This document shows, one piece after another, positions 1 to 60,600 of a DNA stretch of 60,600 bases. The notes beneath the pieces are model-generated. The model was given only the letters and a program-made list of their open reading frames with translations, made no database searches and was not told the DNA's origin. A program made the translations under genes and the position numbers. This DNA comes from a virus (Duplodnaviria; Caudoviricetes): positions 1-60,600 of the IMG/VR virus record IMGVR_UViG_3300033402_000013; one strand, given 5' to 3'. Position 1 is the stretch's first letter, and each line of letters starts with the position of its first letter.

Positions 1-1262
1 TCCGATTGCTGAAGCACATGCTGGAGCAAGTAGTTGCGGATGTTGAGAGACTTCCGCGCTGCCCACACGTGCGTCACCATCGATTCGGGCACATCGTCGT
101 TGAGCAACGACGAGAGCGCGGTCAAGTACAGAGCATCGATCGCTGCGTTGTTCGGAGCGTTCGGAGCCTGCACGAGATGCGTGTACATGATCCCCGTCGT
201 CGGTCCGACGAGGCCAGCAAGACCCGACAGCGGATCAGCAGACGTCGCCGTCAGAGCTGGCGGAGTCACAACAGGGATCAGCGAGGTGCCAGTCGCCCAC
301 GTACCATCGCTTGCGCTCGAGCCAGTGCCAGCATCGTTCGTGATCGGCCATGCTGGGACCGTGTACGAGCCCTGATTCGTCAGCAGGGCGGCAACACCAC
401 CTTGCGTGTACGAGTCGGCAGTCGATGCCGGATGGACGCGGTACGCAAGCGCAGAGCTCGCCATCGCCCACACGAAGCTCGTTCCGTTCATCAGTTCGAC
501 GTGCAGCTGTGTTGCCGAGTCGACGGAGACCACTCGATAGGTACCTTGATCAGCACCATTGGCCCCAGGATCACCGATCACGCCGATGACGACGATGTCA
601 CCGATCTGAACTCCGACGAGGCCATCGGGGCGAGACTGAGTCGTGAAGGTCGCGTTCGGGTCGGAGAAGATCTGCGTTGGTGCAGATGCAGCAACGACCA
701 CAGCACCGGTAATGCTCGTCGCGTACGCGATCAAGTTCGAGAAGTACACCGCACCGCCGACCTTCATCCGCTCGAGGGGCTTCGAAGCATCGGTCAGGAG
801 GTACGCAGCGGGCACTGTCGCGGCCGAGACAGGCACGACAGGAGTGGGGTTGGTGATGCTCTGGTTCGTCGGCAGGTAGCGCCACAGACGCATGCCGGCC
901 GAGCTCGCCATGTTGACGGGCACCGCAACGAGCACGCCGAAGCTCTTGTTGCGCAGCTCGACGTAGCCGTTGCCCATCGCTGCACCGAACTGTCCGATCG
1001 TCGCATCGAAGCCGCCGAGCTTCGTGATGAGGTCCGCGCCAGAGAAGATCTGGACCGGATTCGGATTGGCTGTGCAGTTGCCGCTGGAGTCGAACGAGAC
1101 TCCGTAGGTCATGTCCGCAAACTCACCGACGATCGCGCATGCATTGGTGCTGACGCCTTGCGGAGGCGATGGAGGCGGCAGGTCGATGATGATGACGCCC
1201 TCGATCGCCGTGAGGACGTTGAGGGAGGGTGTCGAGGTGTAGCGTCGGACAAAACCGGCCAT
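1..1262 (-). CDS. Probable tail sheath protein, N-terminal part (runs off the left edge; absent from the ORF track)
   Basis: Translated by hand: MAGFVRRYTSTPSLNVLTAIEGVIIIDLPPPSPPQGVSTNACAIVGEFAD...; strong SD TAAGGAGG upstream; follows the neck genes; N-terminus resembles sheath proteins. Confidence 0.7.
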   Translation of the reverse strand, partial: MAGFVRRYTSTPSLNVLTAIEGVIIIDLPPPSPPQGVSTNACAIVGEFADMTYGVSFDSSGNCTANPNPVQIFSGADLITKLGGFDATIGQFGAAMGNGYVELRNKSFGVLVAVPVNMASSAGMRLWRYLPTNQSITNPTPVVPVSAATVPAAYLLTDASKPLERMKVGGAVYFSNLIAYATSITGAVVVAASAPTQIFSDPNATFTTQSRPDGLVGVQIGDIVVIGVIGDPGANGADQGTYRVVSVDSATQLHVELMNGTSFVWAMASSALAYRVHPASTADSYTQGGVAALLTNQGSYTVPAWPITNDAGTGSSASDGTWATGTSLIPVVTPPALTATSADPLSGLAGLVGPTTGIMYTHLVQAPNAPNNAAIDALYLTALSSLLNDDVPESMVTHVWAARKSLNIRNYLLQHVLQQS

Positions 1263-1293
1263 GGCGAGGCCTCCTTAGAACGGGGTGAGACTA

Positions 1294-2067
1294 TCACTCA
1301 CGGGATGGCCCGCGATACGGGTTAAAGGGGCGATGTACTGTTGGCGGTGCAAGCGGTTGCGTGGTCTGTTCCACGCAGAGCTCGAGACTGATCCCTCCAA
1401 CGGGGTAGGACCGAGGTCTCACGACAGAGATCGAGCCAGACACGCGATACAGCAACGGACGCACTCCGTGCCTGGCAGATGCCTCCGTGTCTGTCGCAGT
1501 GAACGATGCGGTCTGAAAGAGCGCACGCTGGCCGAAGTAAAAGGGGAGCTCGAGGACGAACCCGTACATGAAGTCGACGGGGTTGAGCGTCTCCTCCATG
1601 AGCATCGCCACTCCAACGCGATCGCCAGGCTCAGAGCAGTGGATCTCGATGATGAAGTCCGTCGAGACCTCCGCTGTCTTCACCACGTATCGACCGTCGG
1701 GCAGCTTGTCGTCGGGATGAATCCTCGGCGAGAAGTCGCTCGCATCGAAGGTCGACAGACCGTCTGCGAGCAGCACCGCAGCGGACGGGTAGCGGATGCT
1801 GACGTCCTCGGTCGTTGCCCACTCTTCGAAGACCTCGATGAACTGGACCACTTGCCCGGCGATCACCTTCTGAGCCTGCGCAAGGTACTCGCGAAGGCCT
1901 CGTCGCATGGCCCAGACGGAGTCTGTCTCCTCTCGAATCGTGCGCGTCGCTGGAACGGACAGATCCGTGACGAGCGTGGTCCCGGTTCCCGTCGGTGCGA
2001 CAGGAGGCGGGTTGAGCGGTTCGAATGGAGGTAGATGAACCTCGCATCCGCAGGTCGGGCAGCTCAC
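1294..2067 (-). CDS. Putative tail terminator/neck protein
   Basis: 257 aa ORF between the gp10-like gene and the sheath; positional call. Confidence 0.45.
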   Translation of the reverse strand: MSCPTCGCEVHLPPFEPLNPPPVAPTGTGTTLVTDLSVPATRTIREETDSVWAMRRGLREYLAQAQKVIAGQVVQFIEVFEEWATTEDVSIRYPSAAVLLADGLSTFDASDFSPRIHPDDKLPDGRYVVKTAEVSTDFIIEIHCSEPGDRVGVAMLMEETLNPVDFMYGFVLELPFYFGQRALFQTASFTATDTEASARHGVRPLLYRVSGSISVVRPRSYPVGGISLELCVEQTTQPLAPPTVHRPFNPYRGPSRE

Positions 2068-2597
2068 TTGCCACCCCGCAGTGCTTTCTTGACGTGCATG
2101 CGCACCTCAGCAAGCACAGCCTTGATGATCTTCGGACGAGCTCCTTCGAGCACACGACGAGCACGAAGACCACGTCTGCCGATCGCGCGAGCAACCGGGA
2201 ACGCTGCTTGCTTCGCTTTCTTGGGATCGAGTCCGCCACGCCGCTCGAGCCAGCGCGCGATGACAGCGGTTGGAGGAGCCTTGCGGCCTGGACGACGACC
2301 GTAGGCAAGGCCTGGCCTGCCTTCGATGATCCCTGCGTACGTGGCATCGTTCCGAACGACAGCGCCGTCCTTCCCTTTGGTCACGTGCCAGTTGCGTCGG
2401 TAGTTGCCGGTGTCGAAGGCGCCCTTCTTACCGTGCTCCGATGCTGGGATGGCCGTATCACCTGCACGGATCGCAATGCCCACAGCTTGATCAGCACCGA
2501 CGTGGATGCCCTTGATGATCTCGGTGTTGAGCGCCTTGGGGAGCTTGCCGAGGTAGTCTCGGAACTCCTTGAGCGTCATCGGTGCAGAGACGCTCAT
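2064..2597 (-). CDS. Neck/tail-completion protein (HK97 gp10-like)
   Basis: Basic protein with DTGNYRRNW...V.N.A.YAGIIEG pattern typical of this family; overlapping start/stop coupling. Confidence 0.6.
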   Translation of the reverse strand: MSVSAPMTLKEFRDYLGKLPKALNTEIIKGIHVGADQAVGIAIRAGDTAIPASEHGKKGAFDTGNYRRNWHVTKGKDGAVVRNDATYAGIIEGRPGLAYGRRPGRKAPPTAVIARWLERRGGLDPKKAKQAAFPVARAIGRRGLRARRVLEGARPKIIKAVLAEVRMHVKKALRGGK

Positions 2598-3139
2598 GGC
2601 TTCGGCCTTCCGTCACGACGGCGCTTTTCGACCTGCGCATCGAGCGTGACGTTCCACTGCACTTTGGTCGCGTTGTAGTACGGCAGCGCTGCGATCGCGA
2701 AGCGATGCTTGTCGGACGGCTTGCCGTCTCGACGGAAGAACTCGATCTCGTAGTAGACCTCGTCGGCATCGCCAGGGATGTTCCCGTTGGGGTCCACGCC
2801 GACGAGCATGTCCTCGGTGTAGCGGCCTGAGACCTGCTGGAGCTGGACGAGACCAATCTCCGTCGGTCCGATGGGCGTCACGATCTCAGCAACGGTGTTG
2901 AGGTCGATGACCTTCGGAGTCGGAACGATCTCCATCACGAAGAGAACAGACTCGATACCCACACCACGACGGTTGCCACTCCAACGAGTACGCACGAGAC
3001 GAACGCGATAAGGTCGAGCGCCGAGCTGAGTAGCGATGTCACGCGCGGCATCGACCACAGGGACGAGCTGCTGCGACAACGAGTTCTTGAGGAGCTCGGG
3101 GGTCGCAACCGTGTACCCGTCGACCTTCTCGCTCGGCAT
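2594..3139 (-). CDS. Putative head closure/stopper protein
   Basis: Beta-rich 181 aa ORF in the head-tail joining position. Confidence 0.45.
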   Translation of the reverse strand: MPSEKVDGYTVATPELLKNSLSQQLVPVVDAARDIATQLGARPYRVRLVRTRWSGNRRGVGIESVLFVMEIVPTPKVIDLNTVAEIVTPIGPTEIGLVQLQQVSGRYTEDMLVGVDPNGNIPGDADEVYYEIEFFRRDGKPSDKHRFAIAALPYYNATKVQWNVTLDAQVEKRRRDGRPKP

Positions 3140-3142
3140 CGG

Positions 3143-3553
3143 TTACCCGTTCTTGACGGGGATCGATCCCGCCCCTTGCATTTGGAACACACGACGGAAT
3201 TTGTAGGCGCCTGGGTAGAGCGGAGCGCCGAGCTCGTCAGCCATGCGTGCAGCCCAACGGCTGTACTCGTCCTCGAGGCGATCGAGCTGGTCCGCTCGAA
3301 TCTTGATGTCATCGACGGCATTGACAACGAGGTACTGCTGTCCCTCGATCATTCTGCACTCGATGTTATCGAGAATCACCAGCAGCTTGCGAACACGGTC
3401 CTCCGCTTCAGGGAGGATCTGATCCATCGCAAACTCGAGAAGGAACAGAGTCTGGATCGGAATCGGGATGCCGAACGAGATGGAGGACGCAGGCTGCACG
3501 TTCAGGTACCCCATGTGGTACCTGATGCGCTCCTTCTCGTTGATATCGAACAC
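3143..3553 (-). CDS. Putative head-tail adaptor
   Basis: Helical 136 aa ORF (EKERIRYHMGY) two genes downstream of the capsid gene. Confidence 0.5.
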   Translation of the reverse strand: MFDINEKERIRYHMGYLNVQPASSISFGIPIPIQTLFLLEFAMDQILPEAEDRVRKLLVILDNIECRMIEGQQYLVVNAVDDIKIRADQLDRLEDEYSRWAARMADELGAPLYPGAYKFRRVFQMQGAGSIPVKNG

Positions 3554-3556
3554 CGA

Positions 3557-3907
3557 TTAGATCTCGACTTTGCGGACCTTCAGACCCATTGCCTTGAGTC
3601 GATCTTCACCACCGTAGCTATGCGCGTTGAGTAGATCGCCGCGCTTGAAACGGTGCATGCCACCCTTGCCGACGGAGGCGACACGATCCTCGAGTACCTC
3701 GAACATGGCAACCTGCGGTGCAGGTGCTTCAGCAGCTCGAGGTGGAGGCATCGAAGCCGGCTGGGGCTTCACTTCAACGGCCGGAGCTGGCGGCGGCGTG
3801 TCGGTGGTGTCCCAGTCCGTCCGTGCAAGCGTGAGGTCGTCTTTGCCCTTCGTGTCGGCAGTCACCTTGGCTGCCTCGAGCGGATCGTATTTGGTCTTGC
3901 TCGCCAT
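3557..3907 (-). CDS. Hypothetical protein downstream of the capsid gene
   Basis: ATG at 3907 with TAGGAG SD; Pro/Ala-rich linker and small C-terminal domain. Confidence 0.6.
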   Translation of the reverse strand: MASKTKYDPLEAAKVTADTKGKDDLTLARTDWDTTDTPPPAPAVEVKPQPASMPPPRAAEAPAPQVAMFEVLEDRVASVGKGGMHRFKRGDLLNAHSYGGEDRLKAMGLKVRKVEI

Positions 3908-3919
3908 GCGTGGACTCCT

Positions 3920-3951
3920 AAACAAGAGGGGCGCCTCCTGGGCGCCCCTCT
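3920..3951 (-). terminator. Rho-independent terminator-like hairpin after the capsid gene
   Basis: Perfect 11-bp stem AGAGGGGCGCC/GGCGCCCCTCT (3925-3951) followed on the minus strand by TGTTT. Confidence 0.65.
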
Positions 3952-3984
3952 ACGGTAGCACGCCCGCTGGCGTGACCGAGTCGC

Positions 3985-5388
3985 TTACTGACCCGAGGTG
4001 ATGGCAACCTCGCGCTTGTAGCGCGCGAGACCGCCAGTCGTCACGTCGGTGCGGAGCGGCCAGTCGCCGATGAACTTCCAGCTCGCCGACACGAGGTCCT
4101 GCAAGCGGTTGAGCGGCGAGCGGATGATCAGCTGCACGCGGTCCGTGTTGACCTCGATGCCGTTGTTCGTGATCGACGAGCTGCCCACCTTGCCGGTGAT
4201 ACCAGCCTCGGTGATGAGCGCACCGAGGTCCTGGTAGTACTCGTAGATCGCGCCCTGAGCAACGAGCAGCGTCTCGTGGAGCGGCGTGCCGGTCGTTGGG
4301 TTGCCGTTCGAGTAAAACTCGCCGGCATACGGATCGTTGAGCGAGAAGGTCTGGCCGTCCTTCGGGTAAACCGTCTCGGGCAGCGGGCACTCCGAGTTGC
4401 GGAAGACCACCGTACCGAGCAGCTCGCCGAGCGCGAACTGCTTGTACATGAAGTAGTCCGGCAACGAGGTCAGCAGGCGCTGGAACTCGGGATCGGAGAA
4501 GACCTGCCCCTGCGCGGTCGGGTCCATGTGCATGTGGAACCGGCCGTCGGGCATCTCCGGCACGTTCTCCTGCCAGAAGTAGGAGACCGCCGTGCGGATC
4601 GCGGCGAGCGTCATCAGGTCCGTCGGACCGATGTCGTTCACGCTGTGGCCACCGCCGACGTACACGATCTGCGATGCGTCGAAGGAGATGACCGGGTCTC
4701 GGTTGTTCACGGTTGCCGCCGTGCCGAGCGTCAGCGTGCCCGGTCCGATCTCGTCACCTGGGTTGTTCGACGTGTACCCGACCACCGTGTTCTGGGTGTA
4801 GACACCGTTCGTCACGGTGTAGATCTGAAGCGGGTTGTTCGTCGAGACCGTCGTGAACTGGACGGGCGAGCCCATCGGCAGGTCAGGACGGCGAGCGCGC
4901 GTGAAGCCGTTGAGGCGCTGGACCGCGAGGGTCGTGGTCGCAGCCTGCGCGCCGTTCGCAACGGTGTTGCCCGAGAGGGCAGCGTTGTAGAGACGATCAC
5001 GCACGATGCGGTTCATCGACTGGCCAGAACCCAGGCCGAGCTGCTGCGCGTTGCGCAGCATCAGGTTCGCGATCGCCACGATGCTGGTCGGCATGTGCGT
5101 GTCGATCGTGTCCGCGTACTGCTGCAAGGTCGCGGTCCACTGCTCGACCTGATACGTCGAGGGAGTCGGATCGCTACCGGGGACGAGAGGCTGGAGCTTC
5201 GGCGCCATCAGGCCGACGCCCGTGAACACCATGCTGTCGCCGACGTTGTTCGGCCATAGCTGAGGCATCGCTTCACCACGGAACAAGATCCGTGGATAGA
5301 GCGCATCATGGAAGGCTCGCTCTAGCAGGCCTTCCTGAACGATCGCCCGGATTTCGGGTGATTGGGCAATGGTGCTGAAATCGGGCAT
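3985..5388 (-). CDS. Major capsid protein (HK97 fold)
   Basis: 467 aa, strongly biased codons, CAGGAG SD, directly after the scaffold gene; EQWTATLQQYADTIDT and HMDPT-type segments typical of capsid proteins. Confidence 0.85.
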   Translation of the reverse strand: MPDFSTIAQSPEIRAIVQEGLLERAFHDALYPRILFRGEAMPQLWPNNVGDSMVFTGVGLMAPKLQPLVPGSDPTPSTYQVEQWTATLQQYADTIDTHMPTSIVAIANLMLRNAQQLGLGSGQSMNRIVRDRLYNAALSGNTVANGAQAATTTLAVQRLNGFTRARRPDLPMGSPVQFTTVSTNNPLQIYTVTNGVYTQNTVVGYTSNNPGDEIGPGTLTLGTAATVNNRDPVISFDASQIVYVGGGHSVNDIGPTDLMTLAAIRTAVSYFWQENVPEMPDGRFHMHMDPTAQGQVFSDPEFQRLLTSLPDYFMYKQFALGELLGTVVFRNSECPLPETVYPKDGQTFSLNDPYAGEFYSNGNPTTGTPLHETLLVAQGAIYEYYQDLGALITEAGITGKVGSSSITNNGIEVNTDRVQLIIRSPLNRLQDLVSASWKFIGDWPLRTDVTTGGLARYKREVAITSGQ

Positions 5389-5431
5389 CGTGTTCTCCTG
5401 CTACGGCAGAGCTAGCTGCCGAGAAAGCCTC

Positions 5432-6268
5432 TCACATATGAGGGTTGAGGCCAAGACTCTTGAGTCTGGCTTGTACGTCCTCGGGTTTGGCAGTTCGTGC
5501 GTCGAATTGGTTCGTCTTCGCCGCTTCCACGGCCGGGGCACCGGCTGGGGGCACCTTCGGATCGGATCCGTCCGGCTTCGCGCCGTTGGTCCCGGTCGTG
5601 GCGGGCTGCACCCTCTCGCCGAAGAGGTACGGTCGCTCCTTGCGGACACCCTCGAAGAACTTCGTTCGGTCGAACGCCGCGATCTCCTCTTCGGACTTCC
5701 CCGCGAGCTCGCGGGTCAGGAGCCGAAGCCCGTAGTCGACGTCCGTGACGCCGAGTCTGTACATCTCCTCTCGGAGAGCCATCTCGGCTTCCTTGGCGTC
5801 GAGCTGGCGCTGCACGTCGCGACGAAGCTTCTCTTCGCGACGCCACTGCTTACGCATCTTCGTGCGCTCGTCAGCAAGACGAGCGTTCTCAGATGCGGCA
5901 GCGGTGGGCTTGGCGGCGGGCTTGGGATCGGGTTTCTTCGGCATGGCGGGGACCTCCACAGGTTGGATCGATTGAACAGGTGCTTGCGGTGCGGGCGGCT
6001 TCTTCTGTGCCTTGACGAACTCTTCGAGGGAGTCGTATCCGGCTACCAAGGCGAGGGACTCGAGTTCTGCGGTTGCCTCGCGGCGTCCGCGCTCTCGTGC
6101 TTCTTCCTTGATCCGTTTGAAGTCGCTGTGCTTGACCTGTAGAACCTTTCCATCACCGTTCGAGGGCTCCTCGCCTACTGGTGCGATCACCGGAGGGTCG
6201 GTCGGCTGAACGGTGGCCTTGGGGTCTGGTACCTTGGGAGCTGGATCGTTCTCTGTCGGGTCTGGCAT
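5432..6268 (-). CDS. Capsid scaffolding protein
   Basis: Coiled-coil and Pro/Ala/Glu-rich, with KERPYLF motif and short C-terminal helix, immediately upstream of the capsid gene. Confidence 0.75.
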   Translation of the reverse strand: MPDPTENDPAPKVPDPKATVQPTDPPVIAPVGEEPSNGDGKVLQVKHSDFKRIKEEARERGRREATAELESLALVAGYDSLEEFVKAQKKPPAPQAPVQSIQPVEVPAMPKKPDPKPAAKPTAAASENARLADERTKMRKQWRREEKLRRDVQRQLDAKEAEMALREEMYRLGVTDVDYGLRLLTRELAGKSEEEIAAFDRTKFFEGVRKERPYLFGERVQPATTGTNGAKPDGSDPKVPPAGAPAVEAAKTNQFDARTAKPEDVQARLKSLGLNPHM

Positions 6269-6386
6269 GGCGCTTCCGAGTTCACCGACTATTGACCGCC
6301 GTCGTGGCGTGGTTGTCGGCGCCTGCTAGTTGAGGGTTGATGGATAGGGCGAAGAATCCTTGGCTCGCAACACGAGCCGGAGATGA

Positions 6387-6842
6387 TTACGGAGCGCCTC
6401 CGAAGGCGTCGTAGGTCGTCGTCATCGGAGTGTAGGAGCGCGGCATGTACTCGATCGTGAATGCCGTCACTGCGCTCGGGAAGGTGATCGTGGTCCCATC
6501 ATCCGAGATGAGGGCGATACCTGGACCGGATGCGCCGGGCGCGCTGGCAGTGCCACCCGCGTCGGTCACGATATACACTGCGGCGGCCGAGCGCAGTGTG
6601 CTGATCAAGAGCGCTGCGAGCCGATTCGGATTCGAAGGACCCGTGGTCTCGCCAGTCGCATCGATCTCCGTCAGGTTCTGAGTCGCCGAGGACGCCAGCC
6701 CTGTGAAGATCCGCTTGAGCGGCGTGAGCATCGTGCCGAGGTGGATGAGAGCAAGCAGGTCGTCAGTCTGACCGGGGCGCGCTTGATCAAGCGCGCTCTG
6801 AATCGTGACTGGCATCGTGGTAGTCGCGAAAGGTGTGGCCAT
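6387..6842 (-). CDS. Hypothetical virion protein (decoration-like)
   Basis: T/A/G-rich 151 aa, CAGGAG SD, in head module. Confidence 0.5.
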   Translation of the reverse strand: MATPFATTTMPVTIQSALDQARPGQTDDLLALIHLGTMLTPLKRIFTGLASSATQNLTEIDATGETTGPSNPNRLAALLISTLRSAAAVYIVTDAGGTASAPGASGPGIALISDDGTTITFPSAVTAFTIEYMPRSYTPMTTTYDAFGGAP

Positions 6843-6892
6843 GGGGACGATCTCCTGTGGGAGCTGGTGTTACTACAAGTAGAGACCCGGAG

Positions 6893-7282
6893 TCACGTCT
6901 TCTCGCCAAGGAAGACGGAGACGTTGGTGAGAGTGGCTGGAGTCCGGGTCAGACTCACTGCCGTGATAGGGACCGTCCGAGAGATCAGCTGAAGGTAGCC
7001 GTCACACGGGAAGGACTGCGAGGTCCCTGCGGCCGATGTGACAGTCACCGTGATAGGCCTATCGGACTGAATGATCAGAACGTTGCAGTTCGTAACACCA
7101 CCGAAGTTGACGGCAACAGGGGTGTCGACTGTCAGCTGAGACGGTTCGAGGTTCTTCGCGTCGAGCGTGACGTACTCCTGCATCGGTGTTGGACCGATCG
7201 GAGCAGCGCCCGAACGCAGAAGACCTCCGTCCTGTGGATACGTGCTCCACTGGCCGGAGATCCTGAACAGGTCAGTCGGCAC
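6893..7282 (-). CDS. Hypothetical beta-rich virion protein
   Basis: 129 aa T/V-rich ORF in head module. Confidence 0.5.
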   Translation of the reverse strand: MPTDLFRISGQWSTYPQDGGLLRSGAAPIGPTPMQEYVTLDAKNLEPSQLTVDTPVAVNFGGVTNCNVLIIQSDRPITVTVTSAAGTSQSFPCDGYLQLISRTVPITAVSLTRTPATLTNVSVFLGEKT

Positions 7283-7291
7283 GAAGTCGTC

Positions 7292-7477
7292 TTACTTCGT
7301 CGGGCCGAGACGGAAGGGGCTGGGGTCGGTACCTGCCGGCGATTCGTTCGGCAGGTGCGGTCCCGGAGAGACGTTGTCGGAGTAGCGCCCGTTCTTCTGA
7401 TCGTACTTGACGATCGGCTCGGGGGCTGCTTGACCCTGGCCAACGCCAGAGACGAGTTCATCATTCGGAGAGGGCAT
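7292..7477 (-). CDS. Small Pro/Gly-rich protein, PF[KR]LG family copy 3
   Basis: MPSPNDELV...DPSPFRLGPTK; CAGGAG SD. Confidence 0.6.
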   Translation of the reverse strand: MPSPNDELVSGVGQGQAAPEPIVKYDQKNGRYSDNVSPGPHLPNESPAGTDPSPFRLGPTK

Positions 7478-7496
7478 CGTAGAGCTCCTGTGAGTG

Positions 7497-7721
7497 TTAC
7501 TGGCCGAGCTTGAACGGGGTGGCCGGGTTGACCGGAGGACCTGGGTCCTTGGTGTGCGCGGTGTCCGCGCCGTAGTTGCCGCCAGCGGCATCCGCTGGGG
7601 TGCCTGCTTGCGGGTTGTACGGTCCAGCCGCGTTGTCGGGGAAGCCCTCGCGAGCTGCACCGATCTCGAGCGCGCGGTTGCGCGAGCTGCGAAGGTTGCC
7701 TGGTGACGGTTGTGGCTTCAT
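7497..7721 (-). CDS. Small Pro/Gly-rich protein, PF[KR]LG family copy 2
   Basis: MKPQPSPG...NPATPFKLGQ; GGAGG SD. Confidence 0.6.
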   Translation of the reverse strand: MKPQPSPGNLRSSRNRALEIGAAREGFPDNAAGPYNPQAGTPADAAGGNYGADTAHTKDPGPPVNPATPFKLGQ

Positions 7722-7722
7722 C

Positions 7723-7950
7723 TCAGAGGCCTCCGAGCTTGAACGGATCGGGGTTGGTTCCGGTCGGGTAGTCGTCCGTCGGAGCTTCGTCACCCATAGC
7801 CGTTCCCGGATCGAACTGCAAGGGCTCGAGCTTCCCGTCCTTCACTGGCTGTGCAAAGCGATCACGGTCGTTGTAGTCCGCACCTTCATAGAAGTTCGGA
7901 TCGCGGACAGAGACGCCTGGCAAGCGCAGGTATCGAAGATCCTGCTTCAT
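7723..7950 (-). CDS. Small Pro/Gly-rich protein, PF[KR]LG family copy 1
   Basis: MKQDLRY...TNPDPFKLGGL; start could be further upstream at 7986. Confidence 0.55.
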   Translation of the reverse strand: MKQDLRYLRLPGVSVRDPNFYEGADYNDRDRFAQPVKDGKLEPLQFDPGTAMGDEAPTDDYPTGTNPDPFKLGGL

Positions 7951-7982
7951 TCCTTGAAGCCTACGTGTGTGGTGCCCATGTG

Positions 7983-8591
7983 TCAACGTCCTCGAATCAA
8001 CGACAGGACTTCGGCCCGAGCGGAGGCATCCTCACGGAAGAATCCGAGCATGCACGAGGTGGTTGTGAGTACTCCCCGCTTGCTCACGCCTCGAGTCGAC
8101 ATGCACTCATGTTCGGCTTCGATCACGACGCAGACGCCTCGAGGTTTGAGCACCTCTTGGATCGCATTGGCGATCTGCCGAGTCATGGCCTCTTGCACCT
8201 GAAGTCGCTTGGCGTAGCCATCGACTACGCGAGCAAGCTTCGAGAGACCGACGACACGATCGGCTGGCAAGTAGCCGACGTGGGCCTCGCCAAGGATCGG
8301 AACGAGATGATGCTCGCAATAGCTCTCGAACTGGATGCCACGAAGTAGAACAATCTCGTCGTAGCCTTCTGTGTCCTCGAAGGTCTTCTCGAGATGCTTT
8401 CGAGGGTCCTCGTTGTAGCCACGGAAAAACTCTTCGTAGGCACGGACGACTCGCTCTGGGGTCTCTTGCAGTCCGTTGCGCGAGGGATCATCTCCAGCCC
8501 AACGCAGCAAGGTCCGCACAGCCTCTTCGGCTTCGGCGCGAGTCACACCGCCGTGTGATGTGACTCGGTGAGCTCGCACCGGAGCAACCAT
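7983..8591 (-). CDS. folE: GTP cyclohydrolase I
   Basis: [35 protein letters not shown] and HECMSTRGV motifs. Confidence 0.97.
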
Positions 8592-9235
8592 CAGACGGTC
8601 TTGCCGTCATGAACAGCCGGAGGCGTGCCGTCGTCTGGATTCATCGAGGCCCCATCACCGTCGTCGCCAGGGTTCTCCTCGTCATCATCCTCGTCGTCTT
8701 CCTCGTCCTCGTCATCCTCGAGATCAGCCGGATCGACCTCCTCGGCAGCATGAGCGGCGAGCAGCTTGAGGTACGTGCAGACGAGGTTGGTGTCCGCATC
8801 CTCGGTGTCGCCGTCGTGGCCATCGAGGAGAGCCACGGTCACATCGTGGCAGTCCTCGTCGCTCAGCTTGGAGACGTACTTGGCCAGCGCATGCTGGATC
8901 TCTTCCGGCATGCGGTCGAAGGAGTCCTCGATCTCCTTCATGGCCTCGTCAGGAACCTTGGCGAGAAGCAGGTCGCCGCCGATCTCGTGTGCAGCATCGA
9001 CGATCTCGCCAGCGTCCTCTTTGAGGTGAGCGCCGAGAACACCCCAGGATGAGATCAGCTCGTTGCCATGTTCCTTGGGATCGCCAGACGGGGCGCCATC
9101 GCCCTCGTCGTCCTCTTCGTCGAGATCATCATCGTCATCACCACCGACCTGCATAGATGGGTTCGTGAGCGCAGCCATGCCGGGATTGGTGGAGTGCGAG
9201 TCGACGAGGGACTTGAGCTTGCTGGGGTTGACCAT
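8591..9235 (-). CDS. Highly acidic hypothetical protein
   Basis: Two long D/E tracts flanking a helical core; CAGGAG SD; stop overlaps the folE start. Confidence 0.7.
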
Positions 9236-9266
9236 TTGGGTCTCCTGTTCTTAGGTGAGTACCACG

Positions 9267-10247
9267 TCAGGGGGATCGCCGCCTAGGTGGCTTCACATCG
9301 ACCTTTTGCCCGCCGACGATGCGCCAGCCTGGAACGTCCCAGCCTGGGCGCCAGGCCTGGATTACGGCCCGATCGTGAGGACGATTTGGGGGGTGTGCCC
9401 ATGATTTGTGCAGCAAGCCCTTCGAGACCTTGCTAGTCCCCCACCGAGTCTCGACTTCGATTTCGTGAGCGTCAGGAGGCATCTTGAAGAGGCCTCCCGG
9501 CTTCACCACCTGGCCGTGGAGAGCAACAGAGTCAGCACCTACGCGATCGTCAAGCGGCTCGAGGGAGTCATCGTCAACGAGCTCCGTCCACCGCATGTAC
9601 ATATCGTCGATCTCTTGTGCTGTCTCCTCGATCGCATCTCGATGAGTCGCGTTGTAGGCCCACGCTTGCTCCGTGCGAACGATGCGCTCGGCTTTCCACC
9701 ACTCGACGTCGGCAGCCTTCGCCACGCGCTCGACAGCCTCGCCAGTGCTGGCACCCGTTGCGAGCGCGATGCTCATCTCCTGCTCGATCTTCTTCACAAC
9801 ACCAGCGCCGTAGCTGGCCATGCTCTGCTTGTTTTGTTTCAGCAGCGAGGTCTTGCGCTTGTCGATGATGCCGTGAAAGCGAGAGGCCTCTTCGATTGGC
9901 AGGCGGATGACTCCACCTTCGCCGACCTTCTTCTCGAGCTGCTTGATGTTCTTGATCAGGCCTCGGAGAGCATCCGTCTGCGTTTCAATCGTCGCAGCTG
10001 CACTCGCGTTGCCGAGCTGGCGAGCGATGTCCATCTGTCCCTGTCGGACTTGAGCGAGCAGTGTTCGGTGTTGCAGGACCGTGAACGGAGATGAGCCTCG
10101 ACCAATGTGCGCGGTGATCTTGTGTTCGAGCTCGGCCTGAGCTTGGTCGTAGAGCCTCTTCAAACGAGCCACACCACCACGATCGATGAGCCGGTTCAGG
10201 GCTTTGATGTGGTTGACAGAGATCTCTTGGAACGCGCTCGCCATCAC
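9267..10247 (-). CDS. Head morphogenesis protein (SPP1 gp7/Mu gpF-like)
   Basis: AERIVRTEQAWAYN, DDRV...LHGQV and HPPNRPHDR motifs. Confidence 0.85.
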   Translation of the reverse strand: MMASAFQEISVNHIKALNRLIDRGGVARLKRLYDQAQAELEHKITAHIGRGSSPFTVLQHRTLLAQVRQGQMDIARQLGNASAAATIETQTDALRGLIKNIKQLEKKVGEGGVIRLPIEEASRFHGIIDKRKTSLLKQNKQSMASYGAGVVKKIEQEMSIALATGASTGEAVERVAKAADVEWWKAERIVRTEQAWAYNATHRDAIEETAQEIDDMYMRWTELVDDDSLEPLDDRVGADSVALHGQVVKPGGLFKMPPDAHEIEVETRWGTSKVSKGLLHKSWAHPPNRPHDRAVIQAWRPGWDVPGWRIVGGQKVDVKPPRRRSP

Positions 10248-10669
10248 CGCTCCGTGATGTACTCGGCGTATTCGATCAGCTGCGCGTTGTCGATGACAAC
10301 ACCACCGATGTTGTTGAACGCGTAGAGCACAAGCTGCGAGTAGATCGCTGCATAGTTCACAAGGAAAACGTACGTACCAGGCGAGGGAATCGGCTGCAAC
10401 GTTCCGCCGAGGAGACCTGGATTGTTCGTGTCGTAGACCTGCGCCCAGCCGAGGTCGACTTGATCTAGAATCACTACACGAACGAAAGCTGCAAACTGGA
10501 TCGAAGTTCCACCAGAGAGCTCGAGGAAGATGCCAAGCGTTCGCGGTCGAACGTTCGCATAGACCGCTGTCCCATCACCAAAGTAGCTCAGGTCTGCGCC
10601 TGTTACCGTGTCGTCTGGTGGAGACGATACGATCGGAACAGGCTCAACCTTACCGCGAAGCTGGCGCAT
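10244..10669 (-). CDS. Hypothetical virion-associated protein
   Basis: 141 aa beta-rich ORF coupled to the gp7-like gene. Confidence 0.5.
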   Translation of the reverse strand: MRQLRGKVEPVPIVSSPPDDTVTGADLSYFGDGTAVYANVRPRTLGIFLELSGGTSIQFAAFVRVVILDQVDLGWAQVYDTNNPGLLGGTLQPIPSPGTYVFLVNYAAIYSQLVLYAFNNIGGVVIDNAQLIEYAEYITER

Positions 10670-10692
10670 TCAAGACCTCGGCGAGCCCGAGG

Positions 10693-11064
10693 TCAGGCCA
10701 CGCAGCCGATCTCACCCTCGAAGTCGACCGTCAGTGCGGAGTTCGATCCGGCCGACATGGTCAAGAAGTCGGCCACGTTGAGCACGAGTGATCCGTTCCA
10801 GTCGAGGTAGCTGTTCGCTCCGACGGGAGTGGACTGCCACGCGAACTCGGTGCCGGCCGCGCCAACGCCGGTCGCTCCGATCCACGCGGAGACCGCAACA
10901 GATGCGGCTGTCTTGTTTGTCACGCGGATGTGCGTCAGCCGGATGAACGTGTTGGTCGGAGGAGATGCGTTCACGCCACCAGTCAAGGTCGGCGGGTTGA
11001 GCATGTTCGCGATCGACGTGGTGATCGCGGTTGGGCCTGAACGAAACGGTGCGTTGCTAGACAT
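10693..11064 (-). CDS. Jelly-roll-like virion protein
   Basis: GAAGGAG SD; pattern similar to the N-terminal domain of 13388-14644. Confidence 0.55.
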   Translation of the reverse strand: MSSNAPFRSGPTAITTSIANMLNPPTLTGGVNASPPTNTFIRLTHIRVTNKTAASVAVSAWIGATGVGAAGTEFAWQSTPVGANSYLDWNGSLVLNVADFLTMSAGSNSALTVDFEGEIGCVA

Positions 11065-11092
11065 GGTGCTCCTTCGAGGTGGCTACAGTATC

Positions 11093-11878
11093 TCAGAATT
11101 GCACGTACTCAAAGGTCCCCAAGCTCGTGTCCGAAGTCGCCGAGACTGGATGCGAAATCATCTCGATGAGATCTGGACCTTGAACTGCGAGCGGGACCTG
11201 GAACTGATGCTCGCGCTGATCTCCAGCTGGGTGTAGCAGAGTCGGCCCGATCTGTGTCAAAGGTTGATTGGTGAGGCTTGGGTTTCCATGCCGCACAAGG
11301 GACATCGTGCCGAGCACGCCATAGGCAGCAGCAGCCATCGACGTGATGTAGCAGGTCACGCCGGCTGGGACGTAGTGCGCAGCCCAGAACGTCATGTTGT
11401 CGCCGACGCCGCTGTTCACCGCGATAGAAGCCCAGACTGATCCACTACCAGCGGTCCCTGTGTAGAGTGAGATCGTTCCCAGGTTGGTTCCGCTAGAGGT
11501 ACCAGTCTGGGTCACCACCATGCTCTCGACGTACAGAATGTCCGTCCCGACGGTATTAACAGGTGTCGTGCCGTTGAGGGTGATGAGCTCGCTCTCAAGA
11601 ACGAAAGCGCTGGTGAGATACGTCAGCATGATCTGCTGCGCACCAGTCCCGGCCGCCGTGTCGTTGGCGGAGCTCGAGGCTACACTGCGTTGACCAGTCA
11701 CGGTCTGAGGTGTGTATGTCGTTGCTCTGATCGTTTTGTTCGAAGCCGCACTCGTGGCGGTATAACCAGTCGCCCGGCCAGCTATCGGTGGAGCCGCGTT
11801 ACCTTCGGCAAGAAACCCAGCGACAAGAGCTTGCCGCCAATCGACGACGATCGTATTTCCCCAGTTGTCACTAGCCAT
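11093..11878 (-). CDS. Hypothetical virion protein
   Basis: SSSANDTAAGTGA...ITLNGTTPV motif seen in phage structural proteins; T/A/G-rich. Confidence 0.6.
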   Translation of the reverse strand: MASDNWGNTIVVDWRQALVAGFLAEGNAAPPIAGRATGYTATSAASNKTIRATTYTPQTVTGQRSVASSSANDTAAGTGAQQIMLTYLTSAFVLESELITLNGTTPVNTVGTDILYVESMVVTQTGTSSGTNLGTISLYTGTAGSGSVWASIAVNSGVGDNMTFWAAHYVPAGVTCYITSMAAAAYGVLGTMSLVRHGNPSLTNQPLTQIGPTLLHPAGDQREHQFQVPLAVQGPDLIEMISHPVSATSDTSLGTFEYVQF

Positions 11879-11887
11879 GATGTGCCC

Positions 11888-13372
11888 TTATTCGAAGTAA
11901 CCGTCTACGAAGATCGAGCCGCGTGTAACACCTGGGGTCCCGGCCGCGCTCGTGATGAAGACCTTGTATGCGAAGTGTAGGTACGTGCCTGGCAAGCAGA
12001 GGATGGGCACCTGCGGAGCCCACGTGAATGGTCCGCCAGCTATTGGAGTACCTGCGGTCGATCCACCACCCGTGTAGAGCGTGACACCAGCCGCTTGCGT
12101 GATCGATGTGTAGTAGTGATTGAGCCCGACAGGAAAGCGTTGTCCGCCACCTGTCGAGATGTTGCCGCCGACGTTGTTCGCGATGACAAGCCATTCGAGG
12201 AATGGCAGGCCAGTAACACTGATCGCCGTGGTGACGACTGGCAGCGAAAACGTCAGGCCCTTGAGGTAGAACGAGTAGGGTGATGGGATCTGAAATCCGA
12301 ACACGGAGAGTGGGTTTTCACTCGCAACCGTGAGCGCCACCGCGTAGTCACCACCGAGGGCGTTGTATCCAGCTACGGTGTTCGACGGCGTCTCCGTCGT
12401 GGGCGCGGCAGTCATCGCGCTGCCGGTCTGGGCGTACGTCGTCGGGTTGATGGACGCCTGGCGCATCATGGACGACAGCTGTTCGCCCCATGGCTTGGCA
12501 AACAACGCGTCCAGTATCTGGACCGAATGCGATGCCAGCTTGAGCTGGATCGCAGTTCCGCCACCCGTCGTGTCTGTGTACACGCGTGCGAACGATGGGA
12601 TGTGGCTGACCGAGAACGTGTAGGCCGTCGCGGTTGGAATACGGAGCGTTGTGTCAACGATCGGCGTGCCGGTCGAATCGGAGACAATGAACCGAGCAAA
12701 GTCGTCGTCTACGATCACATCATAGTAGAGGAAACTCGTCGTGCTGATCACACCTTGGGCGACCAAGGTGGCCGACACGTTCTCGGTGCCGTTGTAGCTC
12801 GTCACTGCGACGAGGTTGCCGGCTGCGGTCCACCTGAAGAACGCACCGGTCGGGATCACGGCAGTCACGCCAGTTGGAGCACCAAAGCCAAGCTCGACCA
12901 GCGTGTGGTTTGACGCCACGTTGGCCGTGATGTTTGCCCGGAACCGACAGAAGATCGGATTGCGCGGATACTTCGGGAACTGGCGCTGGCTCGTGATGAT
13001 CGCGTCGGTGCTCGCCGTCGTGATACTGCTGTTGTTCAGCGTCAGGACGCCGGTCGCCTGCGCCGCAGTCATCGTCGTCAGAGACTGAGTCCAGAATCCG
13101 TTGATCGTCGAACCCTCGAACGCGTCCTGCCAGAGCACGATCTCGCTGGTTGATCGAAGCGTTGCAAACTCACCTACGCGCGGGATGCGCAGAACCGAGT
13201 CGCCGTCGATACCCATCGGTGGCAGTCCCGAAATCGGTACCGTCGGGACGGTCTTGTTTTGATAGACCAGCGGATTACCGAACTGGTCGTAGAGCCTGAC
13301 CTGCGCTGAGCCATTCGCGTCAACGGTCTGGCCTTGCGTCGGGGTAGTTTTATCTACAAGGTTAACGCCCAT
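11888..13372 (-). CDS. Large beta-rich virion/fibre protein
   Basis: 494 aa T/G/S-rich with lectin-like appearance, next to the collagen genes. Confidence 0.6.
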   Translation of the reverse strand: MGVNLVDKTTPTQGQTVDANGSAQVRLYDQFGNPLVYQNKTVPTVPISGLPPMGIDGDSVLRIPRVGEFATLRSTSEIVLWQDAFEGSTINGFWTQSLTTMTAAQATGVLTLNNSSITTASTDAIITSQRQFPKYPRNPIFCRFRANITANVASNHTLVELGFGAPTGVTAVIPTGAFFRWTAAGNLVAVTSYNGTENVSATLVAQGVISTTSFLYYDVIVDDDFARFIVSDSTGTPIVDTTLRIPTATAYTFSVSHIPSFARVYTDTTGGGTAIQLKLASHSVQILDALFAKPWGEQLSSMMRQASINPTTYAQTGSAMTAAPTTETPSNTVAGYNALGGDYAVALTVASENPLSVFGFQIPSPYSFYLKGLTFSLPVVTTAISVTGLPFLEWLVIANNVGGNISTGGGQRFPVGLNHYYTSITQAAGVTLYTGGGSTAGTPIAGGPFTWAPQVPILCLPGTYLHFAYKVFITSAAGTPGVTRGSIFVDGYFE

Positions 13373-13387
13373 CGATGTGCTCCTATC

Positions 13388-14644
13388 CTACTGCCATCGC
13401 CAGTTGACGGTGAATGCTCCGTACATCTGTTCGAGCGTGCACGCAAGGTAGATGGTGAAGCCAGTACCTGCCACAATATCGCCAGCTGTCACGCCGAGCT
13501 CAGCTGCAAGAATCTTGATCTCATCCTCTGAATGATCAGCTGTTGCTGTCAGAGCAATCCATGCCTCGACATTCGAGGTCAACAGGATTCCTGTCTGTCC
13601 GGTGATCGTTGTCGATACCGGACCGTTGTTCCACGTCGAACCGAACGTAACAGTCGCTGAACCGACAGTGACGGTCGAACCTGACGTACCGGCTGGACCT
13701 TGAGGACCAGGAGGGCCTTGATCGCCATCTTCACCGTCAAGCCCAGGAGGACCCGGCACACCCTGAATGCCTTGAATGCCCTGCGGACCTTGAGCACCTT
13801 GAGCACCTTGCAGGCCTGGCGGTCCTTGATCACCGTCCTCACCGTCGAGTCCTGGTGGGCCTTGGTTGCCTTGTTGGCCTTGAGCACCGGTTGCTCCGGT
13901 CAGCCCCTGAATACCGGGCGGGCCTTGATCGCCGTCGTTACCGTCGTCGCCTTGTGGACCAGGAATACCTTGAAGACCTTGCGCACCCTGAAGGCCTGGT
14001 GTGCCAGGCGGACCTTGGTCACCATCCTCACCATCTAGGCCAGGTGGTCCTTGATTGCCTTGCAGACCTTGAGTGCCTTGTACACCTTGAAGACCTTGCA
14101 GACCTTGCGGGCCTTGATCACCATCGGCACCATCATCACCCTGCGGTCCCGGCACACCCTGCACACCCTGGATGCCTTGCGGTCCTTGAATACCAGGAGG
14201 ACCTTGATCACCATCCTCGCCCGGCTCGCCTTGCGATCCTTGATTGCCCTGCTGGCCTGTCGGTCCTTGGTTGCCAACGGTCTGCAAGCTGCCGTTCGAG
14301 TCGTAGACACGCCAACCATCTTGATCCATCGTCGCCCAGCCATTAGCTGGGATCGTGAACGAACCAGTGATCTGATTAGCCGCTGCGGTACCACCGACAA
14401 AGATCGAGACGCCGGTTGCTGCGATACCTGTCGTGTTCGCGAGATGGATCGTCTTGATGAGTGATGTGTATGGATATGCTGGCGCTGTGTAGATCGTCGC
14501 TACTGAGGTCAGTAGAACACCTTGCGCAAGCACGTGGTACAGCGGATCGCCTTGAGCAACCTCTGCGCCAGTGATCGTATACGTGACTGGTGAGAGCACG
14601 CTCGAAACGCCAGCGATCGTTCCAGATGATGGAAGCGTCAGCAT
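13388..14644 (-). CDS. Collagen-like fibre protein with N- and C-terminal globular domains
   Basis: Central uninterrupted Gly-X-Y run of about 200 aa. Confidence 0.9.
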
Positions 14645-15525
14645 CTAGCCTGCCAAGAAGAACACATAGCCCTCGGTGATACCAGCAGGCGCTGGCGGTC
14701 CTGGCGGCCCAGTTTCACCATCATCACCGTCATCACCTGGAGGACCTTGCGATCCGGCGACACCTTGAACACCTTGCACGCCCTGCGCGCCTTGAGGTCC
14801 TGGCGGTCCCTGATCTCCATCTTCGCCGTCGCTGCCGTCCATTCCTGGAGGACCTTGCAGTCCGCTCGCGCCTTGTGCGCCTTGTGGTCCAGCAGGACCA
14901 GGCGGGCCGATGTCCCCGTCTTGCCCGTCTTCGCCGTCCATGCCCGGTGCGCCCGGCACACCTTGCAGGCCTTGAATGCCTTGTTGGCCTTGGATGCCTT
15001 GCGGGCCTGGAGGTCCTTGATCACCATCCTCACCATCGGCACCATCGAGACCGGGTGTACCAGGCACGCCTTGCAAGCCTTGAGGACCTTGTGCCCCGAC
15101 AGGACCTGGCGGACCGATCTCACCATCTTGGCCATCTTCGCCATCGAGACCAGGAGCGCCTGGTACTCCTTGAGCACCTTGCACACCTTGTGCACCCTGT
15201 GGACCCGCTGGTCCCGGAGGACCTTGATCGCCATCTTCGCCGTCAGCGCCATCGGTGCCCTGTTGTCCTTGAACACCTTGAGCACCTTGAGGTCCTTGAG
15301 CACCTTGCGGCCCAGGAGGACCAGGAGGACCAGGAGGACCTTGATCACCGTCCTCGCCGTCGGCACCATCAATGCCTTGCTGACCTTGCGGACCGGTCGC
15401 GCCTTGTAGGCCTTGAATGCCCTGCTGGCCTGGTGCCCCCTGTTCGCCGTCCTCGCCTTGCTCACCCTGTTCGCCTGGCGGTCCCTGCGGGCCTGGTGGT
15501 CCCTGCGATCCCTGCGTGCCGGGCG
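13680..15525. repeat. Degenerate 9-nt-period coding repeats of the two collagen domains
   Basis: Recurrent CCTTG/GGACC units and a higher-order DG[EA]DGDQGPPG repeat; interrupted by the globular domain at about 14270-14690. Confidence 0.85.
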
Positions 15526-15571
15526 CACCGACACCAGGGAGGAAGCCACTGCCGTCGCCAAGGAAGCTCAC
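14645..15571 (-). CDS. Collagen-like protein, almost entirely Gly-X-Y
   Basis: About 280 of 308 aa are Gly-X-Y; GTG start. Confidence 0.9.
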
Positions 15572-15650
15572 ATGGCGATGCTACTACAGACTGAATGTTC
15601 GAGCGATACGCCGATGAATCTCTGACGGAACTTGCTCAGTCTTCAGTCGA

Positions 15651-16112
15651 TCATCCGACCGGTTCACGTTCGACCCATCGAGCACAGCAGCCACGAGCTT
15701 CGACAGGTGCGGGTTTGCCCTCGACGTAGACACCTCGACATAGTCCAGTATCGTCCGTTCGCGGGTCATAGTATCGGCACCGATCGCAGCTTGTACCGCC
15801 CTCGGGAGCTCGGATCAAGCCTGCGAGCTCAGGTTCGACCATCTTCTGTCCGCCGAGCGTGGTCGCGTAGAGAACCGGTTCGCCGTCCACATGGTAGCCG
15901 CACACCATGTCGCTCGTGACCTCAACCTCGGTCCCCATGAGCAGACAACGGTTGTCCATCTCGGCCCACAGCCCGCAGTTGCCACAGGTCTTGCGCTGTC
16001 CGTCTGGATTCGGATGGCAGTACAGGACATCGCTTGGCCTGGGCAGCTGGATCGGTCCGACAGGCAAGCCGGTCTTGCCCTCGACGAGGATCGCAAGCTT
16101 TTTGATGTTCAT
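15651..16112 (-). CDS. Protein with two HiPIP-like four-cysteine domains
   Basis: CGNC-x10-C...VCGYH and CDRC...GLC...VEARGCCARW. Confidence 0.5.
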   Translation of the reverse strand: MNIKKLAILVEGKTGLPVGPIQLPRPSDVLYCHPNPDGQRKTCGNCGLWAEMDNRCLLMGTEVEVTSDMVCGYHVDGEPVLYATTLGGQKMVEPELAGLIRAPEGGTSCDRCRYYDPRTDDTGLCRGVYVEGKPAPVEARGCCARWVEREPVG

Positions 16113-16113
16113 G

Positions 16114-16521
16114 TCAGCCCGCTACCTGAACGATCGGCTTGTCCGCCCCAGGTCCGCGATCGATCTCGACGATGAAGTAGCTGGGTGCCTTCGCGGCCTG
16201 TTTCTCCAACTCCTTCTGATGAAACTTGCACGCGGCCACCTTCGCCACCAGCACCAAGTTGCCGAGCTTGGATGGGATCGACGGGATGAACGGGCCGTCA
16301 GGATTGCGGCGAGCAATCTCAGCAGCGAGTCGTGGTTGCTTAACGATCAGCTCCATGAGCTGAACGAAGGTCTTGATCTGGATGACAGGAGGTCCACCGC
16401 AGGCCATACATCGCTGGCGGAAGCCGTGCTGAGCGTGGACCTCTTCAGCGGTCGCGATGCCCTTGAACAGCTTGGTGCGGTGGATGACGGGGTTGTTCTG
16501 AAGGCGATCGCGACGACCCAT
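16114..16521 (-). CDS. Hypothetical Zn-binding protein
   Basis: CMAC...CKFH motifs, 135 aa. Confidence 0.6.
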   Translation of the reverse strand: MGRRDRLQNNPVIHRTKLFKGIATAEEVHAQHGFRQRCMACGGPPVIQIKTFVQLMELIVKQPRLAAEIARRNPDGPFIPSIPSKLGNLVLVAKVAACKFHQKELEKQAAKAPSYFIVEIDRGPGADKPIVQVAG

Positions 16522-16533
16522 GGCCTAGCTCTA

Positions 16534-16950
16534 TCACAGCTCGCCGTAAGTCGCAGCAATTGCCTTCCAGTTGATGTCCGCACCGATGCCACGGTCATCG
16601 ATGTAGAGGTCGGCCTCGAGCTTGCCCTGTCGGCCGTCATCGATGGCATCGAAGACACCTGGCAGCTCCTCGGCCACGAAGCGGAGCATCTGTCGTAGGC
16701 GGTCAGCGTGCAGCATACGAGCAGCGTCGCTTGGCCACGGCATCCCTTCGACCCAGAGCGGATCGAACTCCGGGTTGTAGATGAGTGCTCGGTTCGTTCG
16801 TCCTGACCAGAGGACCAGCGTGTGTCCGGCTCGTTTCAACGAGCGTAGACCTTCTCGAGCTCCAGGCAGAAAGATCAACGGCGAGTAGATGTCGTTATAC
16901 GGACGATCGCTCGAGACAATCGTCCCGTCGAAATCGACGGCGATAATCAC
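16534..16950 (-). CDS. HAD-superfamily hydrolase/phosphatase
   Basis: IIAVDFDGTI, LVLWSGR and K..ADLYIDDR motifs. Confidence 0.85.
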   Translation of the reverse strand: MIIAVDFDGTIVSSDRPYNDIYSPLIFLPGAREGLRSLKRAGHTLVLWSGRTNRALIYNPEFDPLWVEGMPWPSDAARMLHADRLRQMLRFVAEELPGVFDAIDDGRQGKLEADLYIDDRGIGADINWKAIAATYGEL

Positions 16951-17204
16951 CGAACGCGACCGACAAGGACAGGCACCGAGTCGATGCCTGCTTTCAGCCA
17001 GGCGAGCACTCGATGATGGCCGTCAAGGATCCTGACGTTGCCATCGGCAATCAGAACGAAGATCGGCGGCAAGTCGAGGTCCTGCTGAAGACTCTCAACG
17101 AGGGAGTTGATCTTCTGATCGTCGATTGGGTGCTTGATGGTCTTCGCGAGCTCGCTGGTCGGCCACGACTCGTAAGCCCATGCAACTGGTCTAGATGATG
17201 GCAT
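16947..17204 (-). CDS. Stand-alone ParB/sulfiredoxin-like N-terminal domain
   Basis: LPPIFV...ILDGHHRVLA. Confidence 0.75.
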   Translation of the reverse strand: MPSSRPVAWAYESWPTSELAKTIKHPIDDQKINSLVESLQQDLDLPPIFVLIADGNVRILDGHHRVLAWLKAGIDSVPVLVGRVR

Positions 17205-17207
17205 CGT

Positions 17208-17495
17208 CTACTCCTGTCGCTCCCAAGCCTTCGGTGTCCGGTAGATCTCGAACTTGAACGGATACACCCAAGCTGCGAGACGAACAAGCATGTAGAACAG
17301 GAAGAACCGCCAGCGTTTGTACGGTGGTGGTGTCTCGACTTCGACTGCAATCGTCAAAGCCGGATCATCCTTCGGCGTGTGCCTGACCCATGGATCACCA
17401 TACTCCGGCGATTCGGTCAGCTCCACAGGACCGACCTTGATCGCCGAGTGCGGATCTATAGCAGCGAGCGCGAGCGCACGTTGCTCCTCGGTCAC
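17208..17495 (-). CDS. Hypothetical protein
   Basis: GTG start overlapping the upstream TGA. Confidence 0.45.
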   Translation of the reverse strand: MTEEQRALALAAIDPHSAIKVGPVELTESPEYGDPWVRHTPKDDPALTIAVEVETPPPYKRWRFFLFYMLVRLAAWVYPFKFEIYRTPKAWERQE

Positions 17496-17761
17496 CGCTT
17501 CTTCCCCTTCTTCGTCGGAGCCGGCGCTGGCTTCGGTCGCATCGAATCGAGCGTCACCGTGCCTGGCCACACACCTGCCATCGAAGTGGCTGTGTGCGAA
17601 GGAGGAGCGATCGTTGGTGCAGCGCTTGTGTGAGGCAGCTCGAGCTGCACCCTCGGTGGTAGGTGCCCTCGCGGCATCTTCACCGATGGGATCTTCACAG
17701 GCCCGGCATCAGCCGAGCGGGCTACGAGCTCGTAGATCTTCTTCGGGTCAGCCTTGCTCAC
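17492..17761 (-). CDS. Hypothetical basic Pro-rich protein
   Basis: GTG at 17761 overlaps the portal 3' end; MSKADPKKIYEL...KKGKKR. Confidence 0.45.
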   Translation of the reverse strand: MSKADPKKIYELVARSADAGPVKIPSVKMPRGHLPPRVQLELPHTSAAPTIAPPSHTATSMAGVWPGTVTLDSMRPKPAPAPTKKGKKR

Positions 17762-19709
17762 CGCCAGCTCCTGGTGTTGGTGGAGGAGTCGGAGCTGCTG
17801 GCGCCTCGGGTGCTGCGGGTGCGCCAGGTGTTGGTGGCTTCGCCTTTGCGGCAGCAGCTTGCGTCTGCGCCACGAAGGACTTCTTCCCGCCCAACGTTCC
17901 GACGATCTTGAATGCTTCCTCGCGATTGACGGGGAACGAGACCTCGATGATGGCCATGGCGCTCTCGGCTGTGATCTGTCCGGCTGCCACAGCTTGTGCG
18001 AGCGCGAGCAGCGAGGTGACTTGCGCACCGTTGAGTGCGGACTTCTGAACCTCGACAGGCGCGGTCGAGTCTTTGTCCTCGGTATCGTCGCCAGGACCTT
18101 TGAGCGCCATCTCCTCGAGGGATTGCTGGTCGGCACGAGCCGCACGTCGCACTTCCTCGAGCATCGAGCGAACGTCCTCGACACCGAAGTACTGCGCAAC
18201 GTACTTCGCGGCAGTCAGATCATCGACGAGACCGCTGCCCTTGGCAGCGATGGCAGACTGGATCGCAAAGGTCGCATCCTTCGAGCTCGACTCGAAGTAC
18301 GGTGGCCAGCCGAGCGAGACTTGATAGGGTCCGTTGCCGAGCTCGCGCTTGGTCCGAACCACCGCGCCCGTTCGCTCGTTCACCACCACCTTGTCAGGCA
18401 GCGTAAACGAGTAGACGACGATCGAATCGCCATCTCGGCGAGGAGTCATCAGGCGCTTGGCTGCAACGAGTACCATGTTGAGCAGCCGCTTGACTCCCAT
18501 CTCGCCGTATTGCTCGCGCAAGATGTCGGCCTTCGCGAGCATGCTCGCGTAGCTGCGCTCGACTTCGGTTGCGGTCTTCTCGATCCCCTGTCCAGGGTTC
18601 TCGAGCACGCACTGAGCAACCTCGAGCGCCATCGCCTTGTAGTCGTCAGCCTTGGTCTTCGCTTGCTCGATCCCTGAGCCCGTCATCTCCATGTACTTTG
18701 CGTCGCTGCCAGCTGGCAGCTTGAGCGCGAAGCCTGAGCCCTTCTTCACTTCGCCCATCGGGGCATCAGTCGTCACGACGGTAGTCGGGTCTGAGTTCGC
18801 GAGCGTGCCCTTCTCACCCTGCGCGTTGAGCCGGTCGATCGCTTCGACGAGCTCGTAGATGCCCACGCAGTCTGAGTCACCGTCGAGGTCGGTCGTGTTG
18901 GCCATGTTCTGGATCCACACGACAGGACAGAACCCAAGATTGTGATCGACCTTCTCTCCTGGGATCCACTGCACGTCGCCAGGCTGGTCCACCATCACAG
19001 GCTGAAAGATAGTGTCGCTCTTGGTATCGATCACACGTCGGTACCACCACTCGACCTCGTACCAGTTCCCTTTTTCGTCGCGGACCTCTTGCACGAAGAT
19101 GTAGCGGTAGTCCAGGGACTGAAGCACGAGCTGCTGTCGATCGAGAAACTTCGGAGTTGCCCAGCGTGGGTCGAAGACCTCGAAGACTGGTCGGCCTTGC
19201 AACATCTTGAAGCCGACGACGGTGGTACCGCAGGCACCACCAAAGGCACGGGCAGCCATCATCGTCGGCCAGAGGCGCCCTTCCTCGACGACGGCTTGCA
19301 GAAAGTCCTCGGTCTTCATGTCACCAGCGACAGTGATCTTCGGGTGCCGCTTCTGCGAGAACAGGAGGCTCGTGAATCGATCGACGATGACCTTGCACAG
19401 GTGATACGGAGTGGTCGGTCGCCGGAAGTGGATCGGCAGCGTCTCGCTGTTCGCAACGTAGAAGCCGGGTGGAACGTAGCCGGCGAGAGCGATGGTGTCG
19501 CGCTCGACCATGCCCACGTGCTTCGATCCGTCCCATGACACCGTCCTAGCCGCGTACTGATCACAGCGGTAGTAGCTGTACAGCTTGTCGAGCACCTGCT
19601 GGCGTGGCGACATGCCTAGACGTCGGCGGTCGCCATCGACCTCGTCGGCATGCATCACCTTCGCCGAGATCGCTGAGATTGGTCCGCCTGGGAGGCCGCT
19701 GGAGCTCAC
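17748..19709 (-). CDS. Portal protein (SPP1 gp6-like)
   Basis: 653 aa; CKVIVDRFTSLLF, HNLGFCPVVWIQN...DGDSD motifs; Pro/Ala-rich tail. Confidence 0.88.
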   Translation of the reverse strand: MSSSGLPGGPISAISAKVMHADEVDGDRRRLGMSPRQQVLDKLYSYYRCDQYAARTVSWDGSKHVGMVERDTIALAGYVPPGFYVANSETLPIHFRRPTTPYHLCKVIVDRFTSLLFSQKRHPKITVAGDMKTEDFLQAVVEEGRLWPTMMAARAFGGACGTTVVGFKMLQGRPVFEVFDPRWATPKFLDRQQLVLQSLDYRYIFVQEVRDEKGNWYEVEWWYRRVIDTKSDTIFQPVMVDQPGDVQWIPGEKVDHNLGFCPVVWIQNMANTTDLDGDSDCVGIYELVEAIDRLNAQGEKGTLANSDPTTVVTTDAPMGEVKKGSGFALKLPAGSDAKYMEMTGSGIEQAKTKADDYKAMALEVAQCVLENPGQGIEKTATEVERSYASMLAKADILREQYGEMGVKRLLNMVLVAAKRLMTPRRDGDSIVVYSFTLPDKVVVNERTGAVVRTKRELGNGPYQVSLGWPPYFESSSKDATFAIQSAIAAKGSGLVDDLTAAKYVAQYFGVEDVRSMLEEVRRAARADQQSLEEMALKGPGDDTEDKDSTAPVEVQKSALNGAQVTSLLALAQAVAAGQITAESAMAIIEVSFPVNREEAFKIVGTLGGKKSFVAQTQAAAAKAKPPTPGAPAAPEAPAAPTPPPTPGAGGEQG

Positions 19710-19729
19710 CCGGCCAATCTAGCACTAGG

Positions 19730-20230
19730 CTAGGTCGCAGAACTAGTCATTGCTCGAACAGTGCGCAGGACCTCGTCGAGGGCAGCCTCCAGCTTCTCGA
19801 CACGTTGCTCGAGAGCTGGTTTCTTGAGCTGGAGGTCTCCTTGCATGGCGAGCACGCTCGGCAGCCTGACGAGGAAGTCTGGCGTCGTCCCGAACTCGCC
19901 GGCCACGAGCTCGATGGCCTTGGCTAGCGCGAGCTGGCATCGGATGTTCGTGTACTCGACCAGCTTCGAGAGGCCTTCTCGATCACTGATCTGAGGACCT
20001 CGAGCACGGAGCTCCAATCGCAAACTCGAGAGCCTGCCCTCCATCTTGCTGAAGGCATCTTGGTCGATGGTCGGCTGAGGTGGTGGCTTGATTGCCTGAT
20101 CGTGCTTGATGGACTCGGCAAGCTTCTCTGAGCTCATCCGAAGCTGGTCGTCAGGTGGCATCGGCGGGTTGTAGGTCACCGAGTGGCCTGGCCGAACCGT
20201 GCGTGCGTCACTTCCGTCGTGGTTGTTCAT
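19730..20230 (-). CDS. Hypothetical coiled-coil protein
   Basis: 166 aa ORF with coupled start. Confidence 0.55.
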   Translation of the reverse strand: MNNHDGSDARTVRPGHSVTYNPPMPPDDQLRMSSEKLAESIKHDQAIKPPPQPTIDQDAFSKMEGRLSSLRLELRARGPQISDREGLSKLVEYTNIRCQLALAKAIELVAGEFGTTPDFLVRLPSVLAMQGDLQLKKPALEQRVEKLEAALDEVLRTVRAMTSSAT

Positions 20231-20496
20231 CCTGCTACTCCCATGCGCATGTTGCGGATCTTATCTTCGAGCTCGAGGAACCAGATCGGGTCCGTGGTGC
20301 CAAGCGGGATGTTGCCAGCATGGCCAATGTCCTGGACTAGCCACCACGGGATCTTGCTATCAGGCACTGTGGCCAGCTCCTGGATCCGGCGCAACGTATC
20401 TGGTGAGACCATGACCAAGTACAGGGGCTTGCCGCCAACAGACCCGATGACCTTGTCAGGCGATGTCGCGTTCTCACGTTGCGCTTGAGTGATCAT
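20227..20496 (-). CDS. Hypothetical protein
   Basis: ATGA overlap with the upstream gene. Confidence 0.5.
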   Translation of the reverse strand: MITQAQRENATSPDKVIGSVGGKPLYLVMVSPDTLRRIQELATVPDSKIPWWLVQDIGHAGNIPLGTTDPIWFLELEDKIRNMRMGVAG

Positions 20497-20744
20497 TCTC
20501 TTTCTCCACGCTCTTTTGATTTGGTTGATCGCGCTTCCTCGTCTCCAGCCTTTGTATTGTCGAGGAGCGTCTTGAACTCGCGAAGGGTGATGGTCTTTCG
20601 TTCGGTGCCTGTGCCGTTGCAGACCGGACAATTGATCACCTCACCTTCTTTCTTGTACTTGCCACCTGGAAAGCGTCGCTTGCCATGGCAGTAGCCACAG
20701 ACGATCGCAACAGCAACACCGACGACTGTTACTTCTTCGCCCAT
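20493..20744 (-). CDS. Small DnaJ-type zinc-finger protein
   Basis: CGYCHG...CPVCNGTG; start uncertain. Confidence 0.55.
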   Translation of the reverse strand: MGEEVTVVGVAVAIVCGYCHGKRRFPGGKYKKEGEVINCPVCNGTGTERKTITLREFKTLLDNTKAGDEEARSTKSKERGERE

Positions 20745-21454
20745 AGCTTCGCGCAGAGAGCGTCAAGGCCTCCGGGGAAGGTCAGCACCGTCAGGTCTGA
20801 GGTCCCGCAACCTGGAGCCGAGTTCGGGTAGAGGACCTTGTCGGGCGTCTCGAGCAGCGCGTTGTATGCATCGCCACGGTACTGCCAGCCCCACAGAGCG
20901 TCCTCGGTCCAGCCGATGCGAGTGATGATCTCCTGTGGCAGCGTCGCCGTGTAGCGAGCAACCCATAACCACGAGCAGCCCATGCGGCTGGTCACGCCTT
21001 GGCTGAAGAGGAACTCGTTCCCGTACAGCATCGTCGGCATGCCTGTCTCTGTCGCGATCGTCTCAACGAACGCGCAGACACCATCGACGATCTGCTGCGC
21101 CGACGGGTTGCCATTACCATCGGCCTCGACGTCGATGATCGGCCACAGGTCGCCGAGCTGGTAGCCACCTGCTTTGTTCATCGTGCTCAGGAAAAACTTC
21201 GCCTGAGCACAACCGTCGTCAGCTACTTGGTAGTAGTGGTACGCACCGCGAATGAAATTGGTGCGGAAGTTCCTCGTCCGCGCTGTCTCGAGCGCAGCCC
21301 AGTTTTGCGCGAGCCAGTCGGGGGCACTGAACGTGAGGCCTTGGGTCGCTTTGAGGATCCCGCCTGCCCACGGGAGACCGCTTGCAGCGAGGGTGTCCCA
21401 ATCCGCTTGGCTATCCTCGGAGTACTTGTCGACGATGATCGGATCATATGTCAC
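20729..21454 (-). CDS. Endolysin, glycoside hydrolase family 25
   Basis: ILKATQG, RGAYHY, QAKFFL, PIIDVE, LWVARY and WGWQY motifs. Confidence 0.92.
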   Translation of the reverse strand: MTYDPIIVDKYSEDSQADWDTLAASGLPWAGGILKATQGLTFSAPDWLAQNWAALETARTRNFRTNFIRGAYHYYQVADDGCAQAKFFLSTMNKAGGYQLGDLWPIIDVEADGNGNPSAQQIVDGVCAFVETIATETGMPTMLYGNEFLFSQGVTSRMGCSWLWVARYTATLPQEIITRIGWTEDALWGWQYRGDAYNALLETPDKVLYPNSAPGCGTSDLTVLTFPGGLDALCAKLWAKK

Positions 21455-21463
21455 AGCCAGACC

Positions 21464-21655
21464 TTAGTTCTTTTTCTCCGGTGTTACCAGACTCATCGTC
21501 GCCACGGTGTGCATGAAGTCCTTGAGCGGGACCTCGTAGCGGTCGCAGATCTCACGGACGAAGGCAGCAAGCACAACGACCACGAGCGCAGGGTCCTCTC
21601 CAACGATGGAGAGGCTAAACTTCTCGATCAGCGCGGTGGCCTTGTCCTTACTCAT
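21464..21655 (-). CDS. Hypothetical protein
   Basis: ATGA-coupled 63 aa ORF. Confidence 0.5.
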   Translation of the reverse strand: MSKDKATALIEKFSLSIVGEDPALVVVVLAAFVREICDRYEVPLKDFMHTVATMSLVTPEKKN

Positions 21656-22251
21656 AACGCGTCTCGAATGATCGTCAGCGCGGCGTCCAAGTCGTCGTCG
21701 AACATCTCGCGCGTGATGGCCGACTGAGCTGCAACACGAATGATCTTTGCTCGCATCTGCACAGGTATCACCATCTTTCTGTGTGGGTCGATGGCGAGAC
21801 CTGCCTTGGCCATCTTTCGTCGCTGCCACTCGCCAGGGTTGCGCTTCTCACGGCGGAAGATGCCAAATCTCTCGACCATGGCTTGGTCGTCCATGAGCTT
21901 GCGCGCCATTTCGATCGCCCAATTCGGAGCACACGTTTCGTAGACGATCGCTTCCTGCCACACGTATGTTGTCTTCTTTGTCTCAGGGTCCGTCGTCCAG
22001 ACCCAGTAGAACGGACGGCCGACGGGTAGCTCCTTTGTCACGCCAGCGAGCTCGAGGACGCGGCGGTCGCGTCCAGCTGGTCGCCACTCGTGGTCGTAGC
22101 ACCAAGTCCAGGTCCGTCTGTACACGCAGAACGGTTTGCGCTTGCCGTGCTTCTCTTTGAACTTGCGCATCGGAACCATCATCCCGCACAGCTTGCACTC
22201 GATCTTCCCCGTCGGTGAGTTGCGAGTCGGAGACTTCCGTTTCTTCTTCAT
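21652..22251 (-). CDS. Hypothetical basic protein with N-terminal CxxC/H finger
   Basis: CKLC...KHG...FC; 199 aa. Confidence 0.55.
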   Translation of the reverse strand: MKKKRKSPTRNSPTGKIECKLCGMMVPMRKFKEKHGKRKPFCVYRRTWTWCYDHEWRPAGRDRRVLELAGVTKELPVGRPFYWVWTTDPETKKTTYVWQEAIVYETCAPNWAIEMARKLMDDQAMVERFGIFRREKRNPGEWQRRKMAKAGLAIDPHRKMVIPVQMRAKIIRVAAQSAITREMFDDDLDAALTIIRDAL

Positions 22252-22256
22252 GGTTC

Positions 22257-22631
22257 CTACTTGTACTCATCGATGACGATCGAAACCATTCCTGGCAGCG
22301 CGGTCTGCTCCTCGGCGACGAACTTCGAGGTGTCGTCCGGCTCACGAGCAAGTCGATGAGCAGCAATCTCTGCGATCAAGTCCTCGACGGTGGTCTTCCC
22401 TGTACCGAGCGGAGCCACCACGTCGGCTCGGACGGAGGTCAGCCGAAGCTGAAGCGTGGCCTGCTTTGGCTTGTTAGGCCCCGCTTCGCAGCTCCACTGC
22501 ACTTCGGTCACGAACGGGATCTCGTGCCGAAGCTCTCCACCATCGTACGCACGGAGGACGAGGTACAGCTTGGTCCCGTTTGGAGTCCCGTCGCTCTTGA
22601 GCTCTATCCAGCTACTACCTGATGCGGCCAT
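22257..22631 (-). CDS. Hypothetical protein
   Basis: 124 aa ORF on the coding strand. Confidence 0.55.
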   Translation of the reverse strand: MAASGSSWIELKSDGTPNGTKLYLVLRAYDGGELRHEIPFVTEVQWSCEAGPNKPKQATLQLRLTSVRADVVAPLGTGKTTVEDLIAEIAAHRLAREPDDTSKFVAEEQTALPGMVSIVIDEYK

Positions 22632-22671
22632 GTCCTAGGTCTTCCCGAACAGATTCGGGATTCCGACACAG

Positions 22672-22978
22672 CTAGCGTGTGTAGCCGCGCTGGCAGCCGA
22701 CAGTGCGTCCATCGGGCAGCGAGATCGGCACCGCCCCGCCTGTGCAGTAGATTCGACTCCTGTACTCGAGGTCGAGAGGCTGCGAGAGGTCAACCCATCC
22801 GCCACGAGGTCCCCTAGCTGGGATCTCAGGCGGAGGGTCGATGTGGCAAGCGTAGACACCGTTCGCCTGGCAACCATCGACGTACCAGCCAGGTGGGCAT
22901 CCTCCGCGCTGGTACTGACACATCGCGGACAGCAGCATCATGATGAGCGACAGTGGAAGCAGTGCGAGTTGCATCATG
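22672..22978 (-). CDS. Cys-rich secreted/lipoprotein-like protein
   Basis: Hydrophobic N-terminus LALLPLSLIMMLLSAMC followed by several Cys; start approximate. Confidence 0.45.
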
Positions 22979-22993
22979 CGCTGCATAGCACGA

Positions 22994-23683
22994 TCAGTCG
23001 CCGTAGTCGTAATCCGAGTGCACGGGGTTACCTGGGACCTCGGCACCTTTTTTGTTCTTGTGCCTGCCCTTAGTCGGGTCGAACTTGCCATCGTTGGAGA
23101 TGATGTTCTCCATGATCATGCGAAGGCGCTGGTTCTTATCGTTCGTTGCGAGCATCGGACATTTGTCTTTGTGGTAGCCACCATCGTGCTCGAAGAACTC
23201 TTCGATCAGGTCAAGCTGTTCGTTGTCGAACCACTTCTCGAGGTAATCAGCTTGGTCCTCGCGAGTGTTGCCATGATGCTCGACGTCCAGGAAATCGTTG
23301 ATCGTCATCTTGTTGTTCTTGCGCACAGCCGCAACGAACAACGAGCCGATGCCACAGACAGCACACGATGCCTGGCTGATCAGAACTCCAGCGTCGAGCT
23401 CGTCGCCGAGGTCGACGTCGCACTCTGCAAAGTACTTCGCGTTCGCTTCGTTCACGAAGTCTGCTGCCGAGTATGGAACGTCCAGGTAGGTCGAGCGTGG
23501 GTTGATCTTCTCTTCGCCGAGGAGGAGCAGCACGTCCTTGGCAATGGCCACGCGCTGAGCCTTCTTCCCCTTCTTCCAGAAAGCTTTGTTCTCCTTCTTC
23601 AGTTGCTCAATGAGCTTCCTGAACGATCCAACGAACTTGAACTTGTCGTCCTTCTTCTTTTCGATCTCGACGCTAATCTGCAT
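22994..23683 (-). CDS. Hypothetical protein
   Basis: GAAGGAG SD before MQISVEIEKK; CAVCGIG motif. Confidence 0.65.
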   Translation of the reverse strand: MQISVEIEKKKDDKFKFVGSFRKLIEQLKKENKAFWKKGKKAQRVAIAKDVLLLLGEEKINPRSTYLDVPYSAADFVNEANAKYFAECDVDLGDELDAGVLISQASCAVCGIGSLFVAAVRKNNKMTINDFLDVEHHGNTREDQADYLEKWFDNEQLDLIEEFFEHDGGYHKDKCPMLATNDKNQRLRMIMENIISNDGKFDPTKGRHKNKKGAEVPGNPVHSDYDYGD

Positions 23684-23732
23684 GGTTTCTCCTTCGCTGG
23701 AGGCCTTCCCGTTCAAGCTCAGGATTCCGACA

Positions 23733-24518
23733 TCAGCGGGCCTCGGCAAAGAGCTCGTACGTGCGAGGGAAGTATTGCTGCACGATCTCAGCAACGGAGT
23801 TCGCGTACTGTCTGATCTCCCATTGCGCTTCCTTCGCCATGCGCAGCGTCAGGAACGCGAGCCAGTTGCGCAGGTTCGCACTCGCGCGCATCCGAGAGTA
23901 GCGGCCGACAGGGAGGCACAGGCGCGCGAGCTCCTTCGGCACTCCGTCCTTGAGAGACTCTTCGTAGAGGATCTGCGCAGCAACGTAGTTGCCATGCAGC
24001 GAGGCCACGAAGTCGCTCGCGGCTTGCTCGGTGAGAGTCTGCGCGCCGGCAGCGGTCCCGGCTTGCTTGGTCAGATGCCCGCCGCCCATCATCAGCCGCT
24101 CGACGGTCGGGTAGTAGTTCAGGTCAGGTAGCGGAGCGTAGCGCGCACTCATCTCGTTGTAGCTCTGCGTGCGATGGCGATGCCACTCACGGAAGACGAA
24201 GATGGGCGCCTGCACTTCGATCACCATGCCTGCCATCTCGAAGGGCGTTGCGTGGTTGTGCTCCCAGAGATAGCGCAGCAGTCGCTCGTCACCGACCTTG
24301 TGATCGACACCGCAGTTGTGCATCCCGCGCTTGCATGGCTTCCCGGTTTGCGCGGCTGCCATGTCGTAGTTGCACGGAGTGTTGTCGCCCCAGCCCTCGA
24401 AGCCCTTCTGTGTCGACATGCGCGCAGCCTCGATGATGCGGTAGTCGCTGCCCCAGGTCTCGATCAGCTTCACGTAGCCGTGGTCGAGGATCTTGTGTTC
24501 GATACCGTTGACCGTCAT
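23733..24518 (-). CDS. thyX: Flavin-dependent thymidylate synthase
   Basis: HATPFE, APIFVFREWHRHRTQSYNEMSARY, ELARLCLP and AQWEIR motifs; ATG at 24518. Confidence 0.96.
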   Translation of the reverse strand: MTVNGIEHKILDHGYVKLIETWGSDYRIIEAARMSTQKGFEGWGDNTPCNYDMAAAQTGKPCKRGMHNCGVDHKVGDERLLRYLWEHNHATPFEMAGMVIEVQAPIFVFREWHRHRTQSYNEMSARYAPLPDLNYYPTVERLMMGGGHLTKQAGTAAGAQTLTEQAASDFVASLHGNYVAAQILYEESLKDGVPKELARLCLPVGRYSRMRASANLRNWLAFLTLRMAKEAQWEIRQYANSVAEIVQQYFPRTYELFAEAR

Positions 24519-24682
24519 CGCCAGCCCTTCTGAATCTCCACGTCGCGCATCGCTTCGGTGATGTCGCCGCGATCGAAGCTCATGTCGAAGATGAAGAGGA
24601 GCGAGATCTCCTCCATGTTCTGTTTGTCCTTCGCTCGGCCAAGCAGCTTGACCATCTGATCGTACTTCTGCTTGTCCTTCAT
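24515..24682 (-). CDS. Hypothetical protein
   Basis: Coupled 55 aa ORF. Confidence 0.45.
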   Translation of the reverse strand: MKDKQKYDQMVKLLGRAKDKQNMEEISLLFIFDMSFDRGDITEAMRDVEIQKGWR

Positions 24683-24939
24683 AGCTTGGAGATCTCCCGA
24701 TCGAGATACCACGCGGCCTTCTGAAGGTCCTCGAGGAGCTTCGCTGGATCTTTCTTGCCAGCACGCGAGATGTACTTCACCGCATTGCCGAGGTTGAAGT
24801 TGAGACCCCAGGCCTCGATCACCTTGATTGCTTCGTACGGATTGCTCTCGCCACCGTAGTGCGAAGGATGATTGATCGGGTCTTCCTTCTTCTTCGCGTG
24901 CGCGTCTTCCTTCTTTACGTAGATCCTAGGTGGTCTCAT
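24679..24939 (-). CDS. DUF3310 family protein (T7 gp1.7-like nucleotide kinase family)
   Basis: INHPSHY...FNLGNAVKYISRAGKK...EDLQKAAWYL. Confidence 0.85.
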   Translation of the reverse strand: MRPPRIYVKKEDAHAKKKEDPINHPSHYGGESNPYEAIKVIEAWGLNFNLGNAVKYISRAGKKDPAKLLEDLQKAAWYLDREISKL

Positions 24940-25106
24940 TCGCCAGCTTCCTCTTTGAGAATCCGTGCGCAGTCGGCGTGTACGTAGCGATCGAGGCCAT
25001 CGATTCTGATGACCTCGTAGGATCGTCCGCCAGCGTAGAGCTGTCGCGAGCAACGCCAACAGAACTTGTACGGCGCAGGAGGTTTGTCTGAAGTCCAACG
25101 ACCCAC
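24936..25106 (-). CDS. Small Zn-finger protein
   Basis: CWRC...HADC; start approximate. Confidence 0.45.
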   Translation of the reverse strand: MGRWTSDKPPAPYKFCWRCSRQLYAGGRSYEVIRIDGLDRYVHADCARILKEEAGE

Positions 25107-25138
25107 AGAACAGGTCTTCTCGAGCTCGCTCGGAATTC

Positions 25139-26599
25139 CTACCGGCGATTGAGATCGAGGTTCAGATGGGTCTCGACAGCTCGCATGCCGAGGCGAGCAC
25201 CTTCGCGCGCGAACCACGAGGCCATCAGTCGATCGCCAGTGTGTGCAGCTGGGTTGTAGAACAACATCTCATCGACCCACGCAGCAACCTCGGGATGCAT
25301 CTGGCCGTTGTGGTTCGGGATGCGCCACTTGCCGCCTGCCATCTCGGCTGCCATCGACTCGACACCAAACTCGGGGTGCGCCTTGTTACGTCCCGTCGTG
25401 AACGGGATCATCGGCGTGGCACCACCTTGGCGGGCAAACTGGAGGATGAAGTCCTGGGCTGCGTTGTTCTCCACGATGACGATCGATTGGTAGCGCGTGT
25501 GAGAGGCATGAATGCGTTGCACGATCTCGGGACCTGAGAACTTCCCTGTCTCGATGTTCAGTACGTATCGGTTGCCCTGCGGGTCAATCGCGATCGTGAA
25601 CAAACAGGTCAGGTCGCTCGAGTCCTTTTTCTGCACCGCGAGGTCGACACCTGTGTACGTGCGGTAGCCGGGCGGCAGGAGCTGGAGTGCCGAGGCGAGG
25701 TTGGTTCCTTCGCCCAGCCTGAGCGCGATTTCGATCCAGTCCCGTTTGAAGCGCGCGGTCGTATCGTCGCGCGCCTCGCACATCAGCTGGCGCTGCGCCT
25801 CGATCGGACCTAGCTCGCGGACTCGTTCAGCGATCCGCTCGAGGGGCCATCGCTCTGGCCATCGTGGCATCCCATTGGCATCGACGACGGGATACTTGAA
25901 AGCAGCCCAGCCCGTGCGTGCGAAGTGATGGAGGATATCCTGTGGATGGAATGCGGTTCCGACCCCACGCACTCGGCTGAGGTCTGTTAGACGGCCAGTC
26001 ACAGCGGACTGATACCAGTCGATCGTTCCTTTGCGTTGGTCCTCGGTCAATGTGTTCTCGTAGTCGAGAACGTCATCGAGGATCACTCGATCAAGACGAG
26101 CGCCCTGGATGTTGCCGTGGATGCCAGCGCACTGCACGCTCGGGTCCTTCGAGATGGTCGAGCGCTTCACGCTGAACGCGTTCGTTCCCCATGGCTCGCC
26201 AGGCATCAGGCCAGGGAAGACATCGTGCAGCTCGCTCGAGGTCTCGATGTAGCGCCGAAGAGAGTCAGCGAGCTTGGTTGCCTGGGTCTTCGTGTTCGAG
26301 AGGATCAGGCAGCGCAAGCTGGGATCGTTACCGAGCTCCCACAGTGTGCGGCCGATGGAGAGCTGCTGTGTCTTCCCGGACTCGACGTGTGCCCAGATGA
26401 GCAGGCGGCGATGCTCATCGGCCAGGCGGTGCCACGCGTAGTGGGTAGGCGCCTGCACAACCGGCTTGCCGGTGCGCTCGTCACGGAGCACGAACTCCAT
26501 GAAGACGTTCACGTCCTGACGAGCAAGACGTGCCATGAGCGCGCGGCGCGCTCGCGTACGAGTGATGAGCTTCGATCGAGTCTGCGGTTGGACCTGCAC
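25139..26599 (-). CDS. Terminase large subunit
   Basis: Walker A-like AHVESGKT, GARLDRVILDD Walker B, nuclease GVDLA and IVENNAAQ, C-terminal HTGDRLMASW. Confidence 0.93.
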   Translation of the reverse strand: MQVQPQTRSKLITRTRARRALMARLARQDVNVFMEFVLRDERTGKPVVQAPTHYAWHRLADEHRRLLIWAHVESGKTQQLSIGRTLWELGNDPSLRCLILSNTKTQATKLADSLRRYIETSSELHDVFPGLMPGEPWGTNAFSVKRSTISKDPSVQCAGIHGNIQGARLDRVILDDVLDYENTLTEDQRKGTIDWYQSAVTGRLTDLSRVRGVGTAFHPQDILHHFARTGWAAFKYPVVDANGMPRWPERWPLERIAERVRELGPIEAQRQLMCEARDDTTARFKRDWIEIALRLGEGTNLASALQLLPPGYRTYTGVDLAVQKKDSSDLTCLFTIAIDPQGNRYVLNIETGKFSGPEIVQRIHASHTRYQSIVIVENNAAQDFILQFARQGGATPMIPFTTGRNKAHPEFGVESMAAEMAGGKWRIPNHNGQMHPEVAAWVDEMLFYNPAAHTGDRLMASWFAREGARLGMRAVETHLNLDLNRR

Positions 26600-26640
26600 G
26601 GTCCTCGATCGTAGCAGTCAGGCAGTCGCGAGGAAAGTCC

Positions 26641-27069
26641 TTAGTCGACGATCTCCCAATCGATGGTCGACGTGTCGGTACCGCTCGAGCTGTTGATCAC
26701 GAACGAGCCAGTCCCGCCTTGACCGGCCACGCGCGATGCGCTCGGCGTCGACAGATTGCCAAGCGTCCCGCTCGGCGTGTTGCGCCCGAGGAAGATCTTG
26801 CTGTTCGCGGTGATGTTCACGCCCGAGACCGTCACGGTCCCGGCCACGAGCGTCGCCGTGCCGAGCGCTGGTGCGATCGCATTCGACGGTGTGGCCGGCG
26901 ATTGCTCCAGGTTGAAGTATGAAGCAGGCACGTGCGCGAACACGGCCTGAACGTTGGCCAGCGTGTCTAGGATCGCCACGCCATAGCCAGGAGCTAGCGT
27001 GCCGCCTCCGTAGATCGCGGGAAGGGTGAGGATGCCGGGGGACAGGTTGATGAGTCGGATGCACGCCAT
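26641..27069 (-). CDS. Virion fibre-tip-like beta domain protein
   Basis: GTATLVAGTVTV...ITANSKIFL...FVINSSSGTDTSTIDW pattern common at fibre C-termini. Confidence 0.55.
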   Translation of the reverse strand: MACIRLINLSPGILTLPAIYGGGTLAPGYGVAILDTLANVQAVFAHVPASYFNLEQSPATPSNAIAPALGTATLVAGTVTVSGVNITANSKIFLGRNTPSGTLGNLSTPSASRVAGQGGTGSFVINSSSGTDTSTIDWEIVD

Positions 27070-27078
27070 GGCTGGACC

Positions 27079-27477
27079 CTACCTCGGTCCAGGGCCTTTG
27101 AGCAAGAGCTCCAATCGCGCCCGAAGCGAGATGTCATCCTCGACGATAACTTGGCGCCGAGGCAATACCTCACCGAGGTAGCTCTCCTCTGCAACGTCGT
27201 GTCGACGAATCACACCGAAGTTCGCAGCAAGTCGATCGAGCTGTGCACCAATGGCAGTGTCGAGGCCTTCACCTTGGTCGTCCTCAGTCCGTAGGTACTC
27301 GGCTGCGCACTCGACCTGGCAATGTTGGCATGTGATAGAGCTGATCAGGCCGTCGTCAGTCTTCATGCCAGCGATGGGCATTCCGCATGAGGTCTCGATG
27401 CGCGCCTGAGCGCTCTGCCCCATCCGCACCCAATGTGTGATCTTGGTACGAGTATCGTGCGCGAGCAGGAACGTCAC
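27079..27477 (-). CDS. HCCC zinc-finger paralog fused to a baseplate-wedge-like motif
   Basis: THW...TSCG...ITCQHC..AAEYLR plus LDTAIGAQLDRLA..FGVIRR..EDDISLRARL. Confidence 0.6.
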   Translation of the reverse strand: MTFLLAHDTRTKITHWVRMGQSAQARIETSCGMPIAGMKTDDGLISSITCQHCQVECAAEYLRTEDDQGEGLDTAIGAQLDRLAANFGVIRRHDVAEESYLGEVLPRRQVIVEDDISLRARLELLLKGPGPR

Positions 27478-27755
27478 AGCGCGCGGTCCGAGCGCATGTA
27501 CTCAGCTGCGTACGAGGTCTTGCAGGTGTCGCAGGTCACCTGATCGATCGTGCCCTCGCGCACGGTCATGTGCTTGATCGGCTTCTCGCAGTACGTCTGA
27601 ATCCCGTACTTCATCCGTCCACTGACGATCGCGTTGCGATGGTCGTCAGTCCACGTATGCGGCGAGATTGGTTCGGGCAGCATGTGCGTCTCGGAGATCT
27701 CACGCCGGCCAGGCGCCACTTGCACTGTGATCTCTTTTGCGATCATACGTCTCAT
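27474..27755 (-). CDS. HCCC zinc-finger paralog
   Basis: PHTW...TYCE...VTCDTC..AAEYMR. Confidence 0.6.
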   Translation of the reverse strand: MRRMIAKEITVQVAPGRREISETHMLPEPISPHTWTDDHRNAIVSGRMKYGIQTYCEKPIKHMTVREGTIDQVTCDTCKTSYAAEYMRSDRAL

Positions 27756-27756
27756 G

Positions 27757-28029
27757 TCACGTCTCTTTGCGAAAGTGGTCCACGGTGAAAGCGAGCTGGC
27801 ATTCGGGGCATGTCACTTCATCGACAGCACCTTGCTTGATCGACATGCCGTCAAGGACCTTGCCACAAAACGACTTCACGCCACCACGCTGCTGGAGCAC
27901 CTTGATGATGAAGGTCTTGGCTTCGTCAGGGTCCTTGTAGCGGAATCCGTCGGGGATCACAAGAATGTGAATCACCCGAGCGCGAGCAAAGCCGGCGATA
28001 GCGTCGCATGCAAGCAGCCGCAGGATCAT
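27757..28029 (-). CDS. HCCC zinc-finger paralog
   Basis: IHIL...SFCG...VTCPEC. Confidence 0.6.
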   Translation of the reverse strand: MILRLLACDAIAGFARARVIHILVIPDGFRYKDPDEAKTFIIKVLQQRGGVKSFCGKVLDGMSIKQGAVDEVTCPECQLAFTVDHFRKET

Positions 28030-28421
28030 AGTCGTCTCTTCAGCTCACGGATCATGCGATCGCGGAATGAAGCATCGGACTCAGTGTGCGGCAGCACATG
28101 CCGTCTGATGCCGAGTCGGTCCATGGCTACGACGTCAAGCTCCTCACCACGCAGCTCGTCAGGGTTGCGCGGCAGCTCCTCGGTGCGCAGCTTCATGGCA
28201 GCGTACTCGGTCTGGCAGCCCTCGCACGAGATCGAGTCAGGAGGCTCGTACGATGACACCATGCCGGTCGTGAGCAGGCCACATCCTGTCTTCGTCTCGA
28301 GCTCGCCACGGATCAAGCTGTGTGGCTGGACCCAATGCGTCAGCCCTGGCTTGTTGCCACGTAGCACTTCGATCGCGCACGGAACGGTTGCTTCATAGGT
28401 GCTACGTCGTCCGAAGGTCAT
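28026..28421 (-). CDS. HCCC zinc-finger paralog fused to a baseplate-wedge-like motif
   Basis: THW...TGCG...ISCEGC..AAMKLR plus LRGEELDVVA..LGIRR..ESDASFRDRM. Confidence 0.6.
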   Translation of the reverse strand: MTFGRRSTYEATVPCAIEVLRGNKPGLTHWVQPHSLIRGELETKTGCGLLTTGMVSSYEPPDSISCEGCQTEYAAMKLRTEELPRNPDELRGEELDVVAMDRLGIRRHVLPHTESDASFRDRMIRELKRRL

Positions 28422-28621
28422 GGATCAATCTCAACAGGACAGCCATTGCCGATCCGAAGACAGGTTGCAACAGCATCCGCGAGGTCTTCAAACTTCGCAG
28501 CGGCCTCGACACGCGAGTCCCAGCTTGGTCGATCCTCGATCGCTTCGGGACGAAGGTACATCGGTCGCTGGCCTCGGACAGACGTCACACTCACTTGATA
28601 CAGCACGACGATCCAGCTCAC
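28418..28621 (-). CDS. Small protein, W...A..F..L.DA family
   Basis: WDSRVEAAAKFEDLADAVATCL; similar to 36305, 36804 and 31422 ORFs. Confidence 0.55.
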   Translation of the reverse strand: MSWIVVLYQVSVTSVRGQRPMYLRPEAIEDRPSWDSRVEAAAKFEDLADAVATCLRIGNGCPVEIDP

Positions 28622-28833
28622 GCATCACCGTCATGGATGAGATGCATGCGCACGAAGTTCTCCTGGCACTCAGCGCACGAGATGTCCGTAGCCTCTCCTC
28701 GGAAGTTGATGATGAAGGCTGGCTTGCCGCACGAGGTCTTCGCCCAATGCGTCTCAGGATAGTCCGAGACCCAATGCACCGGGCCTGCTATCTCGTCAGT
28801 CCTGAACTGAACGAGCGCTACACGCTTGCTCAC
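28618..28833 (-). CDS. HCCC zinc-finger paralog
   Basis: VHW...TSCG...ISCAEC. Confidence 0.6.
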   Translation of the reverse strand: MSKRVALVQFRTDEIAGPVHWVSDYPETHWAKTSCGKPAFIINFRGEATDISCAECQENFVRMHLIHDGDA

Positions 28834-29321
28834 CGCCTGGCCTTCAGCAATTCGATTTCTTTTCCGAACGCCTCAGCCACTTCTTCCTTCGTAGCCTCGC
28901 CACCGATCTCAGCTTGAAGCGTCACGCACTCGACAGCAGCTGGCAGCTGTAGCTGGACGATCGTGTGCACTACCGATGGGTCATCTTGGTCCACGTAGAC
29001 GTCTTGCACCGAGATCTCAGCAACCTGATTGGACTCCTTGAGATGAGCCATCATCTTGCGGATCTCTTCGACGGTCAGATCCTCTTGCCGAAGCAGGTAT
29101 GCGGCGAGCTCGGATGCGCAGGTCTCGCAGGTTACTTCGGTGTAGTCATACGATCGTGTGATCCATCCGTAAATGGTCTTTCCGCAAACGCCACCGAAGT
29201 AATCTGAGCGAGATGTCTCATTATAAATCGTCGTTCGTATCGTTGGTTGAAACCAATGAACGAGGTGATCATCCTTCTGCCATTGATCCTTAGCGTGAAG
29301 GACTCTGATGAACGTCTTCAT
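28830..29321 (-). CDS. HCCC zinc-finger paralog with a sheath-C-terminus-like extension
   Basis: VHW...VCG...VTCETC..AAYLLR plus VDQDDPSVVHTIVQLQLPAAVECVTL. Confidence 0.6.
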   Translation of the reverse strand: MKTFIRVLHAKDQWQKDDHLVHWFQPTIRTTIYNETSRSDYFGGVCGKTIYGWITRSYDYTEVTCETCASELAAYLLRQEDLTVEEIRKMMAHLKESNQVAEISVQDVYVDQDDPSVVHTIVQLQLPAAVECVTLQAEIGGEATKEEVAEAFGKEIELLKARR

Positions 29322-29527
29322 GGCGAGAACCGGAGGATCTGCGCGGCGAGCGCCGTTTGACATTCAAGACACGTCACCTCAGTGATCGGCCTACGCGTTA
29401 GCACAAACTCGAGCAGCTCCTCGATCGACGGGCTGAGACCACAATACGTTCTCGATGAATGTGAGCTGAGCACGTGGTTCGTTCCGCCGAAGCCTGGAGA
29501 GCAGTAGATGTCGACGGTGCGGCTCAT
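29318..29527 (-). CDS. HCCC zinc-finger paralog
   Basis: NHV...TYCG...VTCLEC..AAQILR. Confidence 0.6.
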   Translation of the reverse strand: MSRTVDIYCSPGFGGTNHVLSSHSSRTYCGLSPSIEELLEFVLTRRPITEVTCLECQTALAAQILRFSP

Positions 29528-29724
29528 TCCGTCAGTAGGTAGGCTACCACGAAGAGGCGTTTGCACTCGTCGCAGGTCAGCGCCTCGGGCTCGCATCGAA
29601 TGAAGTTGATAGCAGTGATGCGACACGCGGTCCGAGCAACGCCGCCAGGATCTGCCACCGTAGTGCCGGGCGTAGTGATCCAATGCAGGTTGTGATCAGC
29701 GCTCATCGCGGCGTTGATGATCAT
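29524..29724 (-). CDS. HCCC zinc-finger paralog
   Basis: LHW...TACR...LTCDEC..VVAYLL. Confidence 0.6.
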   Translation of the reverse strand: MIINAAMSADHNLHWITTPGTTVADPGGVARTACRITAINFIRCEPEALTCDECKRLFVVAYLLTE

Positions 29725-29726
29725 GG

Positions 29727-29906
29727 CTAGTCCAGGATCGCACGCCCGTGCTTCTCTACGATCCAGCTCAGGGTGGCCGCTAGCAGGGTCGCACGTGCTG
29801 GTGTCACCAGCGGAGGTGTTACGTCGTTCGCAACAGCTCTGACGATCATCTCTGCGAGTAGCAGCGCATCCTCGCGATCGTTCTTACCTGGGTAGTTGTT
29901 GGCCAC
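29727..29906 (-). CDS. Hypothetical protein
   Basis: Short helical ORF filling the operon; GTG start approximate. Confidence 0.4.
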   Translation of the reverse strand: MANNYPGKNDREDALLLAEMIVRAVANDVTPPLVTPARATLLAATLSWIVEKHGRAILD

Positions 29907-29914
29907 GTCGCATC

Positions 29915-30196
29915 CTACTCGATCTGAGACTTGATGAGCTTCCTCGCTGCAAAAGCTACTAGGCATCCATCGCATGTCACCGCCTTGGTCATCTCCTCGA
30001 GCTCGATGGGTCTTCCCTTTATCCGTCTCGGTTTCCGACTCATCCCGCAGAGCGTCGTGATGGAGCGCGAGTCGTCAGGTAGCACGTGGACCTGTCCGTA
30101 GTATGACCCGATGTAGATCATTGCCGCGTCGAGGTTCTCATAATCGATTTGGTTGAGCGCTGCAATCTTCCAAGCCTTCATCACAGACTTGGTCAC
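29915..30196 (-). CDS. HCCC zinc-finger paralog
   Basis: VHV...TLCG...VTCDGC..AARKLI. Confidence 0.6.
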   Translation of the reverse strand: MTKSVMKAWKIAALNQIDYENLDAAMIYIGSYYGQVHVLPDDSRSITTLCGMSRKPRRIKGRPIELEEMTKAVTCDGCLVAFAARKLIKSQIE

Positions 30197-30489
30197 GGTA
30201 CGAACTCCGTTTTGATCAGTAGGGCCGCAGCGAGTGTGCTCTGACAGTCGGGGCAGGTCACGCGCTCGATTGGAATGAGCCAGCTGTAGCAGCCTTCGCT
30301 TGGCTGTCCGCAGTAGGCATGCTTCGCTCTCGTGGTCCAGGCACCGCCGCTCTTGTAGCCGATGATTGGTAGCCGATCTTCCTCATACTTCGGCCACGTG
30401 CCATCGATGGCATGGATCAGCGAGTCCGTCATGCCGGCAGGCTGTCGGTTGTCCCAGAGGCCGAGAACGATCTTAGGCTTTGATGCCAC
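30193..30489 (-). CDS. HCCC zinc-finger paralog
   Basis: IHA...AYCG...VTCPDC..AAALLI. Confidence 0.6.
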   Translation of the reverse strand: MASKPKIVLGLWDNRQPAGMTDSLIHAIDGTWPKYEEDRLPIIGYKSGGAWTTRAKHAYCGQPSEGCYSWLIPIERVTCPDCQSTLAAALLIKTEFVP

Positions 30490-30709
30490 GCTTTCGCACC
30501 GTAGCTTGCCTGGTCTTGGTCCGCACAGGGATCACACGGTAGTGAGATGACACGGTGTACGAAGCTACGTCGTACTCCTTCACCTTGATGCGCTTGACCT
30601 GGATCTCGCCCGAGGCGATGCCCTCCAGGATCGTCAGCCGCTTGCGCAGCTGGTCGATGTGCTCGCCGATCAGTTTCTTGATGGCCTTATCGAGCTCGGC
30701 ATCACTCAT
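30473..30709 (-). CDS. Hypothetical protein
   Basis: Coupled 78 aa basic ORF. Confidence 0.5.
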   Translation of the reverse strand: MSDAELDKAIKKLIGEHIDQLRKRLTILEGIASGEIQVKRIKVKEYDVASYTVSSHYRVIPVRTKTRQATVRKRGIKA

Positions 30710-31017
30710 ACGTCACCGAGCTGAGCCAGCAGCGCATCGACCTTGCGCCGCACGATGAGGTCGGTCGCGGAGCGCAGGGTCTCGGTGATGGTCGCCGTCA
30801 TCGAGGCCAGCATCTCGTGCACGATCTTGTCGACGTCGTCATGTTGCGGACGTCGGACAATCTTGGAGGCCACGACACCACGACGGTGTCCGCTCACGGC
30901 GTGCTCGACGGTCGACTTGCTCACGCCATACTTGGCAACGCACTGGTCGGTGGTGAGGCCTTGCTGTTTCGATTTCACGATTGCTCGCATCGTCCTGGGA
31001 TTGATTCTTTTCGCCAT
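30706..31017 (-). CDS. Helix-turn-helix DNA-binding protein
   Basis: GLTTDQCVAKYGVSKSTVEHAV. Confidence 0.6.
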   Translation of the reverse strand: MAKRINPRTMRAIVKSKQQGLTTDQCVAKYGVSKSTVEHAVSGHRRGVVASKIVRRPQHDDVDKIVHEMLASMTATITETLRSATDLIVRRKVDALLAQLGDV

Positions 31018-31090
31018 GCACTCGGACTTCCTGATCCTCTGCACAGGTTCCGACTCGACTTCGAAAGCACAAACGCGCTAGGCTGCAACC

Positions 31091-31438
31091 ATGACCCCGA
31101 AGCAGATCAAGGACCTCGTAGACCAGCGCAGCGGTGGTACGCGTCGCGCTACCACAGCGAGCGGTGGCCCGCCGAAGGTCGGCAACGTTGCCATGGCGCA
31201 GCCCCTCTCTACGCGCAACGCCATCGCTCAGTTCTCAGATGCAATCGAGGCCTACGAAGCAACGCGAGACTACGATCCAGAGGAAGAGGGCAACCCACCG
31301 CCGTGGGCCGAGGATGGGGAGCTTTGGGACATGGCAAAGAACGCGGTGCAGGCGGAGAATCCCGAGTACAAGGAGACGCACGCAGCGGCCACGTACCTGT
31401 ACAAGCGCATGGGTGGCAAGATTAACCGCGACGCGTGA
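31091..31438 (+). CDS. Hypothetical protein (lone plus-strand gene)
   Basis: 115 aa with good codon usage; TAGGCT 6 nt upstream of ATG; PPW..D..LW..AK...YLYKRMGG. Confidence 0.65.
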   Translation: MTPKQIKDLVDQRSGGTRRATTASGGPPKVGNVAMAQPLSTRNAIAQFSDAIEAYEATRDYDPEEEGNPPPWAEDGELWDMAKNAVQAENPEYKETHAAATYLYKRMGGKINRDA

Positions 31439-31784
31439 TCGGCTTGCCTCGCTGGTTCGGTGTGTAATCCCAGAGCATGCCTCGACTGTCCATCACCTTC
31501 GCCACGCGCTCGCCGGCAGCCATCTGTAAGATCTTCACTTCCTCGACGCCGGCATCGTGGATGAGAGCTTGAGCTGCGGCTGATTCCACGGTCGTGAACA
31601 TCATCGCAGCGCCGAGTGTGTTGCACCACGTCGGCTCGAGCGCAGTCACCAGATCGTTGAGCGTCCCGTCCATGCGATCAGGCGAGAGCCACTTGATGTG
31701 AGTTGTGCCTGCACCAAAGCCAGCAGGTGTGTCTGCTAGCGTGAGGTACGTGAACCGCTTGCGGACTACCCAGCGGATCGTCAT
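31422..31784 (-). CDS. Small protein, W...A..F..L.DA family
   Basis: WCNTLGAAMMFTTVESAAAQALIHDAGVEEV. Confidence 0.5.
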   Translation of the reverse strand: MTIRWVVRKRFTYLTLADTPAGFGAGTTHIKWLSPDRMDGTLNDLVTALEPTWCNTLGAAMMFTTVESAAAQALIHDAGVEEVKILQMAAGERVAKVMDSRGMLWDYTPNQRGKPITRRG

Positions 31785-31906
31785 CGTCGTAGTTGATGAA
31801 ACGTGTAGCCAATCCCGAGAAGGCGAACGTACGAGCGTTTGTAGCCGGACTTCTTCTCGCGGTAGTGATCGCCAACATGCCCGCGTTCGAGCTCACAGAA
31901 GAACAT
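31781..31906 (-). CDS. Small hypothetical protein with C..E.GH.GDH motif
   Basis: CELERGHVGDH; start uncertain. Confidence 0.3.
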   Translation of the reverse strand: MFFCELERGHVGDHYREKKSGYKRSYVRLLGIGYTFHQLRR

Positions 31907-32195
31907 TCGCCCCTCCGAGTCGAACTCCCGTACTAGGCACTTCGCGCGCCGCTTCGATGCCCGCTTGGTAGCCACTGTGGAAGGCCTCCATCCGCGTGAT
32001 GAGCACAGCCGCATCGAGCTTGGTCGCCACACCGAGCTTGAGCAGGATCACGTTCACGTGAAACTTCACGGTGTGCGCGCTCAGATGCAGTCGATCGGCC
32101 ATGAGCTTGTAAGACAGGCCTTCGACGACGAGATCGAGCACCTGTCGCTCGCGCGGTGAGAGCGGCGTGCCCTTCTTTGGTTTGCTCCAGCTCAT
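31893..32195 (-). CDS. LuxR/NarL-type HTH transcription regulator (DNA-binding domain only)
   Basis: LSPRERQVLDLVVEGLSYKLMADRLHLSAHTVKFHVNVILLKLGV. Confidence 0.9.
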   Translation of the reverse strand: MSWSKPKKGTPLSPRERQVLDLVVEGLSYKLMADRLHLSAHTVKFHVNVILLKLGVATKLDAAVLITRMEAFHSGYQAGIEAAREVPSTGVRLGGANVLL

Positions 32196-32500
32196 GGGAT
32201 CCCCATCTGTTCGCCGTCAACGTCTAGCAAGCGCATCGCGATGTATCTCGAGGTGCAGGATGAGCAGGTGATCCGCTTGAGTATGGCCTCGAAGCGCTTG
32301 CCCTCGAGGATCTGCCAGTAGTCGTTCCCTACGAAGAGAACGTGAGCACGAAGGACCTGCATGCGCGTCGCATCCTTCCCGCACATCGTGTACGCCGAGG
32401 CGACTGGCTTGCACCACAGATGAATGGCCGTGCCTCGTCGTGCTCGCACGACAGATCCGGGAAACACGCTGCGTAGCACTTCATGCGGATCGATGCTCAT
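32192..32500 (-). CDS. HCCC zinc-finger paralog
   Basis: IHLW...TMCG...ITCSSC..IAMRLL. Confidence 0.55.
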   Translation of the reverse strand: MSIDPHEVLRSVFPGSVVRARRGTAIHLWCKPVASAYTMCGKDATRMQVLRAHVLFVGNDYWQILEGKRFEAILKRITCSSCTSRYIAMRLLDVDGEQMGIP

Positions 32501-32970
32501 ACGGTAGCCATGAGGGATTGGTAGTCGAACCTGTTACGATACTCGAGGCAGTCCTTGATTGAAACAGCTGGACCTGCGAAGCCAAGGATCTCGGGACCTG
32601 AGCCTGTGTCCCATTTCTCGATCGCGTACTGCGGGACGAGCTCGATGTTGAGCACGAAGTCCTTGCCAAAGTCGTTGATCGACCAAAAGCCGGATCTGCG
32701 CTTGGCCGAGTCGTTGTTCGCTTCTTCCTTCACGAAGCCCCACCACATCAGCTTTGAGACCTCGCCACGGCCAGCAGAGGTGTCGAACATCGAGACGTGG
32801 AACGGAGCCTTGTGCGGCATACGCTTGGTCATCATGTAGAGCTCCACCAGCGTGCGCGCGAGCCCGGTCGAAAGGCATCGGTTGTAGTGCTTGAGGAAGC
32901 GCCCGCACTCACCACAGCGATGGCCTCGATCATGGGTCACAGTTCCCCATGGCAGGCCGTTGAACATCAT
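32497..32970 (-). CDS. Hypothetical protein with CxxC and winged-helix-like segment
   Basis: CGECG..Y.R; SKLMWWGFV...SGFWSINDFG. Confidence 0.6.
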   Translation of the reverse strand: MMFNGLPWGTVTHDRGHRCGECGRFLKHYNRCLSTGLARTLVELYMMTKRMPHKAPFHVSMFDTSAGRGEVSKLMWWGFVKEEANNDSAKRRSGFWSINDFGKDFVLNIELVPQYAIEKWDTGSGPEILGFAGPAVSIKDCLEYRNRFDYQSLMATV

Positions 32971-33212
32971 CGCTTCACATCAGGCGGCAATGATCCGCAC
33001 CATGCTTGGTGCAGCTGGTTCACCAGCACCTGTCCGAAGAGGCCTCGGATGGACTCCACGCTGAGGTTGTCCACAGGAGGCAGAGTGCAGGTCGCTAAGG
33101 TCTTGCCCGATCGCGCATAGGCCGTCACATGCACCGAGCCGGGTGCGGACCGCACGAAGATCTTCACGTGGTCCAGGAATTCACCGAATGTCGAGTTTGC
33201 TCTGGGAGGCAT
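32967..33212 (-). CDS. Hypothetical protein
   Basis: ATG at 33212 after GAGGA. Confidence 0.45.
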   Translation of the reverse strand: MPPRANSTFGEFLDHVKIFVRSAPGSVHVTAYARSGKTLATCTLPPVDNLSVESIRGLFGQVLVNQLHQAWCGSLPPDVKR

Positions 33213-33214
33213 GA

Positions 33215-33814
33215 TCAGTCCTCGTCGTCTTTGTGCAGGAAGAGAAGCTTCGCAGCTACCCACGAGTCGAGCTCGTGCTCGCGCACGAAGAAGTAGTTGT
33301 CCAGGAAGAAAGCTCTTGTGCGTATGTGCGAGCCCGATCGCGAGCCGATGACGCCTAGGAGCTCCAGCTCGTTGATGATCCAGCGATGCCAGTCCTGCTC
33401 TGCGCGCCAGTGGTTCTCCACCGAGTGCAGGGTGTATCGATAGTCACCACGCTCGTAGATCTGGCTCATCCGAGCAGGCACACGTTCGGCAAGCAGCAGG
33501 GACCTGCGGAGGTCTCGAGCTAGGTGCGCCATGATGTGCGCGAGGAGCTCGAACGCGAAGTCACGCCGAGTGTAGCCTTCTCGATAGGCCTTCTCGATGT
33601 AGCGATCATTCTGACGAAGACGGTCCCACCACTCGCGCACCGCTGTCTCGATGTACCTGATGTCCATCTTCTCAGTGGCGATCAGAGCATGCTGTTGGAG
33701 CTCGTTGTCAGTGCAGGCCTTCGGCGAGGCCACAACGCAGAGATCATCGAGCTTGTACTCGGGCTCGCGTTCAAAGCTCGGCATCCCGAAGTCAGGATTA
33801 GGCCAGCGCGCCAC
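33215..33814 (-). CDS. Hypothetical protein
   Basis: 199 aa, ends VAAKLLFLHKDDED. Confidence 0.55.
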   Translation of the reverse strand: MARWPNPDFGMPSFEREPEYKLDDLCVVASPKACTDNELQQHALIATEKMDIRYIETAVREWWDRLRQNDRYIEKAYREGYTRRDFAFELLAHIMAHLARDLRRSLLLAERVPARMSQIYERGDYRYTLHSVENHWRAEQDWHRWIINELELLGVIGSRSGSHIRTRAFFLDNYFFVREHELDSWVAAKLLFLHKDDED

Positions 33815-33846
33815 GTCAAAGGTCTTGCCGATTCGGATCGAAGTTC

Positions 33847-34116
33847 CTACGCCTTTGCCTCAGCGTAGCCGAATAGCTCGCCCTCCATTTGAGCGTTACA
33901 GCAGATCGATCGGCCAGTGAGGGACCCATCGCCCGGCTCGGTCTTTTTGAACGAGATCCCAGGAGGTGGGTTGCCGTAGTGGCCTCCGGTCATCATGCAG
34001 AGGAAGAAGTCCGCATCGACCTTCGTGTAGTAGTCGACGAAGTGCATCTGCTGCTCGTTCTTGCAAGCGGAGCAGCGGATGATGACTCCGTGAGGGGGCA
34101 GCTCTTTGTCAGGCAT
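33847..34116 (-). CDS. Hypothetical Zn-ribbon protein
   Basis: CSAC...ICC. Confidence 0.5.
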   Translation of the reverse strand: MPDKELPPHGVIIRCSACKNEQQMHFVDYYTKVDADFFLCMMTGGHYGNPPPGISFKKTEPGDGSLTGRSICCNAQMEGELFGYAEAKA

Positions 34117-34396
34117 TGGGTTGCTTCACGAGGCTGAGGCCGTTGACGACGATGGCAAGGATCTGTTGGTGCATTGCGAGCGCGAGACCCTTGCCCGAGG
34201 ACTCAATCATGCCAGGCAAGGCGTAGATCGCATCGGCGTAGCGGTCGCCGTTGATCTCCATGCTGTAGGTCAAGAGCTGAACACCTTCGCCCTTATCAGG
34301 AGCTGGAACCATCGTGAGAGACACGTTGGAGGCACCGATTCGCTCGGCTAGTTTACTGACATGCTGCCAGCAGGTTTGGTCGTAGGTCTCAGGCAT
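34109..34396 (-). CDS. Hypothetical protein
   Basis: Coupled 95 aa ORF. Confidence 0.45.
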   Translation of the reverse strand: MPETYDQTCWQHVSKLAERIGASNVSLTMVPAPDKGEGVQLLTYSMEINGDRYADAIYALPGMIESSGKGLALAMHQQILAIVVNGLSLVKQPNA

Positions 34397-34655
34397 CGAG
34401 TGGCTCGTAGGTAGCCTCGAAGATGTCAGGCTTGCAAGGGTAGAACTCGCCTTTGATGCCCTTGACGATCCAGTCGCCAACGCGCGCGAGCATCTGGCCT
34501 TCGAGCGTCGGGATGACGAGGCAAGGCTCGTGGCCAGGAGGGTCGGCCTTCACCATCACGAGGAAGTCTTCGCCCACGAAGGCGTAGAACTCGGGGACCA
34601 AGTTGCCGTCCCAGCGATAGGCCTCGACGATGACGGGTTTCTTGCGGAAGTGCAT
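34389..34655 (-). CDS. Conserved phage protein (KKPV..EA / TLEG / GEFYPCKPDIF family)
   Basis: FRKKPVIVEAYRW...IPTLEG...GDWIVKG..GEFYPCKPDIFEATYE. Confidence 0.85.
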   Translation of the reverse strand: MHFRKKPVIVEAYRWDGNLVPEFYAFVGEDFLVMVKADPPGHEPCLVIPTLEGQMLARVGDWIVKGIKGEFYPCKPDIFEATYEPLDA

Positions 34656-34658
34656 GGC

Positions 34659-35408
34659 CTAAGCCTTCTTTTCGTTAGGGTCTTTTCCGAGACCACCGTC
34701 GAGAACAATGAGGCCTCGGTCGTAGGCTCGCTTGAGGACGTCGTCCTGATAGCCAGCCATCTTGACGAGCTCTTGCAGAGGCATCGTGTCGAGGTCCGTC
34801 GTTACGCCGATGATCTGGCTGGGCTCGCCGAGGTAGAGGCGTTCCATCTCCATCGCGATCTGACCCGCCTGGGAGAGCTCGCGCAGCGTGCTCGAGTAGC
34901 GACGCATGACGAAGGATAAGTTCGCAACATCTTTAGCTGTTAGAGACCCTTGGTCCTCAGCGATCGCAGCGAGCGCAGTCCCTAGCTTCTGCATAGCCCG
35001 CTGGAGCGAAGGAGCTATCTCGATGGCAGCCGAGAGGCCCATGATCGATCCGGCGCGAGCAGCTGCGATGAGCCTGCCCTCTTGCTCCTTCGAACGGATT
35101 GCATGTTGGCGAGATGCTTCGCGATCCCGTTCGAGCTCGAGGGCGATTTGGTCTTCCTCGAGCTCCTCTTTGTCGGCCTCGAGTTGCAGCCTCGATCGAG
35201 CGAGCTCGGCTTCGCTAGCTAGCAAGTCCTTGATAGGCTTCAGACCCCACGGACGATCAGGGTAGCCTAGCTCCCAAGCGCGGCGCGCGGTCCGCCGTTG
35301 GACGACGGCATGGCGGGCTGCGTTAGAGTGGTTGCCTGGGTCTTCGCGGTAGGCCTCCAAGAGCTTGTCCCAGACGTCCTGAGTCACCCGGTTGACTGTC
35401 GTGCTCAT
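34659..35408 (-). CDS. Putative terminase small subunit (HTH plus coiled coil)
   Basis: N-terminal HTH (GNHSNAARHAVVQRRTARRAW), long helices, ERLYLGEP and DLDTMPLQEL tail typical of TerS-like proteins. Confidence 0.5.
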   Translation of the reverse strand: MSTTVNRVTQDVWDKLLEAYREDPGNHSNAARHAVVQRRTARRAWELGYPDRPWGLKPIKDLLASEAELARSRLQLEADKEELEEDQIALELERDREASRQHAIRSKEQEGRLIAAARAGSIMGLSAAIEIAPSLQRAMQKLGTALAAIAEDQGSLTAKDVANLSFVMRRYSSTLRELSQAGQIAMEMERLYLGEPSQIIGVTTDLDTMPLQELVKMAGYQDDVLKRAYDRGLIVLDGGLGKDPNEKKA

Positions 35409-35496
35409 CTGTGTGCAGTACCGTGCCACGACTGAGCACAAGCGGGCAAGTCGGAAACTACCCAAGGGTCAGGAAGGCACCAGCTGAGAGCCCCTC

Positions 35497-35766
35497 ATGG
35501 CCATTTTAGAGGACCCCGCGCAGCTGCTTGCGCACATGGAGAGCGCGGTCAAAGACGCTGGCATGAAGCTCGTGATCGTCTATGAGAAGGGTTCTGGGTT
35601 CCTAAACAGCATCGATCATAAGGAAGGGTGGTTCGATTGCAGGATCATCCCAACGCCACAGAGCAGCAGCTACATCCGAGGACGTGGGTACACCATGCGA
35701 GCTGCCATTGAGGACGCACTGACTGAGCTCGCTCGGGACCTCATCAGGAGAGCAGGCAACCAATGA
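35497..35766 (+). CDS. Hypothetical protein
   Basis: First gene of a coupled five-gene plus-strand unit. Confidence 0.55.
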   Translation: MAILEDPAQLLAHMESAVKDAGMKLVIVYEKGSGFLNSIDHKEGWFDCRIIPTPQSSSYIRGRGYTMRAAIEDALTELARDLIRRAGNQ

Positions 35767-36305
35767 AGGACGCACGCGGCAACATCCTGCCGGACTTCAT
35801 CGAGTACATCCGCGAGTGGTCTATCGAGGACCCTAGCCGCTACGAGCGCATATCTGGCAAGAAGCTAACTCGCGAGGTCCCTGTTCGAGATCCACCGAGC
35901 GGTGATTGGGTCCCAAAGCCGGAGCTGGTCGAGACGGTCATGGTCTGCGTGCTCGTGATCCCGAACAAAGAGCTAAGCCGGCACACGAACATGATCGGCC
36001 GAGCTCCTCATCTCGACAGCCATGCGGACTACCTCATGCGCATGCAGACCTATGGCGTGCAGTACGCGCAGGAGCGAGATGAGCTCCTCATCATGCAAGT
36101 ACACCTGAAGCAGCTCGAGGCCTTGGTCAGGAAGTACGCAGCAGATGCGGGGGACAGCGATCGAGTGGAGGACATCATCGAGATGCTTCGCCGGACCTAC
36201 CCAGTCGAGCTCGATTACGTCAAGCAGCTACGCAAGGCCATCGATGAAGAGAAGGCCTCGATCGCTGCGAAGATCCTCGCTGCCATTCCTGATGATGAGG
36301 ACTGA
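35763..36305 (+). CDS. Hypothetical protein
   Basis: ATGA coupling; ends IAAKILAAIPDDED. Confidence 0.6.
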   Translation: MKDARGNILPDFIEYIREWSIEDPSRYERISGKKLTREVPVRDPPSGDWVPKPELVETVMVCVLVIPNKELSRHTNMIGRAPHLDSHADYLMRMQTYGVQYAQERDELLIMQVHLKQLEALVRKYAADAGDSDRVEDIIEMLRRTYPVELDYVKQLRKAIDEEKASIAAKILAAIPDDED

Positions 36306-36493
36306 TGTGGATCGTCTGCAAGGTGCAGGACGCGATACCAGCCTACAAGAGCGTGACGGTCTACTTCTCAACGCTCTGTGCGGTTGAATTCAGGTTCACA
36401 AACATGAGGGACCTCGCGCATGAGTTCGAGAGGCTCGAGGACGCAGTCGCGATCGCCCTCATCTATGAGGCCAACGTGAAAGAGGTCCATTGA
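36305..36493 (+). CDS. Small protein, W...A..F..L.DA family
   Basis: AHEFERLEDAVAIALIYEANVKEV. Confidence 0.55.
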   Translation: MWIVCKVQDAIPAYKSVTVYFSTLCAVEFRFTNMRDLAHEFERLEDAVAIALIYEANVKEVH

Positions 36494-36804
36494 GCTGGAA
36501 GGTCCTCAGTCGTGATCTAGTTTGGATCGAGGATACAGAGTCGGATTACGTCCACTTTCAGCGCGAGGCCACCGAAGACGATGAGCAGTTCGATGAAGAC
36601 GACAAGCCACTCGTACAGCTCGGCGACATGATCTGGGATGTGATTGAACCAGCTAAGCGCCTGCACTGGTGCGTGGTCATCGAAGCCGTGATCGGTGAGT
36701 GGGCAGGCACGGTCTATGGCTATGGGCAGACTGATGTCGATGCCGAGCTCGATGCCATCGCGAAAGCAGCTGCGCATGCTCTACGCAGCTCGAAGGTCGA
36801 CTAA
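36490..36804 (+). CDS. Hypothetical acidic protein
   Basis: Coupled 104 aa ORF. Confidence 0.55.
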   Translation: MSWKVLSRDLVWIEDTESDYVHFQREATEDDEQFDEDDKPLVQLGDMIWDVIEPAKRLHWCVVIEAVIGEWAGTVYGYGQTDVDAELDAIAKAAAHALRSSKVD

Positions 36805-37034
36805 TGGTCCAGCGCTGGATCCTCTATACGTTTGATCCAGTTAGGTACTTTTACTCGACCCCAGACGGACCACAGATGGAACCCAAGCCAGATCGTGTCT
36901 ATTGGGATGGACAGCGTTGGACGTACCAACGCAAGCACGCGCACGAGTTCAAGAGGCTCGAGGATGCATGCGCCACCGCGTTGGTCCACGGTGGCAGCGT
37001 CTGCGAGACGCTAGTGGCCCACGATCCTATCTGA
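36804..37034 (+). CDS. Small protein, W...A..F..L.DA family
   Basis: WTYQRKHAHEFKRLEDACATALVHGGSVCE. Confidence 0.55.
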   Translation: MVQRWILYTFDPVRYFYSTPDGPQMEPKPDRVYWDGQRWTYQRKHAHEFKRLEDACATALVHGGSVCETLVAHDPI

Positions 37035-37773
37035 TGCCGATGAGCTTGTGCTGCTGCAACGAGAGCCGCCACGCGGGGTGGCGCTCGATGAAGCGCATGC
37101 ACTCTCGAACGTTGTCCTCGTAGCGATCCTGCATGATGCGATCGCCGTGACCATGGAGATACGTCAGCTCCACGGCCGAGGTCATGGTCGGGTCTTGAGG
37201 CTGCACGTAGAGATGCTGGAAGCGTCCGTTCTGCGCAAGGAACTCGAGCTCCTCATCAGACCAGGAGTGCTCAGGCGGCGAGCCCGGAGCTCCTCCGGGC
37301 AGGACCACCTTGAGCTCGTCAGCTTCCCACACCTGTAGTTTTGAACCACGCTTGGGACTCACGCAGACGTGATCGAGATGGCGGAGCACAGGCGAGTCGT
37401 TCGTGCCATTCGTTTCGATCGCAACGAACCAAGCATGCTGTCGCAGCGCTTCGACGAGCGGAATGCTGAGCTGAAGCGTAGGCTCGCCACCAGTGATCAC
37501 TACCATGCGGCAGTCGACCGAGCTCATCCCAGCAGGGTTTGAGCCCCAGGCAGCATCGAGCTTGGAGATGATCTCCTCGGTCGTCATCTTCTCGCCCTTG
37601 GCGAAGTTCGTGTCACACCACATCGCGCAGGCACCGAGGCCTTTGCTTCGATCCTCTGGGATCCCGTTCCACAGGTTGCAGCCGGCAAAGCGCATGAAGA
37701 CCGCACGACGGCCCGCCCACATGCCCTCGCCTTGTAGTGTCGGAAAGATCTCAACGACAGAGAAGGTCTTCAT
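37027..37773 (-). CDS. queE: 7-carboxy-7-deazaguanine synthase (radical SAM)
   Basis: EIFPTLQGEG, RFAGCNLW...C...WCDTNF, VVITGGEP, IETNGT, CVSPK and WRLSLQQHK. Confidence 0.95.
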   Translation of the reverse strand: MKTFSVVEIFPTLQGEGMWAGRRAVFMRFAGCNLWNGIPEDRSKGLGACAMWCDTNFAKGEKMTTEEIISKLDAAWGSNPAGMSSVDCRMVVITGGEPTLQLSIPLVEALRQHAWFVAIETNGTNDSPVLRHLDHVCVSPKRGSKLQVWEADELKVVLPGGAPGSPPEHSWSDEELEFLAQNGRFQHLYVQPQDPTMTSAVELTYLHGHGDRIMQDRYEDNVRECMRFIERHPAWRLSLQQHKLIGIR

Positions 37774-37775
37774 GA

Positions 37776-38189
37776 TCACTCGGCCGTTGCATAGCAGTTC
37801 GGGGTTTCCCATACGACCACCTTGGTCACCTGGATATCGTGCGGCTTCATCAGCTCGCGCGCGATCCGCAGGAAGTGCATGGCGAGGTTCTCAGCAGTCG
37901 GTGGCTGGTACATCGGGTAGCAGCGCTGGTCATGCATCACGAGAAACTCTTCGAGAGGATCACCCTTCTCGTAGATGAACCCGTGGTCCCAATTCTCATC
38001 GAGCCAGCCACCGAGCTTGCTCTTGATGACGGAGAAGTCGATTACACGGCCCACACCGTCGAGCTCCTTCGCGGTGCACGTCACCTGGAACACGTAGCGG
38101 TGGCCGTGGACGTTGCGGCACTTCGACTCGTGCTTGAGCAGCCGATGGCCGGCATCGATCTCGAGCTTGCGCGTGATGGTTACCGTCAT
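37776..38189 (-). CDS. queD: 6-carboxy-5,6,7,8-tetrahydropterin synthase
   Basis: DAGHRL, CRNVHGHRY, VIDF, WDHGF, PTAENLA and WETP. Confidence 0.95.
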   Translation of the reverse strand: MTVTITRKLEIDAGHRLLKHESKCRNVHGHRYVFQVTCTAKELDGVGRVIDFSVIKSKLGGWLDENWDHGFIYEKGDPLEEFLVMHDQRCYPMYQPPTAENLAMHFLRIARELMKPHDIQVTKVVVWETPNCYATAE

Positions 38190-38368
38190 GAGTCCGCCTT
38201 GGTCTCTTTCAAAGCCTCAACGTGGAACGCTGCGGCGTGGATCAGTCCATCCGCTGTGAACCACGCGCAGCTGATCATGTGATTCTGAGCGTCGGTCTTG
38301 CCAACAATGGTCATCGCTGGTCCACCGCTGTTGAGCCGTACCACGTCGCCGATATCGAATTCGTTCAT
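38186..38368 (-). CDS. YodC/DUF2158-like small protein
   Basis: GDVVRLNSGGPAMTI...CAWF. Confidence 0.8.
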   Translation of the reverse strand: MNEFDIGDVVRLNSGGPAMTIVGKTDAQNHMISCAWFTADGLIHAAAFHVEALKETKADS

Positions 38369-39018
38369 GATGCCTTTCGATTGCGAAGCGCCACCATGAT
38401 CGCTTCGTTGGGCTTCATCCCTAGCTTGGCAGCAAGCTGCTTGAGCTCGCGCGCGTTGTCGCCGGCAAACACAAGCTGAAGCTTGGCCGGCGCTGGCTGC
38501 TGGTGCTCCTCGGGTAGAGGATCTTCCTCGGGCAGCGATGTGAATTGAAACTTGATCGTTGAGAGGTAGGCGTCAAGCTCTGTCTCGGAGAATGGCATCA
38601 CTTCGAGTAGCTCGTTCGTCGAGGCAGCCTGATTGATCTCCCGTAGCAGGTCTGCGAGCCGCGCTTCGTTCGCTTCGCCTGCGAGCTCGTTGAGGATGAT
38701 GGTCAGCTCCTTCGCCCGCTCGTCGGGAATGAGCCCCAGGTCCACAACAGACACAGCGGTCATGCCGAGTGCCTTCACCGCACGCCAGCGATGCTCACCA
38801 TCGACGATGATGCGCTTGGTCCCGGAGTCTGGACGAGCGTAGACGATCACTGGCTTGGTGAAGCCATGGCGCCTGATTGCGTTGACCAGCTTGCGGAACA
38901 CAGCAGCGCTCTGCGTGTTGTAGTTCCAGCCATTCGGGATCAGGTCATCGATGGCCATCACCTTGCTGGTGCCGGCGATCTGAGCCTGCTGACGACTGCG
39001 AGAGTTACGCTCCGACAT
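38365..39018 (-). CDS. ParB-like N-terminal domain protein
   Basis: PNGWNYNTQ...IRRHGFTKPVIV...IVDGEHRW. Confidence 0.88.
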   Translation of the reverse strand: MSERNSRSRQQAQIAGTSKVMAIDDLIPNGWNYNTQSAAVFRKLVNAIRRHGFTKPVIVYARPDSGTKRIIVDGEHRWRAVKALGMTAVSVVDLGLIPDERAKELTIILNELAGEANEARLADLLREINQAASTNELLEVMPFSETELDAYLSTIKFQFTSLPEEDPLPEEHQQPAPAKLQLVFAGDNARELKQLAAKLGMKPNEAIMVALRNRKAS

Positions 39019-39646
39019 CGGCCATGCCTCGTAGAGCCTCTAACACAAAGGCTTCGCGGTTGTCTCCAGCTTCTGAGAGTAGCTCCTCGATCTCGAGGGC
39101 TTCGTTACCTTCGAAGTCGACACGAACCCGAAGCATCGGACTGGCCTTCTCTTCAGGACTCGGCGCAGGCCTCGGGTCCACCTTGGGTGTGCTCGAGAAG
39201 CTGAAGTCGATCTTGGACGTCAGCATGTTGAGCTCAGCAGCCGAGTACGGCAGTGGCTGCAAGGCCTCAGCAGCATCAGCGTAGCCGCTGATCTCGCGCA
39301 CGAGGTCTGCTAGGCGAGCCTCGTCGGGAGCACCGCCAAGCTCGTTGAGAACGATCGTCATCTCTCGAGCTCGTGCGTCGGATACCGAGCCGAGGTTGAT
39401 GCATGGGACGGCAGTCATGCCCAAGAGCTTGGCTGCGCGCCAGCCATGCTCACCATCGATGATCTCCTTCGTTCCATCTGTGTGCGTGCGCACAAGCAGA
39501 GGTCTCGCGAAGCCATGACGACGGATGGACGCGGCGAGCTTCGAGAAGGTCTTGTCGCTCTGCGTGTTGTAGTTCCATGGGTTGGGCTTGAGGTCCGCAA
39601 CCGGGATCAGCTCGGGTGTTCCCCGAATGCCATGGGTGTCAGCCAT
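39005..39646 (-). CDS. ParB-like N-terminal domain protein (paralog of 38365-39018)
   Basis: PNPWNYNTQ...IRRHGFARPLLV...IIDGEHGW. Confidence 0.88.
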   Translation of the reverse strand: MADTHGIRGTPELIPVADLKPNPWNYNTQSDKTFSKLAASIRRHGFARPLLVRTHTDGTKEIIDGEHGWRAAKLLGMTAVPCINLGSVSDARAREMTIVLNELGGAPDEARLADLVREISGYADAAEALQPLPYSAAELNMLTSKIDFSFSSTPKVDPRPAPSPEEKASPMLRVRVDFEGNEALEIEELLSEAGDNREAFVLEALRGMADVGA

Positions 39647-40520
39647 TGATCGACTCCATGAGGATCTGAAACGTCACAGCTCCAACGCCCACGCACTCGT
39701 TGTAGTCGAGCGAGGCCTGGGACTTGTCAGCAGCTTGCTGTCGTGAGCGGGTCTGTGCGAAGCCTTCGCGCCAGCGATCGTGTTCGACAATCCATTTGCG
39801 CCACGCATCGAACTTCGGGCTGTAGGCGCTCACGCCTTTGAGGTTGCCGCGCTCGAGGACGTACGAGTTGCCAAAGCGCCCGCCGCTGTACCAGCTGGTC
39901 GAGTCCGCTGAGTACGCTGGCAAGCGCAGGAGGTCGGCCTCGGTGCAGCCGAGAAGATGGACCTTGCGAGAGCCAGCCTCCTTCGCGATCGCCAGCAGCT
40001 CCGCCAGCGCACGCTTGACCTTCACACCGCCCGAGCTCGGAGTCTTGTAGAAGACGCGAAGCTCAGGCACCGAGAGGGCGATGTACTCGTTCTTGGCTAG
40101 CGCCTTGAGACCTTCGATGCCCTCGGGAATGTGCCAGACGTAGATCACCGTGCCGATGTAGTCGCTGAAGACTTCCTCGCGGATGCGCATGCACTCTTCG
40201 ACGCCAAGCACGCGCTGCACATCACATTCGACGATCGGATGCTTCCAGCCCCAGCGCTCGACGTTCTCGCGGTACTTGAGCGCGTAGTCGCGGTACTCAT
40301 CGAAGGTGGAGATCTTCCCCTTGTGTGCACCAAACATCAGCGAGTAGAGACCAGAGTCGAGGATCCACTCGGAGCCATCGTCACAGGTGCGCAGGACCGC
40401 GTCACACTTGATCTTGTCTTCGATCATGTAGTAGTAGGACGCAAGCCTGTACGGGTACTTGAGGTCCTGAAGAATGTCGGCCCATGGTCTATGCTCGGCC
40501 GATGCTAGATGAACTCTCAT
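39639..40520 (-). CDS. dpdA: DNA-guanine transglycosylase (DpdA/TGT-like)
   Basis: ILDSGLYS, VYVWH, VHLLGCT and YSADSTSW motifs of the TGT fold; lies inside the que cluster; ATG at 40520. Confidence 0.75.
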   Translation of the reverse strand: MRVHLASAEHRPWADILQDLKYPYRLASYYYMIEDKIKCDAVLRTCDDGSEWILDSGLYSLMFGAHKGKISTFDEYRDYALKYRENVERWGWKHPIVECDVQRVLGVEECMRIREEVFSDYIGTVIYVWHIPEGIEGLKALAKNEYIALSVPELRVFYKTPSSGGVKVKRALAELLAIAKEAGSRKVHLLGCTEADLLRLPAYSADSTSWYSGGRFGNSYVLERGNLKGVSAYSPKFDAWRKWIVEHDRWREGFAQTRSRQQAADKSQASLDYNECVGVGAVTFQILMESING

Positions 40521-41149
40521 GGGAAGCGCCTCGCGATCCAGAGCACAGCATAGCTCAGCGGTGTGCCAAGCGGTGCGGCTGAGATCTTCACGCAGTACTG
40601 TCCGATTGCCATCGGGATGAGCGCCGACATGGGAACGATCCCACCGAAGGCGATGAGGATGAAGATGCCAGTGTCGACGGCCTGGCTGATGACGGTCGAT
40701 CCATTCTTGCGCAGCCAGAACGCTTTCTCCTTGGTCAGCTTCCTCAGCACGTGAAAGATCTCTACGTCGAGCAGACTGGAGATCAGATAGGCCACCGTCG
40801 AGCCCAGCACCACGCGCCACGTGATGTCGAACACTGATCGGAAAGCACCGTCGTTCACACCGAGAGGCGAGGCTGGGATCACATTGGCTAGTGCGATGGT
40901 CCCGACGAGTAAAGCGTTCGAGAGTGCTCCCATCCAAACCACAGCTCGCGTTGTCCGTCGGCCGTAGAGCTCGTTGACGATGTCCGTCGTCAGGTACACG
41001 ATCGGGATGGCCACAGCTCCACTCGTCACATGCACGCCGAAGACGACGAACAGGCGAGCAGCCACTGCATTCGCCGAGACGATGGCGCCAAGGTAGAGTG
41101 CGATCAGGACTGCAAGCGCTGGCCTGATGTGTAGCTCATGCCCGATCAT
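40517..41149 (-). CDS. yhhQ: Queuosine-precursor transporter (VUT/YhhQ family)
   Basis: Multi-TM protein; YLTTDIVNELYG, AYLISSLLDV and WLRKNGSTVISQAVDT. Confidence 0.92.
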   Translation of the reverse strand: MIGHELHIRPALAVLIALYLGAIVSANAVAARLFVVFGVHVTSGAVAIPIVYLTTDIVNELYGRRTTRAVVWMGALSNALLVGTIALANVIPASPLGVNDGAFRSVFDITWRVVLGSTVAYLISSLLDVEIFHVLRKLTKEKAFWLRKNGSTVISQAVDTGIFILIAFGGIVPMSALIPMAIGQYCVKISAAPLGTPLSYAVLWIARRFP

Positions 41150-41606
41150 CGAACTCGACCCTCGCGCACAGACGATGTACCTGCGCAATCGAAATTGCAA
41201 ACTCGTCTGCAAGCTCACGGAGCAAAGCTCCGCCCTGCCGACGCCTGATCAAACGGTCTCGCAGCTCATTGGTGAGCACAGATCTCCCATTGTCCTCACC
41301 AGCTGCTTTGTTCTTTCGATACCCAGATTGTGCAAGGTCAGCCATGTTCTCTTTGTGAGTACCGTCGATGATGTGCGATGGGTTGCAGCAAGGCTTGTTG
41401 TTGCATGTGTGTCTGGCCTCAATAGGCCAACGGCCATGCTCAAGAAAGAAGATTACTCGATGAGCACTCAGCAGCTTGCCTTGGATCTTGATGTGTCCAT
41501 AGCCATCTGTGTTGCACGAGGCCTGCCAGAGCCAGCATTCATCTGGCTCTGAGCACAAGATCTTGGACCATAAGCGGTCTATGTCACGCTGGATCAAATT
41601 CAACAC
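41136..41606 (-). CDS. HNH homing endonuclease with C-terminal HTH
   Basis: ECWLW...DGYG...AHRV...RHTCNNKPCCNPSH..GTHKENMAD; AT-richer than its neighbours. Confidence 0.9.
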   Translation of the reverse strand: MLNLIQRDIDRLWSKILCSEPDECWLWQASCNTDGYGHIKIQGKLLSAHRVIFFLEHGRWPIEARHTCNNKPCCNPSHIIDGTHKENMADLAQSGYRKNKAAGEDNGRSVLTNELRDRLIRRRQGGALLRELADEFAISIAQVHRLCARVEFDDRA

Positions 41607-41931
41607 GTGCTCCGTTTTCTTGATCTTCCCACACTTCGATCCAGCACGGAGCAGGATGACCAGCGTTGCGGAGTCCATCATAGAGCTGGTGCGCGAGCAT
41701 CTCGCATGAGCTTGCTCCGAAGTGCGTCGGCTCGTCGTACAGTTTCTTGATCCACGCTTGCGCAGTGTGAAACTCGATCTGTCGGTTGTCGTGATGCACA
41801 GGCCACGCAACGAGGAACAAGAAGAGGTGTCGATGCAGGTTGCGAAGGTATGCAACCTCATCGGGAGCGCCTGACCAATGGTGGAAGCCCACCACACGAT
41901 GCGAAACGATCACAGTAGAAGAGATCCTCAT
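41584..41931 (-). CDS. QueD-like T-fold protein, putative CDG decarboxylase (DpdL-like)
   Basis: GFHHW, LRNLHRHLF (LxxxHRHxF), RQIEF, SCEMLA and EDQENGA motifs; adjacent to yhhQ and dpdA. Confidence 0.65.
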   Translation of the reverse strand: MRISSTVIVSHRVVGFHHWSGAPDEVAYLRNLHRHLFLFLVAWPVHHDNRQIEFHTAQAWIKKLYDEPTHFGASSCEMLAHQLYDGLRNAGHPAPCWIEVWEDQENGARVEFDPA

Positions 41932-43544
41932 GACGTGCACAGCTTCCCCCCGTCGATACGCAAGCGCAGGTCGGCACGGCAGGACGCCACGTGCTCATCG
42001 TGGGTGATCAGAACTACGCAGCGATCCACAGCTAGAGACTCCACTAGTTCAGCTACAGCTTCGCGCCCATCGCCGTCAAGGGAGTCGAAGACCTCATCGA
42101 AGAAAAGCGGCGAACGCCACGAGCTGGCCGTCGCTGCTGAGGAAGCAAGCTCTGCGAGCGCCAGCAGGATCGCCACGTCGACACGCCGCCGCTCGCCAGC
42201 CGATGCGCCCATGTAGCCGTGGTCACCGCCAGCACCATCGAGCGTGAGAGAGATCGCGTCGACAACGCCACCAGACTTCTTCTCTGTGTACGGCTTGAGG
42301 TGGATCTTGATGTCGGAGGCCAGGCGAGCCATCCAGTTGTTCGCTAGCAGCTCGATTGAGCGCAAGGTCTTGCCCACTACATGAGCGCGAGCACCACGCA
42401 CGCCGAGGATCTGTTCGCAGGCCTCAAGCTCAGCGATATCGATCCCAAGCTGTAAGGCCTTCGATAGAAGGGTGGCGATCTTCTCTGTTTGGCGCTCGAG
42501 CTCACCGTCGAAAGAGGCTATGTCACGGGTCAGCTTCTCGCGGAGACTACGAGCGCGATCGATCTCTGCGATAGCAGCTCGGGCATTGGCAGTGATCTCC
42601 TGAAGCTTGGATGCGTCCTGTCGTAGCTCAGCAGCTTCGGCCTCAGTCTCAGCAACGCGATCCGCAACAGCTGCGCGAGCAGCATCAGCAGCAGCTAGGA
42701 TCTTATCCAGTTCGTCCGTCAGCTCCTTGCGCAGGGAGTCCGGGATCGCTTGGCCACAAGTGCTGCACTGCGAGACTTGCAGCTGGTTCAGCTTCATGCG
42801 CAGCATCTCGATCCGCACACCATCACCACCACTTGAGTGCGCCAGCTTGCGCCGTACAGCTTCGACCTCGGCAAGGTCCGCTTGGCACGAGCGCAGGTGT
42901 TCGCTGAGCCGAGTCAGGTCTGCTCGGAGAAGGCCTACCTCTTTGTCAGGTGGCAGGCCTGCTAGGGTCGAGCGCGAGTTTGCGAGCGATTCGGTCAGGA
43001 CCTCAGCACGCGCGACAGCAACCTCTCGATCACGTTCGGTCGCGTTGAGGGACCCACGAGCTGCGCGTAGCTCAGTGCGGCAGCTGTCGAGCGCGCGGTC
43101 AAACCATCCGAGCCCGAGCAGGGATTCGAGCAGCTCCTTACGCTCGGCATCGCTGGCCATCGTGAAGTGAGCAGCGTCGGATGCGGAGAAGACGCACGTC
43201 CGTCGCCAGACCTCATGTTGCCCGACAATCGTCTCAAGCGCCTCTTGAGACTTCGTGGTCGTGTCGAAGATCACTTCGGCATTCCACTTGAGGGACTTGG
43301 TCTTGCCGTTCCACTCACGGCTGACGAAGAGGTTCTGATCCTTCAGCTTGACGACACCCGCTGTCGATCGCCATGGAGACCACTTGCCCGAGCGCAGCGG
43401 TTTGCCCCATAGCGCCGTCGAGATGGCTTCGATGATAGCGCTTTTGCCTGCACCGTTTGGTCCTGTCACCTGAACGATCCCACGAGCAGGCAGTTCGAGC
43501 GATGTCGCTTCGTGCGACATGAAGTTCTGTAGCAGCAGCTTCAC
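41928..43544 (-). CDS. SbcC/Rad50-like ATPase (recombination endonuclease subunit)
   Basis: GPNGAGKS Walker A, coiled coils with CSTC zinc hook, SAGE signature, FFDEVFDSLD, ITH. Confidence 0.93.
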   Translation of the reverse strand: MKLLLQNFMSHEATSLELPARGIVQVTGPNGAGKSAIIEAISTALWGKPLRSGKWSPWRSTAGVVKLKDQNLFVSREWNGKTKSLKWNAEVIFDTTTKSQEALETIVGQHEVWRRTCVFSASDAAHFTMASDAERKELLESLLGLGWFDRALDSCRTELRAARGSLNATERDREVAVARAEVLTESLANSRSTLAGLPPDKEVGLLRADLTRLSEHLRSCQADLAEVEAVRRKLAHSSGGDGVRIEMLRMKLNQLQVSQCSTCGQAIPDSLRKELTDELDKILAAADAARAAVADRVAETEAEAAELRQDASKLQEITANARAAIAEIDRARSLREKLTRDIASFDGELERQTEKIATLLSKALQLGIDIAELEACEQILGVRGARAHVVGKTLRSIELLANNWMARLASDIKIHLKPYTEKKSGGVVDAISLTLDGAGGDHGYMGASAGERRRVDVAILLALAELASSAATASSWRSPLFFDEVFDSLDGDGREAVAELVESLAVDRCVVLITHDEHVASCRADLRLRIDGGKLCTS

Positions 43545-44638
43545 CCTGCACTCTTCCTGAACGCCTGAAGACGGTTGAGAACACCTTCGGTTGTGCCTGG
43601 AGGAGACACAGTAACGAGATCAGCAAACGATGCGAGCGCTCCTTCACCAGCTGCCACCGCTTCGCGAGCGGCCTCGACGATACTGACCTCGTCGGAACCT
43701 GGCTTGACCTCGATCGTCACATAGAGGTTGTCTGGGATCTCTGCAAACGGATTCGTTGCAGCCTCAGCCGCCGTCAATCGCACGCGCGCATAGACAGATG
43801 GCGAGTGAGACTCGATCAGCCATTGATCGATCTCAGCGAGCCCGTCAAGCGTGTACCAACGAGGACCAGGCACGTCATAGCAGCGCGACATGCCAGCGTC
43901 ATCGACGACGAACATCTTGCCGACGAGGTCTTGGTCAGGTTCTTGGAAGCCAGCTGGGCAGAGGGTGCCAGGAATGATCACTAGTGGAGACTTATCAACC
44001 GATGGCCAGACCTTCCTCGCATGCCAGTTGCCAGCAAGCGCCACGTTGATCCCATGAGCATCGCAGAGCCATCGCATCTGCCCGATGCCGACAGCGTCTC
44101 GGGCTGCCTTGAGATATGGAGGCGTGGCGTCATCCCAGATGCCGAGGTGAGTCACGAGGAAGCGCTGCGCCAGTTTGTCACCAGCGCCTAAGCATGCACG
44201 CGCGATCGAGTCTGGCAGCCATTCGTAGGCATTGCCAGGTCGATAGGGAGCGCACACCACTTCGATCCCTTGGTACCTGATCAGGGTCGGCTTGGAGATG
44301 ACGAGGATATTGCTCGAGAGCTCGAGCGATGCGCATGCATGGTCGTGCTCGCCGTCGCTCTGCATGTCGTGGTTGCCAAGCAGGACCACAACAGGGATCG
44401 AGCCAGCAGTTAGAGCATCAGCAGTCGCGCGCACAAGCTGAGGTGTTGGTCTTGTGTGATCGAACAGGTCACCGAGCACGAACAGCGCAGCGCAGCCTTC
44501 CTTAGCTGCCTGCCAGCTCGCGTCACGGATAGTCTGCAAGACTTCCTCGCCACGACGATTGATCCCGTTGACCATCGGTCCGCCCCACCGCTTGTGGTTC
44601 GCAACGTGGGTGTCGGCTATGAAGGCGAGCCTAGTCAT
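43541..44638 (-). CDS. SbcD/Mre11-like metallophosphoesterase nuclease
   Basis: ADTH, GDLFD, GNHD, TH and GNWH motifs. Confidence 0.92.
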   Translation of the reverse strand: MTRLAFIADTHVANHKRWGGPMVNGINRRGEEVLQTIRDASWQAAKEGCAALFVLGDLFDHTRPTPQLVRATADALTAGSIPVVVLLGNHDMQSDGEHDHACASLELSSNILVISKPTLIRYQGIEVVCAPYRPGNAYEWLPDSIARACLGAGDKLAQRFLVTHLGIWDDATPPYLKAARDAVGIGQMRWLCDAHGINVALAGNWHARKVWPSVDKSPLVIIPGTLCPAGFQEPDQDLVGKMFVVDDAGMSRCYDVPGPRWYTLDGLAEIDQWLIESHSPSVYARVRLTAAEAATNPFAEIPDNLYVTIEVKPGSDEVSIVEAAREAVAAGEGALASFADLVTVSPPGTTEGVLNRLQAFRKSAG

Positions 44639-44879
44639 CTGGAACGCAGTACTCGTCGCGCCACTTCTCAGCCGCTGTGCGCCACGATTCGTGAGCCGTA
44701 CTCCAGTCACCGTAGTAGGCGTTCGCAATGATCGCCCATGACCAGGACTTGAGCTCCTTGTACTTCTGCTCGGCCGCTCGTCGGCGTTCTAGGTCACGAG
44801 CGCTGGCCTCACGAGCGTCGTCGCGCACAGCCTCAGCAATGCGCAGGCGCTCGCGAAGCTCCTCGAGCTCGTCGGCCAT
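44631..44879 (-). CDS. Hypothetical coiled-coil protein
   Basis: TAATG-coupled 82 aa ORF. Confidence 0.5.
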   Translation of the reverse strand: MADELEELRERLRIAEAVRDDAREASARDLERRRAAEQKYKELKSWSWAIIANAYYGDWSTAHESWRTAAEKWRDEYCVPDD

Positions 44880-45199
44880 TAGGCCCTCGCGAGGCGCTTG
44901 CGTCCCTTGTCGCTGAGCTTGTATTGCCCGCGACCCACGTTGTCGATCCAGCCGCACGAGACTGGACGACGGAGCGCGTTGCGGACCTCGAGCTTGGAGT
45001 CGAAGGCCTCGGCGAGGTACTCGATCGTCCGAACGGGGTAGCCGTCCTTGCTCTTGAGCATGCGGATGATTTCGCGCTCGGACTGGTTGAGCGCTTCGTA
45101 TGGAAGGTCCCGAGGCTCGGCACTCTGGCCTGTGCTGGGCTTGGGGCGCTTGTCCTTGGGAATCTTCCGACCGTCGAGAGGTTTGTTGTTCTTTGCCAT
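44879..45199 (-). CDS. Winged-helix DNA-binding protein
   Basis: LNQSEREIIRML...VRNALRRPVSCGWIDNVGRGQYKLSDKG. Confidence 0.6.
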   Translation of the reverse strand: MAKNNKPLDGRKIPKDKRPKPSTGQSAEPRDLPYEALNQSEREIIRMLKSKDGYPVRTIEYLAEAFDSKLEVRNALRRPVSCGWIDNVGRGQYKLSDKGRKRLARA

Positions 45200-45234
45200 G
45201 ATGATCCCTTTTTGATCACACTGATGATCGCTTG

Positions 45235-45387
45235 TCAAGTCCCCGGCAAGTTCATCACGACGCTCTCTTCTAGGTTGAGCGCCTTGTACAGTCGTTCGCG
45301 CAGGGTCTTGCGGTCTTGCTCGCTATCCAGGCTGAGCGTCTGAGAGCCTTCGATCACACGCTCGATCGTCTTGCGCAGATTATCCAT
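45235..45387 (-). CDS. Small hypothetical protein (50 aa, below the ORF-track cutoff)
   Basis: MDNLRKTIERVIEGSQ...NLPGT fills the gap after recA. Confidence 0.4.
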   Translation of the reverse strand: MDNLRKTIERVIEGSQTLSLDSEQDRKTLRERLYKALNLEESVVMNLPGT

Positions 45388-45400
45388 TCGTAGTAGCAGC

Positions 45401-46429
45401 TCAAGCTTCGTCATCGCTCTCTCCTGTTAGCTCGCGATCGGTGTCTTCCACTTCGCCGATGACATTCCTACCACCGCTAGCGAATCCGCGATCCCATCCA
45501 AGAGCAGCGAGCGCCTCGAGATAGGTCTTCTCTGTCGCCGTCGCGGACTTCTCGATCAGCTTGCGGTCCTTCGCATGGTTGATCGTACTCCAGATGTTCG
45601 ACCAACCAGTGTCGTAATAGAGGCGGACCTTGGCCTTGGCCCATGGCTTCCCGCCGACCTTGGTCTTAGGAACCATCATCGTCACTTGCTTGCCGATGTG
45701 GTCGACACCGTTCTTGACGGACTTGCCACTGAACAGTTCGAGCCGCACCGATGCATGAAACTTGAGCGCGTTGCCGCCTGGCGTCGTCGTGTTCGGCCCG
45801 AACATCACACCAAGCTTCTGACGAGTCTGATTGACGATCATCATCAGCGCGCGCTTCTCAGCCACCATGCGAGTCAGCGTGCGCATGGCTGTCGACATCA
45901 TCTTGGCTCGATCGCCCATCGCAGCCTTGAAGTCCAGACCCTCCATGACCTCACGCTTGGTCGGTGTGGCAGCGAGTGAGTCCCATGCGATGATGTTCGG
46001 CGGATCACCCTTCTTTGTCTTGGGCAGGGACTCGAGCGTGGCCTCCATGAGCTGAAGAGTCTCCTCGAGGGTGTCGGGCTGCGAGAGGATCACGCGGTCG
46101 AGGTCGCAGCCGAATACGGTTGCGCGCCCGGATTCAATCGCGTGCTCAGTCTCTGCGAGCACTGCCACGCCACCTTCGCGCTGGATGCCGGCAATGCTCT
46201 GCAAGAGCAAGCTGGTCTTGCCATCACCCTCGGCCGCGAATAGCTCTACGATGCGCCCAAGAGGCCAGCCACCGATGCCGAGTACATGGTGGTCGAGCAC
46301 ATCGATGCCCGTCGGTACAACCTCCTCGATGTCACTGTCGGAGCCTTCGGAGAGGAGCTGAGCTGCGCCTTTGCCAGCGCGCTTGAGGATGCCTTCGAGC
46401 ACTGCACGGACAGGATCTGCTTTACTCAT
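45401..46429 (-). CDS. recA: RecA-family recombinase
   Basis: VPTGIDVLD..LGIGGWPLGRIVELF, GKT, IAWDS, NQTRQKLGVMFGPNTTTPGGNALKFHASVR. Confidence 0.95.
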   Translation of the reverse strand: MSKADPVRAVLEGILKRAGKGAAQLLSEGSDSDIEEVVPTGIDVLDHHVLGIGGWPLGRIVELFAAEGDGKTSLLLQSIAGIQREGGVAVLAETEHAIESGRATVFGCDLDRVILSQPDTLEETLQLMEATLESLPKTKKGDPPNIIAWDSLAATPTKREVMEGLDFKAAMGDRAKMMSTAMRTLTRMVAEKRALMMIVNQTRQKLGVMFGPNTTTPGGNALKFHASVRLELFSGKSVKNGVDHIGKQVTMMVPKTKVGGKPWAKAKVRLYYDTGWSNIWSTINHAKDRKLIEKSATATEKTYLEALAALGWDRGFASGGRNVIGEVEDTDRELTGESDDEA

Positions 46430-46800
46430 CAGCAACCATACCTTCTGTAATCCTCACGCTTACGTGCTCGATAGGCCTCAACACAAACCGTGCAGCGGCA
46501 ACCAGCCCGATACAATGTCGCCGAACCATGCTTGATCGCAGAACGACGGTCATCGGCAGTTTTGATCTTATGACATGGAATGCAAAGCCATTGGCACTTC
46601 GCGAGCTCGATGGCTCGTCTTGGCTCAGACCATGACCAAATGTCGTGCGAGACCTTCTTCATCGGTTCGATGTGATCAAGCTCTAGTGGCCCAGCAGCTC
46701 CACACTTTGCACAGACCTTGCCTGCAACAGCTTCGGCCCGTCTCTGAGCTTTCCACCGCCGTTTGTAGTCTCGGTTCTTTTCTCGATCCTTGAACGGCAT
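46429..46800 (-). CDS. HNH endonuclease
   Basis: CAKCG...LELDHI...KCQWLCIPCHKIKT plus HG...YRAGCRC..C. Confidence 0.88.
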   Translation of the reverse strand: MPFKDREKNRDYKRRWKAQRRAEAVAGKVCAKCGAAGPLELDHIEPMKKVSHDIWSWSEPRRAIELAKCQWLCIPCHKIKTADDRRSAIKHGSATLYRAGCRCTVCVEAYRARKREDYRRYGC

Positions 46801-46810
46801 CTGATCACCA

Positions 46811-47037
46811 AAAGGTCACGGAGGTAAGAGCTAGGCTTTCCCGTTCTTTGACTCCACGTCTACAGCCGATCGGATCGCGAGTTCAATCAGCTGTAACCGC
46901 TCCTCCGTGACGAAACAAACGGACCACTAGCACGCGGCGGATCGCCGTGGTCCAGGACCTTGCCTCTCATCCGTCCGCTGTATGCATCAGCTGCAACGGA
47001 ATCCGCCTGGCTGACAGTCCCTAAGCCCTTGCGGGCT
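46811..47037 (-). ncRNA. Candidate structured RNA between the SSB and HNH genes
   Basis: Nested stems 46815-46824/46902-46911, 46861-46870/46886-46895 (G-U on the minus strand) and 46921-46927/46947-46953, plus a GCAA-tetraloop hairpin at 47024-47037. Confidence 0.45.
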
Positions 47038-47884
47038 ATTCGAGCTCGACCTCGTCATCGAAGAGGTCATCCTCCGCTGTGCGCTTGTTGCCCGGAGGAG
47101 TCGATGGGGTCTCCTCGACATCGATCACGCTAGCGCCGTCGATGTCATCGTCAGAGCCTTTCTTGCTCTTGCCTTCGTAGCTGCGAGCATCGCCCCACAC
47201 GTCCCGAGGATCTTCACCCTCGAGCAAGCGCTCCTGCTGGTCTTCGTTCGGCAAGCGGATCTGCCGGCGAAGGTCTTGCTGGTTCTCGATCCAGTCCATG
47301 TTCGCCAGCGGGCCGACAGTCCGGCTCGGGATCAGCGTGTACGTCGTGTCGTCCTTGCCGGTGCCGACACGCTTGACGACGATGTTGAACCCTTTGATCG
47401 GGTCCAAGAAGTTGCCACCACCGTCATCGTCCTCGCGGATAGCCTTGAGCTGCTGGAAGACCTTCGAGCCGAAGGTCCAGATCTGGACCTTGGCCGTGAC
47501 GTCCTTCGGGCTGACGATCACGTTCGCCATGATGCGCTTCTGTGGCCGAAGCTGCTTGGCCATCTTCTCATCACGAGCGTTGCCACTCGTCTCGAGCACG
47601 TCGGCACGCTTGCAGCTCATGCACGGCTTCTGCGCATGCTGACGAGGGCAGCAGAAGATGATCTGCCGCTCGACGCCAGGCATGCGGATGAAGTGTTGGT
47701 ACTGGATCACGAACGGACTCGGCCACCCCACCTTCGGGGGCAGGAACCGCACGGATGTGTTGCCGACGGGTGCCTTCCAGAAATCTCCTCCCGTGGAGAT
47801 CTCCTTGGCCTCTTTCTCCATCTGCTCGGGGGTCCACTCGCCGTACGTAGCGAGCGCTTTGGTCTCTTCCTTCTGCTTTGCCAT
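47036..47884 (-). CDS. Single-stranded DNA-binding protein (T4 gp32-like)
   Basis: FWK..VRFLPP, H...CP..C..C zinc site, DP..G.N....G.G..T.Y, acidic C-terminal tail. Confidence 0.85.
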   Translation of the reverse strand: MAKQKEETKALATYGEWTPEQMEKEAKEISTGGDFWKAPVGNTSVRFLPPKVGWPSPFVIQYQHFIRMPGVERQIIFCCPRQHAQKPCMSCKRADVLETSGNARDEKMAKQLRPQKRIMANVIVSPKDVTAKVQIWTFGSKVFQQLKAIREDDDGGGNFLDPIKGFNIVVKRVGTGKDDTTYTLIPSRTVGPLANMDWIENQQDLRRQIRLPNEDQQERLLEGEDPRDVWGDARSYEGKSKKGSDDDIDGASVIDVEETPSTPPGNKRTAEDDLFDDEVELE

Positions 47885-47965
47885 CTGATCGTCCTGTGTT
47901 TGAGGTTCTGTGCTTACTGGTCTTCTAGATCTGGGTTCGTATTCCTACCACAATCGTCTGACAGC

Positions 47966-48439
47966 CTAGGTCTGTTCTGTCTCGCCGACGCCACGAAAGC
48001 CTTGCGTGCCAGCTAGTTCGGCACGCGCGAGGTTCACCAGCGAGACGAGGTTCTCACGCTTGGCTCGCAGCGCGTCGCAGACAGCTCGCAGCTGTTCGCG
48101 CTCGTGCTCGGCTTCGAGCAGGTTCGCGCGAGCGTCCTGCACGCTGGATGACTCGAGGATCTTCGCGTCGAGCAAAGCCTCGGTCACCTTATGGCCGAGG
48201 TCGGTCATCGTCTCGCGGATCATCAGGTACTCGGCTGAGCGGACATCCTCGAGCGCCATCTTCGCAGCAAGCATCTTGCGATGCGCAGCTGCAAACTGAA
48301 ACCCGTAGTGGGCTAGGTCCGCTGGCAGTCGTTCGAGCTCGTGGCGGAGATCTCCACCGTTGATGTGCACTGAGTCGCGTACGTGCTGGACATGATCTTC
48401 GATGTCTGATGCTTTGAATGCGTCGTCAAGTTTGCTCAT
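47966..48439 (-). CDS. Putative recombination mediator (UvsY-like)
   Basis: Helical 157 aa (IN..DL..EL...P, KVTEALLDAKI) next to the SSB gene. Confidence 0.55.
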   Translation of the reverse strand: MSKLDDAFKASDIEDHVQHVRDSVHINGGDLRHELERLPADLAHYGFQFAAAHRKMLAAKMALEDVRSAEYLMIRETMTDLGHKVTEALLDAKILESSSVQDARANLLEAEHEREQLRAVCDALRAKRENLVSLVNLARAELAGTQGFRGVGETEQT

Positions 48440-48442
48440 GCC

Positions 48443-49012
48443 TCAAGCCTTCCGAAAGTTCCGATGCATTTCCGACGCCTGTGGCTTCTGATCTTTGATC
48501 GTGTACTTCGCGTTAGGCTTGTTGAAGTACATCATGAGAGGCACAGCGCTGGGCGTGAACCAAAGCAGCTGCCCGACTGGCATGCCCGCGTAGACACGTA
48601 GCGGCTTGACGACAGTGATCTCCATCGTCCAGTGGTTGCAGAAGCCGATGTCGCCTTTGCCAGCAGTCACGTGAATCGACATACCCAAGCGTCCGAGCGA
48701 GGACTTCCCCTCGAGGAAAGGTACATGGCGATGAGACTCGGTGTACTCGGTCGTCGAGCCGAGGTACAGCTCGCCAGGCTTGAGCACGAAGCCTTTGTCC
48801 TCGATCTTGTGCGGGACAGTCTCTCGAGCTTGGCGAACGTCGAGAGGCAATGGCTCATAGAGCCGATCGTTGATCAGCTCCTTGTAGGTCAGCAGTGTGT
48901 CACCGAGGTGGACGTCATAGCTGTTGGTCCCTAGGCTCGAGGGATCGAACGGGTCGATGACGATGTCACCAGTCTGCACTGCGACAAGAATGTCTCTGTC
49001 TACAAGGATCAT
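48443..49012 (-). CDS. dcd: dCTP deaminase
   Basis: NSYDVHL, EGKSSLGRLG, HVTAGKGDIGF..WTMEI, GMPVGQL. Confidence 0.94.
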   Translation of the reverse strand: MILVDRDILVAVQTGDIVIDPFDPSSLGTNSYDVHLGDTLLTYKELINDRLYEPLPLDVRQARETVPHKIEDKGFVLKPGELYLGSTTEYTESHRHVPFLEGKSSLGRLGMSIHVTAGKGDIGFCNHWTMEITVVKPLRVYAGMPVGQLLWFTPSAVPLMMYFNKPNAKYTIKDQKPQASEMHRNFRKA

Positions 49013-49242
49013 AGGTTGATCTCGACTATGCGGCGGGCGGCCCACTTCGAACGCAATGCATCGATAGCATCTTCACGTGTCAGACCGTAAGACCTAATCG
49101 AGTCGATTGCCATGTCTCCTCTAAGCCTGGCGGTGGCCAGCCAGCGTTTGAGCTTCCAGCGCCATGGTCTGTAGACGAAGATCTCGCCGACGTGGGGGTC
49201 CACGACGATCTCTGGCGGAGGTCTGTTGCGGTTCCGCTTCAC
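49009..49242 (-). CDS. Hypothetical protein
   Basis: Coupled 77 aa basic ORF. Confidence 0.45.
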   Translation of the reverse strand: MKRNRNRPPPEIVVDPHVGEIFVYRPWRWKLKRWLATARLRGDMAIDSIRSYGLTREDAIDALRSKWAARRIVEINL

Positions 49243-51818
49243 AGCGAGCTCGCTCTCAACGCCTCTGCGGCCCAGCGCACCTGAGCATCAGCGAAGCGCT
49301 CGCCGTGTTTGATCTTACGCAGTGAGCCCCAACGATCCCCCGCTTTCGCATCGACTACAAGGGGAACGCCCCAGCAATCGAACGAGGTCATGATGCGTGT
49401 GCTGTTCTCGATGACCTCGTCGACAGCCTCGGGCTCCACGTCGAGAATGATGGAGTCGTGCACCGTGTTGACGATCTCAGCAGGCACGCAGTTGTCATCA
49501 ATCCAGTCGTGGATCTTCGGTATCGCTGCCACGGTGTACATAGCAGCGCGGCCTTGGATCGGAGTGTTGATGCTTGAGTTCTCCGCGTTCTGTTTCTTGT
49601 AGTCGTCATGTCCGCCAACCTCGAGCAGCGGCCGGACATGGTGCGCACCATCGAACCACGGGATCTCTACGTGGCCAGTGCTCCGCACGTTGTAGAGCAT
49701 CCGCTTGATCATGGCGGCGAGCTTCTTGAATCGTCCTAGGATCGCTTGACGGACGGCTGCGGCCTCTTGCACCGAGCAGCCGAGCTGCTGAGACAAGCCG
49801 TAGTCGGTCTTGCCATAGAGCAGGCCGAAGTTGACCGTCTTCGAGTAGCTGCGCTCGAACTCCCCGACAGCGTCCTCGGTTTTGTTCCACACCACTTTGC
49901 TGATCAGCTGAGCGGTGCGCAGATGGTAGTCGAGGTTGGACTTGTAGATGGCGATCATCTCTGGATCGCCAGACATGCCGGCAGCCACACGAAGCTCGAT
50001 CTGACTCTGGTCGAGCTCTACGAGGATGCGGCCTGGACTCGCGATGAAGCCGTCGCGGGCCATCTTCCCTTCGCGCGTCTCGGCTCGAGGGATGTTCTGC
50101 CCGTTCGGATTCTCACTCGAGATCCGCATGGTCTCTGTCCCGTCGAGGCGGAACGTCGGGTGAATGCGCCCGTCGGATAGGATGTGCTCGATCATCCCTG
50201 CTGCGTAGGTCCCGTCGAGCTTCTCGAGTCGTCGAAACTCTAGGATCTGATCCACGAACGGATGAAGACCTCGCATGTGCTCGAGGACGGACTTGTCAGT
50301 GCTCGGCTTGCCTCCGGCAGTCATCTCGGACGGCTTGAAGCCCAGATCCTTGAAGAGGACCTTGGCCACCTGATCAGGACTGTTCGGATTGAAGTCCTTG
50401 CCGTAGGTCTTGAACCCTTCGCGCAGCTCATCCAGCCCGATGTGTAGCGATGCGCTGAACGACTCGAACCCTTGCCGGTCGGCCTGGATGCCAACCCGCT
50501 CGATCCGTTTGAACGATCGGATCGCAGGCCTCATCAATGAGTCCCAGAGCTTCATCTCATGCGGAGCTGTGCGCTCGGTCCGCTCGCGCAGATGCAGTGC
50601 CACCGTTGCCGAGGCGAGCACGTCACGCCCGTTGTATCGCCAGAGCACGTTGTCCGGGATCAGACCGTAGGCGTAGTTCATCGCCGTGCCACCTGGAGCA
50701 CCAGCTCTGATCGCTTGCGAGCACCAGTGGCTGTGCGGTTTGTTGCCTGGTCGCTCCTTCTTCAGCCTCGTGTGCGCGATGGCCTTCTTCAGCGCGATCT
50801 GAGCTTCTTCCTTCGAGCCGCCCATGCCGACGAGCTCGGATGCGTAGTCGAGTCGACCCATCGAGGTCGGCTCGGCAAGCTTGTGAACGATCTGTGTATC
50901 GAGGGACACACGCTTGATGTCAATGCCGAGGCATTGCTCCGCCGCGATCGCATCGTACTTGATGTTCGATCCGGCAACGAGCTTGGTCTCAAGGAGACGT
51001 CGCAGGATTGCTCGTGCAGCAGGTTCTCGAAGCCCTTGCTCTGACCAGACCCACGCATCGGACTCGAGCGTGTCCATCACAGCAACGCCGGCACAGAGCA
51101 CGGTGAAGTCCTCACCATGCGGGATGCCAGCTGTCTCGACGTCGAACACGATCTCGTCGTACTCGTTGATCCGTTCGTACGCAGCCTCGGCATCATCGAC
51201 TGTGTCCACCACGTGGACGATCCCATCGAGGTGCGATGGTGTTGGTGCCGCAACGGTCAGTGCCCACTTGACGTCTTCCTCGTAGCGCTTGCGGATGAAT
51301 TTGTTCTGCAAGGCCTTGAGCGAGTCCTCGACGTAGAAGACAGGCACACCGCCACGGATCCATCCGTAGCCGCGACGGATGGAGTCCATGTCTGGCGATC
51401 GTCCGAGCAGGCCGAGGATGGCCCACGAGCCAACAGCGAGCACCCGCATTGGTTGCACGGTGTCGATGACGGAGGTCAGGAACGGTCTGCACTCCTTGAT
51501 CGGCTTGGCGGCGTCCTTCGACTTGGCCTTGCCAGGTGCAGAGCACTTGATCGCATAGTCGTATGCGACAGGACCTTGCCAGTACTTCTCGACAAGGCCT
51601 CGGACGTGAGCACCTGTTGGAGAAGCGAACGGCCTGGCAGCCCCTTTGATCGGGGTTTCCCCGACGACCAAGAGACCGCCAGGCTGTCCGTCAGCCTGAA
51701 GGCAAGCTCGTGGTCCAGCGGACCATGAGCAGCGAGTGCATGTGCCAGGTTCGAGCGGTAGAGCGAAAGCATCTACCGGAGCGATCGGTGGCCCCTGGTA
51801 CATCCTCAGATGCAGCAT
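49239..51818 (-). CDS. Family A DNA polymerase with N-terminal uracil-DNA-glycosylase-like and 3'-5' exonuclease domains
   Basis: CTRC...VVGETP..PF..AIKC..ECRPFL (family-4 UDG-like); FDVET exonuclease; DQSQIELR, KTVNFGLLYG, NTPIQG and VHDS polymerase motifs. Confidence 0.94.
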   Translation of the reverse strand: MLHLRMYQGPPIAPVDAFALPLEPGTCTRCSWSAGPRACLQADGQPGGLLVVGETPIKGAARPFASPTGAHVRGLVEKYWQGPVAYDYAIKCSAPGKAKSKDAAKPIKECRPFLTSVIDTVQPMRVLAVGSWAILGLLGRSPDMDSIRRGYGWIRGGVPVFYVEDSLKALQNKFIRKRYEEDVKWALTVAAPTPSHLDGIVHVVDTVDDAEAAYERINEYDEIVFDVETAGIPHGEDFTVLCAGVAVMDTLESDAWVWSEQGLREPAARAILRRLLETKLVAGSNIKYDAIAAEQCLGIDIKRVSLDTQIVHKLAEPTSMGRLDYASELVGMGGSKEEAQIALKKAIAHTRLKKERPGNKPHSHWCSQAIRAGAPGGTAMNYAYGLIPDNVLWRYNGRDVLASATVALHLRERTERTAPHEMKLWDSLMRPAIRSFKRIERVGIQADRQGFESFSASLHIGLDELREGFKTYGKDFNPNSPDQVAKVLFKDLGFKPSEMTAGGKPSTDKSVLEHMRGLHPFVDQILEFRRLEKLDGTYAAGMIEHILSDGRIHPTFRLDGTETMRISSENPNGQNIPRAETREGKMARDGFIASPGRILVELDQSQIELRVAAGMSGDPEMIAIYKSNLDYHLRTAQLISKVVWNKTEDAVGEFERSYSKTVNFGLLYGKTDYGLSQQLGCSVQEAAAVRQAILGRFKKLAAMIKRMLYNVRSTGHVEIPWFDGAHHVRPLLEVGGHDDYKKQNAENSSINTPIQGRAAMYTVAAIPKIHDWIDDNCVPAEIVNTVHDSIILDVEPEAVDEVIENSTRIMTSFDCWGVPLVVDAKAGDRWGSLRKIKHGERFADAQVRWAAEALRASSL

Positions 51819-51824
51819 CGTCTA

Positions 51825-52361
51825 TCAGGATGCCTGGCCTTCGAGCACGATCGTAGCAGCGCGATCGATGCGCTTGTCGAAGTCGCCACGCTTGTCGAGC
51901 TCGACAAGCACAGGCACGTGCGGCTTGATGTCCTTCGCAACCTTGAGCACAGCCTCTGGAGTCTTGTGCCCGGCTGCGATCACAGCCTCGACGACCGGCC
52001 GCAGCTTCTCGACCTTGGCTAGCGCCTCGATGTCGACACCATGCCAGTTCGATCGTGGCGTGGAGATCTCGTCATCGATAGGATCAGCTGGCGGTGCGGC
52101 TGGCTTGGTCTGCTTGACCTCGCCGTTGCTCACCTTGGCCGGCGCGGTAGCAGCAGCCGGCGTGGCCTCTGTCTCCTTGACCACTGCGCTCTGTAGCTGC
52201 TGGAGGATCTTCATGGCCTCATCGAACGCCAGGCCACGGATCGCGAGCACCGATGGCTCGTCACCGTCTGCGCTCATGAATGCCACCGATCGTTCTGTGC
52301 CTTTGATCTTGATGTGGCCGTCGAAGGATTTGAACTCGAACTTCTCTAGTACTGGATGCAT
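51825..52361 (-). CDS. Hypothetical protein
   Basis: 178 aa between primase and polymerase. Confidence 0.6.
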   Translation of the reverse strand: MHPVLEKFEFKSFDGHIKIKGTERSVAFMSADGDEPSVLAIRGLAFDEAMKILQQLQSAVVKETEATPAAATAPAKVSNGEVKQTKPAAPPADPIDDEISTPRSNWHGVDIEALAKVEKLRPVVEAVIAAGHKTPEAVLKVAKDIKPHVPVLVELDKRGDFDKRIDRAATIVLEGQAS

Positions 52362-53209
52362 GACCTTGCTTCGCTCCTAAGCCACTCTCGATCAACCGTG
52401 TTTGGATCTGTGCATGGTGGCAGCTGCACGTGACCTGTTAGTCTTCCGCTCAAGCGCAATCGTTCCGACAGCGCCCATCCTTCTTCATGAGCATCACCGT
52501 CTAAGCAGACAGCGATCGGCCTGGTGATGGCCTCGTCCTCGAGCAGATGCTTGTGGTTCTCTCCTGGCTTGCCTAGGCAAGCTACAGCATCCGGCCAGTA
52601 CGGCAACGCATCGAAGACACCTTCGACGATCAGGACTGGATCTGAGGTGTCTTTGTAGAGCGCGCCTTGGTTGTAGAGGAACCGCTCGCGCTGCATGCCG
52701 TACGGGTACTTGTATCGAAGCTCCAGTTTGTTGGTCCAATCACGCGCCGAGTATCCGAGCCAGGTCTCGCCGTCGAGATCGAAGCACGGCACGACGATCC
52801 GTCCTGCAAGCTTCCCGAAGACGCAAGCACCGATCCCTGCCGAGACGATTGTCCGACGGTCGATGCCTCGACGGAGCAGGTATTCTCGAGGCTCGGCCAG
52901 GAAGACCGAGGTCCATGCGTCGTCACTATCGAACGCCTCGAAGCCAGGCGGTGCGGTGAAGACAGCGTCGCCGTCTTCCTTCACCACAGGCTCGAAGCTT
53001 TGCATCACCGCTTCGTCGTCTGGCAAGCGCCCGCGTACACCACACTTGAAGCAGGAGAAGAACGAGATCGACGGCTTGATGCCCAACGATTGCCGACGAT
53101 CGGCCTTGCCCGTCGATTGCTCGCAGTAGGGGCAGTTCGCGCGGTACCAACCCTGGCCACCCTTACGAGCTCCACTAAGCGCACCGAGAGCTAGCGTCGG
53201 ATCTACCAC
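52346..53209 (-). CDS. DNA primase (Zn finger plus TOPRIM)
   Basis: CPYC...CFKCG, YLLRRGI, IVEGVFDA and CLDGDA. Confidence 0.9.
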   Translation of the reverse strand: MVDPTLALGALSGARKGGQGWYRANCPYCEQSTGKADRRQSLGIKPSISFFSCFKCGVRGRLPDDEAVMQSFEPVVKEDGDAVFTAPPGFEAFDSDDAWTSVFLAEPREYLLRRGIDRRTIVSAGIGACVFGKLAGRIVVPCFDLDGETWLGYSARDWTNKLELRYKYPYGMQRERFLYNQGALYKDTSDPVLIVEGVFDALPYWPDAVACLGKPGENHKHLLEDEAITRPIAVCLDGDAHEEGWALSERLRLSGRLTGHVQLPPCTDPNTVDREWLRSEARSCIQY

Positions 53210-54528
53210 GGCGTAGGCCTCGTGATGACTGCAATGCGCCCATGCTCCGGGTCCCATGGGATCGGCCCGACGTGAGTGTGTGCACCCTCGCCCTCGCGGC
53301 GCTTCGGTATCGAGAACCGAATCATCCCTTCGATCTCATCGTCCTCTGTTCGCCCGATGCCGATCACAAGGTCAGCGCTGCGGACTTTGTTCATCGAGTC
53401 GGCTACAGCATCGAGGCCGAGCCAGGACTTGCCAGTCGCTTGCCTCGTGCCTTGCGAGGCGGTCCATAGCCAACCATCGCGCTCGACGGCAATCGAGCGT
53501 AGGCTGTCGGCTACCAGCAGTTGATCATCGTACGCCTTGGTCTTGATGTTGACCCGCACCTTATCCATGAAGTCGACAGCGATCACTGTCGGGTTGAACG
53601 TCGGGTCCTCGCGACAAAATTCAATGATCTTGGTTCGTATGTCCTTCGGACTCGTAACAAGCGGGTCCATGTACACCACTCGAAGCTGGCCAAGTCCGCC
53701 AGCCTGAAGCATCGAGTAGCGCGAGCGAGCAAGCGCAGGGTCGATCGTAATCTCTGGCTGGGTCATCCCGACGAGGTTGCGGATGATGCGCCTCGTGGTC
53801 GCGATCTTCCCCAGCTCGAGGGTCACGTAGACGGCATCACGCTTGGCGAGCAGTGCCTCAACAGTAACGTGAGCAAGCATCAACGATTTGCCACTGCCAG
53901 TGCCACCGACGAGCAAGCCAAGCGCTGGCCGTTCAAGACCACCGCCGAGAGGCTGGTCGAGCTCGGTCACTCCGATCGGACAGGTCGGCTCGTCCTTCTT
54001 CTTTATCAGCACAGCGTCGTCGTTGATCATCGAGCTGAGACGGCCCGAGTCTTCCTCGCGGACGACACCGATCTTCGATACGCGCTCGAACTCGGACGCA
54101 GCTTGCTCTGGCGGAACGTTCTTCGCGAAGCTGTCGTTTGCCTTCTGAACGACTTCCTTGTAGTGCGATCGTTTGATGATGGGAGCTACGACACCGATAA
54201 GCTCCTGCGTGTTGATCGCAACAGCTTCGGCATCGATGAGGTAGTCGCGGCAACGCCGGACCTCTGCGCTCTCGATACTGCCCGACGCCGAGAGGTTGTT
54301 CAGTTGCTGGACGACAACGATCGACGAGGTTGGTCCGCCGCCTGTCATCGTGACTAGGATGCGCACTGTATCGAGGATCCGTTGCGCCTCTTTGTTCCGC
54401 ATGCGGCGCGGATCGATCGCGTAGCCGAGGCTTGCCCAGAACTTCGGTTCTGTACTCGCAGCGAGTGCGATGGCTTGCTCAATCGCCGGCTCGAGGAGGT
54501 AGACAGGAGGTGGTGGTGCTTCCTTCAA
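53203..54528 (-). CDS. Replicative DNA helicase (DnaB/SF4)
   Basis: LD..LGGGL, GGTGSGKS, YVTLE, VDFMD, WTASQ and ADS..K...AD. Confidence 0.92.
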   Translation of the reverse strand: MKEAPPPPVYLLEPAIEQAIALAASTEPKFWASLGYAIDPRRMRNKEAQRILDTVRILVTMTGGGPTSSIVVVQQLNNLSASGSIESAEVRRCRDYLIDAEAVAINTQELIGVVAPIIKRSHYKEVVQKANDSFAKNVPPEQAASEFERVSKIGVVREEDSGRLSSMINDDAVLIKKKDEPTCPIGVTELDQPLGGGLERPALGLLVGGTGSGKSLMLAHVTVEALLAKRDAVYVTLELGKIATTRRIIRNLVGMTQPEITIDPALARSRYSMLQAGGLGQLRVVYMDPLVTSPKDIRTKIIEFCREDPTFNPTVIAVDFMDKVRVNIKTKAYDDQLLVADSLRSIAVERDGWLWTASQGTRQATGKSWLGLDAVADSMNKVRSADLVIGIGRTEDDEIEGMIRFSIPKRREGEGAHTHVGPIPWDPEHGRIAVITRPTPW

Positions 54529-55826
54529 GTGGTGCCCTTGCGTGTCGGGTACAGAGCTAGCGGGTCATCGTACCCGAAAAGGATTTCTTGTCGTCGCATC
54601 TCGACGTATGCCGCATGCATGGTCATCGAGAAGCGGTTGGGCTCGCCTGAGTGGATGCGCTGTGCTTCTTCGTTACGGTGGGTCTGTTCGAGTACGAGAT
54701 GGTCAAGCTTCTGTGTTGCGATCGGGCGCTCGAAGTCCTTCTTGAAGTGCCCGCGCATTTTCGACACTGATTTTGCACTCATGATGATCAGCGGCGGAGG
54801 GGGCTTCGAAGCAAACTTCTCTGTGTTCTCTTTGAACCACGTCAGCCGCCAGATGGCCCAATGCTCGGGGACCATGGCGTGCTCGGCGATCATACGTCCG
54901 CAGGCAAGCCAACGATCGTAGTGCTTCATGCCGGGCTTGAGGCCTTTGGACCAGCCCCACCACTTGATCCCGTACACCTTGCGTACGGCTTGCCGATATG
55001 CTTCGAGGCAGACGTGCACCACGTGGTGATCAGGGTCTGTATGCTCTAAGACGACGAAGACGGGGTGTTGAGGTGGGAGAGGTTTGTCGATGGGCTTCCA
55101 CGGACAAGGACCTGGCTTTGGGATCAGGATAGGCCGAGGTGGTGGTTTGGACTCGACTAGGTCACACCATGCATCGCTAGCAGCGAGATCCTCTGGGGGA
55201 GGTGAAGAGAAATCCGCGAAGCGGACATCTTCTTTCAAGTACGAAGTACTGAAAGAAGATCCTATCTCCTTCTTAGGAGATATACAGAGAGCAGACTTGG
55301 CACTTAAAGATAGGGATCTAATGAACAAACCATGGCGGATCTCTAACGACCATTCCGGCCGCCAGTTGGTCTCTTCGTACAGCCTCGGAGCGAGTCCTTT
55401 GATCCTGATCAGGTCGCGCCGGATGCCGGCGCGGCACTGCTGCACGAAGTCCTCCCAAGCTTCTCGAGGGAAGCGGATCTTGTCGATGCCACTTCGGCGT
55501 GAGTACGATCCGGCGACGAAGTACCAGTTGCGTTCCTGTGATCGCCGGTAGTCGCCACCGATGCGCCGCATGACGATGTGCCTTTCGGTCGGCACGAGGC
55601 CTGCGTTACGTAGCGAAGCAAGAGCTCGCACGGCAGTCGAGTAGGACCCCAGGCGAGCGCGGCTTGCGAGCACTCGAAGGTCAGCCTTGAACCAGTCACC
55701 AGCGCTCGCGCATCGGTCGCGCTCACGCACGAGCACCTTCCACAGCGCGAGCGCGCTCGGTGGCAAGAGCCGGAGGTCACCCGCTGCCGGCTCGGTCAGG
55801 CCGTCAGCAGGTTGGTCGGCTAGCAT
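54525..55826 (-). CDS. Putative replication initiator (N-terminal winged helix)
   Basis: LRVLASRARLGSYSTAVRALASLRNAGLV wHTH; upstream of DnaB; internal AT-rich linker as in lambda O-type genes. Confidence 0.5.
   Translation of the reverse strand: MLADQPADGLTEPAAGDLRLLPPSALALWKVLVRERDRCASAGDWFKADLRVLASRARLGSYSTAVRALASLRNAGLVPTERHIVMRRIGGDYRRSQERNWYFVAGSYSRRSGIDKIRFPREAWEDFVQQCRAGIRRDLIRIKGLAPRLYEETNWRPEWSLEIRHGLFIRSLSLSAKSALCISPKKEIGSSFSTSYLKEDVRFADFSSPPPEDLAASDAWCDLVESKPPPRPILIPKPGPCPWKPIDKPLPPQHPVFVVLEHTDPDHHVVHVCLEAYRQAVRKVYGIKWWGWSKGLKPGMKHYDRWLACGRMIAEHAMVPEHWAIWRLTWFKENTEKFASKPPPPLIIMSAKSVSKMRGHFKKDFERPIATQKLDHLVLEQTHRNEEAQRIHSGEPNRFSMTMHAAYVEMRRQEILFGYDDPLALYPTRKGTT
55213..55320. other. 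Candidate replication origin: AT-rich cluster of three hairpins inside the initiator-like gene
   Basis: TCCGC-GAA-GCGGA; ATCTTCTTTC(A)AGTAC-GAA-GTACTGAAAGAAGAT; TATCTCCT-TCTT-AGGAGATA. Confidence 0.5.
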
Positions 55827-55973
55827 GGTGGGTTTGCAGATCTGCCATAACGGACGGGTACTGAACAAGAGCCTTGCGGTTCTAGGGTCGCGATTTTTTC
55901 GACCACACCATTAGTAGGGTCTGGCCATGAGGCCTCACATCGCACGAAGGCATTGCAGGCCATCCTTCGAGGT

Positions 55974-57452
55974 CTAGAGCATTCCCTCGCGAGCCTCGCG
56001 CCTGGTCTTCAGCTTCGGCTTGAACGCAGTCGTGCGAGACCCATCATCCGATCTGATCACTGTCTCGTAGCCCTCGCGCACGTAAGCGTTCATCCTCGTT
56101 CGGCTGTGTCGCTCTAGCATCGGTGAGCCTCGATCGAGAATGTCGTAGACCTCGAACGAAGCCTTGCGTCCGTTGTCGGTCCTCATGCCTCGGCCGATCC
56201 GCTGTAGAGTTGCTATGACGGACTTGCCACCCGAGGCGATGATCACCGACTGCAAAGAGGGAATGTCGACACCCTCTTGGAAGACCACCGATGCCACCAT
56301 CACATCGGAGTCGCGTCGCTCTAGCCGCTCGATCGCTGCGAGCCTGGTCTCAGCCTTGGTGTTGCCCCAAACGAACTCGGAGTTGAGGCCTGCCATCTCG
56401 AACGATCGGTGCAGCATCTTGCCGTGGTCGACAAGCTTGACGAAGACCATGCAGGGCTTGGCCACGGACATCGCGAGCTCGATGATGGCCTTGTTACGCT
56501 CGGCACCGTCCACGATCATGGCGTCGTAGACCTCTTTGAACCGTTTCGATCCTTCGGCCTTGCGCCTCCATGGCGACGTGAACCCCGATCGGGATGCCAT
56601 CTCTGGAGGCCTCTGGGTCACCTTGATCATGGTGATGTGTGGCATCGCCAGTACGCCAGCCTCGATCAGAGTCTTGGCCTTGATGCTGTAGATCACCTTG
56701 CCGAGTGCGGCTATCGCCATGAGACTGCGGTTGTCGGTCCGATCGAGCGGCGTGCCCGAGAAGCCGAATCGGTAGCCAGCTGGGCACCGCTCGATCGCGT
56801 TGTAGTAGACGTCTGCCGGCGCCACGTGGCACTCGTCCACCACGAGACCATCGAGCTTCTTCAGCGCAGCATCGACACCGTCCTTGTCGTGGCGGATCCC
56901 GCTCGCCAGGGACTGCAAGGTCATCATGTTGAGACCCGGCTCGAGCTTCCACTCTGCCGGCGAGGTCCTCGATAGAACGTTCGCCTGCTTGCCCGTCCGC
57001 AGCTTGTACTTCTTCCCTTGCTGATCGATCAGCGTCTCGCGGTGGACCAGGAACAACCATCGTCCTGGCAGGCGCTTCACCAGCCCGACGATCATCTCTC
57101 CTTTGCCCGAGCCCGTCGGGGAGCGCACGATCCCTCGGCGCTCACGAACGCAGGCCTCGACAGCCTCAAGCTGGTAGTCGCGTAGCCATGCGAGGTCTGC
57201 GTTCGCGTCGGGCTTGATGGCCGAGATTCGCTTGTCGAGCTCCTCGATCTTGACCCCATCACGCGATGCAGCATCGCGGACCAATGCCAGGAGGCCACCT
57301 GGGAATGATCCGTTGTGCTTGAGCATCGTCACGCGCTTGGTGCCGGCGCTGTAGCTCGTCGTCTCGAAGCTGAGGTACTGGTGCAGCCAAGCAGTCTCCT
57401 CATCGCTCGCACCGAGCAACCTGCACAGCATGTTCGTCACTTCTATGATCAT
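55974..57452 (-). CDS. Superfamily 2 DNA helicase (UvsW/XPB-like)
   Basis: LRDYQ, PTGSGKG, VDECH, GFSGTP, EGVDIP and QRIGRGMR. Confidence 0.92.
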   Translation of the reverse strand: MIIEVTNMLCRLLGASDEETAWLHQYLSFETTSYSAGTKRVTMLKHNGSFPGGLLALVRDAASRDGVKIEELDKRISAIKPDANADLAWLRDYQLEAVEACVRERRGIVRSPTGSGKGEMIVGLVKRLPGRWLFLVHRETLIDQQGKKYKLRTGKQANVLSRTSPAEWKLEPGLNMMTLQSLASGIRHDKDGVDAALKKLDGLVVDECHVAPADVYYNAIERCPAGYRFGFSGTPLDRTDNRSLMAIAALGKVIYSIKAKTLIEAGVLAMPHITMIKVTQRPPEMASRSGFTSPWRRKAEGSKRFKEVYDAMIVDGAERNKAIIELAMSVAKPCMVFVKLVDHGKMLHRSFEMAGLNSEFVWGNTKAETRLAAIERLERRDSDVMVASVVFQEGVDIPSLQSVIIASGGKSVIATLQRIGRGMRTDNGRKASFEVYDILDRGSPMLERHSRTRMNAYVREGYETVIRSDDGSRTTAFKPKLKTRREAREGML

Positions 57453-57766
57453 CGGTCCCTTTGCGCGCCGACGTCATGTCGGAGCTTGATGGCCTCGCGC
57501 AGCGCTGCAACGTGCTTCGCTGCGATTGCCTCGTCAGTGTAGTGCTCACGAATCCATCGGATGATCCCGCCGAGCTTCACGAAGTGGTATCGCCCTTGAA
57601 GCTTGAACGGGATGCGCCCTTTGTTGATCTGATGATGCAGCGTCTGGATGCGTAGGCCGATCGCACGAGCAGCGTCTCCGATCGGCAGGTAGCCTGCTCG
57701 TCGCCAGTCGCGCGTGTCCATTGCAGGCATGGTCTTGCCTTCCTCGTCGGAGATTCCGACGGTCAT
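57449..57766 (-). CDS. Excisionase/MerR-like HTH protein
   Basis: YLPIGDAARAIGLRIQTLHHQINKGRIP. Confidence 0.7.
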   Translation of the reverse strand: MTVGISDEEGKTMPAMDTRDWRRAGYLPIGDAARAIGLRIQTLHHQINKGRIPFKLQGRYHFVKLGGIIRWIREHYTDEAIAAKHVAALREAIKLRHDVGAQRDR

Positions 57767-58380
57767 CCTCGAGTCAGACGAAGAAGCCCGTCGGCAAGAT
57801 CTCCACCTTTACCACAGGCCTTGCGCAGCGCCCGCTTCGCTTCGGCGAGATCCTCGCGATTCCTGAACGTCAGCTCGAGGAGGAACGGACGAGCTACGGG
57901 CGTGCCGATCTCCTCCGGCATCTCGGCACCGTCAAGGTCCTCGAGGTCAGGATCGATCTGCTTGAGCGAGTGCACAAGCTCCTGAAGCTCGAGCTCGGAG
58001 AATCCCGCGATCTGAAGGTCATCGTAGTGGAAGCCGTCATCGATGAGGTTCGCCAGCAGCTCGCTCGCGATCGAGAGGTCCGTTTCTCCTCGGAGACGAT
58101 TCAAGGCTAGCGCTACGAGACGCGGGTCTTCGTTCGCTCCGAGCACGATCGCAGGAATAGTTTGTGTTGCACCGATCTCTCGGACGGCCTTCGCTCGATG
58201 ATGTCCATCGATGATCTCGTAGCGATCTCCTTTGGCCCGCACTGTGATCGGAACGGAAAACCCGATCCTTTTGATGCTTTCGATCAGTTGCAGGTATTTC
58301 GTTGGGGACATCCGGTTCGCGTTGAGCGGGGCGTTGTCCAAGGAATCCAGCGAGATGGGGATGAGTTGCACGGTTGCCAA
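57763..58380 (-). CDS. ParB-like N-terminal domain protein
   Basis: NANRM...SIKRIGFSVPITV...IIDGHHR...LNRLRG; start may be GTG at 58371. Confidence 0.88.
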   Translation of the reverse strand: MATVQLIPISLDSLDNAPLNANRMSPTKYLQLIESIKRIGFSVPITVRAKGDRYEIIDGHHRAKAVREIGATQTIPAIVLGANEDPRLVALALNRLRGETDLSIASELLANLIDDGFHYDDLQIAGFSELELQELVHSLKQIDPDLEDLDGAEMPEEIGTPVARPFLLELTFRNREDLAEAKRALRKACGKGGDLADGLLRLTRG

Positions 58381-58680
58381 CCCTACCCCAGGACCTAGGA
58401 TCTCGAAAGATGACGCGCTGGAACATTCGCAACTATTTCATAACTCTGCGATTTTATAGGTGATCTTTTTTATCTTTTGGGTGTTGGCAAAAAATGTGGA
58501 TGGGTGATGCTGTTCTTGGGTCGGCGGAAAGGGGAAGGGGAGGCGGGGCGGGCGGGGCAGGGGGGACGATGATCTCTGAAAGCTGAATACCTCGATCGCT
58601 ACGCGGCAACGCCGAACGGTACGCCACCATCGTGGGGCCTAGTACTCGCCACTGTCGCCAGCTACACGGATCGAGGCTCA
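58381..58680. promoter_or_regulatory. Divergent control region with an AT-rich tract (58431-58497) and a G-run tract (58531-58565)
   Basis: Non-coding gap where the coding strand switches; abrupt compositional anomalies. Confidence 0.6.
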
Positions 58681-58682
58681 CT

Positions 58683-58731
58683 ACTGCACTGATGAGCCCG
58701 GAAGGGCGAAACGTTGTAGGACGTATGCAGT
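58683..58731 (+). ncRNA. Hammerhead ribozyme 1 (type I)
   Basis: ACUGCA-CUGAUGA-GCCC(GGAA)GGGC-GAAA-CGU(UGUAGG)ACG-UA-UGCAGU: full core, three stems, GUA cleavage triplet (cut after 58725). Confidence 0.93.
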
Positions 58732-58772
58732 TAACGATCTCCACCACCACATCACACGAAAGGCAAACCACC

Positions 58773-59087
58773 ATGTCGCACAACACCAACAAGTTTCTCA
58801 CCCTCACCGACGCTGGCCTCGAGATGGTCCTGGCCGAGGGCTCGGACGTTGACAAGGTCCTCGCCGGCTCGCTGCGCGCCGAGCCGCAGTACGGCCCGGA
58901 CGCCTCGCACCGCACCGTCAAGGGTACGCGGAAGTTTCAGTGCAACGCGCCGGTCGCTTTCGAGGTGTGCATGGCCAAGATCATGCGCGCCAACGACTTC
59001 GAGAAGGAAGGCCAGGCCATCCGCCTGGTGCTCGCCGAAGGCCTGAAGGCGCTTGGCTTCGATGTCGAAATCGACGAAGAAGTCTGA
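58773..59087 (+). CDS. Putative ribbon-helix-helix DNA-binding protein flanked by ribozymes
   Basis: ATG 58773 after GAAAGG; C-terminal RKFQCN-APVAFEVCMAKIMRAN-EGQAIRLVLAEGLKA has a strand-helix-helix pattern. Confidence 0.6.
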   Translation: MSHNTNKFLTLTDAGLEMVLAEGSDVDKVLAGSLRAEPQYGPDASHRTVKGTRKFQCNAPVAFEVCMAKIMRANDFEKEGQAIRLVLAEGLKALGFDVEIDEEV

Positions 59088-59090
59088 CCT

Positions 59091-59140
59091 GCTGCACTGA
59101 TGAGGCCGGAAGGCCGAAACGCCCCCGAGGCGTATGCAGC
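59091..59140 (+). ncRNA. Hammerhead ribozyme 2 (type I)
   Basis: GCUGCA-CUGAUGA-GGCC(GGAA)GGCC-GAAA-CGCC(CCCGA)GGCG-UA-UGCAGC: full core, GUA triplet (cut after 59134). Confidence 0.93.
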
Positions 59141-59164
59141 TCCACCATCACGAAGGAGACCACC

Positions 59165-59392
59165 ATGAAGACCAAGAACAAGCCGATCGTGTTCGTCACC
59201 GAGTCGGACGAGGGCGGCACGATCGTCACCGTCGCGAATCCGCGTTTCGCTTCGCGGGCTGCGCAGGCCTTTGACTCCGTCAACGATCTAGTGCGGCCGG
59301 CAGTCGGCGAGTTCACCGTGCCGTGGAACACCTACCGGACCACGAGCGCGTTGATCGCCGCTGGCTTCACCGTCAAGGTCGTCGAGTCGTAA
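59165..59392 (+). CDS. Small hypothetical protein
   Basis: GAAGGAG SD, MKTKNKPIVFV..., 75 aa. Confidence 0.7.
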   Translation: MKTKNKPIVFVTESDEGGTIVTVANPRFASRAAQAFDSVNDLVRPAVGEFTVPWNTYRTTSALIAAGFTVKVVES

Positions 59393-59424
59393 CACCTTCC
59401 CCACCACCACGAAGGAGACCACCA

Positions 59425-60009
59425 ATGAGCTACGAAGCTGCCCCTGCCACCACCATGCTCGCCACGCACTGCGCGATCTGCAACCGTCCGTTGCTGGACG
59501 CGTTCTCCGTCGAGGTCGCCATCGGCCCCATCTGCCGCCAGCGCCATGGGTACGATGAGGAGCTCGCTGCACTCGGCGAGGACGCGCGCGTCGCGGCGAA
59601 TCGCATCATTCACCAGATCGCGGTGCACCGCGAGGACGAGCAGCTCCGTGCGGACGGTTGCGCGGCGCTGCGCGTGATGGGTTTCAAGAAGCTGCCCGAC
59701 CGGATCGAGTACCGGGGCAAGGACGCACCGAAGGGCGATGGCGTCGTCATCGAGGAGCACGTGCTGCCCCCGTTCGTCGGCCGCTGGCGGACCTTCCCCG
59801 CCGTGACGGGGTATCTCGTGCGTGCGCCGTACCGCCCGTCTGCGGTGGCCGCGTTCCGCAACATCCCTGGCCGTCGCTGGCTGCGCGAGGCGAAGGCCAC
59901 CTTCGTACCGGCCGGCGAGCGCAAGTCCCTCTGGCAGCTACTGAAAGTCCACTATGCGGGGTTGACTATCACCACCGCGTCGGGGACCACTGTCATCCCT
60001 ACCGTGTAA
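59425..60009 (+). CDS. DUF6011-like Zn finger plus HARP-like domain protein
   Basis: CAICNRPLLD..S...IGPIC and PYRPSAVAAFRNIPGRRW...K..FVP; GAAGGAG SD. Confidence 0.65.
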   Translation: MSYEAAPATTMLATHCAICNRPLLDAFSVEVAIGPICRQRHGYDEELAALGEDARVAANRIIHQIAVHREDEQLRADGCAALRVMGFKKLPDRIEYRGKDAPKGDGVVIEEHVLPPFVGRWRTFPAVTGYLVRAPYRPSAVAAFRNIPGRRWLREAKATFVPAGERKSLWQLLKVHYAGLTITTASGTTVIPTV

Positions 60010-60114
60010 GCTCTCCTTCCCTCCGCTCGGAGGGTATCCGAGGAACCCCGCATGCGCGATCATGCTGGGCTCCTCGGGCACCTGCCCGGATCAACCAACG
60101 AAAGAAGAACGACA

Positions 60115-60600
60115 ATGGCGACCAAGAAGAACCCCGCACCTGCACAGCCCCCCACGAAGCCCGCTGCCAAGGCAGCCCCAGCTCCTGACCCGGTCGACGA
60201 TCTCGAGGACGAGGTCGATGATGCCGAAGGCGATCTCGAAGACGAGGACGATGGCGAGCCGAACGGTGCCAAGTCCCGTAACTGGCTCAAGACGCAGCGC
60301 CTGCCCGCGCCTAAGCGCGAGGCGGTGCTCATCGCCAACATCGTGAACAAGACCGCGCGCCGCGCTGGCGTGATCGAGGACTGGCCTGGGGACGAGCTTG
60401 TCGGCATCCGCAAGCAGCTGTCGGCCGCCATCGACTCGATGAAGGCAGCGGCCGATGCGCTCGCAAAGCTGCCCGACAGCTACAAGGCGCGCGTCCCGCA
60501 CGCCCGCAAGAGCGGCGGTGCCGAGCTGGCGCCCGGCTCGCTGCTCAGGATCACCGAGAAGCAGCTGGAGACCTACAAGGGGATCCTCGAGGACGACCAG
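60115..60600 (+). CDS. Hypothetical protein, partial (runs off the right edge)
   Basis: MATKKNPAPAQPP...DDLEDEVDDAEGDLEDEDD...; open to the end of the window. Confidence 0.7.
   Translation, partial: MATKKNPAPAQPPTKPAAKAAPAPDPVDDLEDEVDDAEGDLEDEDDGEPNGAKSRNWLKTQRLPAPKREAVLIANIVNKTARRAGVIEDWPGDELVGIRKQLSAAIDSMKAAADALAKLPDSYKARVPHARKSGGAELAPGSLLRITEKQLETYKGILEDDQ

Follow-up and report, generated by a model that had tools for sequence, protein, structure and literature searches.

The DNA analysed here (the window) is a 60,600-nt stretch from a tailed phage of a peat metagenome. Its plus strand carries a rightward operon of small accessory genes, probably early ones, whose first ORF, encoding a 104-aa protein, is bracketed by two hammerhead motifs termed HH1 and HH2 (Table 1). 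The start codon of ORF 1 lies 41 nt past the end of HH1 and 47 nt past its predicted cut, and, counted from the last base of the stop codon, HH2 starts 4 nt further on, a spacing that the first-pass annotation of the sequence had described correctly. An alternative, 120-aa version of ORF 1 proposed by the gene caller has its ATG at positions 58725–58727, and this codon would be split by the HH1 cut. No tRNAs were found in the window, and a promoter scan upstream of the operon returned only one weak σ70-like site, which lies inside a ParB-like gene and is not convincing. DNA contigs from three peat-metagenome runs, two of them possibly the source of the window, showed no joints and no variants over the ribozymes, and a search of sequencing runs returned no RNA run containing this phage.

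Table 1. Features of the hammerhead-containing operon and of its predicted RNA products, in window coordinates.
Feature	Coordinates	Strand	Predicted cut	Description and evidence
HH1, type I hammerhead ribozyme	58683..58731	+	58725/58726	Sequence, MFE fold, descriptor, model R1 (52.0 bits, E 2.3e-13)
Gene 1 leader after cleavage	58726..58772	+		47 nt, C/A-rich; repeated CCACCACCAC box and SD; predicted almost unstructured
Predicted monocistronic product	58726..59134	+		409 nt, by arithmetic on the cut sites; 3' end keeps the HH2 hairpins of stems II and III
ORF 1	58773..59087	+		104 aa; 15 relatives at E<=0.001; small family; TRK[YF]Q-CNAP motif conserved, C-terminus acidic
HH2, type I hammerhead ribozyme	59091..59140	+	59134/59135	Sequence, MFE fold, descriptor, model R1 (52.3 bits, E 1.9e-13)
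Gene 2 leader after cleavage	59135..59164	+		30 nt; strong SD (GAAGGAG)
ORF 2	59165..59392	+		75 aa, of no known family; would come first among the cistrons of the RNA released downstream
Third copy of the leader/SD box, before ORF 3	59398..59424	+		No hammerhead, no R1 match
ORF 3	59425..60009	+		194 aa; N-terminal DUF6011 domain (PF19474, E 8.5e-09)

HH1 consists of a 6-bp stem I, the CUGAUGA core, a 4-bp stem II capped by a GGAA loop, the GAAA segment and a stem III of 5 bp (counting A15.1-U16.1), with GUA as the cleavage triplet and A17 at position 58725. HH2 has the same architecture, with A17 at position 59134. The three-way junction is both the MFE and the centroid structure of each motif (−17.6 kcal/mol and z −2.5 for HH1, −23.0 kcal/mol and z −2.6 for HH2), with stems I, II and III of 6, 4 and 5 bp in the two motifs alike. 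Furthermore, the C3-U4-G5-A6-N7-G8-A9 and G12-A13-A14 core nucleotides are correctly placed in both, the core-adjacent pairs U-A (1.1-2.1), G-C (G10.1-C11.1) and A-U (A15.1-U16.1) are intact, and the residue at H17, the A of the GUA triplet, is not G and is preceded by U16.1. Stem I is open and stems II and III are capped by loops, which is the type I topology, and the core columns are invariant across an alignment of HH1 and HH2 with other phage hammerheads. HH1 and HH2 are bona fide hammerhead motifs of type I, lie on the operon's coding strand and are complete in core, stems and triplets, as the first-pass annotation had stated.

Chance does not account for them. The pattern CTGATGA-N6-36-GAAAC occurs only twice on both strands of the 60.6 kb, where 0.32 occurrences are expected, and the two occurrences are HH1 and HH2. 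A full type I descriptor likewise gave two matches in the window; among 300 dinucleotide shuffles, a single match arose in four and two matches in none. Additionally, we searched with R1, a covariance model built from 11 hammerheads, all of them from contigs other than that of the window; HH2 and HH1 were its two best matches (Table 1) and the third, obtained with filters off, reached 15.1 bits, scores to be read with the fact that 7 of the 11 training sequences had been found by a pattern based on stem II and loop II of the ribozymes in the window. A chance origin of HH1 and HH2 is excluded by these three tests, namely pattern count, descriptor shuffles and model R1.

A check against the Rfam hammerhead models, which the first-pass annotation had recommended, gave no matches for HH1 or HH2 at gathering thresholds; in E-value mode RF00008 was matched by the core alone, with scores of 23.4 and 21.9 bits where the cut-off is 48.5. 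Hammerheads of loci L014 (where R1 has 12 matches), L007, L012 and L013 likewise escape these thresholds. Since all other phage hammerheads found are missed in this way, the Rfam result reflects the coverage of the models and not the motif.

Within their 5' 33 nt, HH1 and HH2 are identical at 30 positions (91%), and they therefore look like recent duplicates. The compensatory changes between the two copies, from which the first-pass annotation had concluded that structure rather than sequence is conserved, are real and thin, amounting to one flipped pair in stem II and to one double and one single change in stem III. The UAA(C) 3' flank of HH1 is common to several other GGAA-loop hammerheads and is lacking in HH2. 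A Watson-Crick pseudoknot between loop II and the 3' flank was sought in both, and only 3 nt could pair, no better than in shuffles; at least 4 complementary nt are available in 7 of 11 ribozymes of L014. As no such pseudoknot is detectable, the ribozymes of the window may be slow 'minimal' hammerheads at cellular Mg2+.

The phage hammerhead class as a whole shows covariation. Across 32 distinct phage hammerheads, 93.2% of cells are paired, against 65.5% in shuffles and 25.5–44.0% in slid controls, and double-sided changes occur in 12 of the 15 pairs, in an alignment that was fitted to the model and hence leans towards structure. The position of these ribozymes is also conserved. In 21 of 31 distinct contexts, the cut falls at most 50 nt upstream of an SD and start codon belonging to an ORF of 40 aa or more, as against 1129 of 6800 random same-strand positions (16.6%); the corresponding cut-to-start distances in the window are 47 nt for HH1 and 30 nt for HH2. 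One record (G005, locus L014) contains 13 hammerheads in about 8.5 kb, and at least six hammerhead-led ORFs there terminate within a few nt of the point where the next hammerhead begins, forming stop-ribozyme-SD-ATG units like that of HH2. A narrow core pattern run on genome contigs matched 6 bacterial contigs only, which is uninformative on the host.

The protein encoded between the two ribozymes belongs to a small family to which the searches gave no name. ORF 1 had no match in Pfam, PHROG or PDB sequences, and the ESM Atlas offered nothing usable. The first-pass annotation had called its product an RHH-like regulator, a label that the family data do not sustain: no RHH family of Pfam was matched by any of the 16 ORF 1 family members, even at E<=10, a PDB profile search with the family gave nothing relevant, and Foldseek against the PDB gave no match at E<=0.001. 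The sole hint of an RHH fold is the beta-alpha-alpha topology (strand 52–54, helices 63–74 and 79–93) of an AF2 model of medium confidence (pLDDT 75.1).

Searches for related phages returned few loci. There was no blastn match among GenBank phages, scanning viral contigs with the proteins of ORF 1 and of ORF 3, each as a single query, gave no relatives, and profile A1 found nothing in viral contigs or genome contigs. In metagenome contigs, the same profile detected one locus, L026, with an ORF 1 homologue that has no flanking hammerheads. The L026 homologue adjoins an excisionase-like HTH gene and an integrase-like ORF. Six further relative loci were reached through the neighbouring helicase and contained no hammerhead at E<=1, nor did any of the four related records that were searched whole. 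Hence the arrangement that the first-pass annotation had suggested looking for in related phages was not found in the helicase-based relatives or at L026. One of the four records, the syntenic relative L027, keeps the leader/SD box without a ribozyme: a translation-initiation region like that of the gene 1 leader precedes its first gene, and an Rfam E-value scan of this leader revealed nothing relevant. As both L027 and ORF 3 keep the box without a ribozyme, the ribozymes are dispensable for this type of operon.

Such absences are what would be expected if HH1 and HH2 were inactive or neutral passengers, remnants carried along by mosaic accessory-gene cassettes with no current role in fitness. 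The lack of hammerheads in the four whole records, L027 included, and around the L026 homologue is consistent with this explanation, as is the lack of a detectable tertiary-contact pseudoknot. We nevertheless consider it unlikely, because neutral decay would quickly break a 49-nt motif, while in both copies all core nucleotides and the three stems are intact, with pairing in stems II and III maintained by compensatory changes. Moreover, the position of the class relative to start codons is strongly non-random.

The gene 1 leader together with the first codons has a predicted MFE of only −2.3 kcal/mol and contains repeat families D1 and D3. Because the copy of the leader/SD box before ORF 3 has no hammerhead, the box is a ribozyme-independent translation-initiation module of the operon. 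Unmasking of the RBS through cleavage was considered and rejected, since the predicted accessibility of the SD is alike before (0.56–0.64) and after (0.66–0.67) the cut. A pairing between the stop region of gene 1 and the SD of gene 2 was also discarded, being present in one short fold and lost in the ensemble calculation.

The reading that we favour is that HH1 and HH2 are active, cis-cleaving ribozymes that process the rightward operon of small accessory genes into separate messages, and we consider it likely to be correct. As the polycistronic RNA emerges, each ribozyme would fold locally and cut itself. The cut at HH1 would remove the promoter-proximal leader, and that at HH2 would part cistron 1 from cistron 2 and those that follow. 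The RNA released between the cuts would carry the SD and the whole of ORF 1, and its length of 409 nt (59134 − 58726 + 1) agrees with that first proposed. By established hammerhead chemistry, this product is predicted to have a 5'-OH and a 2',3'-cyclic phosphate, the latter following the HH2 hairpins in which the gene 1 message would terminate. Each RNA downstream of a cut would begin with a 5'-OH, followed by a C/A-rich, unstructured leader of only 47 or 30 nt that carries an SD. The likely benefit would be insulation and uncoupling: neither the sequence upstream nor the adjacent cistron would any longer affect the initiation of translation or the decay of a given cistron. That HH1 and HH2 are cut, that such ends arise in vivo and that stability or translation is affected is inferred. 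The comparative data, among them the frequency of cuts just before an SD and start codon and the contig with 13 ribozymes, favour processing, which the first-pass annotation had offered as a fallback, and the literature points the same way.

An engineered counterpart of such insulation is RiboJ, which combines the ribozyme of a plant satellite RNA with a hairpin. Placed between the promoter or upstream RNA and the RBS, it produces a defined 5' leader and renders expression independent of the upstream context. The mechanism suggested for HH1 and HH2 would be the same by analogy, with the difference that these are natural, compact type I motifs and putative insulators.

Cleavage might instead constitute a regulated or down-regulating switch, tuned by Mg2+, by a factor or by competing folds that involve the long leader. 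Cutting would then mark the gene 1 or the downstream RNA for rapid decay and time the shut-off of early genes instead of stabilising the messages. RNAs with a 5'-OH are substrates of RNase J in some bacteria, and in RNase J hosts a 5'-OH can destabilise an RNA rather than stabilise it, as in the glmS system, a circumstance that also counts against the benefit proposed above. In addition, when 80 nt of upstream context are included, the predicted MFE structure of the HH1 region is an alternative fold and not the hammerhead. Regulated cleavage of phage hammerheads has been speculated upon by Perreault et al. (2011; PMC3088659). However, HH1 and HH2 are minimal motifs of 49–50 nt with no ligand-binding or extra domain, and a switch seems to us improbable, even though the sequence offers no distinction between it and constitutive processing.

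The main proposal of the first-pass annotation was a circular or re-ligated mRNA, in which the 5' end of the 409-nt product pairs with the stem I arm of HH2 and the ends are joined by a hammerhead or an RtcB-type ligase. The complementarity on which it rested holds: the 3' arm of HH1 forms six consecutive pairs, one of them G-U, with the 5' arm of HH2, and the stem I arms are interchangeable. The chemistry of hammerhead ends also fits RtcB. Retrozymes and viroid-like RNAs circularise by joining ribozyme ends in this way, and they resemble the present locus in that two hammerheads of the same polarity, generating 5'-OH and 2',3'-cyclic phosphate ends, bound a unit able to re-form a hammerhead. 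They are, however, non-coding or replicon RNAs that derive from tandem or LTR-like repeats in eukaryotes and have demonstrated circles, whereas the unit in the window is a bacterial-type mRNA of a dsDNA phage. A shared stem I is moreover expected from duplication, and this is its simplest explanation because HH1 and HH2 are near-identical duplicates. To rebuild a ribozyme at the junction, neighbouring ribozymes would need compatible stems I, and this compatibility is not a conserved property of phage hammerheads that lie next to each other: 2 of the 10 adjacent pairs of L014 have it, and the single pair of L007 does not. The probability of the junction helix is at most 0.008 in the ensemble predicted for the 409-nt RNA, which is a weak, model-based argument, and minimal hammerheads strongly favour cleavage over ligation. 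Perreault et al. (2011; PMC3088659) state that circular or spliced products were not detected from such arrangements, and literature searches found no report of hammerhead-derived circles from DNA phages. Taken with these points, a circular phage mRNA is very unlikely. That the matched stem I arms are functional and not a by-product of duplication, with the ends of the 409-nt message sealed either by an RtcB-type ligase of the host or by the hammerhead itself, is highly improbable; if true, it would yield a circular, exonuclease-resistant and translatable message, and with it the first case of a DNA phage making a circular mRNA by means of ribozymes.

Processing of phage transcripts by hammerheads has precedents. 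The arrangement described here and both hypotheses, single-gene processing and circles, were already published for phages in 2011. According to that work (Perreault et al. 2011; PMC3088659), several hammerheads flank single genes in prophages, processing into single-gene mRNAs was proposed, every site in three tandem prophage arrangements was cleaved in vitro, and the Agrobacterium arrangement was also cleaved in vivo in E. coli. The clustered prophage hammerheads described there (the ardA triple arrangement of Agrobacterium tumefaciens, Azorhizobium caulinodans and Clostridium scindens) are like those of the window in that several on one strand enclose single small genes, which gene they flank is not conserved, processing of a polycistronic RNA was proposed and the idea of circular RNA was raised; they differ in that the phage here is a tailed one from a peat metagenome and the flanked gene represents an unannotated 104-aa family. 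The published prophage sets may include close parallels to the compact type I motifs of the window, with their GGAA loop II and GUA triplet. HHphage of haloviruses HF1/HF2, in the same source (PMC3088659), resembles HH1 in its place ahead of the first ORF of a polycistronic RNA, a probably early one in the case of HH1 and an early one in the haloviruses, no more than a few tens of nt from the start codon; it lies 13 nt upstream of that ORF, and its cleavage site coincides with the mapped 5' end of the transcript. HHphage is nevertheless a variant in core or structure, adapted to high salt in an archaeal virus, whereas HH1 is canonical throughout, has its cut 47 nt before the ATG and is accompanied by a second ribozyme after the gene. 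Reviews concur on a processing role for phage hammerheads, while describing the role of many hammerheads in phage genomes as still an open question.

The locus therefore opens no new category. It is a clean minimal example of one small gene with a ribozyme in its leader and another in the intergenic spacer behind it, and the comparison with other phage hammerheads gives the processing and insulation hypothesis a quantitative footing, through the position of the cuts before an SD and ATG and through operons composed of stop-ribozyme-SD-ATG units. Together with the contig carrying 13 ribozymes, it would make a convenient test construct for the effect of self-cleavage on the stability and translation of phage mRNA.

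Two type I hammerhead motifs, HH1 and HH2, lie on the plus strand on either side of a 104-aa ORF (ORF 1), exactly where the first-pass annotation had placed them, and its arithmetic for the excised RNA is also right: the product is 409 nt long, the ORF encodes 104 aa and HH2 starts 4 nt after the stop codon. Both motifs have an open 6-bp stem I, a CUGAUGA core, a 4-bp stem II with a GGAA loop, the GAAA element, a 5-bp stem III whose first pair is A-U, and a GUA cleavage triplet, and for each of them the three-way junction is both the minimum-free-energy and the centroid structure. A loose core pattern occurred at only 2 sites in the window on either strand, namely HH1 and HH2, and the full type I descriptor recovered these two and nothing more. 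Run on 300 shuffled versions of the window that preserved its dinucleotides, the descriptor matched once in 4 of them and twice in none.

Features of the divergent region and plus-strand operon (window positions)
Feature	Position	Strand	Remark
Divergent intergenic region	58381-58772		
HH1, type I hammerhead	58683-58731	+	predicted cut after 58725
ORF 1, 104 aa	58773-59087	+	
HH2, type I hammerhead	59091-59140	+	predicted cut after 59134
ORF 2, 75 aa	59165-59392	+	
ORF 3, DUF6011 protein	59425-60009	+	
Fourth small ORF		+	still open at record end 60600

A search of the window with the Rfam hammerhead models, the check named in the first-pass annotation, returned 0 matches at gathering thresholds; with an E-value limit instead, the type III model aligned to the core alone and reached 23.4 and 21.9 bits, short of its 48.5-bit cut-off. 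Since the gathering thresholds also missed every hammerhead found in eight other phage loci, including 12 model matches in locus L014, this result reflects a limit of the curated models. Rfam being unhelpful for the window sites, a covariance model (R1) was trained on 11 compact type I hammerheads taken from viral contigs other than the window. With filters off, R1 gave 52.0 bits for HH1 and 52.3 bits for HH2 (E about 2e-13), values to be read knowing that 7 of the 11 training sequences were fetched with a pattern whose stem II and loop II followed those of the window, while the remaining 4, from L014, were retrieved independently of that pattern. The third-best match on both strands of the 60.6 kb reached 15.1 bits. 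We regard HH1 and HH2 as very probably real hammerheads.

Between the two copies, stem II has one flipped pair, and stem III has one pair changed on both sides and another changed singly. The compensatory changes claimed previously are present, but they are thinner than had been implied. The motifs are probably recent duplicates, given that their first 33 nt are 91% identical. UAA(C/U/A) directly follows stem I in many compact GGAA-loop type I hammerheads (L003, L004, L007, L008 and L011); it is present in HH1 (58732-58735) and absent from HH2, and could be a receptor for the GGAA tetraloop.

The motifs belong to a wider phage class. The narrow pattern of core, 4-bp stem II and GGAA loop recurred in 23 further IMG/VR contigs; a species-representative bacterial genome set had it in only 6 contigs. 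The descriptor identified 31 type I hammerheads spread over 20 of the 24 loci L003-L026, and R1 gave 36 matches at E<=0.001 from 25 sources, including the window. In the alignment of 32 distinct rows, which was fitted to R1 and is hence biased towards the structure, standard pairs filled 93.2% of cells, compared with 65.5% in column shuffles and 25.5-44.0% when partners were slid by one to three columns. Two-sided changes were seen in 12 of the 15 pairs; G10.1-C11.1 was invariant and A15.1-U16.1 showed no alternative pair type. Even allowing for this fit, the helices are secure, given the slid controls and how many pairs covary.

The most informative comparative result is the position of the ribozymes upstream of a Shine-Dalgarno (SD) site and start codon. 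For this test, 34 of the 36 R1 matches were used (two partial matches being excluded), leaving 31 after identical contexts were merged. The predicted cut was located no more than 50 nt upstream of an SD-preceded start codon, opening an ORF of 40 aa or longer, in 21 of the 31 contexts; among random same-strand positions drawn from these loci, only 1129 of 6800 (16.6%) had such a start within that distance. The window distances, 47 nt for HH1 and 30 nt for HH2, are consistent with the class. Locus L014, in record G005, holds 13 model matches within about 8.5 kb of its minus strand (~5232-13466, locus coordinates). Most of its cuts are followed 32-45 nt later by an ATG, with SD boxes that are almost identical, and at least 6 of the ORFs that follow a ribozyme stop within a few nt of the next one, so this operon is made of stop-ribozyme-SD-ATG units, the layout also seen at HH2. 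No known function was found for ten proteins examined from it. Loop II and the 3' flank are complementary over 4-6 nt in 7 of 11 L014 ribozymes, likely forming a pseudoknot, whereas no such tertiary contact was detectable for HH1 or HH2.

In the window, a C/A-rich box (58738-58750, 59139-59151 and 59398-59410) followed by GAAGGAG-ACCACC-ATG precedes the first three plus-strand genes and is confined to this operon. HH1 and HH2 each have the box and SD downstream; the third copy, before ORF 3, is without a ribozyme. The same box and SD precede the first gene of the syntenic contig L027, and the repeat is a lineage-specific standard translation-initiation region.

In both ribozymes, the GUA triplet and the first stem I nucleotides create an AUG (58725-58727 and 59134-59136) that predicted cleavage would break. 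P0001, the 120-aa database form of the ORF 1 protein, arose because a gene caller began the ORF at the HH1 codon, made up of A17 plus the two nucleotides that begin stem I; as cleavage would split this codon, 58773 is the better start. The protein belongs to a small family (15 library matches at E<=0.001; 16 sequences aligned) with a conserved TRK[YF]Q-CNAP stretch and an acidic tail. Its AF2 model (pLDDT 75.1) has a short N-terminal beta-hairpin and helix, then a strand-helix-helix C-terminal half whose topology is compatible with ribbon-helix-helix (RHH). Pfam, PHROG and PDB-sequence searches gave no match, however, and Foldseek returned nothing at E<=0.001, so the earlier label of RHH-like regulator is a guess. 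The guess gains some colour from the only retrievable homologue locus, L026 (500-1700), where the gene is flanked by an excisionase-like HTH gene and an integrase-like ORF, a context that hints at lysogeny or regulatory modules for the family.

The virus record, of which the window is the entirety, is estimated to be 68% complete. Tailed-phage genes (major head, portal, large terminase and tail fibre) lie on its minus strand, which also bears genes for replication and recombination: family A DNA polymerase, DnaB-like helicase, UvsX-like recombinase, SbcCD-like proteins, an SNF2-type helicase, an HTH protein and a ParB-N protein. A minus-strand ORF at 39639-40937 matches a PHROG for queuine tRNA-ribosyltransferase (E 1.2e-17), which suggests a 7-deazaguanine DNA-modification gene. 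Small plus-strand ORFs run from 58773 to the record end. The whole tested stretch is present in DNA contigs of two peat-metagenome runs, and the operon exceeds the part within the window, as one of these contigs extends ~24 kb further. A promoter scan upstream of the operon located none that was convincing. Upstream of HH1, the divergent region holds a G-rich plus-strand tract with runs of 3-6 G (58520-58570); L027 has one at the matching place of its syntenic intergenic region, where the remaining leader does not align with the window. The tract might be a regulatory site, a protein-binding site or a G-quadruplex former.

The ribozyme-flanked arrangement, which the first-pass annotation proposed to look for in related phages, is not conserved. 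Six viral contigs share the neighbouring helicase (30-57% identity); their fetched loci held no R1 match at E<=1, and four of the records, searched whole, held no hammerhead. L027 retains the ParB-HTH-helicase synteny and a divergent operon. In that operon the first gene is a different one of 88 aa, the next is homologous to the fourth ORF of the window, and ORFs 1-3 are absent along with HH1 and HH2. No hammerhead lies beside the L026 homologue. From these absences, the ribozymes and the genes that they flank are part of the operon's variable, mosaic portion, in agreement with a published remark (PMC6155905) that genes flanked by phage hammerheads are small, non-conserved and of unknown function. 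The hammerheads are dispensable in relatives.

The main reading of the first-pass annotation was that the 409-nt gene 1 RNA may be closed into a circular mRNA after both cuts. The 3' arm of HH1 stem I and the 5' arm of HH2 stem I can indeed form six consecutive pairs, as it had stated, and an RtcB-type enzyme could ligate the ends without a rebuilt ribozyme. However, HH1 and HH2 are near-identical across this part of stem I, so the match needs no selective explanation, and at least 4 cross-pairs occur in only 2 of 10 neighbouring ribozyme pairs of L014 and in none for the one pair of L007. None of the six junction pairs exceeds a probability of 0.008 in the ensemble predicted for the product, because the HH2 arm pairs elsewhere; this argument is weak, as structure prediction is unreliable for 400-nt RNAs. 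Moreover, compact hammerheads without tertiary contacts favour cleavage. The idea had been raised before, and a literature search over abstracts and sections of PMC7761336 turned up no DNA phage for which circular RNAs made by hammerheads had been described. A circular mRNA is thus unsupported, and we judge it highly improbable.

Transcript processing, offered earlier as the alternative, agrees with the literature and the positional statistics. According to Perreault et al. 2011 (PMC3088659), three tandem hammerhead arrangements cleave in vitro, one of them also in E. coli, and in a halovirus the mapped 5' end of an early transcript coincides with a hammerhead lying 13 nt ahead of the first ORF; reviews repeating that work (PMC6155905 and PMC6765202) still regard the biological role as open. 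We consider processing or insulation the likely role of the hammerheads. This explanation is weakened by several results: predicted SD accessibility did not change between the uncleaved and cleaved forms, the scan located no convincing promoter, no tertiary-contact pseudoknot was detectable for HH1 or HH2, and relatives dispense with the ribozymes. HH1 and HH2 would self-cleave co-transcriptionally, trimming the leader and parting cistron 1 from the remainder. Each message would then have a 5'-OH end and a short, unstructured, standard leader, that of gene 1 would be left with a structured 3' end, and translation and decay of each cistron would be insulated from its neighbours.
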